Positions 1 to 64,000 of a stretch of 64,000 bases of DNA are shown here, one piece after another. The first letter of the stretch is position 1. Each line of letters opens with the position of its first letter. Source of the DNA: Rhodoferax sp. GTDB taxonomy: Bacteria; Pseudomonadota; Gammaproteobacteria; Burkholderiales; Burkholderiaceae_C. Made by a program: the position numbers and the translations under genes. The DNA lies in the NCBI GenBank assembly GCA_016790475.1, contig JAEUOX010000172.1:30557-94556 (forward strand), given 5' to 3'. The notes beneath the pieces are model-generated. The model did not search any database and was not told the DNA's origin. It saw only the letters and a program-made list of their open reading frames with translations.

Positions 1-1508
1 AAACGGGTGTGGCTGTCACCGCCCGTGCCGACCGTATCGGGCAGCAGCATGCGGTTGAGCCAGCTGTGGATGATGCCGTCGCCCGGGCGCAGGCTGATGC
101 CGCCGCGCGTGGCGATGAAGTCGGGCAGCTCATGGTGCATCTTGACGTCCACCGGCTTCGGGTAGGCGGCCGTGTGGCAGAAGGACTGCATCACCAGATC
201 GGCGCTGAAGCCCAGGCAGGCGAGATCCTTGAGTTCGTCGCGCGTCATCGGGCCGGTCGTATCCTGGGAACCGACCGAGGTCATGCGGGGCTCGCAGTAG
301 GTGCCGGGGCGCACGCCCTGCCCTTCCGGCAGCCCGACAGCGCGGCCCACCATCTTCTGCGCCAGCGTGAAGCCCTTCTTCGTGTCGGCCGGGTTCTGCG
401 GCAGCCGGAACAGCGTGCTGGGGGGCAGACCCAGCGCCTCGCGGGCCTTCGCCGTCAGGCCGCGGCCGATGATCAGCGGAATCCGGCCACCGGCGCGCAC
501 CTCGTCAAGCAGCACCTCGCTCTTGAGCTGGAACTCCGCGATGACCTTGCCATCCTTCAGCGCCCGACCCTCGTAAGGGCGCAGCTCCACGACATCGCCC
601 ATGTTCATCTGGCTGACGTCGAGCTCGATCGGCAGCGCGCCGGAGTCTTCCATCGTGTTGTAGAAGATCGGCGCGATCTTGCCGCCGAGGCAGACGCCCC
701 CGAAGCGCTTGTTCGGAACAAAGGGGATGTCCTCGCCGGTGAACCACAGCACGGAGTTCGTGGCCGACTTGCGGCTGGAGCCGGTACCGACCACGTCGCC
801 GACATAGGCCACCAGGTGCCCGCGCGCGCGCAGGTCCTCGATGAACTTGACCGGACCGCGCTTGCCGTCCTGCTCCGGCACCAGGCCCGGGCGGGCGTTC
901 TTGTGCATGGCCAGTGCGTGCAACGGGATGTCCGGGCGGCTCCAGGCGTCCGGCGCGGGCGACAGGTCGTCGGTGTTGATCTCGCCGGCCACCTTGAAGA
1001 TGCTGACCGTGATCGCCTTCGGGACCTCCGGGCGGCTGGTGAACCACTCGCCCTCGGCCCAGCTGCGCAGCACGTCCTTCGCGTGGAGGTTGCCCTGGTC
1101 GGCCTTCTCCTTGACGTCGTGGAACTGGTCGAACATCAGCAGCGTCTTCTTCAGGCCGGCGGCGGCGACGGCGGCCACGGACTCGTCGGACAGCAGGTCC
1201 ACCAGCGGGCTGATGTTGTAGCCGCCGAGCATCGTCCCCAGCAGCTCGGTGGCCTTGGCGCGGCTGATCAGGCTGCACTTCTCGGTCCCGTGGGCCACGG
1301 CCGCGAGGTAGCTGGCCTTGACCTTGGCGGCATCATCGACGCCAGCCGGAACCCGGTAGGTGATCAGTTCGACCAATGTCGACTCCTCGCCAGCGGGCGG
1401 GTTCTTGAGCAGTTCGATGACTTCAGCCGTCTGCTTGGCAGACAGCGGCAACGGCGGAATGCCGAGGGCGGCGCGCTCGGCAACATGGGTTCGGTAGGCT
1501 TGCAACAT
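1..1508 (-). CDS. acnB: Aconitate hydratase B (bifunctional aconitase 2 / 2-methylisocitrate dehydratase), 5' part; runs off the window start
   Basis: Not in the ORF track because its stop is outside the window. Manual translation from ATG at 1508 (RBS AGGAG upstream) gives MLQAYRTHVAERAALGIPPLPL...VPAGVDDAAKVKA...LLGTMLGGYN...GEINTDDLSPAPDAWSRPDIPLHA...VGTGSSRKSATNS, typical of AcnB. Confidence 0.96.
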   Translation of the reverse strand, partial: MLQAYRTHVAERAALGIPPLPLSAKQTAEVIELLKNPPAGEESTLVELITYRVPAGVDDAAKVKASYLAAVAHGTEKCSLISRAKATELLGTMLGGYNISPLVDLLSDESVAAVAAAGLKKTLLMFDQFHDVKEKADQGNLHAKDVLRSWAEGEWFTSRPEVPKAITVSIFKVAGEINTDDLSPAPDAWSRPDIPLHALAMHKNARPGLVPEQDGKRGPVKFIEDLRARGHLVAYVGDVVGTGSSRKSATNSVLWFTGEDIPFVPNKRFGGVCLGGKIAPIFYNTMEDSGALPIELDVSQMNMGDVVELRPYEGRALKDGKVIAEFQLKSEVLLDEVRAGGRIPLIIGRGLTAKAREALGLPPSTLFRLPQNPADTKKGFTLAQKMVGRAVGLPEGQGVRPGTYCEPRMTSVGSQDTTGPMTRDELKDLACLGFSADLVMQSFCHTAAYPKPVDVKMHHELPDFIATRGGISLRPGDGIIHSWLNRMLLPDTVGTGGDSHTR

Positions 1509-1549
1509 GGTTCTCTCCTGACAATGAAAATGATCGGGCGGGTCGGGCT

Positions 1550-2089
1550 TCAGTCCACCACGCCTTTGGGGGTGTCCGCCTTGGAAACCGCATCCAGCAC
1601 GCTGGGTGGCGGATTCACAAGCATGGCCTGTGCCACCTGGGCCTGCAGCGGGCTCTTGCAGTCGTCGGCCAGTCGCCGGCCCAGCTTCTGGCTCATCAGC
1701 ATCGACTTGTTGGCCAACTGCAGCCAGACAATGCCCGCGGCCTTGTCTTCCAGACGAATGGCGCCGGTGGTGGTCTCCTCCGGGGCCACGCGATAGCTCT
1801 GTGCGCCCAGCCGCAACGAGAAATAGCCGGCCTGACTGCCGTCCGGCGTCAGGACGACCGTCTGCCCGAGCTCACAAGGCAGCGTTCCGACATGGACCCG
1901 CGTTGCCACTTCGAGCTCGGCGGCTGTCAGCGGAGCACGGGCTTCCGCAGCGATATTGCGCGCCAGCACGCGGATCTCCCGGTGCGCGGGGGCGCTCTGC
2001 GCTGCGGCGCCCGGCTTGCGCGGGGGTGTCTGTGCCTGGGCCAGACCCACGGTGCACAGGGGCACCAGCAGCCATGTCGTCCAATTCAT
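1550..2089 (-). CDS. Hypothetical exported protein (signal peptide, two Cys in the mature domain)
   Basis: Start taken at MNWTTWLLVPLCTVGLAQA (signal-peptide-like); ATGA overlap with the upstream citE-like stop; motifs LPCELG, TTTGAIRLED, WLQLANKSMLM, RLADDC. Confidence 0.8.
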   Translation of the reverse strand: MNWTTWLLVPLCTVGLAQAQTPPRKPGAAAQSAPAHREIRVLARNIAAEARAPLTAAELEVATRVHVGTLPCELGQTVVLTPDGSQAGYFSLRLGAQSYRVAPEETTTGAIRLEDKAAGIVWLQLANKSMLMSQKLGRRLADDCKSPLQAQVAQAMLVNPPPSVLDAVSKADTPKGVVD

Positions 2090-3150
2090 TGGCGTGTCTC
2101 CCGGTTGGCCGGCGGGACCGAAGAGGGCGCCGGAGCATCGAAGTACAGGCGCACCTCCGGCGACAGTGTCTGTCCGGTCTGGTGCGCACGCTCCAGTATC
2201 TGCCAAAAGAACCGGTAGCTGGCACGGTCATGCAGTTGCCCGGCGAATTCGATCGGGGCCCAGTCGGCCTGCTGCGCCGCGACAATGATCTCGGCCGCCT
2301 GGTCGATATCGCGTCGCGGCGGGGCCATGGCGGCCAGGATGGTGCGTATCTGCGCCGGGTGGATGCTCCACATCCGGGTGTAGCCGAGTTCCTGGGCCGC
2401 GGCACGGGCGGCGCGGGCGAGCACTTCCTCGTCGCGAAACTCGGTCACCACACAGTGGGAGGGCACCTTGCCGTGGGCATGGCAGGCGGAGGCGATCTCC
2501 AGCTTGGCCCGAACCACCAGGGGATGCGCAAACTGCCCGGCCTGGGACATCGCCGTTGCAGGTATCGCGCCCCCATGGGCGGAAACGAAGTCCATCAGGC
2601 CGAAACTGATCGACTCCACCCGCGGATGGGCGGCGATGTCGAACGCCCGGTGCACCGCGGCCGGTGACTCCAGCAGCACGTGCACCGGCATCAGGGACGA
2701 CCGTCCGGAATCATCAACGGCATCGATGATGGCGGCAGCGCGATCGACGTCCGCGACGGACTCCACCTTGGGCACCATGATGTGGCACAGGTGGCGCCCT
2801 GCACCGGCAACGATGGTCCGTACCTCGTCACCGAACACAGGATGGTGCACCGGATGCACCCGCACAGCGACCCTCGGCCGGGCCGCGCCGGATGTCGCGC
2901 CGGGCGCCTCGCAGGCCGCGCGGGCCAGCGCCACCACCAACTGCGCATGGTCATGCTCCGCGCCGACGCGGGCGCCATCCTCGCAGTCCAGCGTCACGTC
3001 AAAGACGCAGGCACCGAACTCCTGGATCATCTCCGCCTGCAGCGCCAGGCTCTTGCGCATCCGGACCTCGACACCGCTGTAGTGGTCACAGACCGGCAGC
3101 AGTCCTGCCGCGGCCTGCGCCCCCAGAAGAATCTGGCGCGGGTCGTTCAC
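2086..3150 (-). CDS. HpcH/HpaI aldolase / citrate lyase beta (CitE-like) family protein
   Basis: Motifs TLDCEDGA, IMVPKVES, LLESP, SFGLMDF, WSIHPAQI; GTG start 3 bp after the mdh stop. Confidence 0.88.
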   Translation of the reverse strand: MNDPRQILLGAQAAAGLLPVCDHYSGVEVRMRKSLALQAEMIQEFGACVFDVTLDCEDGARVGAEHDHAQLVVALARAACEAPGATSGAARPRVAVRVHPVHHPVFGDEVRTIVAGAGRHLCHIMVPKVESVADVDRAAAIIDAVDDSGRSSLMPVHVLLESPAAVHRAFDIAAHPRVESISFGLMDFVSAHGGAIPATAMSQAGQFAHPLVVRAKLEIASACHAHGKVPSHCVVTEFRDEEVLARAARAAAQELGYTRMWSIHPAQIRTILAAMAPPRRDIDQAAEIIVAAQQADWAPIEFAGQLHDRASYRFFWQILERAHQTGQTLSPEVRLYFDAPAPSSVPPANRETRQ

Positions 3151-3153
3151 CGC

Positions 3154-4140
3154 TTACAGCAGATGGGCCACACCCGCCTGCTCGTCCTGCAGTTCCTTGA
3201 GCGTCTTGTTGATGCACTCCTGGCTGAACGCATCCACCTCGAGCCCTTCGACGACCTGGTAGTCCCCATTGGCGCAGGTGACGGCAAAGCCGAACATCGT
3301 GTCCTTCGGGATGCCGTACTGGCCATCGGACGGAACACCCATCGTGACCCACTTGCCCTGGGTGCCCAGCGCCCAGTCGTGCATGTGGTCGATCGCCGCG
3401 TTGGCAGCGGACGCGGCCGACGAGACGCCGCGCGCGGCAATGATGGCCGCGCCCCGCTTGCCGACGGTCGGCAGGAAGGTGTTCACGTTCCAGTCGTGGT
3501 CGTTGATCATCTGCTTGACGCTCTGGCCGCCGATCGTGGCAAACCGGTAATCGGCGTACATCGTCGGGGAATGGTTGCCCCAGACCGCCAGCTTCTCGAT
3601 CTCCGCGACCGGCTTGCCGGTCTTGGCGGCGAGCTGGCTCAGCGCGCGGTTGTGGTCCAGGCGCAGCATGGCGGTGAAGTTGCGGCGCGGCAGATCCGGC
3701 GCGCTCTTCATCGCGATGTAGGCGTTGGTGTTGGCCGGGTTGCCGACGACCAGCACCTTGACGTTGCGGCTGGCCACCGCGTTCAGCGCCTTGCCCTGGG
3801 CGGTGAAGATCTGGGCGTTGGCCGCCAGCAGATCCGCCCGCTCCATGCCGGGACCGCGGGGACGTGCACCGACCAGCAGCGCGTAGTCGGTGTCCTTGAA
3901 GGCCGTCATCGGATTGCTGTGCGCCTCCATGCCGGCCAGCAGCGGGAACGCGCAGTCCTCCAGTTCCATCATGACGCCCTTCAGCGCGTTCTGCGCCTTC
4001 TCGTCGGGGATCTCGAGCAGTTGCAGGATCACCGGCTGGTCTGCACCGAGCATCGCGCCACTGGCGATGCGGAACAGCAGGGCGTAACCGATCTGACCCG
4101 CGGCTCCGGTGACGGCGACGCGAACGGGCACTTTTTTCAT
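3154..4140 (-). CDS. mdh: Malate dehydrogenase
   Basis: [47 protein letters not shown] motifs. Confidence 0.98.
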
Positions 4141-4256
4141 GAGAGGACTCCAGGAAGTGATGATGGGCGCATGGGCCCTGGCATCGACACCGGTTCTCCG
4201 GCGGCCTGGCCCAATCCTGCGGAGTTTACCCGCGAAAAGACGGGTCGGTCAATTTG

Positions 4257-4275
4257 TCTTATGTCTTATATAAGA
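4257..4275. promoter_or_regulatory. GntR/HutC-family (SdhR-type) operator TCTTATGTCTTATATAAGA
   Basis: AT-rich island with the perfect palindrome TCTTATATAAGA (4264-4275) plus a direct TCTTAT repeat, between divergent mdh and gntR. Matches the motif I recall for the comparative-genomics SdhR regulon of Burkholderiales. Confidence 0.75.
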
Positions 4276-4333
4276 TATGATTCGACCGCCGGACGCTTGG
4301 TCGTTCGCACGCTCTGAAGACCCTCGCAAGCCC

Positions 4334-5137
4334 ATGCAGCAGCCCCCCGCGGCCCTCTCTCCGATTGCGTCAGACGCCGCAGGCCCGGGCCTGGGCGCAG
4401 CGACCGCCGGCGGGCCCTCGTTCAGCCCGCTGTACCTCCAGATCAAGGGTCTCATGCTCAAGAGCCTGCAGGCGGGCGAGTGGAAGCCGAGCGAGGCCAT
4501 CCCCAGCGAGATGGAGTTCGCCGCGCGCTTCCGGGTCAGCCAAGGCACGGTGCGCAAGGCCATCGACGAACTGGCTGCCGAAAACCTGCTGATCCGCCGC
4601 CAGGGCAAGGGAACCTTCGTCGCCACCCACGCGGAACGGCAGGTGCAGTACCGCTTCCTCAAGCTGATGCCGGACGACAGCGACAACGGCAGCGAAGGCC
4701 CTGCAGAGCGCACCATCGTCGAATGCCGCAGGCAGCGCGCCAGTGCGGACGTCGCGCGGGCGCTGAACCTGCGCACCGGTGAAGCCGTGCTGCAGGTCCG
4801 CCGGGTGCTGTCGTTCGCCGACGAGCCGACCATCCTGGAAGACATCTGGCTGCCGGCGATCCCGTTCCGCGGGCTGACGGCCGAGCGCTTGCGGGCGAAC
4901 ACCGGACCGATGTATGCGATGTTCGAGGCGGAATTCGGCGTGCGCATGGTGCGCGCGAAGGAGAAGATCCGCGCCGTCCTTCCGGACGCCGGCCAGGCGG
5001 AACTGCTCCGCTTGCCGCAGAGCGCACCGGTCCTCAGCGTCGAACGGATCGCCTACACCTACGATGACAAGGCGATCGAGTTGCGCCGCGGGCTGTACCG
5101 GACGGACAAGCACCACTACCGCAATGAGCTCAACTGA
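4334..5137 (+). CDS. GntR/HutC-family transcriptional regulator with UTRA domain (SdhR-type)
   Basis: PLYLQIK...IPSEMEFA...VSQGTVRKAIDEL...RRQGKGTFV winged helix; C-terminal UTRA domain. Start could be 4277. Confidence 0.93.
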   Translation: MQQPPAALSPIASDAAGPGLGAATAGGPSFSPLYLQIKGLMLKSLQAGEWKPSEAIPSEMEFAARFRVSQGTVRKAIDELAAENLLIRRQGKGTFVATHAERQVQYRFLKLMPDDSDNGSEGPAERTIVECRRQRASADVARALNLRTGEAVLQVRRVLSFADEPTILEDIWLPAIPFRGLTAERLRANTGPMYAMFEAEFGVRMVRAKEKIRAVLPDAGQAELLRLPQSAPVLSVERIAYTYDDKAIELRRGLYRTDKHHYRNELN

Positions 5138-5288
5138 CCCCGGTCGCCGTGCCGCGCAGTCCGGCGACGCAGCCACCCTTCTCGCCAAAGATGCAAGTCC
5201 TGTGTCAGTCCGCCGGGTTGAAATAGAATTTTGGCGGACGTTACGACGACGGACCCGGTGACACCCACTCCAACACAGCACCTACCCC

Positions 5289-5735
5289 ATGACTGATCTG
5301 GCCACTTCCAATCGTCCCCCGCGCCCTGAGTTCCGGAACATCAACGCACTCACGGATCTGCCCGCCTACCGGCTGCCGCTCGCAGGCATCGTGTCGATCC
5401 TGCACCGGATCAGCGGCGCACTGATGTTCCTGCTGCTGCCCTTCATCATCTGGATGTTCGACAACTCCATCTCCTCGGAGATCTCTTTTGCGCGCTTCAG
5501 CGCTGCGTTCGGTCCGCAGGGATTGGGCCCGTTTGCCGGCTGGTTCATGAAACTGGTGGTGCTCGCGATCATCTGGGCCTACCTGCACCACCTGATCGCG
5601 GGTCTGCGCCACCTGTGGATGGATGTGAACCATGCAGTCAGCAAGGAGTTCGGCAAGCGTTCCGCCGCAGTGACCCTGGTCCTGAGCCTGGGCATTACCG
5701 TGCTGTGCGCGGCCAAGCTCTTCGGGCTGTACTGA
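5289..5735 (+). CDS. sdhC: Succinate dehydrogenase cytochrome b556 subunit
   Basis: SILHRISG and HHLIAGLRHL motifs; hydrophobic helices; operon context. Confidence 0.96.
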   Translation: MTDLATSNRPPRPEFRNINALTDLPAYRLPLAGIVSILHRISGALMFLLLPFIIWMFDNSISSEISFARFSAAFGPQGLGPFAGWFMKLVVLAIIWAYLHHLIAGLRHLWMDVNHAVSKEFGKRSAAVTLVLSLGITVLCAAKLFGLY

Positions 5736-5841
5736 TGCAATGGCATCCGGCGGATCCCTGCCACGCGGGACGCACCGGATGCAGGAACCCATGCGCCCCT
5801 GACCGGCCGGTCGCGGGCATGCTTCGAAAGGACGTTATTTC

Positions 5842-6207
5842 ATGGCAGTGAACTTCGGATCCAAGCGCCTCGTCGTCGGTGCGCACTACGGCTTGCGGGA
5901 CTGGCTGAGCCAGCGCGTGACCGCCGGCCTGATGGCCCTCTTCACGGTGGTCCTTCTGGCACAGCTGCTGCTGCGCAAGGGCCCGCTCGGCTACGACCAG
6001 TGGGCCGGCATCTTTGCGGCGCAGTGGATGAAGGTCTTCACCTTCGTGATCATCGTGGCGCTGCTCTACCATGTGTGGGTCGGCGTGCGCGACATCTGGA
6101 TGGATTACGTCAAGTCCGCGGCCGTGCGGCTGTGTCTGCAGATCGCCACCCTCGTCTGGCTGGTGGGGTGTGCCGGCTGGGCCATCCAGGTCCTGTGGCG
6201 GCTGTGA
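5842..6207 (+). CDS. sdhD: Succinate dehydrogenase hydrophobic membrane anchor
   Basis: GLRDWLSQRVTA and HVWVGVRDIWMDYVK motifs. Confidence 0.96.
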   Translation: MAVNFGSKRLVVGAHYGLRDWLSQRVTAGLMALFTVVLLAQLLLRKGPLGYDQWAGIFAAQWMKVFTFVIIVALLYHVWVGVRDIWMDYVKSAAVRLCLQIATLVWLVGCAGWAIQVLWRL

Positions 6208-6258
6208 TGCCGGTCGCCCCCTTGCATGTCTGATGCCTCCGTTACCTGATTGCAATCC

Positions 6259-8049
6259 ATGACCAAATCCATTTCGAAACGCAAGTTCGACGTCGTCATC
6301 ATCGGAGCCGGTGGCTCCGGGATGCGTGCCTCGCTGCAGCTGGCGCGTGCCGGGCTGAACGTGGCCGTGCTGTCCAAGGTGTTTCCGACCCGCTCCCATA
6401 CCGTGGCGGCGCAGGGTGGCATCGGAGCCTCGCTGGGCAACATGAACGAGGACAACTGGCACTACCACTTCTACGACACGGTCAAGGGCTCGGACTGGCT
6501 GGGTGACCAGGACGCCATCGAGTTCATGTGCCGCGAAGCGCCGAAGGTGGTGTACGACCTCGAGCACATGGGCATGCCCTTCGACCGCAATCCGGACGGC
6601 ACGATCTACCAGCGCCCGTTCGGCGGACACACCGCCAACTACGGCGAAAAGGCGGTCGAGCGGGCCTGTGCGGCCGCGGACCGCACCGGCCATGCGATGC
6701 TGCACACGCTGTACCAGCAGAACGTCAAGGCCCGCACCGCCTTTTTCGTCGAGTGGATGGCACTGGACCTGATCCGCGACGCCGATGGCGATGTCGTCGG
6801 CGTGACCGCGCTGGAGATGGAAACCGGCGAAATGCACATCCTGCACGCCAAGACGACGATGCTGGCCACCGGCGGCGCGGGGCGCATCTTCGCCGCCTCC
6901 ACCAACGCCTTCATCAACACCGGCGACGGGCTGGGCATGGCGGCCCGTGCCGGGCTGGCACTCGAGGACATGGAGTTCTGGCAGTTCCACCCGACCGGCG
7001 TGGCCGGCGCCGGCGTGCTGCTGACGGAAGGCTGCCGCGGTGAAGGCGCCATCCTGGTCAACAGCAACGGCGAGCGCTTCATGGAGCGCTACGCCCCGAC
7101 GCTGAAGGACCTGGCCCCGCGGGACTTCGTGTCGCGCTGCATGGACCAGGAGATCAAGGAAGGCCGGGGTTGCGGTCCGAACAAGGACTACGTGCTGCTC
7201 AAGCTCGATCACCTGGGCGCGGAAACCATCATGAAGCGCCTGCCCTCGGTGCACGAGATCGGCGTGAACTTCGCCAATGTCGACGTGACCCGCGAGGCGA
7301 TTCCCGTGGTGCCGACCATCCATTACCAAATGGGCGGCATCCCGACGAACATCCATGGCCAGGTCGTGACCCAGCAGGGTGACAACCACAACGCCCAGGT
7401 CCAGGGCCTCTATGCCGTCGGCGAGTGCTCCTGCGTGAGTGTCCATGGCGCCAACCGGCTGGGCACCAATTCGCTGCTGGATCTGCTGGTGTTCGGCCGG
7501 GCCGCCGGCAACCACATCGTCGAGTTCAACAACAAGAACAAGGCGCACAAGGACCTCCCGGCCGACGCCGCCGACCGCACGCTGGCGCGCCTGGCCCGGC
7601 TGGACAATGCAACCGACGGCGAATATGCGCAGGATGTGGCCAACGACATCCGCGCCACGATGCAGAAGCACGCCAGCGTGTTCCGCACGCAGGCCATGCT
7701 CGATCAGGGCGTGAGCGCGATCGCCGCGATTCGGGAGCGCGTCGGCCACATCAACCTGAAAGACAAGTCCAAGGTCTTCAACACCGCGCGCATCGAGGCG
7801 CTGGAGGTCGAGAACCTGATCGAGGCGGCCCAGGCCACCATCGTCTCCGCCGCGGCACGCCGCGAGAGCCGCGGCGCCCACTCGGTGGCCGACTACGGCG
7901 ACACGCCGGAACATCCGAACGGCCGCAACGATACCGACTGGCACAAGCACACGCTGTGGTACAGCGAGGGCAGCCGCCTGAGCTACAAGCCGGTGCAGAT
8001 GAAGCCGCTGACCGTCGAGTCGGTGCCCCTGAAGGTTCGCACTTTTTAA
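6259..8049 (+). CDS. sdhA: Succinate dehydrogenase flavoprotein subunit
   Basis: GAGGSG FAD-binding motif, RSHTVAAQGG covalent-FAD motif, QFHPTG, HGANRLGTNSL. Confidence 0.98.
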   Translation: MTKSISKRKFDVVIIGAGGSGMRASLQLARAGLNVAVLSKVFPTRSHTVAAQGGIGASLGNMNEDNWHYHFYDTVKGSDWLGDQDAIEFMCREAPKVVYDLEHMGMPFDRNPDGTIYQRPFGGHTANYGEKAVERACAAADRTGHAMLHTLYQQNVKARTAFFVEWMALDLIRDADGDVVGVTALEMETGEMHILHAKTTMLATGGAGRIFAASTNAFINTGDGLGMAARAGLALEDMEFWQFHPTGVAGAGVLLTEGCRGEGAILVNSNGERFMERYAPTLKDLAPRDFVSRCMDQEIKEGRGCGPNKDYVLLKLDHLGAETIMKRLPSVHEIGVNFANVDVTREAIPVVPTIHYQMGGIPTNIHGQVVTQQGDNHNAQVQGLYAVGECSCVSVHGANRLGTNSLLDLLVFGRAAGNHIVEFNNKNKAHKDLPADAADRTLARLARLDNATDGEYAQDVANDIRATMQKHASVFRTQAMLDQGVSAIAAIRERVGHINLKDKSKVFNTARIEALEVENLIEAAQATIVSAAARRESRGAHSVADYGDTPEHPNGRNDTDWHKHTLWYSEGSRLSYKPVQMKPLTVESVPLKVRTF

Positions 8050-8069
8050 GGTCGCCCAGACCGGAGTCC

Positions 8070-8777
8070 ATGATGCAGAAACGCACTTTCCAGATCTACC
8101 GCTACGACCCCGACAAGGACGCCAAGCCCTACATGCAGACCATCACCGTCGAACTCGACGGGAACGAGCGCATGCTGCTGGACGCGTTGATGAAGCTCAA
8201 GGCGGCGGATCCCAGCATTTCGTTCCGCCGCTCCTGCCGCGAAGGCGTCTGCGGGTCGGACGCGATGAACATCAACGGCAAGAACGGGTTGGCCTGCCTG
8301 ACCAACATGAACACGCTGCCGGGCACGATCACGCTGCGCCCGCTGCCGGGCCTGCCGGTCATCCGCGACCTGATCGTGGACATGACGCAGTTCTTCAAGC
8401 AGTACAACTCGATCAAGCCCTACCTGATCAACGACAACGTCCCGCCGGACAAGGAGCGACTGCAGAGCCCGCAGGAGCGCGAGGAGCTCAACGGCCTGTA
8501 CGAGTGCATCCTGTGCGCCAGCTGCTCGACCAGCTGCCCGAGCTTCTGGTGGAACCCGGACAAGTTCGTCGGCCCCGCCGGCCTGCTGCAGGCCTACCGG
8601 TTCATTGCCGACAGCCGCGACGAGGCAACCGGCGAGCGGCTGGACAACCTGGAAGACCCCTACCGTCTGTTCCGCTGCCACACGATCATGAATTGCGTCG
8701 ATGTCTGTCCGAAGGGTTTGAATCCCACACGGGCGATCGGCAAGATCAAGGAAATGATGGTGTTGCGAACCGTGTGA
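8070..8777 (+). CDS. sdhB: Succinate dehydrogenase iron-sulfur subunit
   Basis: C-terminal part of ORF 7425..8777 from MMQKRTF; SCREGVCGSD, CILCASCSTSCP, CHTIMNCVDVCP; GGAG RBS. Confidence 0.98.
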   Translation: MMQKRTFQIYRYDPDKDAKPYMQTITVELDGNERMLLDALMKLKAADPSISFRRSCREGVCGSDAMNINGKNGLACLTNMNTLPGTITLRPLPGLPVIRDLIVDMTQFFKQYNSIKPYLINDNVPPDKERLQSPQEREELNGLYECILCASCSTSCPSFWWNPDKFVGPAGLLQAYRFIADSRDEATGERLDNLEDPYRLFRCHTIMNCVDVCPKGLNPTRAIGKIKEMMVLRTV

Positions 8778-8781
8778 CCGG

Positions 8782-9087
8782 ATGCCTGTGATGGGGGCCG
8801 ACGACACTTCGCCCGACCACCTGCTGAGTGAGCGGGATCTGAGTCGTCTGCGTTGGCGTTGTCGCCGGGGCATGCTGGAGAACGATCTGTTCGTGGAACG
8901 TTTCTTGCAAAGGCATGCTTCGACATTGACGGTTCGGCAGGCGCAGGGCCTCACCGCGCTGATGGAGCTGAGTGACAATGACCTGCTGGATCTGCATCTG
9001 GGCCGGCGGTCACCGGGGCAAGTCGATCCGGCCCTGGAGCGTGACAACGTGATCGAAGTGCTTGGAATGTTGAGAGAAATCCGCTGA
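8782..9087 (+). CDS. sdhE: Succinate dehydrogenase flavinylation factor SdhE (Sdh5 family)
   Basis: [15 protein letters not shown] signature. Start may be 8791. Confidence 0.92.
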
Positions 9088-9097
9088 AAGGGCGACT

Positions 9098-10408
9098 ATG
9101 AAACTAGCGAACAACAAGGCCACGCTGTCATTCAGCAACGGCACCCCCAACATCGAGTTGCCCGTCTACAGCGGCAGCGTCGGCCCGGACGTCATCGACA
9201 TCCGCAAGCTGTACGCCCAGACCGGCATGTTCACCTACGACCCGGGCTTCCTGTCCACCGCGTCCTGCCAGTCCACGATCACCTACATCGACGGCGACAA
9301 GGGGGAACTGCTGTACCGCGGGTACCCGATCGAGCAGCTGGCAACCCATTGCGACTTCCTGGAAACCTGCCATCTGCTGCTGTACGGTGACCTGCCCAAT
9401 GCGGAGGGCAAGGCCTCCTTCACGAGGCGCGTGACCAACCACACGATGGTCAACGAGCAGATGCAGTTCTTCCTGCGCGGGTTCCGGCGCGATGCGCACC
9501 CGATGGCGATCATGACCGGCCTCGTGGGCGCGCTGTCGGCGTTCTACCACGACAGCACCGACATCAACAACCCGGAGCACCGGGAGATCTCCGCGATCCG
9601 TCTGATCGCCAAGCTGCCGACCCTGGTGGCCATGGCGTACAAGTACAGCGCCGGTCAGCCCTACATGTACCCGCGCAACAGCCTCAGCTATGCGGGCAAC
9701 TTCCTGCACATGATGTTCGCGACGCCCTGCGAACCGTACGAGGTCAACCCGGTCATTGAACGTGCGCTGGACCGCATCTTCATCCTGCATGCGGACCACG
9801 AGCAGAATGCATCCACATCGACGGTGCGGCTGTGCGGCAGTTCCGGCACCAACCCGTTCGCCGCCATCGCGGCCGGCGTGGCCTGCCTGTGGGGTCCGGC
9901 CCACGGCGGCGCGAACGAGGCCTGCCTGAACATGCTGACCGACATCCAGAAGATGGGTGGTGTCAGCAAGGTGGGCGAGTTCATCAACCAGGTCAAGGAC
10001 AAGACCTCCGGCATCAAGCTGATGGGCTTCGGACACCGCGTCTACAAGAACTACGACCCCCGCGCCAAGCTGATGCAGGAAACCTGCCGCGAAGTGCTGA
10101 CGGCACTCGGTCTGGAGAACGATCCGCTGTTCAAGCTGGCGATGGCGCTCGAGAAGATCGCCTTGGAGGACGACTACTTCGTCCAGCGCAAGCTCTATCC
10201 CAACGTCGACTTCTACTCCGGCATCGTGCAGCGGGCCATCGGCATCCCGACCTCGCTGTTCACTGCCATCTTCGCGCTGGCACGCACCGTCGGCTGGATC
10301 GCCCAGCTCAACGAGATGATCGGCGACCCGGAGTACAAGATCGGGCGTCCGCGCCAGCTCTACACCGGCTCCGCGCCGCGCGAAGTCAAGCCGCTCGCCC
10401 AGCGCTGA
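9098..10408 (+). CDS. gltA: Citrate synthase (type II)
   Basis: [45 protein letters not shown]. Confidence 0.98.
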
Positions 10409-10428
10409 GCGGAACGCGACCCGACCGT

Positions 10429-10466
10429 CCACCCGGGGCCGCGGGCGCCCGGGTGGTCTCCGTTTT
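10429..10466 (+). terminator. Putative terminator hairpin after gltA
   Basis: CCACCCGGG (10429-10437) pairs with CCCGGGTGG (10448-10456); only a weak U-tract follows (TCTCCGTTTT). Confidence 0.45.
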
Positions 10467-10505
10467 CCGCACGCCTAGAATCGCGTGTCCGAAGGAATCT
10501 GCACC

Positions 10506-11927
10506 ATGAGCCGCACGCTGTACGACAAGATCTGGGACGACCATGTGGTCCACACCGAGGAGGACGGCACCGCCATCCTCTATATCGACCGGCATTTGGT
10601 GCATGAGGTGACCAGCCCGCAGGCCTTCGAGGGGCTGCGCCAGGCCGGGCGCAAGGTCTGGCGCGTGAGTTCGGTCGTCGCGACGGCGGACCACAACACG
10701 CCGACGACCGGCTGGGAGTTGGGTTACGACGGCATTGCCGATCCGGTCAGCCGCGAACAGATCACCACGCTGGACGACAACATGCGCCAGTACGGCGCGG
10801 CGGCCTACTTTCCCTTCCTGTCGAAGCGCCAGGGCATCGTGCATGTCATTGGCCCGGAAAACGGCGCCACGCTGCCGGGCATGACCGTCGTGTGCGGGGA
10901 CTCCCACACCTCCACGCATGGCGCCTTCGGCGCGCTGGCGCACGGTATCGGCACCAGCGAGGTCGAGCATGTGCTGGCGACCCAGACGCTGCTGGCCAAG
11001 AAGGCGCGCAACATGCTTGTCCGGGTCGAAGGCACCCTGCCGCGGGGTTGCAGCGCCAAGGACATCGTGCTGGCCATCATCGGGCGCATCGGCACGGCCG
11101 GGGGCACCGGCTACACGATCGAGTTCGCCGGCTCCGCGATCCGCGCGCTCAGCATGGAAGGCCGCATGACGGTCTGCAACATGGCGATCGAAGCCGGCGC
11201 CCGTGCCGGCCTGGTGGCCGTGGATCAGAAGACGATCGACTACATCCAGGGCCGGCCGCTGGCCCCGTCCGGCGTCGAGTGGGAGCAGGCGGTCGCCTAC
11301 TGGAAGACCCTGCACTCCGACCCGCAGGCCCGGTTCGACGCAACGGTGGACATCGATGCGTCGCAGATCACGCCGCAGGTCACGTGGGGTACCTCGCCGG
11401 AGATGGTCCTCGGCATCGACGGGCGGGTCCCGGACCCGGACCGCGAGAAGGACGCCAACAAGCGTGCCGCGATCGAACGGGCCCTGACCTACATGGGCCT
11501 GGAGCCCGGCAAGGCGCTCAGCGACCTGCATGTGGACAAGGTGTTCATCGGCTCCTGCACGAACAGCCGGATCGAGGACATGCGGGAAGCGGCGGCGGTC
11601 GTGCGCCGGCTCGGCCGCCGGGTCGCCGGCTCGATCCGCGTGGCGATGGTGGTGCCCGGATCCGGTCTGGTCAAGCAGCAGGCGGAGCGCGAAGGGCTGC
11701 ACGAGATCTTCAAGGCGGCGGGCTTCGAATGGCGCGAGCCCGGCTGCTCGATGTGCCTGGCGATGAACGCGGACCGCCTGGAGCCGGGCGAGCGCTGCGC
11801 ATCCACCAGCAACCGGAACTTCGAAGGGCGCCAGGGCGCCGGCGGGCGCACCCATCTGGTGAGCCCGGCGATGGCCGCCGCCGCTGCGATTCACGGCCAT
11901 TTCGTCGATATCCGCCGCTTCAGCTGA
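10506..11927 (+). CDS. leuC: 3-isopropylmalate dehydratase large subunit
   Basis: [59 protein letters not shown]; TAGAAT -10 at about 10476. Confidence 0.98.
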
Positions 11928-11946
11928 CTCGACACCGGAAACCGCC

Positions 11947-12600
11947 ATGCAAAAATTCACTGTGCACCAAGGCCTGGTCGCTCCGATGGACCGGGAGAAT
12001 GTCGACACCGACGCGATCATCCCGAAGCAGTTCCTGAAGTCGATCCGCAAGACCGGCTTCGGCCAGAACCTGTTCGACGAATGGCGCTACCTGGACGCCG
12101 GCTACCCCGGTCAGGACCCGGCCTCCCGGCGCCCGAATCCGGATTTCGTGCTGAACCAGCCGCGCTATGCGGGCGCCTCGATCCTGCTGGCCCGCAAGAA
12201 CTTCGGCTGCGGATCCTCGCGGGAGCACGCTCCCTGGGCGCTGGAGCAATACGGCTTCCGGGCGATCATCGCGCCGAGCTATGCGGACATCTTCTTCAAC
12301 AACAGCTTCAAGAACGGTCTGCTGCCCATCACGCTGCCGGAGCATGTGGTGGCGCAACTGTTCGATGCGGTGCACGGCTTCCCCGGCTACCGCCTGACGA
12401 TCGACCTGGAGCGGCAGGTGATCCTGCAGCCCCAGGGCGCGGAGATCCCGTTCGAGGTCCAGCCCTTCCGGCGCTATTGCCTGCTGAACGGCTTTGACGA
12501 CATCGGCCTGACGCTGCGCCAGGCAGACAAGATCCGCGCGTTCGAGGCGGAGCGCCTGGCCACGAAGCCCTGGCTGGCCAAGGCCTTCCCGGCATCCTGA
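11947..12600 (+). CDS. leuD: 3-isopropylmalate dehydratase small subunit
   Basis: [13 protein letters not shown] and [15 protein letters not shown] motifs. Confidence 0.98.
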
Positions 12601-12623
12601 TCCGTTTACCTGCATCCATCCCC

Positions 12624-13706
12624 ATGAAAATCGCAATCCTTCCGGGTGACGGCATCGGCACCGAGATCGTCGCCGAGGCCGTCAAGGTCCTGCAGGTGCT
12701 GGACCTGAAGCTCGAGACCGAAACCGCACTCGTCGGTGGCGCCGCCTACGAAGCCCACGGACACCCGCTGCCGGACAGCACGCTGCAGCTGGCCCGCCAG
12801 GCGGATGCGATCCTGTTCGGCGCCGTCGGCGACTGGAAGTACGACAAGCTGGACCGGCCGCTGCGGCCGGAGCAGGCGATCCTCGGCCTGCGCAAGCACC
12901 TGGGCCTGTTCGCGAACTTCCGTCCGGCGATCTGCCATGAGCAGCTGGTCGATGCATCCAGCCTCAAGCCGGAGCTGATCGCGGGCCTGGACATCCTGAT
13001 CATCCGGGAACTGACCGGCGACATCTACTTTGGGCAGCCCCGGGGCCGCCGCACCGCGACGGACGGCCATTTCCCGGGCTCCGAAGAGGCCTTCGACACG
13101 ATGCGCTACAGCCGCCCGGAGGTGGAGCGCATCGCCCACGTGGCCTTCCAGGCCGCCCGCAAGCGCAACAAGCGGGTGACGAGCGTGGACAAGGCGAACG
13201 TGCTGGAGACCTTCCAGTTCTGGAAGGACGTCGTGACCGATGTCGCCCGGGAGTACCCCGACGTGGCACTGGACCACATGTACGTCGACAACGCTGCGAT
13301 GCAGCTGGTCCGCGCCCCCAAGAAGTTCGACGTGATCGTGACCGGCAACATGTTTGGCGACATCCTCAGCGATGAGGCCGCCATGCTGACCGGATCGATC
13401 GGCATGTTGCCTTCGGCCAGCCTGAATGCGCGCAACCAGGGCCTCTACGAGCCCAGCCACGGCAGCGCCCCCGACATTGCCGGCAAGGGCATCGCCAATC
13501 CGCTGGCGACGATCCTCAGCGCCGCCATGATGCTGCGGTTCAGCCTGAATCAGCCGGAGGCGGCCGACCACATCGAGACGGCGGTTCGCGCGGTGCTGGC
13601 GCAGGGACTGCGCACCGCCGATATTGCCGGCCCCGGGACGATCCCGGTCGGTACGGTGGCGATGGGCGACGCCGTGGCTGCCGCGCTGCGCCAGGCACTC
13701 CACTAG
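12624..13706 (+). CDS. leuB: 3-isopropylmalate dehydrogenase
   Basis: [50 protein letters not shown]. Confidence 0.98.
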
Positions 13707-13715
13707 AATCGGCCC

Positions 13716-13823
13716 ATGCGCAGCGACCTGCCAGCCTCCCCTTGCCCGGACAACGACCGGGTCGGCGGGGATGCGCGCCGGTGCGTCGCGGGCACCATCA
13801 AGGCGACAACCATCAAAGGCTGA
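13716..13823 (+). CDS. Putative leader peptide (35 aa) upstream of asd
   Basis: Manual translation MRSDLPASPCPDNDRVGGDARRCVAGTIKATTIKG*; TAGAAT (13704-13709) lies 6 nt before the ATG; followed by an 11-bp hairpin (13829-13866). Confidence 0.5.
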   Translation: MRSDLPASPCPDNDRVGGDARRCVAGTIKATTIKG

Positions 13824-13907
13824 AGCAGCCCGGTTCGTCGCGCCCCAACCGGCCAGACGAGCCGGGATCTGAAATCTGTATGTTTCAAATCTGAAAGGGG
13901 TGATGTG

Positions 13908-15044
13908 ATGAAGACGGGCAATGTGGTGGGGTTGGTAGGCTGGCGGGGCATGGTGGGCTCGGTCCTGATGGACCGCATGCGCGCGGAGGGCGACTTTGCG
14001 CTGATCGAGCCGGTTTTCTTCTCGACATCGAATGCCGGCGGCGCTGCACCGTCGGTCGCCGGACCGGGCGCAGTCCTCCAGGACGCCTCCGACATCCAGG
14101 CGCTGCGCCGCTGCGACATCATCATCACCGCCCAGGGCGGCGACTACACCAGCGCCGTGTTCCCGCAACTGCGGGCGGCCGGTTGGAACGGCCACTGGAT
14201 TGACGCAGCGTCGACGCTGCGGATGAAGGACGACGCGATCATCGTGCTGGATCCGGTCAACCTGCCGGTCATCCACACCGCGCTCGGCAAGGGCGTGCGC
14301 AACTGGATCGGCGGCAATTGCACTGTCAGCTGCATGCTGATGGGCGTCGGCGCACTGTACAAGGCCGGTCTGGTTGAATGGATGTCCAGCATGACCTACC
14401 AGGCCGCCTCCGGCGGCGGCGCCCAGCACATGCGCGAACTGCTCACGCAGTTCGGCACGCTGAACGCCGAGGTCCGCCACCTGCTGGACGACCCGCAGTC
14501 GGCGATCCTGGAGATCGACCGGAAGGTGCTGGCGCGGCAGCAGGCCATGGGCAGTGCCGAGACCGCCAATTTCGGCGTCCCGCTGGGCGGCAGCCTGATT
14601 CCCTGGATCGACAAGGATCTGGGCGACGGCATCAGCCGCGAAGAGTGGAAGGGCGGCGCCGAGACCAACAAGATCCTGGGCCAGGGTGCGGGCTTCGGGA
14701 CGCCGGCGGTTCCGGTCGATGGCTTCTGCGTCCGTGTCGGCGCCATGCGCTGCCATAGCCAGGCCCTGACCTTCAAGCTCCGCAAGAACGTGCCGGTGGC
14801 GGACATCGAAGCGATGATCGCCGCCGACAACCCCTGGGTCCGCGTGGTGCCCAACACCCGCGAGGCGACGCTGGCCGGCCTGACGCCGGTCGCGGTGACG
14901 GGCACGCTGGAGATCCCGGTCGGCCGGATCCGCAAGCTGGCCATGGGCCCGGAGTATGTCGGGGCCTTCACGATCGGCGACCAATTGCTGTGGGGGGCTG
15001 CCGAACCCCTGCGCCGCATGCTGCGCATCCTGCTGGAGGCCTGA
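13908..15044 (+). CDS. asd: Aspartate-semialdehyde dehydrogenase
   Basis: [29 protein letters not shown] active-site Cys, [19 protein letters not shown]. Confidence 0.98.
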
Positions 15045-15138
15045 ACCCGCCACCGCGGTGGCGTTGCCGTTTGACAACAGCCTTTTGCGTGTCTGCGCGT
15101 GCTCGCACGTGCGGGGGATACTGGAGCGACTTCTTAGC

Positions 15139-15167
15139 TTGTCAGCCTAAGACATTGATGTTATGGT
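15139..15167 (+). promoter_or_regulatory. Sigma70-type promoter of fimV
   Basis: TTGTCA (15139-15144), 17 bp spacer, TG-extended TATGGT (15162-15167). Confidence 0.6.
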
Positions 15168-15250
15168 ACTTTTCAGGAAAAGAGTGTCGCGGCTTTTTGC
15201 CCCCCCGTTTGCATGGGTGAGGGGCTGCCCGAACGTCGGAGGCTACTAAA

Positions 15251-17947
15251 TTGATTGCTAAGTCACATCGCTGGCGCAAGACCGCGGTCGCGTCCCTGGC
15301 CGCGGCGCTGGTCGGCTTGTCCGGGTCGTCCGCCCATGCGCTGGCTTTGGGCCGGATCACCGTCCAGTCGGCACTTGGCGAACCCCTCCGGGCAGAGATC
15401 GATATCCCGGACATCAACGCGGAGGAAGCCTCCAGTCTCAAGGCGGCAGTTGCGCAACCCGAGGCCTTCAAGGCCGCCGGGCTTGACTACAACGCGGCCC
15501 TCGCATCCGCGCAAATCTCGTTGCAGCGCCGTGCGGATGGGCGGGCCTATATCCGGATCACCAGTGACCGCATCGTCACGGAACCCTTCATCGACCTGAT
15601 CCTGGAGGCCAGTTGGTCTAGCGGGCGTGTGGTGCGTGACTACACGATGTTGCTGGATCCTCCCAGCCTGCGGCCCCAGGTCGCCGCCGCGCCCGTCCTG
15701 CCGCAGGTCGCTGCCGCACCGGTGGCTCCCGCCGCGCCAGCGGCCGCTCCCGCGGTCGTCACGCCCCGGCCGGCCGCACCGGCACCGGCACAGGCTGCTG
15801 CGCCCCGCAAGCCAGCGACAGCCGCAGCGGCCCCGGCCAAGGCCCGCAGCGAGGGCGAGAACCGGGTGGTCGTGAAACCCGGCGACACCGCGAGCCGCAT
15901 TGCGGCGGCCAACAAGCCAGCCCAGATCTCGCTGGACCAGATGCTGGTGGCCCTGCTGCGCAATAACGAGGATGCGTTTGTCGGCGGCAATCTGAACCGG
16001 CTCAAGGCCGGCTCCGTGCTGACGATCCCCACCGAGGAGCAGGCCCGTGCGATGGCCCCGGCCGAGGCGTCCCAGACCGTGATCGCCCAGAGCCGGGACT
16101 TCAACGATTTCCGGGGCAAGCTGGCGACCAGTGCACCGACCGTGCCGGTGGCCTCCGCCGACCGCAAGGCCAGCGGGACCCTGCAGGCCCAGGTGGACGA
16201 CAAGAAATCGACCGCCCCGGCCGCGGACAAGCTGCAGTTGTCCAAGGGCGGTCTGGAAGTCGCGAAGGCCACCGAGGCCAAGGTCGCGCAAGACAAGATG
16301 GCCCAGGACGCCGCGAAGCGTGCGGCCGAGCTGGCCAAGAACATCAAGGACCTCAACAACATTGCCGCCGGATCGGTGGCGGCCTCCGCGCCTGCGGCAG
16401 CCACCGCTCCCGTGGCGGTCACGGCACCGGCTCCTGCACCGGCCCCGGTCGCTTCGGCCGCGCCTCCCCCGCCCGTGGCAGTTTCCGCACCGGCGCCAGC
16501 ACCGGCCCCCGTCGCCAGCGCCGCGCCTGCACCGCGGCCCGTGGCCAAGGCGCCAGCCGCGCCACCGCCGCCGCCCGAGGAGCCCGGCTTCCTCGACAGC
16601 CTGCTGGAGAATCCGCTGATTGCCGCAGCGGCTGGCGGGTTGATCGCGCTGATGGCAGGCCTGGGCATCTACCGGGCACGGCAGCGCAAGAAGACGGCCG
16701 AAGTCGACAGCGCCTTCCTGGAGAGTCGCCTGCAGCCCGATTCTTTCTTCGGTTCGAGCGGCGGACAGCGGGTCGACACGAACGATGGTGCTCCCACCGG
16801 CTCGTCGATGGTCTACTCGCCCAGCCAGCTGGATGCGGCCGACGACGTCGACCCGGTGGCCGAGGCCGATGTCTACCTGGCCTACGGTCGCGATCTGCAG
16901 GCCGAAGAGATCCTCAAGGAGGCCTTGCGAACCCACGCCGGCCGTATCGCGATCCACCAGAAGCTGCTGGACATCTACGCAAAGCGGCGCGACGTCGCAG
17001 CCTTCGAGAACATGGCCAACGAGGCCTACAAGGTGGTCGGTGGCCAGAGTCCCGAATGGGCCAAGATCTGCGAACAGGGCCAGTCGATCGATCCCAACAA
17101 TCCGCTGTACCAGCCCGGCGGCCAGCCCTCGCCGCAGAACCTGGTTCCCACCGCGGTGCCGCGCGACTTCCCGAGCCTCGCGTCGGCTGCCGCAGCCACG
17201 CAGAAGATCTCGGTGCCCGCCGCCGCGGCACTGGCGCCGGCCACCGTGGATCTGGATCTCGACCTGGACTTTTCGCTCGATGAGCCGGCACCCAGCGCGA
17301 TCGTGGAAGCCCAGCCGACCCGCAGCGAACCCTCGACGGTGGCGCTGCAGGCCGTGCCCTCCGGCCCCGCGCCGCTGGACATGGACTTCGGCATCAGCAC
17401 CGAGGCCCTGCCGGCCCGCACCGGCGCCGACGCGGCCCCGCTGCCGGTGGAGGTCGACCTGCCGGACGCCCCGGGCGCCAACGATACCGTGGCCCTGTCC
17501 GCCAGCGAGAGCGAGGAATTCCGCCAGCAGGCGGAAGTCAGCTTCGGCTCCACGAGCCCGGTGCCGCTGCAGGCCCAGACGACCGCGATGGCACCGTTCG
17601 CGTCGGTCGATGCCCCCCTGCCCGATCTGAACTTCGGCGCCACGACGCCGGACACGCTGACAGCCACCCAGGCGCCCCTGAACCAGAAGGATGCGCCGGA
17701 CTCCGGCATGCTGGAGTTCGACCTGGGAACCCTGTCGCTCGAACTGGAACCGGCAGCGCCTGCTGCCGCACCAGAAGCCGCGGCAGCCGAGCCGGAAGAC
17801 CCGCTGGCAACCAAGCTGGCCCTGGCGGAGGAGTTCGTATCGATCGGCGACGACGATGGTGCCCGCGCACTGATCGAGGAAGTCATTGCCGAGGCCACCG
17901 GCGACCTCAAGGCCAAGGCGCAGCGTGCGCTGAGCAGCCTGGGCTGA
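15251..17947 (+). CDS. fimV: FimV/HubP-family polar landmark protein (LysM, TM, acidic cytoplasmic region, C-terminal FimV domain)
   Basis: LGRITVQSALGEPL, RDYTMLLDP, LysM-like VKPGDT...NLNRLKAG, DPVAEADVYLAYGR, TKLALAEEFVSIGDDDGARALIEEV; TTG start with GGAGG RBS; asd-fimV-truA synteny. Confidence 0.93.
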   Translation: MIAKSHRWRKTAVASLAAALVGLSGSSAHALALGRITVQSALGEPLRAEIDIPDINAEEASSLKAAVAQPEAFKAAGLDYNAALASAQISLQRRADGRAYIRITSDRIVTEPFIDLILEASWSSGRVVRDYTMLLDPPSLRPQVAAAPVLPQVAAAPVAPAAPAAAPAVVTPRPAAPAPAQAAAPRKPATAAAAPAKARSEGENRVVVKPGDTASRIAAANKPAQISLDQMLVALLRNNEDAFVGGNLNRLKAGSVLTIPTEEQARAMAPAEASQTVIAQSRDFNDFRGKLATSAPTVPVASADRKASGTLQAQVDDKKSTAPAADKLQLSKGGLEVAKATEAKVAQDKMAQDAAKRAAELAKNIKDLNNIAAGSVAASAPAAATAPVAVTAPAPAPAPVASAAPPPPVAVSAPAPAPAPVASAAPAPRPVAKAPAAPPPPPEEPGFLDSLLENPLIAAAAGGLIALMAGLGIYRARQRKKTAEVDSAFLESRLQPDSFFGSSGGQRVDTNDGAPTGSSMVYSPSQLDAADDVDPVAEADVYLAYGRDLQAEEILKEALRTHAGRIAIHQKLLDIYAKRRDVAAFENMANEAYKVVGGQSPEWAKICEQGQSIDPNNPLYQPGGQPSPQNLVPTAVPRDFPSLASAAAATQKISVPAAAALAPATVDLDLDLDFSLDEPAPSAIVEAQPTRSEPSTVALQAVPSGPAPLDMDFGISTEALPARTGADAAPLPVEVDLPDAPGANDTVALSASESEEFRQQAEVSFGSTSPVPLQAQTTAMAPFASVDAPLPDLNFGATTPDTLTATQAPLNQKDAPDSGMLEFDLGTLSLELEPAAPAAAPEAAAAEPEDPLATKLALAEEFVSIGDDDGARALIEEVIAEATGDLKAKAQRALSSLG

Positions 17948-17981
17948 CAAGCAACCTGAGGCCTTGGGCAGCGGGCGGCTC

Positions 17982-18764
17982 GTGAGGCTTGCGCTGGGCG
18001 TCAGCTACCATGGCGCCGCCTACCAGGGTTGGCAGAGCCAACCCTCCGGCCAGACCGTCCAGGACCAGCTGGAGCTTGCACTGAGCCGGCTGGCGGACGC
18101 CCCCATCGGAACCCTCTGCGCAGGCCGCACCGATGCCGGTGTGCACGCGCTGATGCAGGTGGTCCATTTCGACACCAACGCCGTCCGCCGCCCGTTCTCC
18201 TGGGTGCGGGGTACCAATGCCCTGCTGCCGCGCGACATCGCCGTCCAATGGGCGCAGGTCGTGCCGCCGGAGTTCCATTGCCGGGCCGCGGCACAGTCGC
18301 GCCGCTACGCCTACATCCTGCTGGAGTCCGCGGTCCGGCCCTCGATCGACCACGGGCGCGTCGGCTGGGTCCTGCCGGGTCTGGATGCGCAGGCGATGCA
18401 GCAGGCAGCCGCCCTCCTCCTCGGCGAGCATGATTTCACGTCGTTTCGTGCCTCGGCGTGCCAGGCGCTTTCACCGGTCAAGAACCTGATGCACATCGGC
18501 ATCACCCGCAGGGGAAGCTATTGGCGATTCGAGTTCGAGGCGAATGCCTTTCTGCACCATATGGTGCGCAATCTGATGGGTTGCCTGCTCGCCATCGGCC
18601 AGGGCCGCCAGCCGTCGGATTGGGCCGCTCAGGTGCTGCAGGCGCGCTCGCGCGATGCGGCTGCGCCAACCTTCTCTCCGGAAGGCCTGTACTTCCTGGG
18701 CCCGCGCTACGCCTCCCATTGGGGACTGCCGGATCGCACCGACCCGTATGATGGACTGCCATGA
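17982..18764 (+). CDS. truA: tRNA pseudouridine(38-40) synthase
   Basis: YHGAAYQGWQSQ, CAGRTDAGVHA, GEHDFTSFR, ANAFLHHMVR. Confidence 0.97.
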   Translation: MRLALGVSYHGAAYQGWQSQPSGQTVQDQLELALSRLADAPIGTLCAGRTDAGVHALMQVVHFDTNAVRRPFSWVRGTNALLPRDIAVQWAQVVPPEFHCRAAAQSRRYAYILLESAVRPSIDHGRVGWVLPGLDAQAMQQAAALLLGEHDFTSFRASACQALSPVKNLMHIGITRRGSYWRFEFEANAFLHHMVRNLMGCLLAIGQGRQPSDWAAQVLQARSRDAAAPTFSPEGLYFLGPRYASHWGLPDRTDPYDGLP

Positions 18765-19460
18765 ACCTGCCCCTGTACCCGCCGCACCGCACGCGCATCA
18801 AGATCTGCGGCATGACCCGGGAGGCCGACGTGGACGCGAGCGTCGCGGCCGGGGCGGATGCGGTCGGCTTCGTGATGTACCGGCCCAGCCCGCGCCATGT
18901 CACGCCGGAGCGCGCGGCCGAGCTCGCACGCCGCCTGCCGCCCTTCGTGACACCGGTGCTGCTGTTCGTCAACGAAACTGCCTCGCACATCGCAGCCTGC
19001 TGTCGGCTGCTGCCGACTGCGCTGCTGCAATTCCATGGGGACGAAACACCGGAACAGTGCCAGGAAGCCACCGGCGGCGGTGCGCGCGCCTATCTGCGCG
19101 CCGCACGCATCCCGCTGGGCGATGCGGCACTGCAATTCGATCTCGTAGAATTCGCACAAACTTTCAGAGGCGCCCAAGCCCTGCTGCTCGACGCACATGT
19201 CGAGGGATACGGCGGAGGGGGCCGCAGCTTCAATTGGTCACTGCTTCCTCCAAGCGTCGATTGTCACCTCGTCTTAGGTGGTGGGCTCACGCCTGCAAAC
19301 GTGACCGATGGCATCTTGCAGGTGCGACCGCGTTGCAGATCGCTCGCGGTTGATGTCAGCAGCGGCGTCGAGATGTCCAAGGGCATCAAGGACGCCACCA
19401 AGATCCACCAATTTGTCGCGGCCGTGCGTGCCGCCGACGAACAGCTTGCGAGATTGCACC

Positions 19461-19483
<23 letters not shown>
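18761..19483 (+). CDS. trpF: Phosphoribosylanthranilate isomerase
   Basis: [19 protein letters not shown]...[32 protein letters not shown]. Confidence 0.96.
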
Positions 19484-20752
<1,269 letters not shown>

Positions 20753-20756
<4 letters not shown>

Positions 20757-21598
20757 GCCGCATCACCGCTACGCTGGCAGCGCTGAAGGCGCAGCGCCGA
20801 ACCGCACTGATCCCCTATGTCACGGCCGGCTTCCCGTACCCGGACATCACGCCCGCGCTGATGCACGGCATGGTCGCGGCCGGCGCGGACATCATCGAGC
20901 TGGGTGTCCCGTTCTCCGACCCGAGCGCCGACGGCGCCGTGATCCAGCGGGCCGGCGACAAGGCCCTGGCTGCCGGCATCGGCCTGGTGCAGGTGCTGGA
21001 GATGGTGCGGCAGTTCCGCCTGCGGGACACCACCACGCCGGTCGTGCTGATGGGCTACGCCAACCCGATCGAACGCTATGACCAGCGGCATGCAGCGAGC
21101 GGCCCGGGCAGCGCGTTCGTGCAGGCGGCGGCCCAGGTGGGCGTGGATGGCCTGCTGGTCGTGGACTACCCGCCGGAGGAATGCACCGCGCTGGCGGCCG
21201 ACCTGCGCCGCCATGGCCTGGACCTGATCTTTCTGCTGGCGCCAACCAGTACCGAGCGGCGCATGCAGCAGGTGGCGCAGGTGGCATCCGGTTATGTCTA
21301 CTACGTGTCGCTGAAGGGTGTCACCGGGGCCGGCACGCTGGACACCGCCGCCGTGGAGTCGATGCTGCCGCGCATCCGCCAGCATGTGCACATCCCGGTC
21401 GGCGTCGGGTTCGGCATCCGCGATGCTGCGTCCGCCTGCGCGATCGCGCGCGTGGCCGACGCGGTAGTCATCGGCAGCCGGATCATCCAGTTGATCGACG
21501 AACAGCCGGCGGACCGCGTTGTCGCGGTCGCGTCGGAGTTCCTTGCTGGCATCCGCGGCGCTTTGGACAGACAATCCGCTGCGTCCACCCCTTCCTGA
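20753..21598 (+). CDS. trpA: Tryptophan synthase alpha chain
   Basis: From MSRITATL (ATGA overlap with trpB); [36 protein letters not shown]. Confidence 0.97.
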
Positions 21599-21610
21599 CC
21601 AGGAGAACCC

Positions 21611-22483
21611 ATGAGTTGGCTAGAGAAGCTGTTGCCCCCGAAGATCCAGCACACCGATCCAGCGGAACGCCGCACGGTGCCGGAAGGCCTGTGGATCAAA
21701 TGCCCCAGCTGTGAAACCGTCCTCTACAAGACCGACCTGGAGCAGAACCAGAATGTCTGCCCGAGCTGCAGCCACCACCACCGCATCAGCGCGCGCGCCC
21801 GGCTGAATGTTTTCCTGGACAACGAAGGCCGCTTCGAAGTCGCCCAGGAGGTCCTGCCGGTGGATGCGCTGAAGTTCAAGGACAGCCGCAAGTACCCCGA
21901 GCGCCTGAAGGAGGCGATGGACAACACCGGCGAGACCGATGCGCTGGTCGTCATGGGGGGTGCGATCCACAACATCAGCGTCGTCGTGGCCTGCTTTGAA
22001 TTCGACTTCATGGGCGGGAGCATGGGTTCGGTGGTGGGCGAGCGCTTCGTGCGCGGCGTCGAAACGGCGATCGAGCAGAAGGTGCCCTTCATCTGCTTCA
22101 CGGCCACCGGCGGCGCCCGGATGCAGGAAGGTCTGCTCAGCCTGATGCAGATGGCCAAGACCAATGCCGCGCTGACCCGGCTGGCCAAGAAGGGGCTGCC
22201 GTTCGTCAGCATCCTGACAGATCCGACCACCGGCGGTGTCAGCGCCAGCTTTGCGTTCATGGGCGACATCGTGATCGCCGAGCCGAAGGCGCTGATCTGC
22301 TTTGCCGGCCCGCGCGTGATCGAATCCACGCTGCGCGTGACGCTGCCGGCCGGCTTCCAGCGGGCCGAGTTCCTGCAGGAGAAGGGTGCTGTCGACTTCG
22401 TGTGTGACCGGCGCGAACTGCGCAAGGTCGTGGCCAATGCACTGGCCATGCTGCTGCGTCAGCCGGCCGACGCCGTGGTCTGA
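21611..22483 (+). CDS. accD: Acetyl-CoA carboxylase carboxyltransferase beta subunit
   Basis: Zinc finger WIKCPSC...[36 protein letters not shown]. Confidence 0.98.
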
Positions 22484-22490
22484 AGCAGCG

Positions 22491-23051
22491 TCAGGACAGC
22501 AGGCTGCGCAGGGTCTGGTCCAGCACGATCCCGGCGATCTGGAGCAGCACCAGCAGGACCAGCGGCGACAGGTCGACGCCGCCCACCAGCGGGACGATGC
22601 GGCGGATCGGCGCGAGCCAGGGCGCGACCAGGCGGCCCAGCAGGTCCGCCAGCGGCGACTGGGTCTGCACCCAGGACAGCACCGCCACGACGATCACCAG
22701 CGCGCTGGCGCCTGAAATCGCCAGCTGGGCCAGCCCGAACGCCGCCGTCAACAGCAGCCAGCCCACCGGGCCGGGCGCGCCCGCGAGCACCCACAGGATG
22801 CCGGACTGCAGCAGTTGCAGCAGGAAGGCCCCCAGCAGGCTGGCGGTATCCCAGCGCCCCACCGCCGGGATGACGCGCCGCAGCGGCAGCACCAGCCAGT
22901 CGGTCAGAGCGAAGATGAAGGGTCCCAGCGGGTTTCCGTAGCGCGCTGAGAATCCGATGCGCTGGTGCTGCAGGTAGAGGCGCAGCATGCAGGCGCCGGA
23001 CACGAGGCCGATGATGACCTGCAGCAGCAGCGTGATGATTTGGTGGAGCAT
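22491..23051 (-). CDS. yggT: YggT-family membrane protein
   Basis: From MLHQIITLLL; two YGGT repeats (NPLGPFIFALTDWLVLPLRRVIP...WDTAS and PWLAPIRRIVPLVGGVDLSP). Confidence 0.9.
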   Translation of the reverse strand: MLHQIITLLLQVIIGLVSGACMLRLYLQHQRIGFSARYGNPLGPFIFALTDWLVLPLRRVIPAVGRWDTASLLGAFLLQLLQSGILWVLAGAPGPVGWLLLTAAFGLAQLAISGASALVIVVAVLSWVQTQSPLADLLGRLVAPWLAPIRRIVPLVGGVDLSPLVLLVLLQIAGIVLDQTLRSLLS

Positions 23052-23136
23052 GGTGTCGTGAGGGTGGCGCCACTGGCGATAATAGTGGGTTGCGGCCCGT
23101 ACGGGCCATTGTCCGGCCCCCGAATCCCCACGCCTC

Positions 23137-24675
23137 ATGTCCGACCATCCCGTGCCCGCCCCCGCCACCGATGACAACCAGCTGATTGCGGAGCGGCGCG
23201 AAAAGCTCAAGGCCTTGCGCGCACGCCAGGCGGCCGGCGAAGGCGTGGCCTTTCCGAACGACTTCAAGCCGACGCACCATGCGCAGGATCTGCTGCAGCA
23301 GCATGAGAGCCAGACCGCGGAGGAGCTCGCCGCTGCACACCTCGCAGTCAGCGTGGCCGGGCGCATGATGCTCAAGCGGGTGATGGGCAAGGCCAGTTTC
23401 GCGTCCTTGCAGGACAGCAGCGGACGCATCCAGATCTACATCAAGGGCGAGGACGTCGGTGCCGCGGCCTACGAGGGCTTCAAGCACTGGGACCTTGGCG
23501 ACATCTTCGGCGTCGAGGGCGTGATGTTCCGGACACGCACCGGGGAACTGTCGATCCATGCGACCCGGATCCGCCTGCTGACGAAGAGCCTGCGCCCGAT
23601 GCCCGACAAGTTCCACGGTGTGCATGACCAGGAACTGAAGTACCGGCAGCGCTACGTCGACCTGATGACCGATGAGGCTTCGCGCAAGCGTTTCGTTGCG
23701 CGCAGCCGGGCCGTCAGCGGCATCCGCGAGTTCATGGTGGCCCATGGCTTCCTGGAGGTCGAGACCCCGATGCTGCACCCGATCCCGGGCGGTGCGAACG
23801 CCAAGCCTTTCATCACGCACCACAACGCGCTGGACCAGCAGATGTACCTGCGCATCGCGCCGGAGCTGTACCTGAAGCGCCTGATCGTCGGCGGCTTCGA
23901 CCGCGTCTTCGAGATCAACCGCAACTTCCGCAACGAGGGCATCTCGGTCCGGCACAACCCCGAGTTCACGATGATGGAGTTCTACGCGGCCTACTGGAAC
24001 TACCAGGATCTGATGAGCTTCACCGAGGCGCTGGTCCGGGACGCCGCAACCAAGGCCGTCGGCAGCCTGCAGCTGACCTACGACGGCCGCCCGGTCGACC
24101 TCGCACCGCGCTTCGAGCGCCTGACGATCCTGCAGGCCATCGCGAAGTACACCGACGCAGGTGACCGCGTGCAGGACCGCGACTGGCTGATCGAGGCCCT
24201 GCGCAAGCTCGGCAAGACCGAAGAGCGGCACAAGCTGGCCTCCCGCTCGCTGGCGGGCCTGCAGGTGCTGTACTTCGAGGAGACGGTGGAGGAGAAGCTC
24301 TGGCAGCCGACCTTCATCTGCGAGCATCCGGTCGAGATCTCCCCGCTGGCCCGTGCCAGCGACAGCCATCCGGAAGTGACAGAGCGCTTCGAGCTCTACA
24401 TCACCGGCCGGGAGTTCGGCAACGGCTTCAGTGAGCTCAACGACGCGGAAGACCAGGCCGCGCGCTTCCATGCCCAGGTGGAGGCCAAGGACAGTGGCGA
24501 CGACGAGGCGATGTTCTTCGACCACGACTTCCTGCGGGCGCTGGAATACGGCATGCCCCCGACCGGCGGCTGCGGCATCGGCATCGACCGGCTGATGATG
24601 CTGCTGACGGACAGCCCCAGCATCCGCGACGTGATCCTGTTCCCCGCGCTGCGGCGCGAGCACGCGATCACCTGA
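23137..24675 (+). CDS. lysS: Lysine--tRNA ligase (class II)
   Basis: [68 protein letters not shown]. Confidence 0.98.
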
Positions 24676-24693
24676 GCATCCCCGGGGCGGGGT

Positions 24694-25797
24694 TCAGGGA
24701 ATCCTGTCCAGCGCCTGCATGTACTGGGGCAGCACCATCAGGTCATCCCAGGTCCAGGGGGGCGTACGGGGCAGCAGGTCGAGGCGCCGGATTCCGCTGG
24801 CTGGCTCCGGCTTCCAGGTGCCCTCGCGGGCGGCCCGGTCCAGACCATCGATCAGGCCGTCGACGGCGGCGCCACCCTCCAGGCTCTGGTTGCACAACAG
24901 CACCATGTCGCAGCCGGCCTGCAGTGCGGCGATCGCCGCCTCGGTGTAGGTGACGGAACGCCCGTCGATCAGGCGGGCCCCTGCCATGCTGAGGTCATCG
25001 CTGAAGATCGCGCCCTGGAACCCGAGGCGCCCGCGCAGGATGTCCTGCAGCCAGCGCCGCGAGAAGCCCGCCGGGCGCGCGTCCACCGCCGGATAGACCA
25101 CATGCGCCGGCATGACACTGGCGAGCGTGCTGCCGAGCCAGTCGTAGGGCACTGCGTCGCGGGCCAGGATCGCGCGCAGGCTGCGCCGGTCCCGCGGAAT
25201 GTCGGTATGCGAGTCCGCTTTCACGAATCCATGGCCGGGGAAATGCTTGCCGCAGTTCGCCATTCCGCTCTGCAGCAGACCGTGCACCAGGCTGCGGGCC
25301 AGCACACCGACGACCGCCGGATCCGCCGCAAGCGCCCGGTCGCCGATGACGCCGCTGGTGCCGTAGTCCAGATCCAGCACGGGCGCGAAACTGAGGTCGA
25401 CGCCACAGGCCCGCAGTTCGGCGCCCAGCACGAAGCCGCAGGCGGTGGCCGCGTTGCAGGCCTGCATCGCACTGCGCTGCGGATCGCCGGGCACCGCGTT
25501 AAACCACCATTCGCCCAGGCGGGCCATGGGCGGCAGGTGCGTGAAGCCGTCCGTGCGGAAGCGCTGCACGCGTCCGCCTTCGTGGTCCACCAGGATCAGC
25601 AGATCCCGGCGCAAGGACTTGATGTCAGCGCACAGTGACGACAGTTGCTCGCGGTCCTGCCAGTTGCGGCCGAAAAGTATCAGCCCACCGACCAACGGGT
25701 GCCGCAGCCGGTCCCTGTCCACGGCGCTGAGGGTGGTGCCGGCCAGGTCGATGATCAGCGGGGAGACGGGCGGGTCGGAGGCGTCGGGCAGGGGCAT
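24694..25797 (-). CDS. nagZ: Beta-N-acetylhexosaminidase (GH3)
   Basis: VDHEGGRVQRF, FAPVLD, KHFPGHG..ADSH, FSDDLSM. Confidence 0.96.
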   Translation of the reverse strand: MPLPDASDPPVSPLIIDLAGTTLSAVDRDRLRHPLVGGLILFGRNWQDREQLSSLCADIKSLRRDLLILVDHEGGRVQRFRTDGFTHLPPMARLGEWWFNAVPGDPQRSAMQACNAATACGFVLGAELRACGVDLSFAPVLDLDYGTSGVIGDRALAADPAVVGVLARSLVHGLLQSGMANCGKHFPGHGFVKADSHTDIPRDRRSLRAILARDAVPYDWLGSTLASVMPAHVVYPAVDARPAGFSRRWLQDILRGRLGFQGAIFSDDLSMAGARLIDGRSVTYTEAAIAALQAGCDMVLLCNQSLEGGAAVDGLIDGLDRAAREGTWKPEPASGIRRLDLLPRTPPWTWDDLMVLPQYMQALDRIP

Positions 25798-25827
25798 GGT
25801 GCAACCGGGGAACAGGAAGGAAAGGGG

Positions 25828-26238
25828 TCAGTCGCGGGTCTCAACGACGCAGAAGCTCGCGGCGTAGTCGGACTCGTCGGTCACGCTGATGTGGGCCTGC
25901 AGGCGCTGGCCGTCGAACCAGTCCCGCAGACCGCCATGCAGCACGATCTTCGGCTTGCCGGCCTGCGGACCACCAAAGGGCAGGTTGTCGATCTCGCACA
26001 GGCGCCAGGTCATCGGCATGCGCATGCCCATGCCGATCGCCTTGCTGAAGGATTCCTTGGCACTGAAGCGGGTGGCCAGGTAGCGCACACCCCGCTCCGG
26101 CCAGCGGGCACTGCGTGACTTCCACACGGCCATCTCTCCGTCGCTCAGCACCTTCAGCGCAAAGCGCTCGCCGTGGCGCTCCAGGCTGGCACGGATGCGC
26201 CGGATGTCGCAGATGTCGGTGCCGACGCCGTAGATCAT
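25828..26238 (-). CDS. acpS: Holo-[acyl-carrier-protein] synthase
   Basis: [33 protein letters not shown]. Confidence 0.96.
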
Positions 26239-26996
26239 CGCCCGCCCGGCTGCCGGTAGGCCTGATCGATGCAGTGCAGGTAGTCGGCGATGGTGGCGGC
26301 GTAGCCCAGCTCCAGCGCATCGGAAATCAGCGCGTGGCCGATCGACACCTCGCTCACTTCCGGCACGGACTGCAGGAACCAGGTCAGGTTGGCCCGGCTG
26401 AGGTCGTGGCCCGCATTGACCCCGAGGCCGGCATCCAGCGCGGCGCGGGCGGCCAGCGCATAGCGCCGGGTCTGGAATTCCAGCTCCGGCGTGCCCCAGG
26501 CCTTGGCATAGGGCTCGGTGTAGAGCTCCACACGGTCGGCCCCCACCGCGCGCGCCAGGGCCATGGCCTCGGGCTCCGGATCCATGAACAGGCTGACCCG
26601 CACACCCAGCGCGTGCGCCTCGTCGATCAGCGGACGCAGGCGCGCAGCATCCTGGTGCAGGTTCCAGCCATGGTCGCTGGTGAACTGCCCTTCCCCATCC
26701 GGCACCAGCGTGCATTGATCGGGCCGCAACGCGCGCACGAAGCCCATCAGGTTCTGGAACGGATTGCCCTCGATGTTGTATTCGCGGCCGGGCCAGGCGG
26801 TGAGCAGTTCGGACAGGACATGGACGTCGTCCGTGCGGATGTGGCGCTGGTCCGGCCGGGGATGCACCGTGATGCCTGCCGCACCGGCCTTCAGACAGAG
26901 ATCCGCTGCGCGGGTCAGCGAGGGAATCCCGAGGTGGCGCGTATTGCGCACCAGTGCAACCTTGTTCAGGTTGACGGACAGGGCGGTCTTGTTCAT
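26235..26996 (-). CDS. pdxJ: Pyridoxine 5'-phosphate synthase
   Basis: [55 protein letters not shown]. Confidence 0.97.
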
Positions 26997-27742
26997 AGCG
27001 ACTGGAGCTCCACCATCATTTGCCGGGTACGCAGCATGCGCACCCCGCAATGGTAATTGAGCAGCGCGCGCAGCTGGCCCTTGAGTTCGTTCGCCACCGG
27101 GGCGCAGGCTTCGAGCATCGGAGCCAGGCCGCCGGCATCGTCCAGCGCCTGCTGCAAGGCCTGCCATTGGTGGCCACCCAGGCTGTTGCGGTCTTCCGCG
27201 CCGGCCAGCCGAAGGCCTCCCTCCGTCACCAGCACATACCGAGCCCCGGGCTCCAGCGGCTCCAGCGTCATCGTCTGTGCGTCCAGCAGCGGCAGGTGCC
27301 CGGTCTCGCGCAGCAGCAGCAGCTCGAACGCGCGCAGCACCACCTGCAAGGCATCGGCATGCTGGCCGGCAACGAGTTCCACGACCTGCGCGTAGATGTC
27401 GAACAGGCCGGGATGCGGGTCATCGCGGGCCAGCAGCGACAGCACCAGTTCATTCAGGTAGTAGCCCGACAGCAGCGCATCGCCGCCAGGCATCACATGG
27501 CCGCCCATCCACTCCGCACTGCGCAGGGTCCGGATCTCGGCGTCGCCGCCGAAGGCCAGGTGCAGGGGCTGCAGCGGCAGCAGGATCGGGCGCAGATTGG
27601 AACTGGGCCGCTTCGCGCCCTTGGCGACCAGCGCCATGCGCCCATGGTTGCGCGTAAAGACCTCCAGGATCAGGCTGGACTCGCTCCAGTCATGGCGGTG
27701 CAGCACGTAGGCGGGCTCATCCGCGAAACGTCTGGCGGCCAT
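26993..27742 (-). CDS. recO: DNA repair protein RecO
   Basis: [43 protein letters not shown]; rnc-era-recO-pdxJ-acpS synteny. Confidence 0.95.
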
Positions 27743-27757
27743 CGGTGCGCCTGCTCC

Positions 27758-28696
27758 TCAGTCGTAACCGAAGCTGCGCACGCGCGCCTCGTCATCGGCC
27801 CAACCCGAGCGCACCTTGACCCACAGCTCGATGAACACCTTGGCGTCCAGCAGGGATTCCAGCTCCACCCGGGTCTCCGTGCCGATGCGCTTGATGCGCT
27901 CGCCCTTGTCGCCGATGACCATCGCCTTGTGGCTGTCACGCTCGACGACGATCGTCGCGGCGACCCGCACCAGGCGCTTGTGGCCCTTGCGCGCCGGGGG
28001 CTCCTCCTCGAACTTGTCGATCACGACGGTGGAGGTGTAGGGCAGCTCGTCGCCGGTCAGCCGGAACAGCTTCTCCCGCACCAGCTCGCTGGCGAGAAAG
28101 CGCTCGTTGCGGTCGGTCAGTTCGTCGGCGTCGTGGAACCAGTCCTGCTGCGGCAGGTAGGGTTCGCAGATCGTCAACAGGCGGTTGATGTCGCGCGGGT
28201 TTTTCGCCGACATCGGAACGAACTCGGCGAACGCATGCCGGCGCTGCATGTCCTGCAGCCAGGGCGCCAGATCGGCGCGCTGCGCCACCTGGTCGAGCTT
28301 GTTGGCGACCAGCAGCGTCGGCACGCCCTTGCCGAGCAGATCCAGGACCGTCGCGTCCGCCTGGTTGAACACCCCGGCTTCGACGACGAACAGCACCAGG
28401 TCCACGTCGCCGACGGCACCCCGTACCGAGCGGTTCAGCGAGCGGTTCAGTGCATTGGTATGGCGGGTCTGGAAACCGGGCGTGTCGACAAAGACGAACT
28501 GGGTCGTGCCCTCGGTCCGTATGCCGGTGATCCGATGGCGGGTCGTCTGCGCCTTGCGGGACGTGATGCTGATCTTCTGGCCCACCAGCGCATTGAGCAG
28601 CGTGGACTTGCCGACATTGGGCTTGCCGACGATGGCGATCATGCCGCAACGGGTGGGACCGCTGGCCACCGTGTCCGTCGTCACCGGTTCACTCAT
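27758..28696 (-). CDS. era: GTPase Era
   Basis: [22 protein letters not shown]; KH domain [10 protein letters not shown]. Confidence 0.98.
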
Positions 28697-29379
28697 GGGT
28701 GCCCCCCTTTGCGCAAGGTCTGCAGCATGGCGGCGGCGGCACATTGCTCGCCGGCACGGCGCGAGCCGCCAATGCCACGTTCGGACAGATTGAGCTCCGC
28801 GATCTCGCACTCGACGTCAAACGACTGCTGGTGCGCCGCACCGATCGTCCCCACCACGCGGTACAGGGGCAGGCGCAGCTTGCGCGCCTGCAGCCACTCC
28901 TGGAGTTCCGTCTTGGGATCCTTGCCGATCGCGGACATCGTCGGGTTGATGTCGACCGCCTTGAACAACCGGCGCACCAGCGCCTGTGCGGCGATGTATC
29001 CGCCATCCAGGTACACCGCACCGATCAGCGCCTCCAGCGCATCGGCGAGGATCGAAGGGCGCTTCTTCCCGCCGGAACGCACCTCCCCGTCGCCAAGCCG
29101 CACGACCGCCGGCAAGCCAAGCTCCACGGCCAGCTGATGCAGCATGTCCTGCTTGACGAGGTTGGCGCGGATGCGCGAGAGATCCCCCTCCGGAAGATGC
29201 TGCAGCTTCTCGAACAGCAGATCCGCGACGGAGAGATTCAACACGGCATCGCCGAGAAACTCCAGACGCTCGTTGTGATCCGCGGAGAAGCTGCGATGGG
29301 TCAGTGCCCTGGTCAGCAAGGCCGGATCGGAGAATTCATGCTGCAGCCGGCGCTGCAGGGCCCACAGAGCTTCGCTCAC
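28693..29379 (-). CDS. rnc: Ribonuclease III
   Basis: [26 protein letters not shown], ds[14 protein letters not shown]. Confidence 0.98.
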
Positions 29380-29380
29380 G

Positions 29381-29734
29381 CTACTTGGATCGCCCTGAAT
29401 ACTTCAGCGTCAGGTAGGCGGGCCCGACCAGATGGATCTCGCGCTGGTAGGCAAAGATCACGACCGTCCGGTCGTTCTCCTTGGTGACCTCCAGATCGGC
29501 CCCCTTGATGGACGTGATGTTGTCGATGGTCGCCGCCTTGTCGAACAGCGTGCGGACTTCCGGCACGGTCGTTCCTTCGGCCGCCTTGTTTGCGGCCCGG
29601 CCGACGGCCTGGAACTCCACGAAGGTCGGCGCTACCTGGGCCGCGACGACGCCCGTCACCGCGAGCACGGCGCCCACAAAAAGCAGGCCGATGAAGGAAA
29701 TGCCCCGCTGCCTGGATTTCAAGTTGCTTGCCAT
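29381..29734 (-). CDS. DUF4845-family membrane-anchored protein
   Basis: RQRGISFIGLL pilin-like N-terminus; usual position between lepB and rnc. Confidence 0.85.
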   Translation of the reverse strand: MASNLKSRQRGISFIGLLFVGAVLAVTGVVAAQVAPTFVEFQAVGRAANKAAEGTTVPEVRTLFDKAATIDNITSIKGADLEVTKENDRTVVIFAYQREIHLVGPAYLTLKYSGRSK

Positions 29735-29762
29735 CACACTCCCCTTGCCGACGGACGCGGCC

Positions 29763-30728
29763 TCAGTTGAAGGAACCAATCCGCTTCAGATTGCCGAAGT
29801 TCATCCACACGAACACTGCCCGGCCGACGATGTTGGCATCCGGCACAAAGCCCCAGTAACGGGAGTCCTGGGAGTTGTCCCGGTTGTCGCCCATCATGAA
29901 ATAGTGGCCGGCCGGCACCTTGCAGACGACGCCCTCGACACTGTATCGGCAATTCTCGTGGTAGGGAAACTGGATGGCACCCATGACATAGGCAGGTCGG
30001 TCGTCGTCATTGAGCAGCCGGTGCGGCTGGCTCCCGAGCTTCTCCTCGAACTGCCGCATATAGCGCATGCTCTCCTCGTCGAAGAACTCCGGCACAGCCT
30101 GCGTCTCGATCGCCTTGCCGTTGACGGTCAGGCGCTTGTTCAGGTAGGCGACCTCGTCGCCCGGCACACCGACCACCCGCTTGATGTAGTCCAGGCTGGG
30201 CTGCGGCGGATATCGGAACACCATCACGTCACCGCGCTGCACCGGCGTGCCCTCCGTCAGCTTGGTGTTCAGCACCGGCAGCCGGAGGCCATAGTGGAAC
30301 TTGTTCACCAGGATCAGGTCGCCCACGAGCAGTGTCGGGATCATCGACCCGGAAGGGATCTTGAACGGCTCGAACAGGAAGGAGCGCAGCAGGAACACCG
30401 CGGCGATGACCGGAAACAGGCCGGCCGTCCAGTCGAGCCACCAGGGCTGCATCAGGAGTTGTTGGCGGGCGCCGGCGGTGTCGTCCTCGTCCTGGCGCAG
30501 CCCCATCTTGGCGAGTTCGGCACGGCGCTCGGCCGCGCGCGCTGCCAGGGCATCCGCCGACTGGCGGCGCTTGGGCAGGAAGTAGAAGCGTTCCGCCAGC
30601 CAGTACAGACCGGTGACGACGGTGGCCATGAACAGCAGCAGCGCGAAGTTGCCCTCGATGCGGCCGAGGTACCAGCCACCGGCGTAGGCCGCGAATGCGG
30701 CCAGGATCAGGGAGGTCAGGATCTGCAT
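29763..30728 (-). CDS. lepB: Signal peptidase I
   Basis: EPFKIPSGSMIPTL, DYIKRVVGVPGD, MMGDNRDNSQDSRYWG; TGATG overlap with lepA. Confidence 0.97.
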   Translation of the reverse strand: MQILTSLILAAFAAYAGGWYLGRIEGNFALLLFMATVVTGLYWLAERFYFLPKRRQSADALAARAAERRAELAKMGLRQDEDDTAGARQQLLMQPWWLDWTAGLFPVIAAVFLLRSFLFEPFKIPSGSMIPTLLVGDLILVNKFHYGLRLPVLNTKLTEGTPVQRGDVMVFRYPPQPSLDYIKRVVGVPGDEVAYLNKRLTVNGKAIETQAVPEFFDEESMRYMRQFEEKLGSQPHRLLNDDDRPAYVMGAIQFPYHENCRYSVEGVVCKVPAGHYFMMGDNRDNSQDSRYWGFVPDANIVGRAVFVWMNFGNLKRIGSFN

Positions 30729-32539
30729 CACTCGTCCACCTGCAAAATGGCCAGAAAGGCCTCCTGAGGCACCTCGACCGATCCGATCTGTTTCATGCGC
30801 TTCTTGCCCGCTTTCTGCTTCTCGAGAAGCTTCTTCTTGCGCGTGATGTCGCCGCCATAACACTTGGCCAGCACGTTCTTGCGAAGCGCCTTGATTGTCT
30901 CACGCGCGATGATGTTGGCCCCGATGGCAGCCTGGATCGCGACGTCGTACATCTGGCGGGCAATGATCTCGCGCATCTTGGACACGACCGCGCGGGCCCG
31001 GTACTGCGACTGCGAGCGGTGAACGATGATCGACAGGGCATCGACCTTGTCGCCATTGAGCAGGATGTCGACCTTCACGACGTCCGACGCCCGGTACTCC
31101 TTGAACTCGTAGTCCATCGACGCATAGCCCCGGCTCACCGACTTGAGCTTGTCGAAGAAGTCCAGCACGATCTCGCCGAGCGGCATGTCGTAGGTCAGCA
31201 TGACCTGCCGACCGTGGTAGGCCATGTTGATCTGCACACCCCGCTTCTGGTTGGCCAGCGTCATCACCGAGCCGACATATTCCTGCGGCATGTACAGGCG
31301 CACCGTGACGATCGGCTCGCGGATCTCGGCGGTGCGGCTCTGGTCCGGCATCTTGGACGGGTTCTCGACCATCAGCACCTCGCCGTCCGCCTTGACCACC
31401 TGGTAGACCACGCTGGGCGCCGTGGTGATGAGGTCCTGGTCGAACTCACGTTCCAGGCGCTCCTGCACGATCTCCATGTGCAGCAAGCCGAGGAAGCCGC
31501 AACGGAAACCGAATCCCAGCGCCTGCGACACCTCCGGCTCGTAGTGCAGCGAGGAGTCATTGAGCTTGAGTTTCTCCAGGCTGTCGCGCAGGCCCTCGTA
31601 CTGGTTGGCCTCCGTCGGGTAAAGGCCGGCGAACACCTGCGGCTGGATCTCCTTGAAGCCGGGCAGCGGCTCGGTGGCGGTGAACGCTGCACCACCGGTC
31701 CCTGGCCGCACCAGCGTCACGGTATCACCGACACGGGCGGCCTGCAGTTCCCGGATGCCGGCGATGATGTAGCCCACCTCGCCGGCTTCCAGCGCCTCGC
31801 GCGGCTGGTTGGCCGGCGTGAACACGCCCAGACCATCGGCGTTGTACATGGCACCGGTGGCCATCAGCTTGATGCGCTCGCCCTTGGCGAGCCGCCCGTC
31901 CACGACCCGCACCAGCATGACGACGCCGACATAGTTGTCGAACCAGCTGTCGATGATCATCGCGCGCAGCGCGCCGGAGGATTTGCCGCGGGGCGGCGGT
32001 ATGCGCGCCACGATGGCTTCCAGGATCTCGTCGATGCCCATGCCGGTCTTGGCCGAGCAGGCGATCGCGTCGGTCGCATCGATTCCGATTACATCCTCCA
32101 CCTCGCGCCGCGCGTTGTCCGGATCCGCGTTGGGAAGGTCCATCTTGTTGAGCACCGGCAGCACCTCGACACCGAGATCCAGCGCGGTGTAGCAGTTGGC
32201 CACGGTCTGCGCCTCCACGCCCTGGCTCGCATCCACCACCAGCAGCGCGCCCTCGCAGGCCGACAGCGAGCGGCTCACCTCGTAGGAGAAGTCCACATGG
32301 CCGGGCGTATCGATCAGGTTGAGGTTGTAGACCTTGCCATCGCGCGCCTTGTAATGCAGTGCTGCGGTCTGCGCCTTGATGGTTATCCCACGTTCCTTCT
32401 CGATGTCCATCGAGTCGAGCACCTGGGCTTCCATCTCGCGGGCTTCGAGTCCACCGCAGCGCTGGATCAGTCGATCTGCAAGCGTTGACTTACCATGGTC
32501 GATGTGCGCAATGATTGAAAAATTTCTGATGTGATCCAT
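30728..32539 (-). CDS. lepA: Translation elongation factor 4
   Basis: [49 protein letters not shown]. Confidence 0.98.
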
Positions 32540-32579
32540 CAACGAGAACGCTTAAGTAATTGAATTAAAAGGTACGCAC

Positions 32580-32615
32580 AAAGAAAAAAGGGCGCGTCTT
32601 GATCGGACGCGCCCT
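32580..32615 (-). terminator. Intrinsic terminator-like hairpin in the lepA leader
   Basis: 10-bp perfect stem AGGGCGCGTC/GACGCGCCCT (32589-32615); on the minus strand it is followed by TTTTTCTTT. Confidence 0.65.
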
Positions 32616-32729
32616 GAACCAACAATCATTGGCAACTGCGATAGTTGGGACTTCATTGTAGGCAAAAAGGCCTTCAAGGCCAGTCCCGACTCGCGAATTT
32701 CAAGGCGTTGCGGTCTAGCAACAAGAATT

Positions 32730-32796
32730 TTATTCACAGGTTATCAACAATTTTGGCGCCCGTCCTTGGGACAACATGTGGGCGAACTGTGGATGC
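32730..32796. promoter_or_regulatory. Cluster of DnaA-box-like 9-mers
   Basis: TTATTCACA (consensus TTWTNCACA) and TTATCAACA, then reverse-oriented TTGGGACAA, TGTGGGCGA, TGTGGATGC; 2-bp spacers within each group. Confidence 0.55.
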
Positions 32797-32994
32797 CTGC
32801 GCACCCCCTGGGGGCGATCTCACATCGTGGACTATTGGAACCGCAATATGCCGGTAGGCCGTGTAGAGCGCCCGCCATTCTAACCAAAGCGGCTGCGCCC
32901 ACGTCTTCATGTTAGCAACCACAAACAAATCAGGTGTTCCTTTGCTGCGACACCGAGACCGCCACAACCCGTGGCGAAGTGCCGCAGGGAGCCG

Positions 32995-33031
32995 AAAAGG
33001 CCCTCACCCGAGTCGGGATATGAGGGCCTTT
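32995..33031 (-). terminator. Intrinsic terminator of degP
   Basis: AAAGGCCCTCA...TGAGGGCCTTT stem 14 bp downstream of the degP stop, with a U-tract on the minus strand. Confidence 0.75.
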
Positions 33032-33044
33032 GCCGGCATCGCAA

Positions 33045-34508
33045 TCAGGGTCGGGCGAGCCGGATCACCGCATACTGCGCCCACTCCCCGCGACGGAACA
33101 GCACGTTGACCGGCTTGGAGCGGTCGATCCGGGCCACCGCGGCATCGAACTCCTTGACGCTGGTGACCTCGACATTGGCGATCGCCACGATCACATCACC
33201 TTCGCGCACACCGGCACGTGCGGCCGCCTCGGTCGATGCGTCAACGCGCACGCCACCCTTGAGCTTGAGTTCCTTCTTCTGCGCGTCAGTCAGCTCGCTG
33301 ACGGTCAGACCGAGCATCTGACCGGCAGCCGAAGCCCGGGGCTTCTCTTCCCGCTCTGCCGGCTTCTGGGCAACCTTGTCCGGCTCGAGTTCGGCGATCG
33401 TGACGACGAGATCCTTCGTGCCGCCACGCCGGAAGACCGTGACCGTGCTCTTGGTACCCGGCTTGATGCTGCCGACGAGCCGCGGCAGATCGCTGTGCTT
33501 CTCGATCGCCTTGCCATCGAACTTGACGATGATGTCCCCCGCCTCGATGCCGGCCTTGTCCGCCGGTGATCCGGCCTCCACTCCCCGGATGAGCGCACCG
33601 GCCGGCTTGCCCAGCCCGATCGACTCTGCGACGTCCTTGGTGACCTGGTCGATCTGCACACCGATGCGCCCGCGGGAAACCCGCCCGGACGTGCGCAGCT
33701 GGTCACTGACCCGGATCGCCTCGTCCATCGGGATCGCGAAGGAGATGCCCATGAATCCGCCCGACCGGGAGTAGATCTGGCTGTTGATGCCGATGACCTC
33801 GCCCCGCATGTTGATCAGCGGCCCGCCGGAATTGCCCGGGTTGATGGCGACATCGGTCTGGATGAACGGCAGGTAGTCGCCGGTGTCGCGCTGCTTCGCG
33901 CTGACGATGCCGGCGGTCACGGTGTTCTTGAGTCCGAAGGGCGACCCGATCGCCATGACCCATTCCCCGACCTTGAGCCGGTTGACATCCCCGACCTTGA
34001 CGGCCGGCAGCCCGCTGGCCTCGATCTTCACGACCGCGACATCGGTGCGCTTGTCGGCGCCGACGATGCGGGCCTTGAATTCGCGATCGTCCGTCAGCGT
34101 GACCAGGACCTCGTCCGCACCATCGACCACATGGGCGTTGGTCATGATGTACCCGTCGGAGGTCAGGATGAAGCCGGAACCCACGCCGCGCGGCTGTTCC
34201 TCTTCCTGGGGCTGCGGGCGGTTCTGCCGCGGTGCCTGCCGCGGGACATTCGGAATCGGCACCCCGAAGCGGCGGAAGAACTCCAGCATCTCCTCCTCGC
34301 TGCCGCCACCCGGGCGGGCCCGGGACGACACACGTTCCAGCGTGCGGATATTCACCACCGAGGGACCGACCTGCTCCACCAGTTCGGTGAAGTCGGGCAG
34401 CCCACGAACCTGGGAGAACGCCGGCGATGCCGGCACGAAAGCCACCGTGGCTCCGAACGCGACAGCCGCCAGGCATCGCCGCAAGCCCTTCCAATTCAAA
34501 TGCAACAT
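33045..34508 (-). CDS. degP: HtrA/DegP (MucD-like) periplasmic serine protease with two PDZ domains
   Basis: LPDFTELVE, GSGFI, TNAHVV, DVAVVKI, INPGNSGGPL; RBS AGGAGAGG; rpoE operon context. Confidence 0.93.
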   Translation of the reverse strand: MLHLNWKGLRRCLAAVAFGATVAFVPASPAFSQVRGLPDFTELVEQVGPSVVNIRTLERVSSRARPGGGSEEEMLEFFRRFGVPIPNVPRQAPRQNRPQPQEEEQPRGVGSGFILTSDGYIMTNAHVVDGADEVLVTLTDDREFKARIVGADKRTDVAVVKIEASGLPAVKVGDVNRLKVGEWVMAIGSPFGLKNTVTAGIVSAKQRDTGDYLPFIQTDVAINPGNSGGPLINMRGEVIGINSQIYSRSGGFMGISFAIPMDEAIRVSDQLRTSGRVSRGRIGVQIDQVTKDVAESIGLGKPAGALIRGVEAGSPADKAGIEAGDIIVKFDGKAIEKHSDLPRLVGSIKPGTKSTVTVFRRGGTKDLVVTIAELEPDKVAQKPAEREEKPRASAAGQMLGLTVSELTDAQKKELKLKGGVRVDASTEAAARAGVREGDVIVAIANVEVTSVKEFDAAVARIDRSKPVNVLFRRGEWAQYAVIRLARP

Positions 34509-34620
34509 CGTGAACCTCTCCTGATTGAAACTGGTGCGCAAGCATTCGGACTGCAGTGAACCCGCTGGACGCACTGCAGTACCTGCGCCCGATCCGGCCA
34601 CACGGCCGGTAGATGGGGCC

Positions 34621-35691
34621 CTATTTGCTGCGCTCAAGACCCTGCGCGAACGCCTGCAATGTCGACAACGGAGCCTCGCCGACGACGGTCAGCCACCAGT
34701 CGCCCGCCTTGTCGGCAATGCGTCGTGTCAGTGTGTTGGTGGCACCGACCGAAGCGACGCCCTCGGTCCCGTGGCGCTTGCGGTCAAAGGGTTCCACGAA
34801 CAGCGACACCGACGCCAGGCCATCGGAAAAGACCCACTGCAGAATGCGGTCCGTCGCCTGGGGGTCATGCGGACTGCCGGGGCGCTTGTGGCAACTCATC
34901 GACTTGAAACCAGCGACGGGGTTCTTCATCGCCCAGCCCTCGGCGGTGGCGGTCGTCTTCTCGACCTCCAGCCTTTCGATGCGATACCCCTCGGTGTTGT
35001 TCATCATCTGCGTCAGCTTGGCCATGCTCACGGGCGCATTCAGCTGCAGTTCGGAGAAAGCGACCTGCTCGACAACCTTGCCATCGGTGTCCAGCGTCTG
35101 CAGCTTGACGACCAGCCCGCTCTTCTTCTCGTTCCAGATGCGATAGCCGAATCGCAGGGGGTCTTTCGGTTGCAGCAGCACGACCTCGGCATCATGGCCG
35201 GCGACGCGCTCGGTCGCCAGCACGCGCACCCCGTAGTACTGGGCAATCGCAGAGTCGGGCGCCGCCAGCAACTGCGGGAACAGGCCCAGGGTCTCGCGGC
35301 GCTCGACGACGGCGGTACGACTCTCCGGCAGAAAGGTGATCACCTGGTCATTGCGGCGCAATGTCGACCGGGGCGGACCGCTCAGCGGCTCGACGCGTTC
35401 CATCTGCTGCACGCCGTCGCAGATGTGCCAGATCCGGGCACTGGACATGCTGGCGGCCGTGGAGACGACGAAGGTGCCGATGTAGGCGCGCTTGCGCGAA
35501 GCCTCGTGCATCCGGGTCAGCCATTCGCCGATGCTCAGATCAGCCGGCCGGGTCTCCGGGGCAGCCGCACCGGGGGCTGCCGGCGGACTAGCCAGCGCAG
35601 AACCGCCAAGCGACAGACCCATAGCGGCAGCGACCCAGAAGGATCGTGTCGTCGCGCGCAAGGACCGGACAAGCCGCATCACGGGCATCAA
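34621..35691 (-). CDS. rseB: Sigma-E regulatory protein RseB/MucB
   Basis: YIGTFVV, ERVAGH, DPLRFGYRIW, VFSDGLASVSLFVEP, WLTVVGEAP. Confidence 0.93.
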   Translation of the reverse strand: MMPVMRLVRSLRATTRSFWVAAAMGLSLGGSALASPPAAPGAAAPETRPADLSIGEWLTRMHEASRKRAYIGTFVVSTAASMSSARIWHICDGVQQMERVEPLSGPPRSTLRRNDQVITFLPESRTAVVERRETLGLFPQLLAAPDSAIAQYYGVRVLATERVAGHDAEVVLLQPKDPLRFGYRIWNEKKSGLVVKLQTLDTDGKVVEQVAFSELQLNAPVSMAKLTQMMNNTEGYRIERLEVEKTTATAEGWAMKNPVAGFKSMSCHKRPGSPHDPQATDRILQWVFSDGLASVSLFVEPFDRKRHGTEGVASVGATNTLTRRIADKAGDWWLTVVGEAPLSTLQAFAQGLERSK

Positions 35692-36302
35692 CGGCCGGAG
35701 CCGTCGAAGGTGGCATTGCGCAGGAAACCGGCCGGCATCTGCAATGCAGAGGTGCCCCCATACTGCTTGTGGGCTTCCATCAGCGCGTCCAGGCGGGCAT
35801 CACGGAGCATCACGGGTGCCGCGGCAGCCGTTGACGCGACCGGAACCTGCGACGGGTTCGCGCCCGACGCGGGCGCCGCCGCCAGCGTTCCGGAAGGCTC
35901 CGTCAGGCTCGCGACATGCCAACCGAACACGGCCACGGCGGTCAGGGAGGCCGCTGCGGCAAACAGCTTCCAGCGGATCAGTGCATCGTTGGCGCTCGGT
36001 GCAGGCACCGGCAATGCGGCTTCGGCCGCGCGCGGTGGCAGGACGTCGACCGGGACGGGGCGAACCACCACCTCCGTGGCCATCCGCTCCCGGAAATGCG
36101 CCAGGAAGGCATCGCCGCACGCCAGGGCGGCGGGCGCCTGGCCGCGCAGCGTCTGCCCGACAACCTGGTAGGTCTGCCAAATCCGCAAAGCCTCCGTGGT
36201 CCGGCTGGCCGCAGCCACCGCATCCGGCAAATCGGCAGCCGCCACTTCCCCGTCGACCAGGGCGGAAATCAGTTCATGGGTCTCAGTGCTCTTTGGATGC
36301 AT
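35688..36302 (-). CDS. rseA: Anti-sigma-E factor RseA/MucA
   Basis: ELISALVDGE...WQTYQVVGQTLR N-terminus, single TM, MLRDARLDALMEAH C-terminus. Confidence 0.92.
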   Translation of the reverse strand: MHPKSTETHELISALVDGEVAAADLPDAVAAASRTTEALRIWQTYQVVGQTLRGQAPAALACGDAFLAHFRERMATEVVVRPVPVDVLPPRAAEAALPVPAPSANDALIRWKLFAAAASLTAVAVFGWHVASLTEPSGTLAAAPASGANPSQVPVASTAAAAPVMLRDARLDALMEAHKQYGGTSALQMPAGFLRNATFDGSGR

Positions 36303-36323
36303 CTTGTCGTACCTCGTCTGCCA

Positions 36324-36965
36324 TTACCAACGCTTGCCGGTCTGGTTTTCCAGCATCGGGCGGATGCGACTGGAGATCGCCTCCCGGGCCCGGAAAATGC
36401 GCGAACGAACCGTTCCGATCGGACAATTCATGATCACGGCAATCTCGTCGTAGGTGAGTCCCTCGATTTCCCGCAGCGTCACGGCCTGGCGAAGGTCTTC
36501 AGGCAAAGCCTCCATGGCCGCATTGACCACACCGGCAATTTCCTTGGCCGCCAACACCGACTCGGGTGTCTCGTCCATCATTGGTTCGTTTCTGGGCTGG
36601 GAAGTTTCATCTTCGTCGTCAGAACCCGGAAATCCCCCCTCCAGCACTGTAGGCGCGTGCTTGAGCTCCATCAAGGATTTTTTCGCCGTGTTGACCGCGA
36701 TGCGGTACAGCCAGGTGTAGAACTGCGCATCCCCGCGAAACTGGTGCAAGGCGCGGTAGGCCCGGATGAAAGTCTCCTGCGCAATGTCCTCGACAAGATC
36801 CACATCCCGGACCATGCGCCCGATCAGACGCTGGATACGGGACTGGTACTTCACCACCAGCAGTTCGAAGGCGCGCTGGTCACCCGCCAGGGTCCGCTCG
36901 ACCAGCAGCAGGTCACTGTCATTCCCCCCGCTCGCCACCGGAGGAAACCGGGCCGGGCCGGTCAT
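36324..36965 (-). CDS. rpoE: ECF RNA polymerase sigma factor RpoE
   Basis: DLLLVER...AFELLVVKYQ, DIAQETFIRAYR, FYTWLYRIAVN, CPIGTVRSRIFRARE. Confidence 0.97.
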   Translation of the reverse strand: MTGPARFPPVASGGNDSDLLLVERTLAGDQRAFELLVVKYQSRIQRLIGRMVRDVDLVEDIAQETFIRAYRALHQFRGDAQFYTWLYRIAVNTAKKSLMELKHAPTVLEGGFPGSDDEDETSQPRNEPMMDETPESVLAAKEIAGVVNAAMEALPEDLRQAVTLREIEGLTYDEIAVIMNCPIGTVRSRIFRAREAISSRIRPMLENQTGKRW

Positions 36966-37450
36966 GCCGCGGAACCCGGGGGGACCGGGCCTGCGGGGAC
37001 AAGCGCCCCGACAGCCGCCGGACCCGTGGCCTGGAACGCAAACAATGCGCGACGCAAGGCCCTCCAGCGGGCGGGATCGCCAGCGGGTACCAACCAGAGC
37101 CACTGCGGAACCCCGTGCCGGGCGGCACGGAACACCACCAGCATCAGCCTCTGACCATCGATGGCCACGATCGGGACGCCGGACACCGGCGTGCCGGAAC
37201 GCCCTGCCCAGGTCCATTGCACGCCATCCCAGTGCAACTGGCCCGGCTCCGTCCGCGCCCAGGATCGCCAGGCACCAACCAGCAGCAGCAGCGTGGCGAT
37301 CAGGCACAGGCGCTGGACAGGGTCCCACTCGGGACGCTCCCACCACCAGACACCCTGGCTCGCGACGGCCAGCGCGCTCAGGGACAGCAGCACCGCCGCA
37401 TGCACGCGCGTTCGGGAAACCTGCCAGAGAACCGACGGAGCCTGGTGCAT
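36962..37450 (-). CDS. Hypothetical membrane protein (possibly YgfX-like)
   Basis: Two N-terminal TM segments, Trp-rich, C-terminal WLWL...ARWRALRRAL; ATGA overlap with the rpoE start. Confidence 0.75.
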   Translation of the reverse strand: MHQAPSVLWQVSRTRVHAAVLLSLSALAVASQGVWWWERPEWDPVQRLCLIATLLLLVGAWRSWARTEPGQLHWDGVQWTWAGRSGTPVSGVPIVAIDGQRLMLVVFRAARHGVPQWLWLVPAGDPARWRALRRALFAFQATGPAAVGALVPAGPVPPGSAA

Positions 37451-37502
37451 GGGATGTCCGGTGCGGCCGGCTCAGACCCGGCCCGGTCGGGTCAGCGCGC
37501 GC

Positions 37503-38747
37503 TCAGTAGCGCTTGAAGACCAGCGTCCCATTGGTGCCGCCGAATCCGAAGTTGTTCTTGACGGCGACGTTGATCTTCAGGTCCCGCGCGGTATTGGCGC
37601 AGTAGTCCAGATCGCATTCCGGATCCTGGTTGAAGATGTTGATCGTCGGCGGACTCTTCTGGTGGTGCACGGCCAGCACCGTGAACACCGACTCGATCCC
37701 GCCGGCGCCACCCAGCAGATGGCCCGTCATCGACTTGGTCGAATTGACGACGATGTTGCGGGCATGCTCGCCGAGCGCCGCCTTGATCGCGTTGCTCTCG
37801 TTCAGGTCGCCCAGTGGCGTGGAGGTGCCGTGGGCGTTCAGGTAGTCGACGTCCTGCGGATTCACGCCGGCATTGCGCAGCGCCTGGACCATCGCGCGCC
37901 GGGGGCCGTCCATGTTGGGCGCCGTCATGTGGCCGGCGTCCGCGCTCATGCCGAAACCAGCCAGCTCGGCATAGATGCGCGCGCCGCGGGCCTTCGCATG
38001 CTCCAGTTCTTCGAGCACCAGCACGCCGGCGCCCTCCCCCAGCACGAAACCGTCACGATCCCGGTCCCAGGGCCGCGATGCGGTCTTCGGGTCGTCGTTG
38101 CGGGTGGACAGCGCGCGCATTGCGGCAAAACCGCCGATGCCCAGCGGCGACACCGTGGCCTCCGAGCCACCGGCCACCACGACATCCGCGTCACCGTACT
38201 CGATCATCCGGCCGGCCTCGCCGATGCAGTGCAGACCGGTCGTGCAGGCCGTCACCACCGCCAGGTTCGGCCCCTTGAAACCGAAGCGCATCGACACATG
38301 GCCGGCGATCATGTTGATGATGGACGCGGGAACAAAGAACGGGGATATGCGGCGCGGGCCGCGGCTGGTCAGTTCCTCATGCGTTGCCTCGATCATCGGC
38401 AGACCACCGATGCCCGAGCCGATGACGCAGGCAATACGCGTCGCCAACTCCTCGCCGAGCGCATCGCCGGTCGGAAGACCCGCATCGGCCACTGCCTGCA
38501 CCGAGGCGGCAATGCCGAAGTGGATGAAGGTGTCCATCGTGCGGGCTTCCTTGGCCCGGATGTAGGACTCCAGATCGAAACCCTTGACTTCACCGGCAAA
38601 CTTGCAGGCGAAGCTGGATGCGTCAAACCTGGTGATCAGATCGATACCGGACTGGCCAGCCAGAAGACTGTCCCAGGCCTGTGCCACGGTGTTTCCGACA
38701 GGACTGACACAACCCAAACCGGTGACGACGACACGACGACGGGACAT
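37503..38747 (-). CDS. fabF: 3-oxoacyl-ACP synthase II
   Basis: RRVVVTGLG, TACTTG, RDGFVLGEGAG, NAHGTSTP, TKSMTGHLLG, NNFGFGGTN. Confidence 0.98.
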   Translation of the reverse strand: MSRRRVVVTGLGCVSPVGNTVAQAWDSLLAGQSGIDLITRFDASSFACKFAGEVKGFDLESYIRAKEARTMDTFIHFGIAASVQAVADAGLPTGDALGEELATRIACVIGSGIGGLPMIEATHEELTSRGPRRISPFFVPASIINMIAGHVSMRFGFKGPNLAVVTACTTGLHCIGEAGRMIEYGDADVVVAGGSEATVSPLGIGGFAAMRALSTRNDDPKTASRPWDRDRDGFVLGEGAGVLVLEELEHAKARGARIYAELAGFGMSADAGHMTAPNMDGPRRAMVQALRNAGVNPQDVDYLNAHGTSTPLGDLNESNAIKAALGEHARNIVVNSTKSMTGHLLGGAGGIESVFTVLAVHHQKSPPTINIFNQDPECDLDYCANTARDLKINVAVKNNFGFGGTNGTLVFKRY

Positions 38748-38844
38748 GAAGGCTGTTCCAGGTAATCAGTGATCCACTGCGCCGCGATGCGGCCGGCGCA
38801 GACTCAAGCCATGGGCCGGGCCCGCGTGCCGGACCCCGGCCGCC

Positions 38845-39120
<276 letters not shown>

Positions 39121-39193
39121 TTAGCCGTCCCGCAGGGCGGCAGCGTGGGGGCATGGGGTCGGCACCTCCCGCGGTCCCGGCGACGGCAGCCGG

Positions 39194-39940
39194 CTACATG
39201 TACATCCCGCCATTCACGTGCAGTTCCTGACCCGTCACGTAGGCGGCCTGGGCCGATGCGAGGTAGGCCACGGCATGCGCGATCTCGGCCGGCTGCCCGA
39301 GACGGCCTGCGGGTATCTGCCCGAGCAGGGCCTTCTGTTGCTCTGCCGGCAGCGACGCGGTCATGTCCGTCTCGATGAAGCCCGGCGCGACACAGTTCAC
39401 CGTGATGTTGCGCGAGGCCAGCTCACGGGCCAGCGCGCGGGTCATCCCTGCCACGCCGGCCTTGGCCGCCGCGTAGTTGCTCTGGCCGGGATTGCCGGAC
39501 GCACCAACGACCGAGGTGATGTTGATGATGCGCCCATACCGCTGCTTCATCATCGTGCGCATCACCGCGCGGCTCATCCGGAACACCGCCTTCAGGTTGG
39601 TGTCGAGCACGGCATCCCAGTCCTCGTCCTTCAGGCGCATCGCCAGCATGTCGCGCGTGATGCCGGCATTGTTGACCAGCACATGCAATCCGCCGCCACG
39701 GCGCGTGACCTGCTCGACCGCTGCATCGCACGCGGCGGCATCCGTGACGTCCAGCAGGACGCCATGGCAGCCCGGGAAAGCCGCCAGCGCGGCATCGATG
39801 GATTGGGCGCCAGCGGCCGTGGTTGCCGTGCCGGCCACCAGGTAGCCCTGCCGGGCCAGTTCCAGCGCGATGGCGCGCCCGATGCCCCGCGATGCGCCGG
39901 TGACCAGCGCGACCTGGGGCGTGGATGCGTTGTCGCTCAT
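39194..39940 (-). CDS. fabG: 3-oxoacyl-ACP reductase
   Basis: VTGASRGIG, NNAGITRD, YAAAK, VAPGFIETDMT. Confidence 0.97.
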   Translation of the reverse strand: MSDNASTPQVALVTGASRGIGRAIALELARQGYLVAGTATTAAGAQSIDAALAAFPGCHGVLLDVTDAAACDAAVEQVTRRGGGLHVLVNNAGITRDMLAMRLKDEDWDAVLDTNLKAVFRMSRAVMRTMMKQRYGRIINITSVVGASGNPGQSNYAAAKAGVAGMTRALARELASRNITVNCVAPGFIETDMTASLPAEQQKALLGQIPAGRLGQPAEIAHAVAYLASAQAAYVTGQELHVNGGMYM

Positions 39941-40908
39941 GCGCCCGCCTCCTGCAGTGCCTGGGCCACGGCTTCGCAGCTCGCAGGATCCAGCAGGGAG
40001 AGCCCGGTCATGCCGGGGTCGATGCGCGCGACCATGCCCGCGAGCACCTTGCCAGGACCGCACTCGACGACATGCGACAGACCGCGCCCGCGCAGCGCCT
40101 GGATGCATTCGACCCAGCGCACCGCGCCGAAAGCCTGGCGGAACAGCGCATCGCGGATGCGCTGGACGTCCTGCTCGACGGCCACGTCAACGTTGTTGAC
40201 GAGCGGAATCCGGGGGGATTTCAGGTCGACATGGACCAACGCGTCCCGGAGCTTGTCCGCCGCAGGCCGCATCAGGCGGGAATGGAACGGCGCGGAGACC
40301 GGCAGCAGCAGCGCCCGCCGGGCTCCGTTCGCCTTGAGCACTTCGCAGGCGCGCTCCACCGCCGCCTTGCTGCCGGCAATGACGGTCTGCGCCGGCTCAT
40401 TGAAGTTGGCAGCCTGCACCAATTCTGCGCTGCCGGCACCGAAACCCTGCGTCACCTCCTCGCACAGGGCCTGCACTTTCTGCGCATCCAGCCCCAGCAC
40501 CGCGGCCATCGCCCCGGTGCCCACCGGCACGGCCTCCTGCATGGCCTGCGCACGCAGGCGCACCAGCGGCGCCGCCTGTGCGAGCGTCAGCGCGCCGGCG
40601 GCGACCAAGGCGGAATACTCACCCAGCGAATGCCCGGCGACGGCATCCGGCGCCCGGCCGGTCCGGCCCATCCAGACGCGGTAGGCGGCAACCCCTGCCA
40701 CCAGCATGACCGGCTGGGTGTTGGTGGTGAGCGCGAGCGCCTCCTTGGGACCTTGCCGGATCAGCGCGCCGACATCCTCGTGCAGCGCATCCGACGCCTC
40801 CTGCAGCGTCTGCGCCACCACCGGGTCATCGCCCCAGGCGTCGAGCATGCCCACCGACTGGGAGCCCTGGCCCGGGAACACAAAGGCAAATGGTTTCATC
40901 GTCTTCAT
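39937..40908 (-). CDS. fabD: Malonyl-CoA:ACP transacylase
   Basis: FPGQGSQ, GHSLGEY, VSAPFHS. Confidence 0.97.
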
Positions 40909-41882
40909 AGGTTCAACAGGACCGCGCCCCAGGTGAAACCGCCACCGACACCTTCGAGCATCACCAGCTGGCCGGGGAGAATGCGCCCGCCACGGACGCC
41001 GGCGTCCAGCGCCAGCGGCACGGACGCCGCCGAGGTGTTGCCGTGCTGATCGACGGTCACCATCACATGGTCCATCGACAGCTTGAGGCGCTTGGCGGTG
41101 CTTTGCATGATGCGGATGTTCGCCTGGTGCGGAATCAGCCAGTCCAGCTGCGCAGGCTCCTTGCCGGCCTTGGCCAGCACGGCGCGCGCCGATTCCTCCA
41201 GCACGCCGACCGCCAGCTTGAAGACCGCTTGTCCATCCATCTTGAGCAGCGGATCACCGAGCACCTGCCCGCCGGTCACGTGCCCCGGCACACACAGAAT
41301 GTCGACATGCTTGCCGTCGGCGTGGAGGTCGGTCGCCAGGATGCCGGGCTTGTCGGAGGCTTCCAGCACCACGGCGCCGGCGCCGTCGCCAAACAGCACG
41401 CAGGTCGTGCGGTCCTTGAAATCCAGGATGCGCGAGAACACCTCGGCACCAACGACCAGCGCCCGGTTGGCTGCACCCGACTGGATCATCGCGTCCGCCA
41501 CCGTCATCGCGTAGACGAAGCCGCTGCAGACCGCCTGGACGTCGAACGCGGCACCGCCCGCAGATCCCAGCTTGTGTTGCAGGATGCAGGCCGTGGACGG
41601 GAACACCATGTCCGGCGTGGAGGTGGCCACGATGATCAGGTCGATGTCGGTCGGCGCCAGCCCGGCGGCCTGCAGGGCCTGCTGCGAGGCCTTCAACGCC
41701 AGGTCGCTGCTGCCGACATCGGGCTCGGCAAAATGCCGGGCCCGGATCCCGGTGCGCTCGACGATCCACTCGTCGCTGGTCTCCACCCCCTTGGCAGCCA
41801 GTTCCCGGACCAGGTCCGCATTGCTCAGGCGCCGTGGCGGCAGGTAGCTTCCCGTACCGGTGATTCTGGAATAGCGTCTCAT
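40905..41882 (-). CDS. fabH: 3-oxoacyl-ACP synthase III
   Basis: [34 protein letters not shown]. Confidence 0.97.
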
Positions 41883-42934
41883 GCGTTTTCTTGGGTAGAC
41901 GAGCCTGACGGAGCAGACCCCGCGCCGGGCGCCAACAGTGGCCGGGCCAGCGCGATGCGGGTCTGCACCCGGTCCAGCAGTTGGTTGCGTGCCGCATCAT
42001 ACGCGCGCGCGAGCGCCTGCTCGAAGGCCAGCGAATCCGCCGACCCGTGGCTCTTGAATACCAGACCGCGCAGGCCGAGCAGTGCCGCGCCGTTGTAGCG
42101 TCGGTGGTCCACCCGGCGCTTGAAGGCCGACAGCACCGGGTAGGCCACCACGGCGGCAGCCCGCGTCCAGATCGAACGGGAGAACTCCGAGCGCAGGAAA
42201 TCCCCGATCATCGAGGCCACGCCCTCGGTGGCCTTCAGCGCCACGTTGCCGACGAAACCGTCGCAGACAACGATGTCCACCGTGCCCTTGAAGATGTCGT
42301 TGCCCTCGACGTTGCCGTGGAATCGCAGCGCCCCGGCGGCGTCCGCCGCTCGCAGCAGTTCGCCGGCCCGCTTGATCGTGTCATTGCCCTTGATGACCTC
42401 TTCGCCAATATTGAGCAGGCCGATCGTCGGGTTGCCGGTATCGCGAAGCACAGACACCAGCGCAGACCCCATGAAGGCGAACTGCAGCAGATGCTCGGCG
42501 GTGCAATCCACATTGGCGCCCAGATCCAGCACGGTGGTTGCACCGCCCCGGGCATTGGGCAACTGGGTCGCGATGGCCGGTCGGTCAATGCCATCCATCG
42601 TCTTGAGCAGATAGCGCGATATCGCCATCAGTGCGCCGGTGTTGCCGGCCGACACCGCCACCTGGGCAGCGCCGTCCTTGACCTGCTGCACCGCGACGCG
42701 CATCGAGGAGTCCTTCTTCTTGCGCAAGGCCACCTCGACCGGGTCATCCATGCCCACCACCTCGGTGGCGGCGACCACCGTCATGCGGTCGTCACCGGGG
42801 ATGCCGATGCGCTCCGGCATCCCGACCAGCACCAGGCGCGCATCCGGGTGGCTCCGGAGAAAGTTGCGGCATGCCGGCAACGTCACGGAGACGCCGTGGT
42901 CCCCGCCCATGCAATCGACAGCAATGCTTGTCAT
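41879..42934 (-). CDS. plsX: Phosphate acyltransferase PlsX
   Basis: [40 protein letters not shown]. Confidence 0.97.
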
Positions 42935-43042
42935 CGTTGATCAGCGCCGGCGCGCGAACGCGCCCTACGGATGCGGCCCATCAATGCAAAAAGCCCGGCG
43001 CTACCATCTCGATAGCGTCGGGCCGATACGCATGCCGCGGGA

Positions 43043-43225
43043 TCAGGCTTCCGTCTTGGTCTTGAGCACCTTGCGGCCACGGTAGAAGCCGGTCGGGCTG
43101 ATGTGGTGACGCAGGTGGGTTTCGCCGGTGGTGGGTTCCACCGCGATGCCGGGCACCGTCAGCGCGTTGTGCGAACGATGCATGCCGCGCTTGGACGGCG
43201 ACTTCTTGTTTTGCTGGACGGCCAT
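43043..43225 (-). CDS. rpmF: 50S ribosomal protein L32 (Cys-less form)
   Basis: [19 protein letters not shown]...HLRHH; AGGAG RBS; TATACT -10 at 43313-43318 on the minus strand. Confidence 0.97.
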
Positions 43226-43324
43226 GATCCGCTCCTTGAGGCTTTGGCGCGGCGCGCTGCGCCACGACGGGTTGATGGTTGCGCAATCAGCCGTAGCTGT
43301 GCGAAGCCCGCGAGTATAACCCAA

Positions 43325-43879
43325 CTACCCTGACGACTTGTCCCGCGGCAGCTTCAGGCTGGCCAGGGCCGCAAAGGGATGGGGTTTCGGCGCGGGACGG
43401 TCGAAATCCTCGTCCGTCGCCGACAGGGTGGGCTGTTCCGGGCAGTCGGCATGCCGGGGGATATAGGGCAGAGACAGCAGGACCTCGTCCTCGATCAGCG
43501 ACTGCAGGTCCAGATCCGCCGTCAGCACCAGCACATCCTCCTCGCTGGTCTCGTCCTGCTCCTCCGCGGTGGCTTCATCGGCGACAAACCGGAAGGCCCG
43601 CTCCACGTCCACCGGCCACAACAGGCGGCCGAGGCAGCGCTGGCAGGTCAGCGCGAGCCGGGTCTGCACCTTCAGGTGCAGCCAGCACTGCGTCCCACCC
43701 AGGGCGTCGCGGGTCGATGCCCCCCGCGCATCCCAGGTCACCAGGCCATCGACCGCGTGGTCGGCCGCAGCATCAACGAGTCGCTCGTAGCGTTCCAGCG
43801 GATCGTCGCCTTCCAGGTGCCCCTGCGCCAGCGCGAAGGCCTGTACATCGAGACGCCGGGGCGCGGGGCGGGTGGTCAT
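43325..43879 (-). CDS. yceD: YceD/DUF177 protein (large ribosomal subunit accumulation)
   Basis: LTCQRCL and LIEDEVLLSLPYIPRH...PFAALASLK; upstream of rpmF. Confidence 0.93.
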   Translation of the reverse strand: MTTRPAPRRLDVQAFALAQGHLEGDDPLERYERLVDAAADHAVDGLVTWDARGASTRDALGGTQCWLHLKVQTRLALTCQRCLGRLLWPVDVERAFRFVADEATAEEQDETSEEDVLVLTADLDLQSLIEDEVLLSLPYIPRHADCPEQPTLSATDEDFDRPAPKPHPFAALASLKLPRDKSSG

Positions 43880-43904
43880 GGACCGAGTGTAAGAGAATGC
43901 CGCT

Positions 43905-44498
43905 ATGCCCCCTTCCCCCCGCCGCCCCCTGATCCTGGGGTCCACGTCCCCCTACCGCCGCGCGCTGCTGGAGCGCCTGCGCATCGCGTTCCAGGTTGTG
44001 GCCCCGGAGGTTGACGAGACGCCGATCGACGGCGAATCTCCCCGGGACCTGGCCTGCCGCCTGGCACTGGCCAAGGCCCGGGCGGTCGCCCGGCTGTACC
44101 CGCAGGCCGTCGTGATCGGATCCGACCAGGTGGCCGATCTGGACGGCGAACCGCTCGGCAAACCCCTCACCCACGCCCGGGCCGTCGCGCAACTGCAGGC
44201 CATGCGGGGACGCAAGGTGGTGTTCCAGACGGCGGTGGCCGTGGTCTGCGCCGAGGCCGGGTTCTGTGAGCAGGACCTCGCCCCGGTGGAGGTGCAGTTC
44301 CGCATGCTGACGGATGCCGAGATCGAGGCCTACCTGCAGGCCGAGAAACCCTATGACTGTGCCGGCAGCGCGCGCAGCGAGGGGCTGGGCATCGTGCTGC
44401 TGGACGCCATCGTCAATGATGACCCGACCGCACTGGTCGGCCTGCCGCTGATCCGTACCAGCCGGATGCTGCGTACGGCCGGCGTGGACCTGTGGTGA
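43905..44498 (+). CDS. maf: Maf-family nucleotide pyrophosphatase (YceF-type)
   Basis: LILGSTSPYRRALL, KARAV, IGSDQV, PYDCAGS, LVGLPL. Confidence 0.95.
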   Translation: MPPSPRRPLILGSTSPYRRALLERLRIAFQVVAPEVDETPIDGESPRDLACRLALAKARAVARLYPQAVVIGSDQVADLDGEPLGKPLTHARAVAQLQAMRGRKVVFQTAVAVVCAEAGFCEQDLAPVEVQFRMLTDAEIEAYLQAEKPYDCAGSARSEGLGIVLLDAIVNDDPTALVGLPLIRTSRMLRTAGVDLW

Positions 44499-45274
44499 AC
44501 GCGGCGCCGCCGGGCGCGCCCGGGCGGCTTTATCTGGTTCCGGCGCCCCTGGACTTCGGCGCTGCGGTGCTTGCGCCGCTGCAGGATCAGCTGCCCGACG
44601 GCACGCTGCAAGTGGCTGCACGGCTCCGGCACTGGATCTGTGAAAACGCCAAGTCGCTGCGGCACTATCTGGGGCGGGTCGATGCGGTGCATCCTCTGGC
44701 AGTGCCGCTGCAGACCCTGCACATCCAGGAACTGCCGCGCAACGTGCACAAGAAGGGCGACCACCAGGGGGGCGTGGATGCCACGCCCTGGCTGGCCGCC
44801 GCCCGCCAGGGCCAGGACATCGGGCTGGTCAGCGAGGCCGGCATGCCGGCGATCGCCGATCCGGGCGCCTCGGTAGTCCGCGCAGCCCACACACTCGGGT
44901 TGGAGGTGGTGGCCCTGTCCGGGCCGGTGTCCCTGATGCTGGCACTGGCCTCCAGCGGGCTCAATGGCCAGAACTTCGCCTTTGTGGGCTATCTGCCGAC
45001 CGACCCGGCCGCCCGCGCACGGCGGCTGCGCGAGCTCGAAGGCCTGGTGCAGCGCACCGGCCAGACCCAGCTGTTCATCGAGACACCCTACCGGAACGCC
45101 GCGCTGCTGCAAGCCTTGCTCGCCATGCTGGCGCCATCCACGCGCCTGGCGGTCAGCAGCGGGTTGCTTACGCCGTCAGCCCGCACCACCAGTGCCACGA
45201 TTGCGCAATGGCGCAGCCGCGCACCTGCCGGGCCGGACAACGCCACGCCCGCCGTGTACGCCATCGGCAGCTGA
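44495..45274 (+). CDS. SAM-dependent methyltransferase, tetrapyrrole-methylase/RsmI-like family
   Basis: LYLVPAPL, ICENAK, LVSEAGMPAIADPG, SGLNGQNFAFVGYLP, FIETPYRN; GTGA overlap with maf. Confidence 0.88.
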   Translation: MNAAPPGAPGRLYLVPAPLDFGAAVLAPLQDQLPDGTLQVAARLRHWICENAKSLRHYLGRVDAVHPLAVPLQTLHIQELPRNVHKKGDHQGGVDATPWLAAARQGQDIGLVSEAGMPAIADPGASVVRAAHTLGLEVVALSGPVSLMLALASSGLNGQNFAFVGYLPTDPAARARRLRELEGLVQRTGQTQLFIETPYRNAALLQALLAMLAPSTRLAVSSGLLTPSARTTSATIAQWRSRAPAGPDNATPAVYAIGS

Positions 45275-45282
45275 AGTCGCGC

Positions 45283-46278
45283 TCAGCGGATCACCGAGGA
45301 TGCGCGCAGCGCCTTGATGGCGCCGTCTCCGACGGCCGCGCCGAAGCGCTTGACCAGCCGCTCGGCCACGTTCTCCCGACGGGTGTAGTCCACGATGTCC
45401 TCGGCCTTGACGACCTCGCGCGCAACAAAGTCCAGATTGCCAAGCTGATCGGCCAGCCCGAGCTCGATCGCCTGCTGGCCGGTCCAGAACAGCCCGCTGA
45501 AGGTGTCGGCATCCTCCTTCAGCCGCTTGCCGCGCCCGGCCTTCACGGCATCGATGAACTGGCGGTGGATCTGGTCCAGCATGGCCTGCGCGAAGGTGCG
45601 CTGGCGCTCGGTCTGCGGGCTGAACGGATCCAGGAAGCCCTTGTTCTCGCCGGCCGTCATCAGCCGGCGCTCGACGCCGAGCTTCTCCATCAGCCCGGTG
45701 AAGCCGAATCCGTCCATCAGCACGCCGATGCTTCCGACCACGCTGGCCTTGTCGACGAAGATCCGGTCAGCCGACACCGCGATGTAATAGGCCGCCGAGG
45801 CGCAGGTTTCCTCGACCACGGCGTACACCGGCTTCTTGTGCTGGGCCTTCAGCCGCCGCAACTCGTCGTTGATGATGCCGGCCTGCACCGGGCTGCCGCC
45901 CGGCGAATTGATCAGCAGGACCACCGCCTGCGCCCCTTCGTCCTCGAACGCGGCACGCACCGCCCCAAGCACCACCTCCGCGCTCGCCTCACCGCCGGCC
46001 GCGATCTCGCCGCGGATCTCCACCAGCGCAGTGTGGGGGGTGGAAACGTCCGAAGACGCGGTACCCCGGTGCAATGCGATCCAGGCGATGGCGACGAAAA
46101 AGGCCAGCCAGGCCAGCCGGACGAACGTGCGCCAGCGGCGCGCCGTACGCTGCTCTTCCAGCGCTGCAAAGGCCAGCTTCTCCAGCGCGGCACGCTCCCA
46201 TCCGGGCGGCTCGGCGCCACGGGGCGTGGAGGGCACCGACGGCGGAGACGCCTGGTCGGGGGGAAGCGGGTCGGTCAT
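45283..46278 (-). CDS. S49-family peptidase (SppA/SohB-like)
   Basis: INSPGGSPV, CASAAYYIA, VGSIGV, AGENKG, FSGLFWTG..A..LGLAD. Confidence 0.93.
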   Translation of the reverse strand: MTDPLPPDQASPPSVPSTPRGAEPPGWERAALEKLAFAALEEQRTARRWRTFVRLAWLAFFVAIAWIALHRGTASSDVSTPHTALVEIRGEIAAGGEASAEVVLGAVRAAFEDEGAQAVVLLINSPGGSPVQAGIINDELRRLKAQHKKPVYAVVEETCASAAYYIAVSADRIFVDKASVVGSIGVLMDGFGFTGLMEKLGVERRLMTAGENKGFLDPFSPQTERQRTFAQAMLDQIHRQFIDAVKAGRGKRLKEDADTFSGLFWTGQQAIELGLADQLGNLDFVAREVVKAEDIVDYTRRENVAERLVKRFGAAVGDGAIKALRASSVIR

Positions 46279-46279
46279 G

Positions 46280-46645
46280 TCAGAACTCGATCGGTTGCAG
46301 GTGGGGGGCAGTATGCCAGTGCACGACGCCGTCGCGTTCTTCCACAGCGATTTTCACCAGCCCGCCCCGGCAGGGGCCTCCGCTGCACTGGCCACTGTCG
46401 GGCCGGTAGGTCGCGCCATGCGTGGCGCAGATCAGCCAGTGGCCGGTGGAGTCGAAGAAACGCTCCGGCTGGTAGTCCATCTCCATCGCGACATGGGTGC
46501 AGCGGTTCAGGTAGGCATGCACCTGCCCACGGTAGCGGATCGCGAAAGCGCGGCAGGTCTGCCCCTGGTACCGGACGTCGAAGCCGACGGCCCGCCCGCT
46601 GTCCAGCAGTTCCTGCGACATGCACAGGGCGATCGGTGGGGACAT
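46280..46645 (-). CDS. Rieske [2Fe-2S] ferredoxin-like protein
   Basis: CTH...CATH Rieske ligands, GGPC. Confidence 0.9.
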   Translation of the reverse strand: MSPPIALCMSQELLDSGRAVGFDVRYQGQTCRAFAIRYRGQVHAYLNRCTHVAMEMDYQPERFFDSTGHWLICATHGATYRPDSGQCSGGPCRGGLVKIAVEERDGVVHWHTAPHLQPIEF

Positions 46646-46651
46646 GGTACC

Positions 46652-47359
46652 TCAGCCGTTGTCACGCAGCCAGGCATGCAACTCGGCCACGGAGTGCGCC
46701 ACATGGTGCGGGCGCAGCGCGCCGAACGCGTCCGGCGCATGGGCGCCATAACTGACCGCCACACTGGCGCAGCCGGCATTGAGCGCCATCTGGAGGTCAT
46801 GGGTGGTGTCGCCGATCATCAGAACCCGTGCCGGCTCCACGCCGAATTCGGCCATCAGTTCCTGCAGCATGCGGGGATGCGGCTTGCCGGCGGTCTCATC
46901 CGCCGTCCGGGAGGCGTCGAACAGGTCCCGCAGTTCCACCGCCTGCAGACAGGCGTCCAGTCCGCGGCGGCTCTTGCCGGTCGCCACGGCCAGCCAGTGC
47001 TGGCGCTGCTTGAGTTCGGCCAGCATCGGCAGCACACCGTCGAACAGGCTGATGCTGTCCTGCTGCGCCAGATAGTGGTGTCGGTAGCGCGCCCCCAGTT
47101 CCGGGTAGCGATCGACCGGCACGTCCGGCGCGGCATGGGCCAGCGCCTCCATCAGGCCCAGCCCGATCACATGGGATGCCCGCTCGTCGCTCGGAACCGT
47201 TCCCCCGACATCCCGCACCGCCGCCTGGATGCAGCGCGTGATGATGGCCGTGGAGTCGAACAGCGTCCCGTCCCAGTCGAAGGCGATCAGATCGAAGGCT
47301 CGTCGACGGCCAGCGGCGCGCGGCGCAGCCGCTGGATCAGGAGGCGGGCGGGTGGACAT
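46652..47359 (-). CDS. HAD-IA family hydrolase (phosphoglycolate phosphatase-like)
   Basis: FDWDGTLFDS, ATGK, KPHP, MIGDTTHD. Confidence 0.92.
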   Translation of the reverse strand: MSTRPPPDPAAAPRAAGRRRAFDLIAFDWDGTLFDSTAIITRCIQAAVRDVGGTVPSDERASHVIGLGLMEALAHAAPDVPVDRYPELGARYRHHYLAQQDSISLFDGVLPMLAELKQRQHWLAVATGKSRRGLDACLQAVELRDLFDASRTADETAGKPHPRMLQELMAEFGVEPARVLMIGDTTHDLQMALNAGCASVAVSYGAHAPDAFGALRPHHVAHSVAELHAWLRDNG

Positions 47360-48356
47360 GGTCGAGAAACTGTTGCAGTTCGTCTGGCAGTGGGGCGGTC
47401 AGCTCCAGGCGCTCACCGCTGTGGGGATGGTCGAACTGTAACCGCCAGGCATGCAGGAACATCCGCCGCAGGGGTACCGGGTTCGCCGCCTGCAGCGACT
47501 TGTTCAGCTCGAAGTTGCCGTACTTGTCGTCACCGACGATCGGCTGGCCCTCGGACGCCAGATGCACCCGGATCTGGTGCGTGCGCCCGGTGCGCAATCC
47601 GACCTCCAGCAGGCTGAAGCCGTTGTCCCGGCGCGCCACGCGGACCAGCGTCAGGCTCGGCATCGCATCCGGGTGGTCCGCGGGGACCACCTGCACCCGC
47701 CGCTCACCATCCGGCAGCAGGAACTTGCGCAGCGACTTGTCCAGCACCTTGCGCCGGGCCGGCCAGTCGCCGGCCACCAGGGCCAGATAGGTCTTCGCGG
47801 TTTCCCGCGCGCGGAACTGGTCCTGCAGCGCGGTCAGCGCGCTGCGCTTCTTGGCAAGCAGCAGAATGCCGCTGGTCTCCCGGTCCAGGCGGTGCACCAG
47901 TTCCAGGAAGCGCGCCGTCGGGCGCGCCCGGCGCAGCTGCTCAATCACGCCAGAGCTGACGCCGGAGCCGCCATGCACCGCCACCCCGGCCGGCTTGTCG
48001 ATGGCCAGCAGCCAGTCGTCTTCAAACAGCACCGGAAACTCCCGGGCCGGCGCCGCCCGCTCGGACGACGCCGCACCGGCCTCGTCCGCGGCTCGGGACG
48101 CCGCGCGCTGGGAGGTACGGACCGGCGGCAGCCGAACCAGGTCGCCGGCCACGATCCGGCGATCCGCGGCCGCCCGGCCCTTGTTGATGCGCACCTCGCC
48201 GCTGCGGATGATCCGGTACACATGCGTCTTGGGCACCCCCTTGAGGTGGCGCATCAGGAAGTTGTCCAGACGCTGGCCCGCGTCGTCGTCCTCGACCCGA
48301 AGTGTTTTGGGCCCGCCGAGCGCATCCGGCGGATTGGCCCCTATAATGGGTTTCAC
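47337..48356 (-). CDS. rluC: 23S rRNA pseudouridine synthase RluC
   Basis: S4 domain GQRLDNFL...IIRSGEVRIN, HRLDRETSG, TGRTHQIRVH; divergent from rne. Confidence 0.95.
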   Translation of the reverse strand: MKPIIGANPPDALGGPKTLRVEDDDAGQRLDNFLMRHLKGVPKTHVYRIIRSGEVRINKGRAAADRRIVAGDLVRLPPVRTSQRAASRAADEAGAASSERAAPAREFPVLFEDDWLLAIDKPAGVAVHGGSGVSSGVIEQLRRARPTARFLELVHRLDRETSGILLLAKKRSALTALQDQFRARETAKTYLALVAGDWPARRKVLDKSLRKFLLPDGERRVQVVPADHPDAMPSLTLVRVARRDNGFSLLEVGLRTGRTHQIRVHLASEGQPIVGDDKYGNFELNKSLQAANPVPLRRMFLHAWRLQFDHPHSGERLELTAPLPDELQQFLDHVHPPAS

Positions 48357-48907
48357 TAGCGACGTGCTGCAAGTGGTTGATTTGTCTGGAGTTTAGTCCA
48401 CACGCCACCCACAGTGTCGCTGGCAGGTCGATGCCTCCGGTCAACCAAAATGCCAACCACTGGCCCGCGCTGGTGGTGGTGGTCGGGTCGAACGGATTCG
48501 CCGGCGAATTGAATCATCGATATGGAATACCCAGTCCGCGAGTCAACAGCTCGCGGGCGGATTTGAGCGACATGTTTGTGTTGACCAGTCTCCTGCTGAT
48601 CCAGCTGCCACGCCTTTACGCGTGGCTTGCCGGGCTCCGGATGACTGCGGCGCCTCTGCGACGGGCTGTCCCGGCCCCCGCACACACCCGGCTGACACAA
48701 CCCCACCCCCTCGCCCCTGTCCACGCGCCACCGCCCAGGCTCACCATTTGAGCATCGGGCCATCGGCAATTCCCATCGGTTCAAGACGTCCGCCACGGCA
48801 TCGTTTGCTCGTCATGAGCATGTAAGTGGTCGAAAGACCGGAGGAATCCGCCGCGCCGGCCCCAGCGCCACCGGAGGAATCCTCGCCGAGGAAGAGGAAC
48901 GCGATCC
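48342..48907 (+). promoter_or_regulatory. Putative rne promoter (TATAAT at 48342-48347) and long structured 5' leader
   Basis: About 550 bp without a credible CDS; several stems, e.g. palindrome ATTCGCCGGCGAAT (48496-48509) and GTCAACA/TGTTGAC (48542-48585). Confidence 0.55.
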
Positions 48908-51868
48908 ATGAAGCGGATGCTGATCAACGCCACGCAGGCAGAAGAACGCCGGCTGGCGATTGTCGACGGGCAGAAACTGCTCGACTACGAAATCGAGATC
49001 GAAGGGCGCGAGCAGCGCAAGGGCAACATCTACAAGGCCGTCGTGACGCGCGTCGAGCCGTCGCTGGAGGCCTGCTTCGTCGACTACGGCGAAGACCGCC
49101 ACGGCTTCCTGCCGTTCAAGGAAATCTCCCGCAGCTACTTCCAGCCCGGTGTGCAGGCCAGCCAGGCCCGCATCCAGGACGCGATCCGCGAAGGCCAGGA
49201 ACTGCTGGTGCAGGTTGAAAAGGAAGAGCGCGGCAACAAGGGCGCCGCACTGACGACCTTCGTGTCGCTGGCCGGCCGCTATGTGGTGCTGATGCCCAAC
49301 AACCCGCGCGGCGGCGGCGTATCCCGCCGCATCGAGGGCGACGACCGGGCTGAGCTCAAGGAAGCGCTGGACCAGCTCGAATACCCCAACGGCATGAGCA
49401 TCATCGCCCGCACCGCCGGCATCGGGCGCTCGGCGCCCGAACTGCAGTGGGACCTGAACTACCTGCTGAAGCTGTGGAACGCCATCGACGGCGCCTCCAA
49501 GGGCAAGGGCGCCTTCCTGATCTACCAGGAGTCCTCGCTGGTGATCCGCGCGATCCGCGACTACTTCAACCATGACATCGGCGACATCCTGATCGACACC
49601 GACGACGTGTATGACCAGGCGCAGCAGTTCATGGCCCACGTGATGCCGGAGCACGCGGCGCGCGTCAAGCGCTACCGCGACGACGCCCCGCTGTTCTCGC
49701 GCTTCCAGATCGAGCACCAGATCGAATCCGCCTACGCCCGTACGGTGCAACTGCCGAGCGGTGGCGCGATCGTGATCGACCACACCGAGGCCCTGGTGTC
49801 GGTGGACGTGAACTCCGCCCGCGCGATCCGCGGCGGCGACATCGAGGAAACCGCGACCCGCACCAACCTGGAGGCGGCCGATGAAGTCGCCCGCCAGATG
49901 CGCCTGCGCGACCTCGGCGGCCTGATCGTCATCGACTTCATCGACATGGAGGAAAGCCGCAACCGCCGCGAAGTCGAGAACCGGCTGCGCGACGCGCTGC
50001 GCCAGGACCGCGCCCGGGTGCAGTTCGGCTCCATCAGCAAGTTTGGCCTGATGGAGATGAGCCGCCAGCGCCTGCGCCCGGCACTCAGCGAGGGCGCCTC
50101 GATCCCCTGCCCGCGTTGCGGCGGCTCCGGCCACATCCGCGACACCGAAAGCTCCGCGCTGCAGATCCTGCGCGTGATCCAGGAGGAGTCGCTGAAGGAC
50201 AACACCGCTTCGGTGCTGTGCCAGGTGCCGGTGGAGGTCGCCTCGTTCCTGCTCAACGAAAAGCGTACCGAGATCGCCAAGATCGAACTCAAGCAGCGCA
50301 TCAACGTGCTGATGGTGCCGAACAAGACGCTGGAGACACCGAACTACAAGCTCGAGCGCCTCAAGCACGACGATCCGCGGCTGGACAACATCCAGGCCAG
50401 CTACAAGATGGCCGAGGAGATGGAAGACGCCACCTCCGTCACCCGCCGCTCGCAGGAGCCGACCAACCGCCAGGTGCCGGTGATCAAGGGCGTGCTGCCC
50501 GACGCCCCGGCACCCGTAGCGCCGCCGCGGCCGGAACCGGAGGCCGCCCCGGTTGCGCCACCGCCGCCGGTGGCCGTGCAGCCAGCCGCCGCACCGGTCG
50601 CCCCGCCTGCCGCACCGCCGGCAGAAAAGGGCTTCTTCGGCTGGATCCGCAACCTGTTCGGCGCGCCTGCGCCGACGCCCAGCGCCACGCCGGCGCCGGC
50701 CCCGGTGGCGACACCGGCACCGGCCGCTCCGGTCGATGCCGCCAAGAAGACCGAGGCCCGCGCACCGCGGGACGGCCGCCGGCCGGAAGGCCGCAACGGG
50801 GACGGTCCCCGCGGGGACGGGTCGCGCGGTGAGGGTCGGGGGGAAGGTCGCGGTGGCCGCGGCGGTCGCGGTGGCCGCGGTGGCCGGGGCGAGCGCGGTG
50901 ACCGCGCAGGCCAGGGCGCGCGCGAGCGTGCCGACACAGCCGCACTGCCGCTCGACGCGGAAGCGGTGAACCTCGATCCCGCATCTGCGCCGTCGGCCGA
51001 CGCCGCTCCGCGCACTGAGCGCCCGCCGCGCAACGGCGAGCGGGGGGAGCGTGGCGAACGCGGTGAACGCGGCGGCCGCGGCCGGGGCGGTGCCGACCGC
51101 GGCGAACGCACCGACGGCAGCGAGCGCGCACCCCGCGGTGAGCAGCCCGGCGAGGCGCGTGCCGATGCGCCGGCCGAAGGCCGTGCCGACCGTCAGGGCG
51201 AAGGCCGCGAGCCCCGCGAGCCCCGCGAAGGCCGCGAAGGCCGCGAACCGCGCGAGGGCCGCGAGCCCCGCGAAGGACGCGGCGAACGCCGACCAGACCG
51301 CCGCCCGCGCGCGGAGCCGGTCGATGCGCAGCCGATGCCGCTGGCACACGGTGCGCTCGCCGAAGTCCCGACAGCGCCGTCCCAGGATGGGGAGTCGGCC
51401 GCACCGGCTTCCGCAGAGGCTGGCGAGGTTCGCGAGGGGCGCCCCCCGCGCGAGCGTCGCGAGCGCCGTCCCCGTGGCGAACGCGGCCCGCGCATGCAGG
51501 ATGGCGAGCCGCGCAACGACGGCCCCGTGGCAGTGGGCGCGATGCCGGAAGCACAGCCGGAGGTGGCCCGCCCGGCCGCTTCCACGGCTGCAGCCCCGCG
51601 TCCGGCCGGCCTGCCCAAGGTGCAAGCCTACGACCTGCCCATGCAGGACCTGATCCAGCTCGCCCAAAGCAGCGGGCTGGAGTGGGTCAACTCCGACGCC
51701 GAGAAGATCCGTGTGGCCCAGGAGGCCATCGCCGCGCAACCCAAGCCGGTGCACGTGCCGCGCGAGCGCCCTGCCCCGGTGGTGCTGGATGAAGGCCCGC
51801 TGGTGCTGGTGGAAACCCGCCGCGACCTGCGGACCATGACCCTGCCGTTCGAGCAGGCGGCGTCGTAA
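48908..51868 (+). CDS. rne: Ribonuclease E
   Basis: [14 protein letters not shown]1 domain, VDVNSAR, DFIDM, Zn-link CPRC; membrane-targeting helix [12 protein letters not shown]; Arg/Glu/Gly-rich scaffold. Confidence 0.98.
51199..51280 (+). repeat. In-frame 9-bp tandem repeat encoding (RE[P/G])n in the RNase E scaffold
   Basis: CGCGAGCCC/CGCGAAGGC units giving [24 protein letters not shown]. Confidence 0.8.
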
Positions 51869-51888
51869 GTAGCCGACGGCCCGGCGTC

Positions 51889-53166
51889 TCAGCGCTGGGC
51901 CGCGTTGCGCCAGGCCTGCGTGGCGGCGGCCTGGTCGCCATTGCGGTCTGCCAGCTCGGCCAGCTGGCGCCAGGCATCGCGTCGCAGACCGTCATCCTGA
52001 AGGCGTGCCAAAGACTGCGTCAGAAGCTGGCTCGCCTTGCCCCACAGCTGCAGCCGCATGCAGGTGACGCCGGCCAGGTACTGCAGCACCGGGTCCCCCG
52101 GGTTGTGCATCTGGGCGGTCTCGATGCGCGCCAGCCAGGCACTGTCCGGTGCACCGGCTGCGCCGGCGAACCCACGCTCCAGCACCCGCACCAGCTGAAC
52201 CGCCCGCGGAGCATCCAGCCCCGAGGGCTGGGCCACCAGACGCTCCCACACTGGCAGCAGCCACTGCCGCGCAAGTTGTGCATCGCCGCCGAGATCATGC
52301 AGGCGCTCGGCCGCCTGGATGGCGACATCCGGCATCGCCCGTTCCGCCGGGTCGAGTTCGCCCCAGGCCTTCTGGAGCTGGGCCGGGTCATGCGCCCCCA
52401 GCAGACGTTCGATCGCCAAGCCGCGCAGCACGCCCTCGGCCGCCACCGGCGACAGCGCCCGGTGCTTGGCCAGCAGACGTGCGGTCTCCAGCGCCACCGC
52501 CGTGCGCTGCGCCATCCGCGCGGCCTTCAGCCGCATGCGCAAGGCCAGCGTCCGCCGGGCCGCCCCCTGGCCGAGGCCATCGAGCACCTGCAGCGTGGTG
52601 GCCGCATCGCGATCGTCCAGCGCCCAGCGCGCCGCGCGCAGTTGCACGCCTTCCCGGGTCTCCGGCGCGGCACCGGCACCGGCCTGCTCCAGGGCAGCTT
52701 GCCGGTGCGTCTCGCGGGCCTTGTGGTCCTGCAAGGCATGGGCCGCCTCGGCCGCCAGCAGGTGCGAAACCGCCTGCAGGTGCCCCGCATAACCAAGATG
52801 ATCCCCGTGGGCCTCGATCGCCCGCACCTGCACCAGCACCGACTCCGCGGCCTTGCGGGCGCGCACGAAGCGCCCCGCCACCAGGTTGGACAGGGCGTCG
52901 AGCAGCGCCTGTTGCATGTTGCGCTCCCGCTGGCGCAGGCGCCACTGCCGGGCCTCCCGGGGGATCGCGAACAGCGCCGCCAGGGCGCGCCAGGCCAGGT
53001 GCAGCGTCAGGAACGCGCCCAGCAGCAGCACCAGCACCAGGTTCAGCGAGAGGTCCACCCGGTAGGGCGGCCAGAACACCGTGATCGAGCCCGGGTTGTT
53101 GCCGGCGAACAGCGCGGCGGCCACCGCCACCGCGAACAGGCCGAGCAGCCACAGTGCCAGACGCAT
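51889..53166 (-). CDS. hemY: HemY-family (HemY_N/TPR) membrane protein
   Basis: N-terminal TMs, NPGSITVFWPPYRVDLSLN, C-terminal LWGKA; hemCDXY synteny. Confidence 0.9.
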   Translation of the reverse strand: MRLALWLLGLFAVAVAAALFAGNNPGSITVFWPPYRVDLSLNLVLVLLLGAFLTLHLAWRALAALFAIPREARQWRLRQRERNMQQALLDALSNLVAGRFVRARKAAESVLVQVRAIEAHGDHLGYAGHLQAVSHLLAAEAAHALQDHKARETHRQAALEQAGAGAAPETREGVQLRAARWALDDRDAATTLQVLDGLGQGAARRTLALRMRLKAARMAQRTAVALETARLLAKHRALSPVAAEGVLRGLAIERLLGAHDPAQLQKAWGELDPAERAMPDVAIQAAERLHDLGGDAQLARQWLLPVWERLVAQPSGLDAPRAVQLVRVLERGFAGAAGAPDSAWLARIETAQMHNPGDPVLQYLAGVTCMRLQLWGKASQLLTQSLARLQDDGLRRDAWRQLAELADRNGDQAAATQAWRNAAQR

Positions 53167-53167
53167 G

Positions 53168-54220
53168 TCAGCGCCCTGCCGCCGCGGTGGTCAGCGCGGC
53201 GAGCGTCTCGTCGACCCGCGGGAGCTCCATGCTGCGCAACTGGCCCTGTACCTGCTGCAGCAGGTTGGCCGCCGACTGCGTCTTGCGGGAGGACGGATCG
53301 AAATACTTGTTCAGGCTGGCCGACGAGGCCGCCACGTCGGCGCGGGCGGATTCCAGCTGCCGGGCCAGCAGCCCCAGCCGCGCGTTCAGCAGCTTGAGCT
53401 TGAAATTCTCGCGCACGAAGAAGGACTGCTCCGGCGACAGCAAGACCGCCTCCGGATGCTCGATGCGGCTGACCCGCAGCAGCTTGCGCGCCTCCTCGCC
53501 CAGCACGCGCAGGCCACGCTCCCACCAGGTCGGCGGTGTCTCGGTGTCGGCCCGCTGCAGCGAACCGCCGGCGCTGACGGCCGCCACCGCATTCACCAGT
53601 GGCAACTCGTCGGACAGGCGCAGCAGTTCGTCGATGCGCGCCAGCAGCGCCGGCGTGTCGGACACCGTCGCATTGCCGATGCGGTTGAGGTCCCGCGCAA
53701 TGGCCCGCTGCACCTGGGCCAGACGCGGCTGCGCGGCCCGGTTGACGCGCTGCTCCGCGCTCTTGAGTGCGGCGACGAGCGGCTCGACGCTGCCGGTGAG
53801 CTGGGCCTGCTGCTGCGCTAGCCGCAGCGCGGACTCGATGTCCACCACCAGATTCTCGTCGCGGGAGCGCGACAGGCTCTGGATCAGGTCCTCGACCTGG
53901 TTGCGCTGCAGGGCGACCTCGCCCAGCTTGGCCTCGGTCACCGCCAGCCGTGCGGCCAGATCGCGGGCCAGCTCCTGCGCCTGGCGCGCCGTGCTGCGGG
54001 CCTCCGTGGCCTGGACCGCCGATTCCGCCATCTGCCGTGCGACCTGCTCACGGGTGACCGCCAGCCGCTGCCATTGCAACACGCTGAGCACCAGTGCCAG
54101 CAGTGCCAGCACCAGACCGACCCAGGACACGACCGACGGCCGCGGCAGACCGGTCGCCCCGGCTGGCGCCGGCGCGGTGACGGTCGCGGGGCCGCTCGGT
54201 TCAGGCAAGGGGTCGCTCAT
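53168..54220 (-). CDS. hemX: HemX-family protein
   Basis: From MSDPLPEP (ATGA overlap with hemD); TM then coiled coil, LRLAQQQAQLTG, LLSPEQSFFVRENFKLKLLNARL. Confidence 0.9.
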   Translation of the reverse strand: MSDPLPEPSGPATVTAPAPAGATGLPRPSVVSWVGLVLALLALVLSVLQWQRLAVTREQVARQMAESAVQATEARSTARQAQELARDLAARLAVTEAKLGEVALQRNQVEDLIQSLSRSRDENLVVDIESALRLAQQQAQLTGSVEPLVAALKSAEQRVNRAAQPRLAQVQRAIARDLNRIGNATVSDTPALLARIDELLRLSDELPLVNAVAAVSAGGSLQRADTETPPTWWERGLRVLGEEARKLLRVSRIEHPEAVLLSPEQSFFVRENFKLKLLNARLGLLARQLESARADVAASSASLNKYFDPSSRKTQSAANLLQQVQGQLRSMELPRVDETLAALTTAAAGR

Positions 54221-55008
54221 GCGATCGATTCTATCGACGCGACCACGTCGTCCAGGCGGGGCCGCGTTTCCCAGACCCGGCCGAAACCGGCCGCGCGTGC
54301 CCCCGCGGCAATGCGTGGATGCGTCGCCAGAGCGCGGGCCTGCGCCAGGGTCTGACCGGCCAGCGCCGCCGCCAGATGGGCGATCGCCTGCGAGCTCGTG
54401 AACAGCCACAGCGACCCGTCGGAACAGGCGGCTGCGGCCTCCGCGCGCTGGCTGGCAGTCCAGGGTACGGCACCGCGCTCGTACGCCATGACCAGCTCCA
54501 CGCGGGCACCTGCCTGCCCCAGGGTCTGCGCCAGCCACTCGCGGCCCTGGCCGGCGGACGGGGCCGGCGCGTCCTCCTCCGGTGACGCGTCCCCGCCCCG
54601 CACGATCAGCACCCGCCAGCCCGGCTTCACGGTCGGGCCCACCACGCGCCACAGCGCCTCGGAATCGAACTGCCCGCTGGCAGCCGCCGGCGCATCGATG
54701 CGGGAAGCGGGCACCTGCAACCGCTCCAGCGCGGCCCGGGTGCCAGGCCCCGGCGCCCAGAAGCGCAGCCCGGACGGCAGCGGGGTGTCCGGCGGACGCA
54801 ATGCGAAGAAGTGTTCGACGGCCGCCCCGCTGACGGCCATCACCGCCTCAAAGCCGGCCAGCTGCCGCCAGCAGCGGTGCACCGCGGCGGGATCGCGGAC
54901 CGGACCGATCCGGATCAGCGGCCAGGCCGCCGCCGCAACACCACGCGCGCGCAGGCCCTGCACCCAGGCCGCGCATTCCGGTTCAGGGCGGGTGACGAGC
55001 ACTCGCAT
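54217..55008 (-). CDS. hemD: Uroporphyrinogen-III synthase
   Basis: MRVLVTRP, WPLIRI, GPGT..AL, FDSEAL, GREWL, AYER, FTSS. Confidence 0.92.
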   Translation of the reverse strand: MRVLVTRPEPECAAWVQGLRARGVAAAAWPLIRIGPVRDPAAVHRCWRQLAGFEAVMAVSGAAVEHFFALRPPDTPLPSGLRFWAPGPGTRAALERLQVPASRIDAPAAASGQFDSEALWRVVGPTVKPGWRVLIVRGGDASPEEDAPAPSAGQGREWLAQTLGQAGARVELVMAYERGAVPWTASQRAEAAAACSDGSLWLFTSSQAIAHLAAALAGQTLAQARALATHPRIAAGARAAGFGRVWETRPRLDDVVASIESIA

Positions 55009-55029
55009 GGCATGCGCCACGCCGCCCGC

Positions 55030-55986
55030 TCAGGCGACCGCGCGCACGGCGCCGCCCGCGCACAGCCGCAGCGCGACACCGCGCCCCAGCGCGCGCGCCT
55101 GCTCCATCGTGCGGACCGGGGCCGCGTCGGAGGCACGCACCAGCGGCCGGGCCGGGCCGTCGTCGACGACGCCCCAGGCGGCCTCGATCTGCAGGCTGTC
55201 CCCCTGCCAGACGGCGTGGGCAGCCAGCGGCATCGAGCAGCTGCCGCCCATCTCCAGGCTCACCGCACGCTCGGCCGCCACCGCCAGCCAGGTGGGCGTG
55301 TGCGCCAGCGGCTGCAGCGCCTGCTGCACGTCGGGGCGGTCCGCCCGGATCTCGATGCCCAGCGCGCCCTGCCCTGCGGCCGGCAGCATCTCGGACGGTG
55401 CGAACGCGGTGCGGATCCGGTCGCCGAAGCCCAGCCGCTTCAGGCCGGCCGCGGCCAGCACGATCGCCTGGTAGGCGCCCTCGTCCAGCCGGCGCAGCCG
55501 GGTGTTCACGTTGCCCCGCAGGGGTTCAATCCGGATGTCGGTGCGGCCCAGGCGCGCGAACGCATCGCGCAGCAGCACCACACGGCGCAGGCTCGAGGTG
55601 CCGACAACCGCGCCCTGCGGCAGCTCCGCCAGCCCGGCATGCTGGCCGGACACCCAGGCGTCGCGCGGATCCTCGCGCTCCATCACGCAGGCCAGCGCGA
55701 AGCCCTCGGGGAGCTCCATCGGCACGTCCTTCAGCGAATGCACCGCCAGGTCCGCCCGGCCATCTTCCAGCGCCAGCTCCAGCTCCTTGACGAACAGGCC
55801 CTTGCCACCGACCTTGCTCAGCGAGCGGTCCAGGATCTGGTCGCCCTTGGTGGTCATGCCGAGCAGCTGCACCCGGTGTCCGCGCTGCTCCAGAAGCGCC
55901 TTGACATGTTCGGCCTGCCAGAGGGCCAGCGGGCTTTCGCGCGTGGCAATCACGAGGGAGGAAGCGGTGGCTGCGGCGTGGGGCAC
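55030..55986 (-). CDS. hemC: Hydroxymethylbilane synthase (porphobilinogen deaminase)
   Basis: [55 protein letters not shown]; GTG start inferred. Confidence 0.97.
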
Positions 55987-56074
55987 GTTGGTAACCTGTT
56001 CGTAATCGGTCTGCTTGCGTCTGATGCTAGCATGGCCCATCTCCCCAGCAGGGCCTTGCCAGGGGCCCCCTCCC

Positions 56075-58909
56075 ATGACCACCCGTACCAGCACCGAGTC
56101 GGCCCAGCGGGCCCGTGAGAACGAACGCCCGCTCGTCGAGGACATCCGGCTTCTGGGCCGCATCCTCGGCGACGTGATCCGCGACCAGGACGGCACCGAG
56201 GCCTTCGAACTGATCGAGCAGATCCGCAAGCTGTCGGTCGCGTTCCGCCGCCATGCCGACCAGGACGCCGACCAGTCGCTGAAGAAGCTGCTCAGCAGCC
56301 TCAGCGGCGACCAGACCGTCAGCGTGATCCGGGCCTTCACCTATTTCAGCCACCTGGCCAACCTGGCCGAGGACCGGCACCACATCCGCCGGCGCGCCGT
56401 GCACGAGCGTGCCGGCGACACCCAGGAGGGCAGCATCGACGTCGCGCTGTCGCGGCTGCGCTGGGCGGGCATCGCGCCGGCCACGGTGGCCCAGACGCTG
56501 GCCGAGAGTTATGTCTCCCCGGTGCTCACCGCGCACCCGACCGAGGTGCAGCGCAAGAGCATCCTGGACGCCGAGCGCGGCATCGCGCAGCTGCTGGTGG
56601 CACGCGACGACATCCGGATGCGCGCGCTGGCCGCCGGCAGCCGCAAGGACGCGCTGAGCCCGCGCGAGCTGGCGGCCAACGAGGCGCAGATCCGGGCCCG
56701 GGTGATGCAGCTGTGGCAGACCCGCCTGCTGCGCTTCACGAAGCTGACGGTCGCCGACGAGGTCGAGAACGCGCTGAGCTACTACGAAGCGACCTTCCTG
56801 CGCGAGATCCCGAAGGTCTATGCCACGCTGGAGCGCGAGCTCGACCAGGGCCGCATCGCCAGCTTCCTGCGCATGGGCCAGTGGATCGGTGGCGACCGCG
56901 ACGGCAACCCGAACGTCAGCGCCCAGACCCTGACCTACGCGCTGCGCCGCCAGTCCGAGGTCGCGCTGCGCCACTACCTGACCGAGGTGCACTACCTCGG
57001 CGGCGAGCTGTCGGTCTCGGGGATGCTGGTGGACTGCTCCCCGGAGATGCGCGCGCTGGCCGAACGCTCGCCGGACACCAACGAGCACCGCCAGGACGAA
57101 CCCTACCGCCGTGCGCTGACCGGCATGTATGCCCGGCTGGCCGCCACGCTGAAGGACCTGGCCGGCGGCGACGCCGCCCGGCACGCCGTCGCACCGCAGA
57201 ACCCCTACCTGCTGGCCGAGGAGTTCTCGGCCGACCTGCGCACGATCGAGGCTTCGCTGCTGTCGCACCACGGCGCGGCCCTGGTCGGACAGCGGCTGCA
57301 GCCGCTGATCCGTGCGGTCGAGGTGTTCGGCTTTCACCTGGCCACCGTGGACCTGCGCCAGAGCTCCGACAAGCATGAGGAGGTCGTGGCCGAGCTGCTG
57401 GCGGTGGCCCGGATCGAGCCGGCCTATGCGCAGCTCGACGAGGCCGCGCGCCGCACGCTGCTGCTGCGCCTGCTGGACGACGCCCGCCCCCTGCGGGTGC
57501 GCGACCATGCCTACTCCGCGCTGGCGCACTCCGAGATCGAGATCTTCGAGACGGCCCGGACGATGGTCCGGCGCTACGGCCGCGAATCGATCCGGCACTA
57601 CATCATCAGCCACACCGAGACCGTCAGCGACCTGCTGGAGGTGCTGCTGCTGCAGAAGGAAGTCGGCCTGCTGCAGGGCACGCTGGACGCCGGTGCGCAG
57701 GCGCAGCTGATCGTCGTGCCGCTGTTCGAGACCATCGAGGACCTGCGCAACGCGCCGGAGATCATGCGTGCGTTCTATGCGCTGCCCGGCATCCGGGCGC
57801 TGGTGCAGCGCAGCGGGGCCGAGCAGGACATCATGCTGGGCTACTCCGACAGCAACAAGGATGGCGGCATCTTCACCAGCAACTGGGAGCTCTACCGCGC
57901 CGAGATCGCGCTGGTGGATCTGTTCGACGAGATGGCCCGCAGCGGCCCGGGCGCGAGCCGCATCCGGCTGCGCATGTTCCATGGCCGCGGCGGCACCGTC
58001 GGCCGCGGCGGCGGCCCGAGCTACCAGGCGATCCTGGCGCAACCGCCGGGCACGGTGCGCGGCCAGATCCGGCTGACCGAGCAGGGCGAGGTGATCGGCT
58101 CGAAGTACGCCAATCCGGAGATCGGACGCCGCAACCTGGAGACGCTGGTGGCCGCCACGCTGGAGGCCACACTGCTGCAGCCCACCAAGCCGGCCACGCA
58201 GGAGTTCCTGGACACCGCCGCGCAGCTCTCGCAGGCCAGCATGGCGGCCTACCGCGCGCTGGTCTACGAGACGCCCGGCTTCACCGAGTACTTCTTCGGC
58301 TCCACGCCGATCCGCGAGATCGCCGAACTCAACATCGGCTCCCGCCCGGCATCCCGCAAAGCCACGCAGAAGATCGAGGACCTGCGCGCGATTCCCTGGG
58401 GCTTCAGCTGGGGCCAGTGCCGGCTGACGCTGCCGGGCTGGTACGGCTTCGGCACCGCGGTGCACGAATTCCTGCAGGGGGCCGACAGCCGGCAGCGCAA
58501 GGAGCGCCTGGCGCTGCTGCAGAAGATGGAACGCCAGTGGCCCTTCTTCGGCACCCTGCTGTCCAACATGGACATGGTGATGGCCAAGAGCGATCTGGCG
58601 CTGGGCGCCCGGTATGCGGAGCTGGTCGGCAACACCCGGCTGCGTCGCAAGATCCTCGCGGCGATCGAGTCCGAGTGGCACCGCACCGCCGACGCGCTGG
58701 CGCAGATCACCGGGCACCGGCAGCGGCTGGCCGGCAATGCCGCGCTGCAGCGCTCGATCCGCCACCGCTTTCCGTACATCGACCCGCTGCACCACCTGCA
58801 GGTCGAGCTGATCCGGCGCTACCGCGCGGGACACGCCGACGAGCGCGTGCGCCGCGGCATCCACATCTCGATCAACGGCATTGCCGCCGGCTTGCGCAAC
58901 ACCGGCTGA
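56075..58909 (+). CDS. ppc: Phosphoenolpyruvate carboxylase
   Basis: [52 protein letters not shown], terminal GLRNTG. Confidence 0.98.
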
Positions 58910-58917
58910 ACCGGTGC

Positions 58918-59793
58918 TCAGGCTGTGCCGGCCAGGTGCCGGTCCAGCCGATCCAGGCAGTCCCGCAGGTAACCGGCGTAGTCGAACGCGACCCGCCGGT
59001 GCTGGGCCGACACCGCGGCCCACAGCGCCTCGCGCAGCAGCGACGCGGTCTGCATCGCCTGCAGGCCGGCCACCCAGCAGGGATCCGGCGCGACGTCGCC
59101 ATACAGCCGCAGCAGTTCCCGGTCCAGCGCGGCATCGAAGCCGTTGTTCGTCGACAGGTTGGCCAGATCGAACAGCGGGTTCCCGTAGCCGGCGTAGTCC
59201 CAGTCGATCAGCCACAGGCGCTGTCCGTCGTCGATGAAGTTGGCCGCCAGCAGGTCGTTGTGCCCGAACACCGGCGCCAGCGGCGGCACCCGGAGCTCCA
59301 GGCGCTGTGCCAGCGCCTCCAGCACATCGAGCCGGTCGGCCGGCAAGGGGCCGGGCTGCGCGCGCAGGCGCTGCAGATAGCCGCGCAGCACCGCGAACAC
59401 GTCGAAACGGGCGGCGGCGTCCGGCAGCAGCGCCGGCATGCCGGCGTGGCAGCGCCGCAGCAGCGCCAGCGCCGGCTCCAGTTGCCGGGGATTGCGCAGG
59501 TCGACCGGCGTCAGCGTGCGCCCGGCGATGTAGCGGCTGACCATCAGGCCCGGTTCGGCATGCACCACCTGCGGCGACAGACCCAGGGCCTGGGCGGCCC
59601 GGGCGGCCGCCAGCTCCTGGGTGCGCAGCACGCCATGCTCGGGCAGATCCACACCGAGGCGCAGCACATATCGGGCGGCGCCATCCTGCACCAGGAAGTT
59701 GTGGTTCGTCATGCCGCCGTCCAGCGGCGCCAGCCGGGGCGTTCCCTGCCAGCACGGCAGGCTGCGGATCCGGTCCCGGGTCTGGGGGTCCAT
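58918..59793 (-). CDS. Choline/ethanolamine kinase (APH/ChoK superfamily) protein
   Basis: From MDPQTRDR; GGMTNHN, Brenner motif GHNDLLAANFI, LIDWDYAGYG.P.FDLA. Confidence 0.88.
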   Translation of the reverse strand: MDPQTRDRIRSLPCWQGTPRLAPLDGGMTNHNFLVQDGAARYVLRLGVDLPEHGVLRTQELAAARAAQALGLSPQVVHAEPGLMVSRYIAGRTLTPVDLRNPRQLEPALALLRRCHAGMPALLPDAAARFDVFAVLRGYLQRLRAQPGPLPADRLDVLEALAQRLELRVPPLAPVFGHNDLLAANFIDDGQRLWLIDWDYAGYGNPLFDLANLSTNNGFDAALDRELLRLYGDVAPDPCWVAGLQAMQTASLLREALWAAVSAQHRRVAFDYAGYLRDCLDRLDRHLAGTA

Positions 59794-59821
59794 GCTGGCG
59801 GGCGGCCGGGCCGGGTGTCGC

Positions 59822-60562
59822 TCAGCGGGGCGCGCCGAGCAGCTCACGCACGGCGGCCAGTTGCCGGCGCGATACCGCCAGCGGCTCGCCGATGCCCTGC
59901 AGGCGCACGGCCCAGCCCTCGCCTTCCTCGTCGTCGTAGTGCTTCTCGAGCGCACGCACCAGCCGCCGCGTGACCAGCGCATTGCGGTGGATGCGCAGGA
60001 ACTGCGCACCGAACTTCTCCTCCAGCTCGCTCAGCGAGGCGTCCAGGATGTAGCTGCGCTCCGCGGTGCGCACCGTCACGTACTTCAGCTCTGCCTTCAG
60101 GTAGGCCACGTCCTGCAGCGGCACGCGCTCGGTGCGTCCGCGGTCCTGGATCGTCAGGAACTCCTGCGCCGCGGCCTCCGGCACCTGGCGCTGCAGCGCG
60201 CGCTCCACCTTCTGCAGCGCCAGCGTCAGCCTGGAAAGCCGCACCGGCTTGGTCAGGTAGTCGACCGCCTCGATCTCGAAGGCCTGCACCGCATGCTCCG
60301 CATGCGCAGTCACGAACACGATGGCCGGCGGCTGCGGCAGGGCCTGCAGCGAGCGCGCCAGCGCCATGCCGTCGGCGCCCGGCATGTGCACATCCAGCAG
60401 CGCGACGTCGAAGGTCTGCCGGGCCAGCAGCGCCAGCGCCTGCGCGGCATTGCCGGCCTCGCCCTCGACCTGCACCCGCGGCGCGGGGCACTCGCCCAGC
60501 AGCGTGCGCAGCCTCGCCCGCGCCAGCGGTTCGTCATCCACGATCAATGCCCTGAGCGTCAT
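59822..60562 (-). CDS. algR: LytTR-family response regulator (AlgR-like)
   Basis: LIVDDEPLAR, LLDVHMPG, FVTAH, DYLTKP, FLRIHRNALV, VSRR. Confidence 0.88.
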   Translation of the reverse strand: MTLRALIVDDEPLARARLRTLLGECPAPRVQVEGEAGNAAQALALLARQTFDVALLDVHMPGADGMALARSLQALPQPPAIVFVTAHAEHAVQAFEIEAVDYLTKPVRLSRLTLALQKVERALQRQVPEAAAQEFLTIQDRGRTERVPLQDVAYLKAELKYVTVRTAERSYILDASLSELEEKFGAQFLRIHRNALVTRRLVRALEKHYDDEEGEGWAVRLQGIGEPLAVSRRQLAAVRELLGAPR

Positions 60563-61596
60563 GCCGGTACCTCGATGCGCACCTGGTACACCCCGTCCAC
60601 CAGCCCGCTGCGGAACTGGCCCTGCACATCATGCAGCAGCCGCAGCCGGTCCTGCACATTCTGCAGTGCCAGGCCATGGCCCGGCGCGCCGGTGCCGGCG
60701 GGCACGGTGTTGGTGACCTTGATCAGCACCACCGAGCCGCGGCGCTGCGTCGAGATGCGCACCGTGGCGCCCGCCTCGCTGGGCTCGACCCCATGGCGCA
60801 CCGCGTTCTCGACCAGCGGCTGCAGCAGCAGGGGCGGCAGGCGCGCCGCGCCGGCGCGCGGATCCAGCGACCATTCGATCTGCAAGCGCTCGCCGAAGCG
60901 CACCTGCTCGATCGCCAGGTAGCGCTGCGCCAGCGCGATCTCGTCGTCCAGCGTGGCCGACTCGCCCTGGTCGATCAGCGCATGGCGGAACAGGTCGCTG
61001 AGATCCTCCAGCAGCGCCTCGGCCTTCGCGGGCTCGGCGCGCACCAGCGCGATCGCGCTGTTGAGCGTGTTGAACAGGAAATGCGGCCGGATGCGCGACT
61101 GCAGCTCGGTCAGCCGCGCCGCCGTGGCCGCCGGCTGCCGGCCGCGGGCCCGCAGCACCAGCGCTGCCACCAGTGCCGCGGCCAGGCCGGCGCCGGCGCT
61201 GGCACTGGAGACCCAGGGTGCCTGCTCGCTGAGCCCGGCCAGATACAGCATCGCGCAGCCATAGACCCCCGCCAGCGCGCCCAGCCCCATGCCGGCGGCC
61301 ACCTGCGCCGGCTCCGGCCAGCGCCCGAGCCAGCGCTTCAGGCTGCAGGCCACGATCAGCCAGGCCAGCGTGGCCGGCAGCGTGGCCGCCGTCAGCACGG
61401 CCAGACGCAGCAGCCAGTCCAGCGGTGTGGCCGCGCCGAACATCGCACCGATCGCTCCGACGACCTCGACGAACAGCACCGCACGCAGCACGACACCGAG
61501 CTGGCAGGCATCGAACACCAGCGCCCGGCACCCCTCCGGCGCGGGCGCACCGGGGTCCAGTTCCTGGAAGGTCGATAAAATTTCGGTGTCTTTCAT
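60559..61596 (-). CDS. fimS: LytS-type sensor histidine kinase (FimS/AlgZ-like)
   Basis: [40 protein letters not shown]; divergent from argH as in Pseudomonas. Confidence 0.85.
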
Positions 61597-61675
61597 CGCT
61601 GCGTCGGCATCTGCCCGATTATTGGTGATCCTCCGAGCCTCTCGCCCGCACCCCGGGCCCAACCTGCCTCTCCCG

Positions 61676-63076
61676 ATGTCCCAGAACCAACTCGACAAGA
61701 AATCCGAAGCCTGGTCGGCCCTGTTCTCCGAGCCGATGAGCGACCTGGTCAAGCGCTACACCTCCAGCGTGTTCTTCGACCAGCGCCTGTGGAAGCAGGA
61801 CATCCGCGGCTCGCTGGCCCATGCGGAGATGCTGTGCCACCAGGGCATCCTCGGCGCCGACGACCTGGCCGCCATCCAGCGCGGCATGGCCACGATCACG
61901 CAGGAGATCGAGAACGGAAGCTTCACCTGGAAGCTCGACCTGGAGGACGTGCACCTGAACATCGAGGCCCGGCTGACGCAGCTCGTCGGCGACGCCGGCA
62001 AGCGCCTGCACACCGGGCGCTCGCGCAACGACCAGGTCGCCACCGACGTGCGCCTGTGGCTGCGCGACGAGATCGACCTGATCGACGGCCTGCTGGCGCA
62101 ACTGCAGACGGCGCTGCTGGCGCTGGCCGAGCAGCATGCCGACGCGATCCTGCCGGGCTTCACGCACCTGCAGGTGGCCCAGCCGGTCAGCTTCGGGCAC
62201 CACATGCTGGCCTATGTGGAGATGTTCGCACGCGACGCCGAGCGCCTGCAGGACGTACGCCGCCGCGTCAACCGGCTGCCGCTGGGCGCCGCCGCGCTGG
62301 CCGGCACCAGCTACCCGCTGGACCGCGAGCGCGTCGCCGCCACGCTGGGCATGGAAGGTGTGTGCCAGAACAGCCTGGACGCCGTCAGCGACCGCGACTT
62401 CGCGATCGAGTTCAGCGCCGCGGCCAGCCTGGCCATGGTGCACATCAGCCGGCTCAGCGAGGAGCTGGTGCTGTGGATGAGCCAGAGCTTCGGCTTCATC
62501 GACATCGCTGACCGCTTCTGCACTGGCAGCTCGATCATGCCGCAGAAGAAGAACCCGGACGTACCGGAGCTCGCACGGGGCAAGTCCGGCCGCGTGATCG
62601 GCCACCTGATGGGCCTGCTGACGCTGATGAAGGGCCAGCCACTGGCCTACAACAAGGACAACCAGGAAGACAAGGAGCCGCTGTTCGACACCGTGGACAC
62701 GCTGAAGGACACGCTGCGCATCTTTGCCGAGATGGTGGGCGGCATCACGATCCGGCCGCAGGCCATGGAACGCGCTGCGCTGAAGGGCTATGCCACCGCC
62801 ACCGACCTGGCCGACTACCTGACCAAGAAGGGCCTGCCCTTCCGCGACGCGCACGAGACGGTCGCCCATGCGGTCAAGGCCGCGATCGCGCAGGGCGTCG
62901 ATCTGTCCGAGCTGCCGCTGGAAGCGCTGCAGAAGTTCAACCCGGCGATCGGCCCCGACGTCTTTGGCGTGCTGAGCCTGCGCGGCTCGCTGAACGCCCG
63001 CAACATCCTGGGCGGCACCGCACCGGCGCAGGTGCGGGCCCAGGTGGCGCGGCATCGCGGGAGGCTGCAGGCATGA
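61676..63076 (+). CDS. argH: Argininosuccinate lyase
   Basis: [47 protein letters not shown]. Confidence 0.98.
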
Positions 63077-63651
63077 ACCGCAGACGCTTGACAGTGGCCG
63101 GCCTGGTGGGCCTCAGTCTGGGCCTGGCGGCCTGCTCGCCGAAGGAATCGGCCGCGCCGGCGGCTCCGAAGCGCAGCCCGTCGGTCGAGATCGTCGCGGC
63201 CGAGGGCCGGGGCCTCACGGTCGGCGCGATGATGAGCACCCAGGCGGTGTACGTGCTGTTCGACACCCAGTGCCCCCACTGCGCGCGGCTGTGGGAGGCC
63301 TCGGTGCCGCTGCAGAAGAAGGCCAAGTTCATCTGGATCCCGGTGGGCCTGCTGAATGCGGCCAGCTCGGCGCAGGGCGCGGCGTTGCTCGCCGCGGCAG
63401 ACCCGGCCCAGGCGATGGCCGAGCATGAGAAGTCGATGCTGGCCGGCCAGGGCGGCATCTCGGCGCCGTCCAGCCTGCCGGCCGAGCTGCAGGAGGCGCT
63501 CAAGAGCAACACCCGGCTGTTCAACAACCTGGGCCTGGAGTCCGTGCCCTTCACGATCACGCGCAATGCCCGCAGCGGCATGACGGTCAGCCGCAGCGGG
63601 TCGATGGACACCGCCACGCTGGCCGAACTGATCGGCGTCGACGCACCCTGA
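63073..63651 (+). CDS. Thioredoxin-fold lipoprotein, DsbG/DsbC-like
   Basis: Lipobox [12 protein letters not shown] active site, WIPVGLL, cis-Pro loop SVPF; ATGA overlap with argH. Confidence 0.85.
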
Positions 63652-63673
63652 CGCGGCAGCGGCGGATGGCGAC

Positions 63674-63706
63674 CTTAAGACTCGTCTAAGCCGCCCGGCG
63701 CAGAAT
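63674..63706 (+). promoter_or_regulatory. PmrA/QseB-type direct-repeat box with a downstream -10
   Basis: CTTAAG-N5-TCTAAG (63674-63690), then CAGAAT at 63701-63706, ahead of an OmpR-family regulator gene. Confidence 0.6.
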
Positions 63707-63732
63707 CGGCCGCAGTTTCAGGAGCCCTGCCC

Positions 63733-64000
63733 GTGCGTCTGCTGTTGGTCGAGGATGACACCATGATCGGTGAAGTCGTGCTGGAGCTGCTGCGGTCGGA
63801 GCACTTCGCCGTGGACTGGGTGCGCGACGGCGAGATGGCTGACACCGCGCTGCGCAGCCAGCGCTACGACCTGGTGCTGCTCGACCTGGGTCTGCCGCGG
63901 CGCGACGGGCTCGATGTATTGCGCGCCCTGCGCGCGCGCAAGGACGGCACGCCGGTGCTGATCGTCACCGCCCGCGACGCGGTGCAGGAACGCATCACCG
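63733..64000 (+). CDS. OmpR-family response regulator (QseB/PmrA-like), 5' part; runs off the window end
   Basis: Manual translation from GTG (RBS AGGAG): MRLLLVEDDTMIGEVV...AVDWVRDG...YDLVLLDLGLPRRDGLDVLRALR...TPVLIVTARDAVQERI. Confidence 0.92.
   Translation, partial: MRLLLVEDDTMIGEVVLELLRSEHFAVDWVRDGEMADTALRSQRYDLVLLDLGLPRRDGLDVLRALRARKDGTPVLIVTARDAVQERIT

Follow-up and report, generated by a model that had tools for sequence, protein, structure and literature searches.

A candidate tryptophan-sensing leader peptide nested out of frame in trpF behind an internal promoter for trpBA in betaproteobacteria

The 3' half of the trpF gene of Rhodoferax sp. and of many related betaproteobacteria contains a second, out-of-frame reading frame with tandem Trp codons, which follows an internal promoter for trpB and trpA and which, judged by the selection acting on it, is very likely a translated leader that senses tryptophan, whatever its output. 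That such a leader would act through translational attenuation of trpB is, on balance, more likely than not, given the predicted RNA pairing. We consider it probable that a complete attenuator (promoter, Shine-Dalgarno (SD) sequence, start, Trp-Trp sensor, stop and an arm for the trpB ribosome-binding site (RBS)) has been written into synonymous positions of trpF and kept across the Comamonadaceae, Sphaerotilaceae, Oxalobacteraceae and Burkholderiaceae, that it was overlaid on an older promoter, that its start, stop and arm were re-invented several times, and that it supplies the missing control of trpBA; as part of this reading, Ralstonia and its kin would have re-invented the leader start by adding a loop to the TrpF protein.

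The starting point was a single stretch of 64,000 nucleotides (the window), in which a preliminary description had read a Trp leader nested in trpF behind an internal trpBA promoter. The comparisons given below support that reading, and the observation on which it was based is confirmed and is not a product of chance.

Loci compared

The same-genus sample comprised 18 loci, the window included, and the same-family sample (f1) one genome per genus, for which 151 genomes matched and 120, spread over the score range, were fetched. Two further samples represented an Oxalobacteraceae type (f10; 30 of 31 genomes with a match, with leaders that match those of named Massilia, Duganella, Herbaspirillum and Undibacterium) and a Burkholderiaceae type (f36; 30 of 37 genomes with a match, grouping with named Burkholderia, Caballeronia and Ralstonia). 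The outgroup consisted of other families of the order, with 29 loci scored; the best 30 of 58 matches there were taken as loci, and L311 and L316 (motif absent) and L029 and L030 (split gene, distant paralogue) were excluded. A further 120 loci were obtained with a pattern that requires the element and were used for names and folding only, not for prevalence. Two loci, L061 (which has the Trp-Trp pair, WW) and L149 (with an inner ATG), are rightly scored in the prevalence counts and mis-scored in the codon-column, stop, anti-SD and C/G counts and in the tree. Two pattern matches (L197 and L203) were found in metagenome-assembled genomes labelled Singulisphaera and Sphingomonadaceae and are probably mis-binned betaproteobacterial contigs.

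A nested reading frame in the 3' half of trpF

The gene order in the window is truA-trpF-trpB-trpA-accD, with the trpB start inside the 3' end of trpF (Table 1). The closest named relatives of its TrpF among the pattern matches are mostly Comamonadaceae (71-78%). All positions given in the preliminary description, the 39-codon reading included, proved exact when the letters were rechecked, and its remark that the 3' half of trpF is rich in A/T-ending codons was borne out by the GC3 profile and by the codon columns of the family. The GC3 of trpF is 0.74 vs 0.82-0.91 in eight of the nine other nearby genes (nagZ has 0.72), and along the gene it runs at 0.9-1.0 over the first 70 codons and at 0.45-0.70 over 19091-19360. 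Among 121 family members, codon columns that are at least 60% A/T-ending number 12 of 31 in 19226-19353; the 5' half has 2 such columns among 80, and none of the 24 columns past the stop is of this kind.

Table 1. Features of the trpF-trpB region and the putative nested leader (positions in the window)
Feature	Position	Strand	Basis or remark
trpF, phosphoribosylanthranilate isomerase, host of the nested element	18761..19483	+	NCBIfam NF002299 over cut-off
-10 hexamer TAGAAT, internal promoter	19146..19151	+	TG-extended in many relatives, not in the window
Probable transcription start, trpB-trpA-accD mRNA	19158	+	transferred from B. cenocepacia J2315 dRNA-seq start site
GGAGG, distant Shine-Dalgarno-like site	19214..19218	+	15 nt from TTG
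Helix P1, 5' arm, covers leader start	19233..19241	+	predicted
Nested out-of-frame leader ORF, 39 codons, TTG to TGA	19234..19353	+	TGA at 19351-19353; sequence and conservation
Tandem Trp codons TGGTGG, leader codons 16-17, likely sensor	19279..19284	+	sequence and conservation
CCTGCAA, candidate anti-sequestering arm	19292..19298	+	pairs with TTGCAGG 19316-19322; partly conserved
Helix P1, 3' arm	19301..19309	+	predicted
Third Trp codon TGG, head of arm predicted to pair with trpB start	19309..19311	+	sequence
Sequestering arm	19311..19323	+	predicted pairing with 19445-19458
TTGCAG, alternative partner of CCTGCAA in the preliminary description	19333..19338	+	letters confirmed
trpB ribosome-binding region and ATG (19461)	19445..19463	+	predicted target of sequestration
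trpB, tryptophan synthase beta	19461..20756	+	TIGR00263
trpA, tryptophan synthase alpha	20753..21598	+	TIGR00262
accD, likely same transcript as trpBA	21611..22483	+	TIGR00515; 12-nt gap to trpA

The leader is 24 codons long in the Oxalobacteraceae (f10) and Burkholderia types (f36), and the third Trp codon is present in 152 of 197 f1 leaders, 5 of 50 in f10 and 5 of 28 in f36. The leader peptide had no match in NCBIfam. The caveat raised at the outset, that the GGAGG lies about 15 nt from the TTG, still stands; in many relatives AAGG or GGAAAGG precedes the start by 6-7 nt, with AAGG at the place of 19223-19226 in most of them, and the window genome is without that AAGG and has no well-spaced SD for the TTG. 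An anti-SD energy of -3.5 or better was found for 82-97% of the holders of the leader vs 50% of the outgroups, a modest separation.

Two other short frames were seen nearby. In the window, the leader TGA overlaps an ATG (19353) in the trpB frame, which could give a 36-residue N-terminal extension and which is not conserved. A third-frame ATG ORF of 26 codons (19197-19277) is made by the trpF codons CAT GTC; CAT makes up 71% of that column, yet the His column at 19034 also has 62% CAT.

Conservation of and selection on the leader

The start, the open frame and the WW occur jointly in 18 of 18 loci of the genus, 114 of 120 in f1, 29 of 30 in f10 and 24 of 30 in f36, and in 1 of 29 loci of other families; the -10 hexamer (19146) and a nearby stop are kept along with them. 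A pattern search of 3 of the 64 parts of the GTDB collection leads to an estimate of about 3,300 matching stretches. The element, first described from one genome, is thus present there but is not confined to it, since it extends over at least three families.

A codon alignment of trpF orthologues, which had been proposed as a check, showed that TGGTGG, the start and the open alternative frame are conserved in the holder families. Free use of GGC GGC, or stops ahead of the WW, had been named as observations that would speak against a leader. The second Trp of the leader depends on a Gly codon of TrpF, and this codon is GGT in 97% of 121 genomes, whereas GGT accounts for 136 of 840 Gly codons (16%) in the 5' half of the gene. 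The orthologues have no stop on the way from the start to the WW, with the exception of two small low-GC genomes (L330 and L353; 1.2 Mb), in which the leader is broken. Where a T at the third codon position would introduce a stop ahead of the WW, it was used in 0 of 185 cases, vs 474 of 1442 where it is harmless. The Ser codon before the WW is TCT or AGT, which belong to two codon families and both end in T. At the stop site, GTT is used in 79% of cases, vs 2-20% A/T-ending codons at those other Val columns that lie neither in the -10 nor in the leader.

These figures already contradict one alternative, namely that the internal promoter alone is real and that the ORF is a by-product of the FxW and LSGG motifs of TrpF and of a relaxed codon bias. 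The GG of each TGG is indeed fixed by TrpF, the -10 is kept in most leaderless families (see below) and one AT-rich genome of another family (L023) has TGGTGG by chance. However, a by-product would not account for the preference for GGT and for GTT at just these columns, and 28 of the 29 other-family genomes have the same TrpF motifs without a leader, so that we regard this alternative as very improbable.

The TTG start is replaced in several lineages. It was swapped on separate branches for GTG (L044 and L101) and for ATG (L053 and L059), and in Ralstonia and seven more f36 genomes a new ATG is provided by an inserted xxA TGG located 12-25 codons before the WW, in which the codon ahead of the inserted TGG is of four kinds (CAA, GCA, CCA and ACA); the old start site has been lost (GAC TGG) in six of these eight genomes. 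At L302, L329, L331, L332, L341, L345, L351 and L355 the inserted TrpF loop is variable, and its Trp codon follows an A-ending codon, which makes the leader ATG. The loop may be there for the overlapping frame.

A similar replacement was seen at the stop. In the 113 family members that were scored, the late GTT-GA stop alone was seen in 91, an early stop alone in 17, both in 2 and neither in 3, so that 17 of the 20 members without the late stop carry an early one; kin are not independent in these counts, but the early stops are scattered on the tree. A third stop site, 9 codons after the WW, is used by f10 and Burkholderia. The leader is lost or broken in L330, L353, L290, L346, L349, L354, L356, L097, L109, L127, L137, L139 and L147; several of these genomes are small and of low GC, and they form natural controls for loss or replacement of trpBA control.

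The start swaps, the compensation at the stop, the avoidance of stops and the decay in low-GC genomes argue together for a leader that is translated rather than for an RNA motif, and translation of the nested ORF is therefore likely. What the translated product would sense is a separate matter. A nascent chain that arrests the ribosome in the manner of TnaC, with basic residues and an R-[FL]-x-W-W motif sensing free Trp, indole-glycerol phosphate or another tunnel ligand instead of charged tRNA, or a peptide or RNA acting in trans, appears rather improbable to us. The codons CGT (Arg) and TTT/CTT (Phe/Leu) before the WW are nearly invariant in 142 leaders even though TrpF permits other letters, and the 24 codons of the f10 and f36 leaders equal the 24 residues of TnaC. 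On the other hand, the distance from start to WW ranges from 12 to 26 codons (usually 15), tail lengths vary between about 8 and 42 codons, the identity of the peptide is largely forced by the TrpF frame, and an RNA arm could account for the letters UCGUUUU. For action in trans there is a precedent in Sinorhizobium, where the available text of one report (10.1101/606483) describes a trpL peptide that acts in trans.

A probable internal promoter for trpBA

The assignment of TAGAAT at 19146-19151 as a -10 hexamer was strengthened by comparison: a hexamer of the type TA[ACG]A[AC]T is present 120-175 nt before the Trp site in 18 of 18 loci of the genus, 117 of 120 in f1, 29 of 30 in f10, 22 of 30 in f36 and 25 of 29 in the outgroup, whereas control windows contain 0-2. 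It is formed by a rare GTA or CTA codon of trpF, often with an extended TG. A plain sigma-70 scan returned 0 sites at the element, for want of a good -35. The window contains 6 copies of TAGAAT; those at 13704-13709, 10476 and 5224 are likely promoters as well, and one of them overlaps the leuB stop upstream of asd.

A transcription start site (TSS) within trpF had been set as a test, and one is found at the homologous place in B. cenocepacia J2315, following the homologous -10. The supplementary files 6 and 8 of the dRNA-seq study of this strain (PMC4603805) list an internal sense TSS at position 419 of trpF, directly after TTGGTAGAAT, with 661 read starts in the untreated library and 1494 after TEX treatment, and these files list no TSS for trpB itself. 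A search of the main text of that paper for 'trp', 'leader peptide' and 'attenuat' gave no occurrence. Similarly, the rows covered of the TSS supplement for Cupriavidus metallidurans (PMC7563307) include no primary TSS for trpB. Counted from the first base of the -10, the TSS of B. cenocepacia follows at 12 nt, and the spacing between the -10 and the TTG is 88 nt both there and in the window, which places the start in the window at about 19158.

In the leaderless families a -10 within trpF, often TG-extended, lies about 91 nt before the homologous position (L020-L028 and L306-L327; 25 of 29). The internal trpBA promoter thus looks order-wide, and since leaderless families have kept the -10, it appears to be older than the leader.

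RNA structure and the trpB ribosome-binding site

The caveat that no intrinsic terminator follows the leader holds: 0 terminator-like sites were found in 17000-21000, and the gaps between the leader stop and trpB consist of coding trpF sequence. The trpL attenuator is represented in Rfam by RF00513; a scan of 18900-19700 against Rfam gave four chance matches (E 2.6-9.8), none of them on the element, and the folding z-score of 19225-19345 was -0.69. Translational coupling between the leader stop and trpB was rejected since 96-292 nt separate the stop from trpB in each of the 104 family members scored. The TGA/ATG overlap was likewise rejected as a general means of coupling because 61 of 114 relatives read GTT GAC at the stop position and the frame relative to trpB varies.

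The preliminary description had noted that CCTGCAA, just after the WW, can pair with downstream letters. The predicted helix is strong in the window (-13.0 kcal/mol), but it is only partly conserved: at -6 kcal/mol or better it was found in 12 of 18 loci of the genus and in 44 of 113 of the family. It could be the missing switch in the window. Pairing between the leader RNA and the trpB RBS is the better-supported prediction, since the RBS is predicted to pair with leader regions that a ribosome would cover in 184 of 257 holders vs 3 of 23 outgroups. By group, the counts were 100 of 147 for f1 leaders with the third Trp, 33 of 43 for f1 leaders without it, 35 of 48 for f10 and 16 of 19 for f36 (a pairing of at least 3 nt was required; loci with a distance from start to WW other than 15 codons, a gap of more than 300 nt or an N were excluded). 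A pyrimidine-rich leader tends to pair with any purine-rich SD.

The region used for this pairing seems to differ between groups. Helix P1, which contains the TTG, was predicted at -6 kcal/mol or better in 18 of 18 loci of the genus and 94 of 113 of f1, and in 0 of 30 of f10 and 0 of 26 of f36; the Burkholderia types are instead predicted to use the region of its 5' arm for pairing with the trpB SD. Use of the downstream arm is associated with leaders that have the third Trp (p 0.03), and use of the 5' arm with leaders that lack it (p 0.002), kin not being independent in either comparison. Between B. cenocepacia and B. multivorans a two-sided change preserves the pair formed by the start arm and the SD, and other f36 members have clade-specific complements between the start-region arm and the SD. 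In a test in which segments were swapped between nearest relatives, the predicted arms came first in f1 (p 0.01) and in f36 (8 of 9, p 0.01), significance that is lost on correcting for 29 offsets, and there was no signal at the predicted arm in f10. A scan of cognate versus swapped pairs within the leader gave no clear helix; its t values, down to -4.5 among 231 pairs, indicate the noise level of swap scoring. A search for a strong helix shared by every holder returned nothing but weak, G-U-rich candidates; a UCGUY:GGUGG helix of 5 pairs, itself weak, could form in each of the 142 holders.

With respect to these structures, the conserved block might be untranslated and serve, within the 5' UTR of the internal transcript, as an RNA element or as a site for protein binding, with the TTG and the TGG codons as by-products. 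The near-total nucleotide conservation over some 90 nt within the genus, the tolerance of P1 for a G-U change on the + strand and the weak helix shared by all holders would fit such an element. Its probability is nevertheless low in our view: the start swaps, the inserted ATGs, the compensation between stops at three sites and the avoidance of stops would all go unexplained, P1 is absent from f10 and f36, and neither the folding z-score nor Rfam points to a structured RNA.

In simulated folds, removal of the 5' part of the leader opened the trpB RBS in 19 of 27 f10 loci (2 closed) and in 20 of 26 f36 loci (1 closed), vs 6 up and 9 down among the outgroups (n=25). The RBS in the f10 and f36 folds opens if a queued ribosome covers the start region. 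In f1 the RBS opens only if the removal passes the third Trp (60 up, 15 down, n=101), and equilibrium folds with a ribosome stalled at the WW alone show no net opening (32 up, 30 down, n=101). For the window itself, only a ribosome at the stop opens the RBS (0.40 to 0.60), the positions at the WW and the third Trp giving values of 0.23-0.36.

The behavior of the f1 folds is relevant to a second possible output of a translated Trp sensor, in which with plentiful Trp the ribosome would leave at the stop and Rho would terminate transcription before trpB, whereas stalled or queued ribosomes would block the loading of Rho on the C-rich 5' leader. In line with this, there is no intrinsic terminator, the distance between the leader stop and trpB leaves an untranslated gap without coupling, a stall at the WW alone does not open the RBS in the f1 folds, and the stretch between start and WW has a C/G ratio of 1.7 in f1 vs 0.85-1.07 elsewhere. 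That ratio is only 1.1 in f10, however, like that of the outgroups (1.07), and the gap past the leader stop is predicted to be highly structured. In addition, the mean sense values in the B. cenocepacia data (PMC4603805; the column is read as a normalised mean) are 48 for truA, 111 for trpF and 163 for trpB, which suggests a loss of at most about 25% between leader and trpB in the one condition covered. A Rho-dependent output is the chief alternative, which we consider unlikely as the main mode; since Rho is present in the window genome and the stretch before the WW is C-rich in f1 (not in f10), Rho-dependent control is possible and may add polarity to a translational block.

Proposed mechanism

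Translational attenuation of trpB would proceed as follows. Transcription would start at about 19158, as it does at the homologous place in B. cenocepacia. Initiation at the TTG would, as the selection on start, frame and stop suggests, be followed by translation of 39 codons up to the TGA, which lies about 107 nt ahead of trpB. When Trp is plentiful, the leader would be cleared quickly and the leader RNA is predicted to pair with the SD and AUG of trpB. The sequestering arm would be mainly the leader's own start region in the Burkholderia and Oxalobacteraceae types; in the window and many Comamonadaceae the start region would be held in P1, with 19311-19323 serving as the arm. When Trp is scarce and charged tRNA-Trp is low, a ribosome would stall at the WW, and the usual distance of 15 codons between start and WW would allow a second ribosome to queue on the start region; in the Comamonadaceae a stall at the third Trp would cover the downstream arm. 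The trpB start would then be freed, trpB translated and trpA translated by coupling.

Tryptophan control elsewhere in the genome

We found no TrpR in the window genome, which is 89.8% complete. In this genome (L357, on the minus strand of G000:C363), some 256 nt upstream of trpE, a TACACT -10 lies about 7 nt ahead of a 33-codon ORF that begins with ATG and whose codons 17-19 read Trp-Pro-Trp. A Trp-Pro-Trp ORF before trpE is conserved in 10 of 11 same-genus loci (L367-L376 among them) and is a candidate for a leaderless Trp leader of trpE. Some other families (L360, L362 and L364) likewise have short ORFs rich in Trp ahead of trpE. The lack of a detectable TrpR and the conserved Trp-Pro-Trp leader of trpE suggest that ribosome-based Trp sensing is this lineage's way of controlling the pathway.

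Comparison with known systems

Tandem Trp codons are the sensor of trpL attenuators. Among the features of a classical trpL, the trpF element has a tandem-Trp ORF upstream of trp genes on the same transcript (the TSS being placed by homology), and it lacks a terminator with a U-tract and conserved terminator/antiterminator helices; among the features of a Rho-type leader, the presence of Rho, the lack of an intrinsic terminator and an untranslated gap past the stop were found. The position of the internal promoter resembles that of E. coli trp-p2, a weak, constitutive promoter within trpD that drives the distal trp genes without a leader ORF; unlike trp-p2, the trpF promoter is strong in B. 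cenocepacia and is followed by an ORF with Trp codons. In the rtpLP leader of B. subtilis, which is free-standing, the position of the ribosome decides on pairing of the SD.

According to the accessible text of the respective reports, the trpL leaders of enterobacteria and alphaproteobacteria (10.1101/606483) share with the trpF leader a short tandem-Trp ORF before trp genes and a promoter of their own; the trpF element differs in having no terminator hairpin with U-tract and no Rfam match, in being nested in a coding gene and in preceding trpBA rather than trpE. In the mycobacterial polycysteine sORF attenuators (Ms5788A, Canestrari et al., 10.1101/834739), stalled ribosomes block a structure that sequesters the RBS. 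As is proposed for the trpF leader, a short ORF with tandem codons for the amino acid of the pathway there controls a downstream RBS through a ribosome stall, without an intrinsic terminator. The Ms5788A type is leaderless, senses Cys and is located in a 5' leader, whereas the trpF element is leadered, senses Trp in the proposed reading, and lies out of frame in an upstream enzyme gene, 96-292 nt from the target start. The same report describes the translational attenuators of ermC and cat, in which the position of the ribosome on the leader ORF decides on SD pairing in the way proposed here; these respond to antibiotics and are free-standing, whereas the trpF leader is dual-coding with an enzyme.

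Trp codons that lie in a larger coding region and gauge Trp for trpBA, together with an alternative promoter, are also found in the WWW motif of Chlamydia trachomatis YtgR, as the accessible part of PMC7755916 describes it. That motif is in frame in a repressor gene and works in trans via the level of the protein, while the Trp codons in trpF are out of frame and would act in cis. For E. coli, alternative-frame ORFs inside genes and leader-type small ORFs are known, and the text available of 10.1101/511675 contains no nested amino-acid sensor; terminator-less leaders have been proposed in the Actinobacteria in the part of PMC1262725 that we could consult. In the openly accessible literature that was searched, we found no description of a Trp leader nested in trpF.

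The trpF leader thus seems most like the Ms5788A and ermC/cat types in its working, with a sensor like that of trpL. Its nested out-of-frame architecture in a conserved enzyme gene is unusual, and an attenuator embedded in this way would be missed by annotation and by screens of 5' leaders and intergenic regions, where attenuators have been looked for. If true, it would be a type case for attenuators that are invisible to intergenic screens. It would also be a natural case of dual coding that shapes the sequence of an enzyme, and it suggests that other split operons be scanned for nested leaders. If it works as we infer, the element would explain how trpBA is tuned to Trp in many soil, water, plant-associated and biotechnological betaproteobacteria, which have split trp genes and, in the window genome, no TrpR that we could find.
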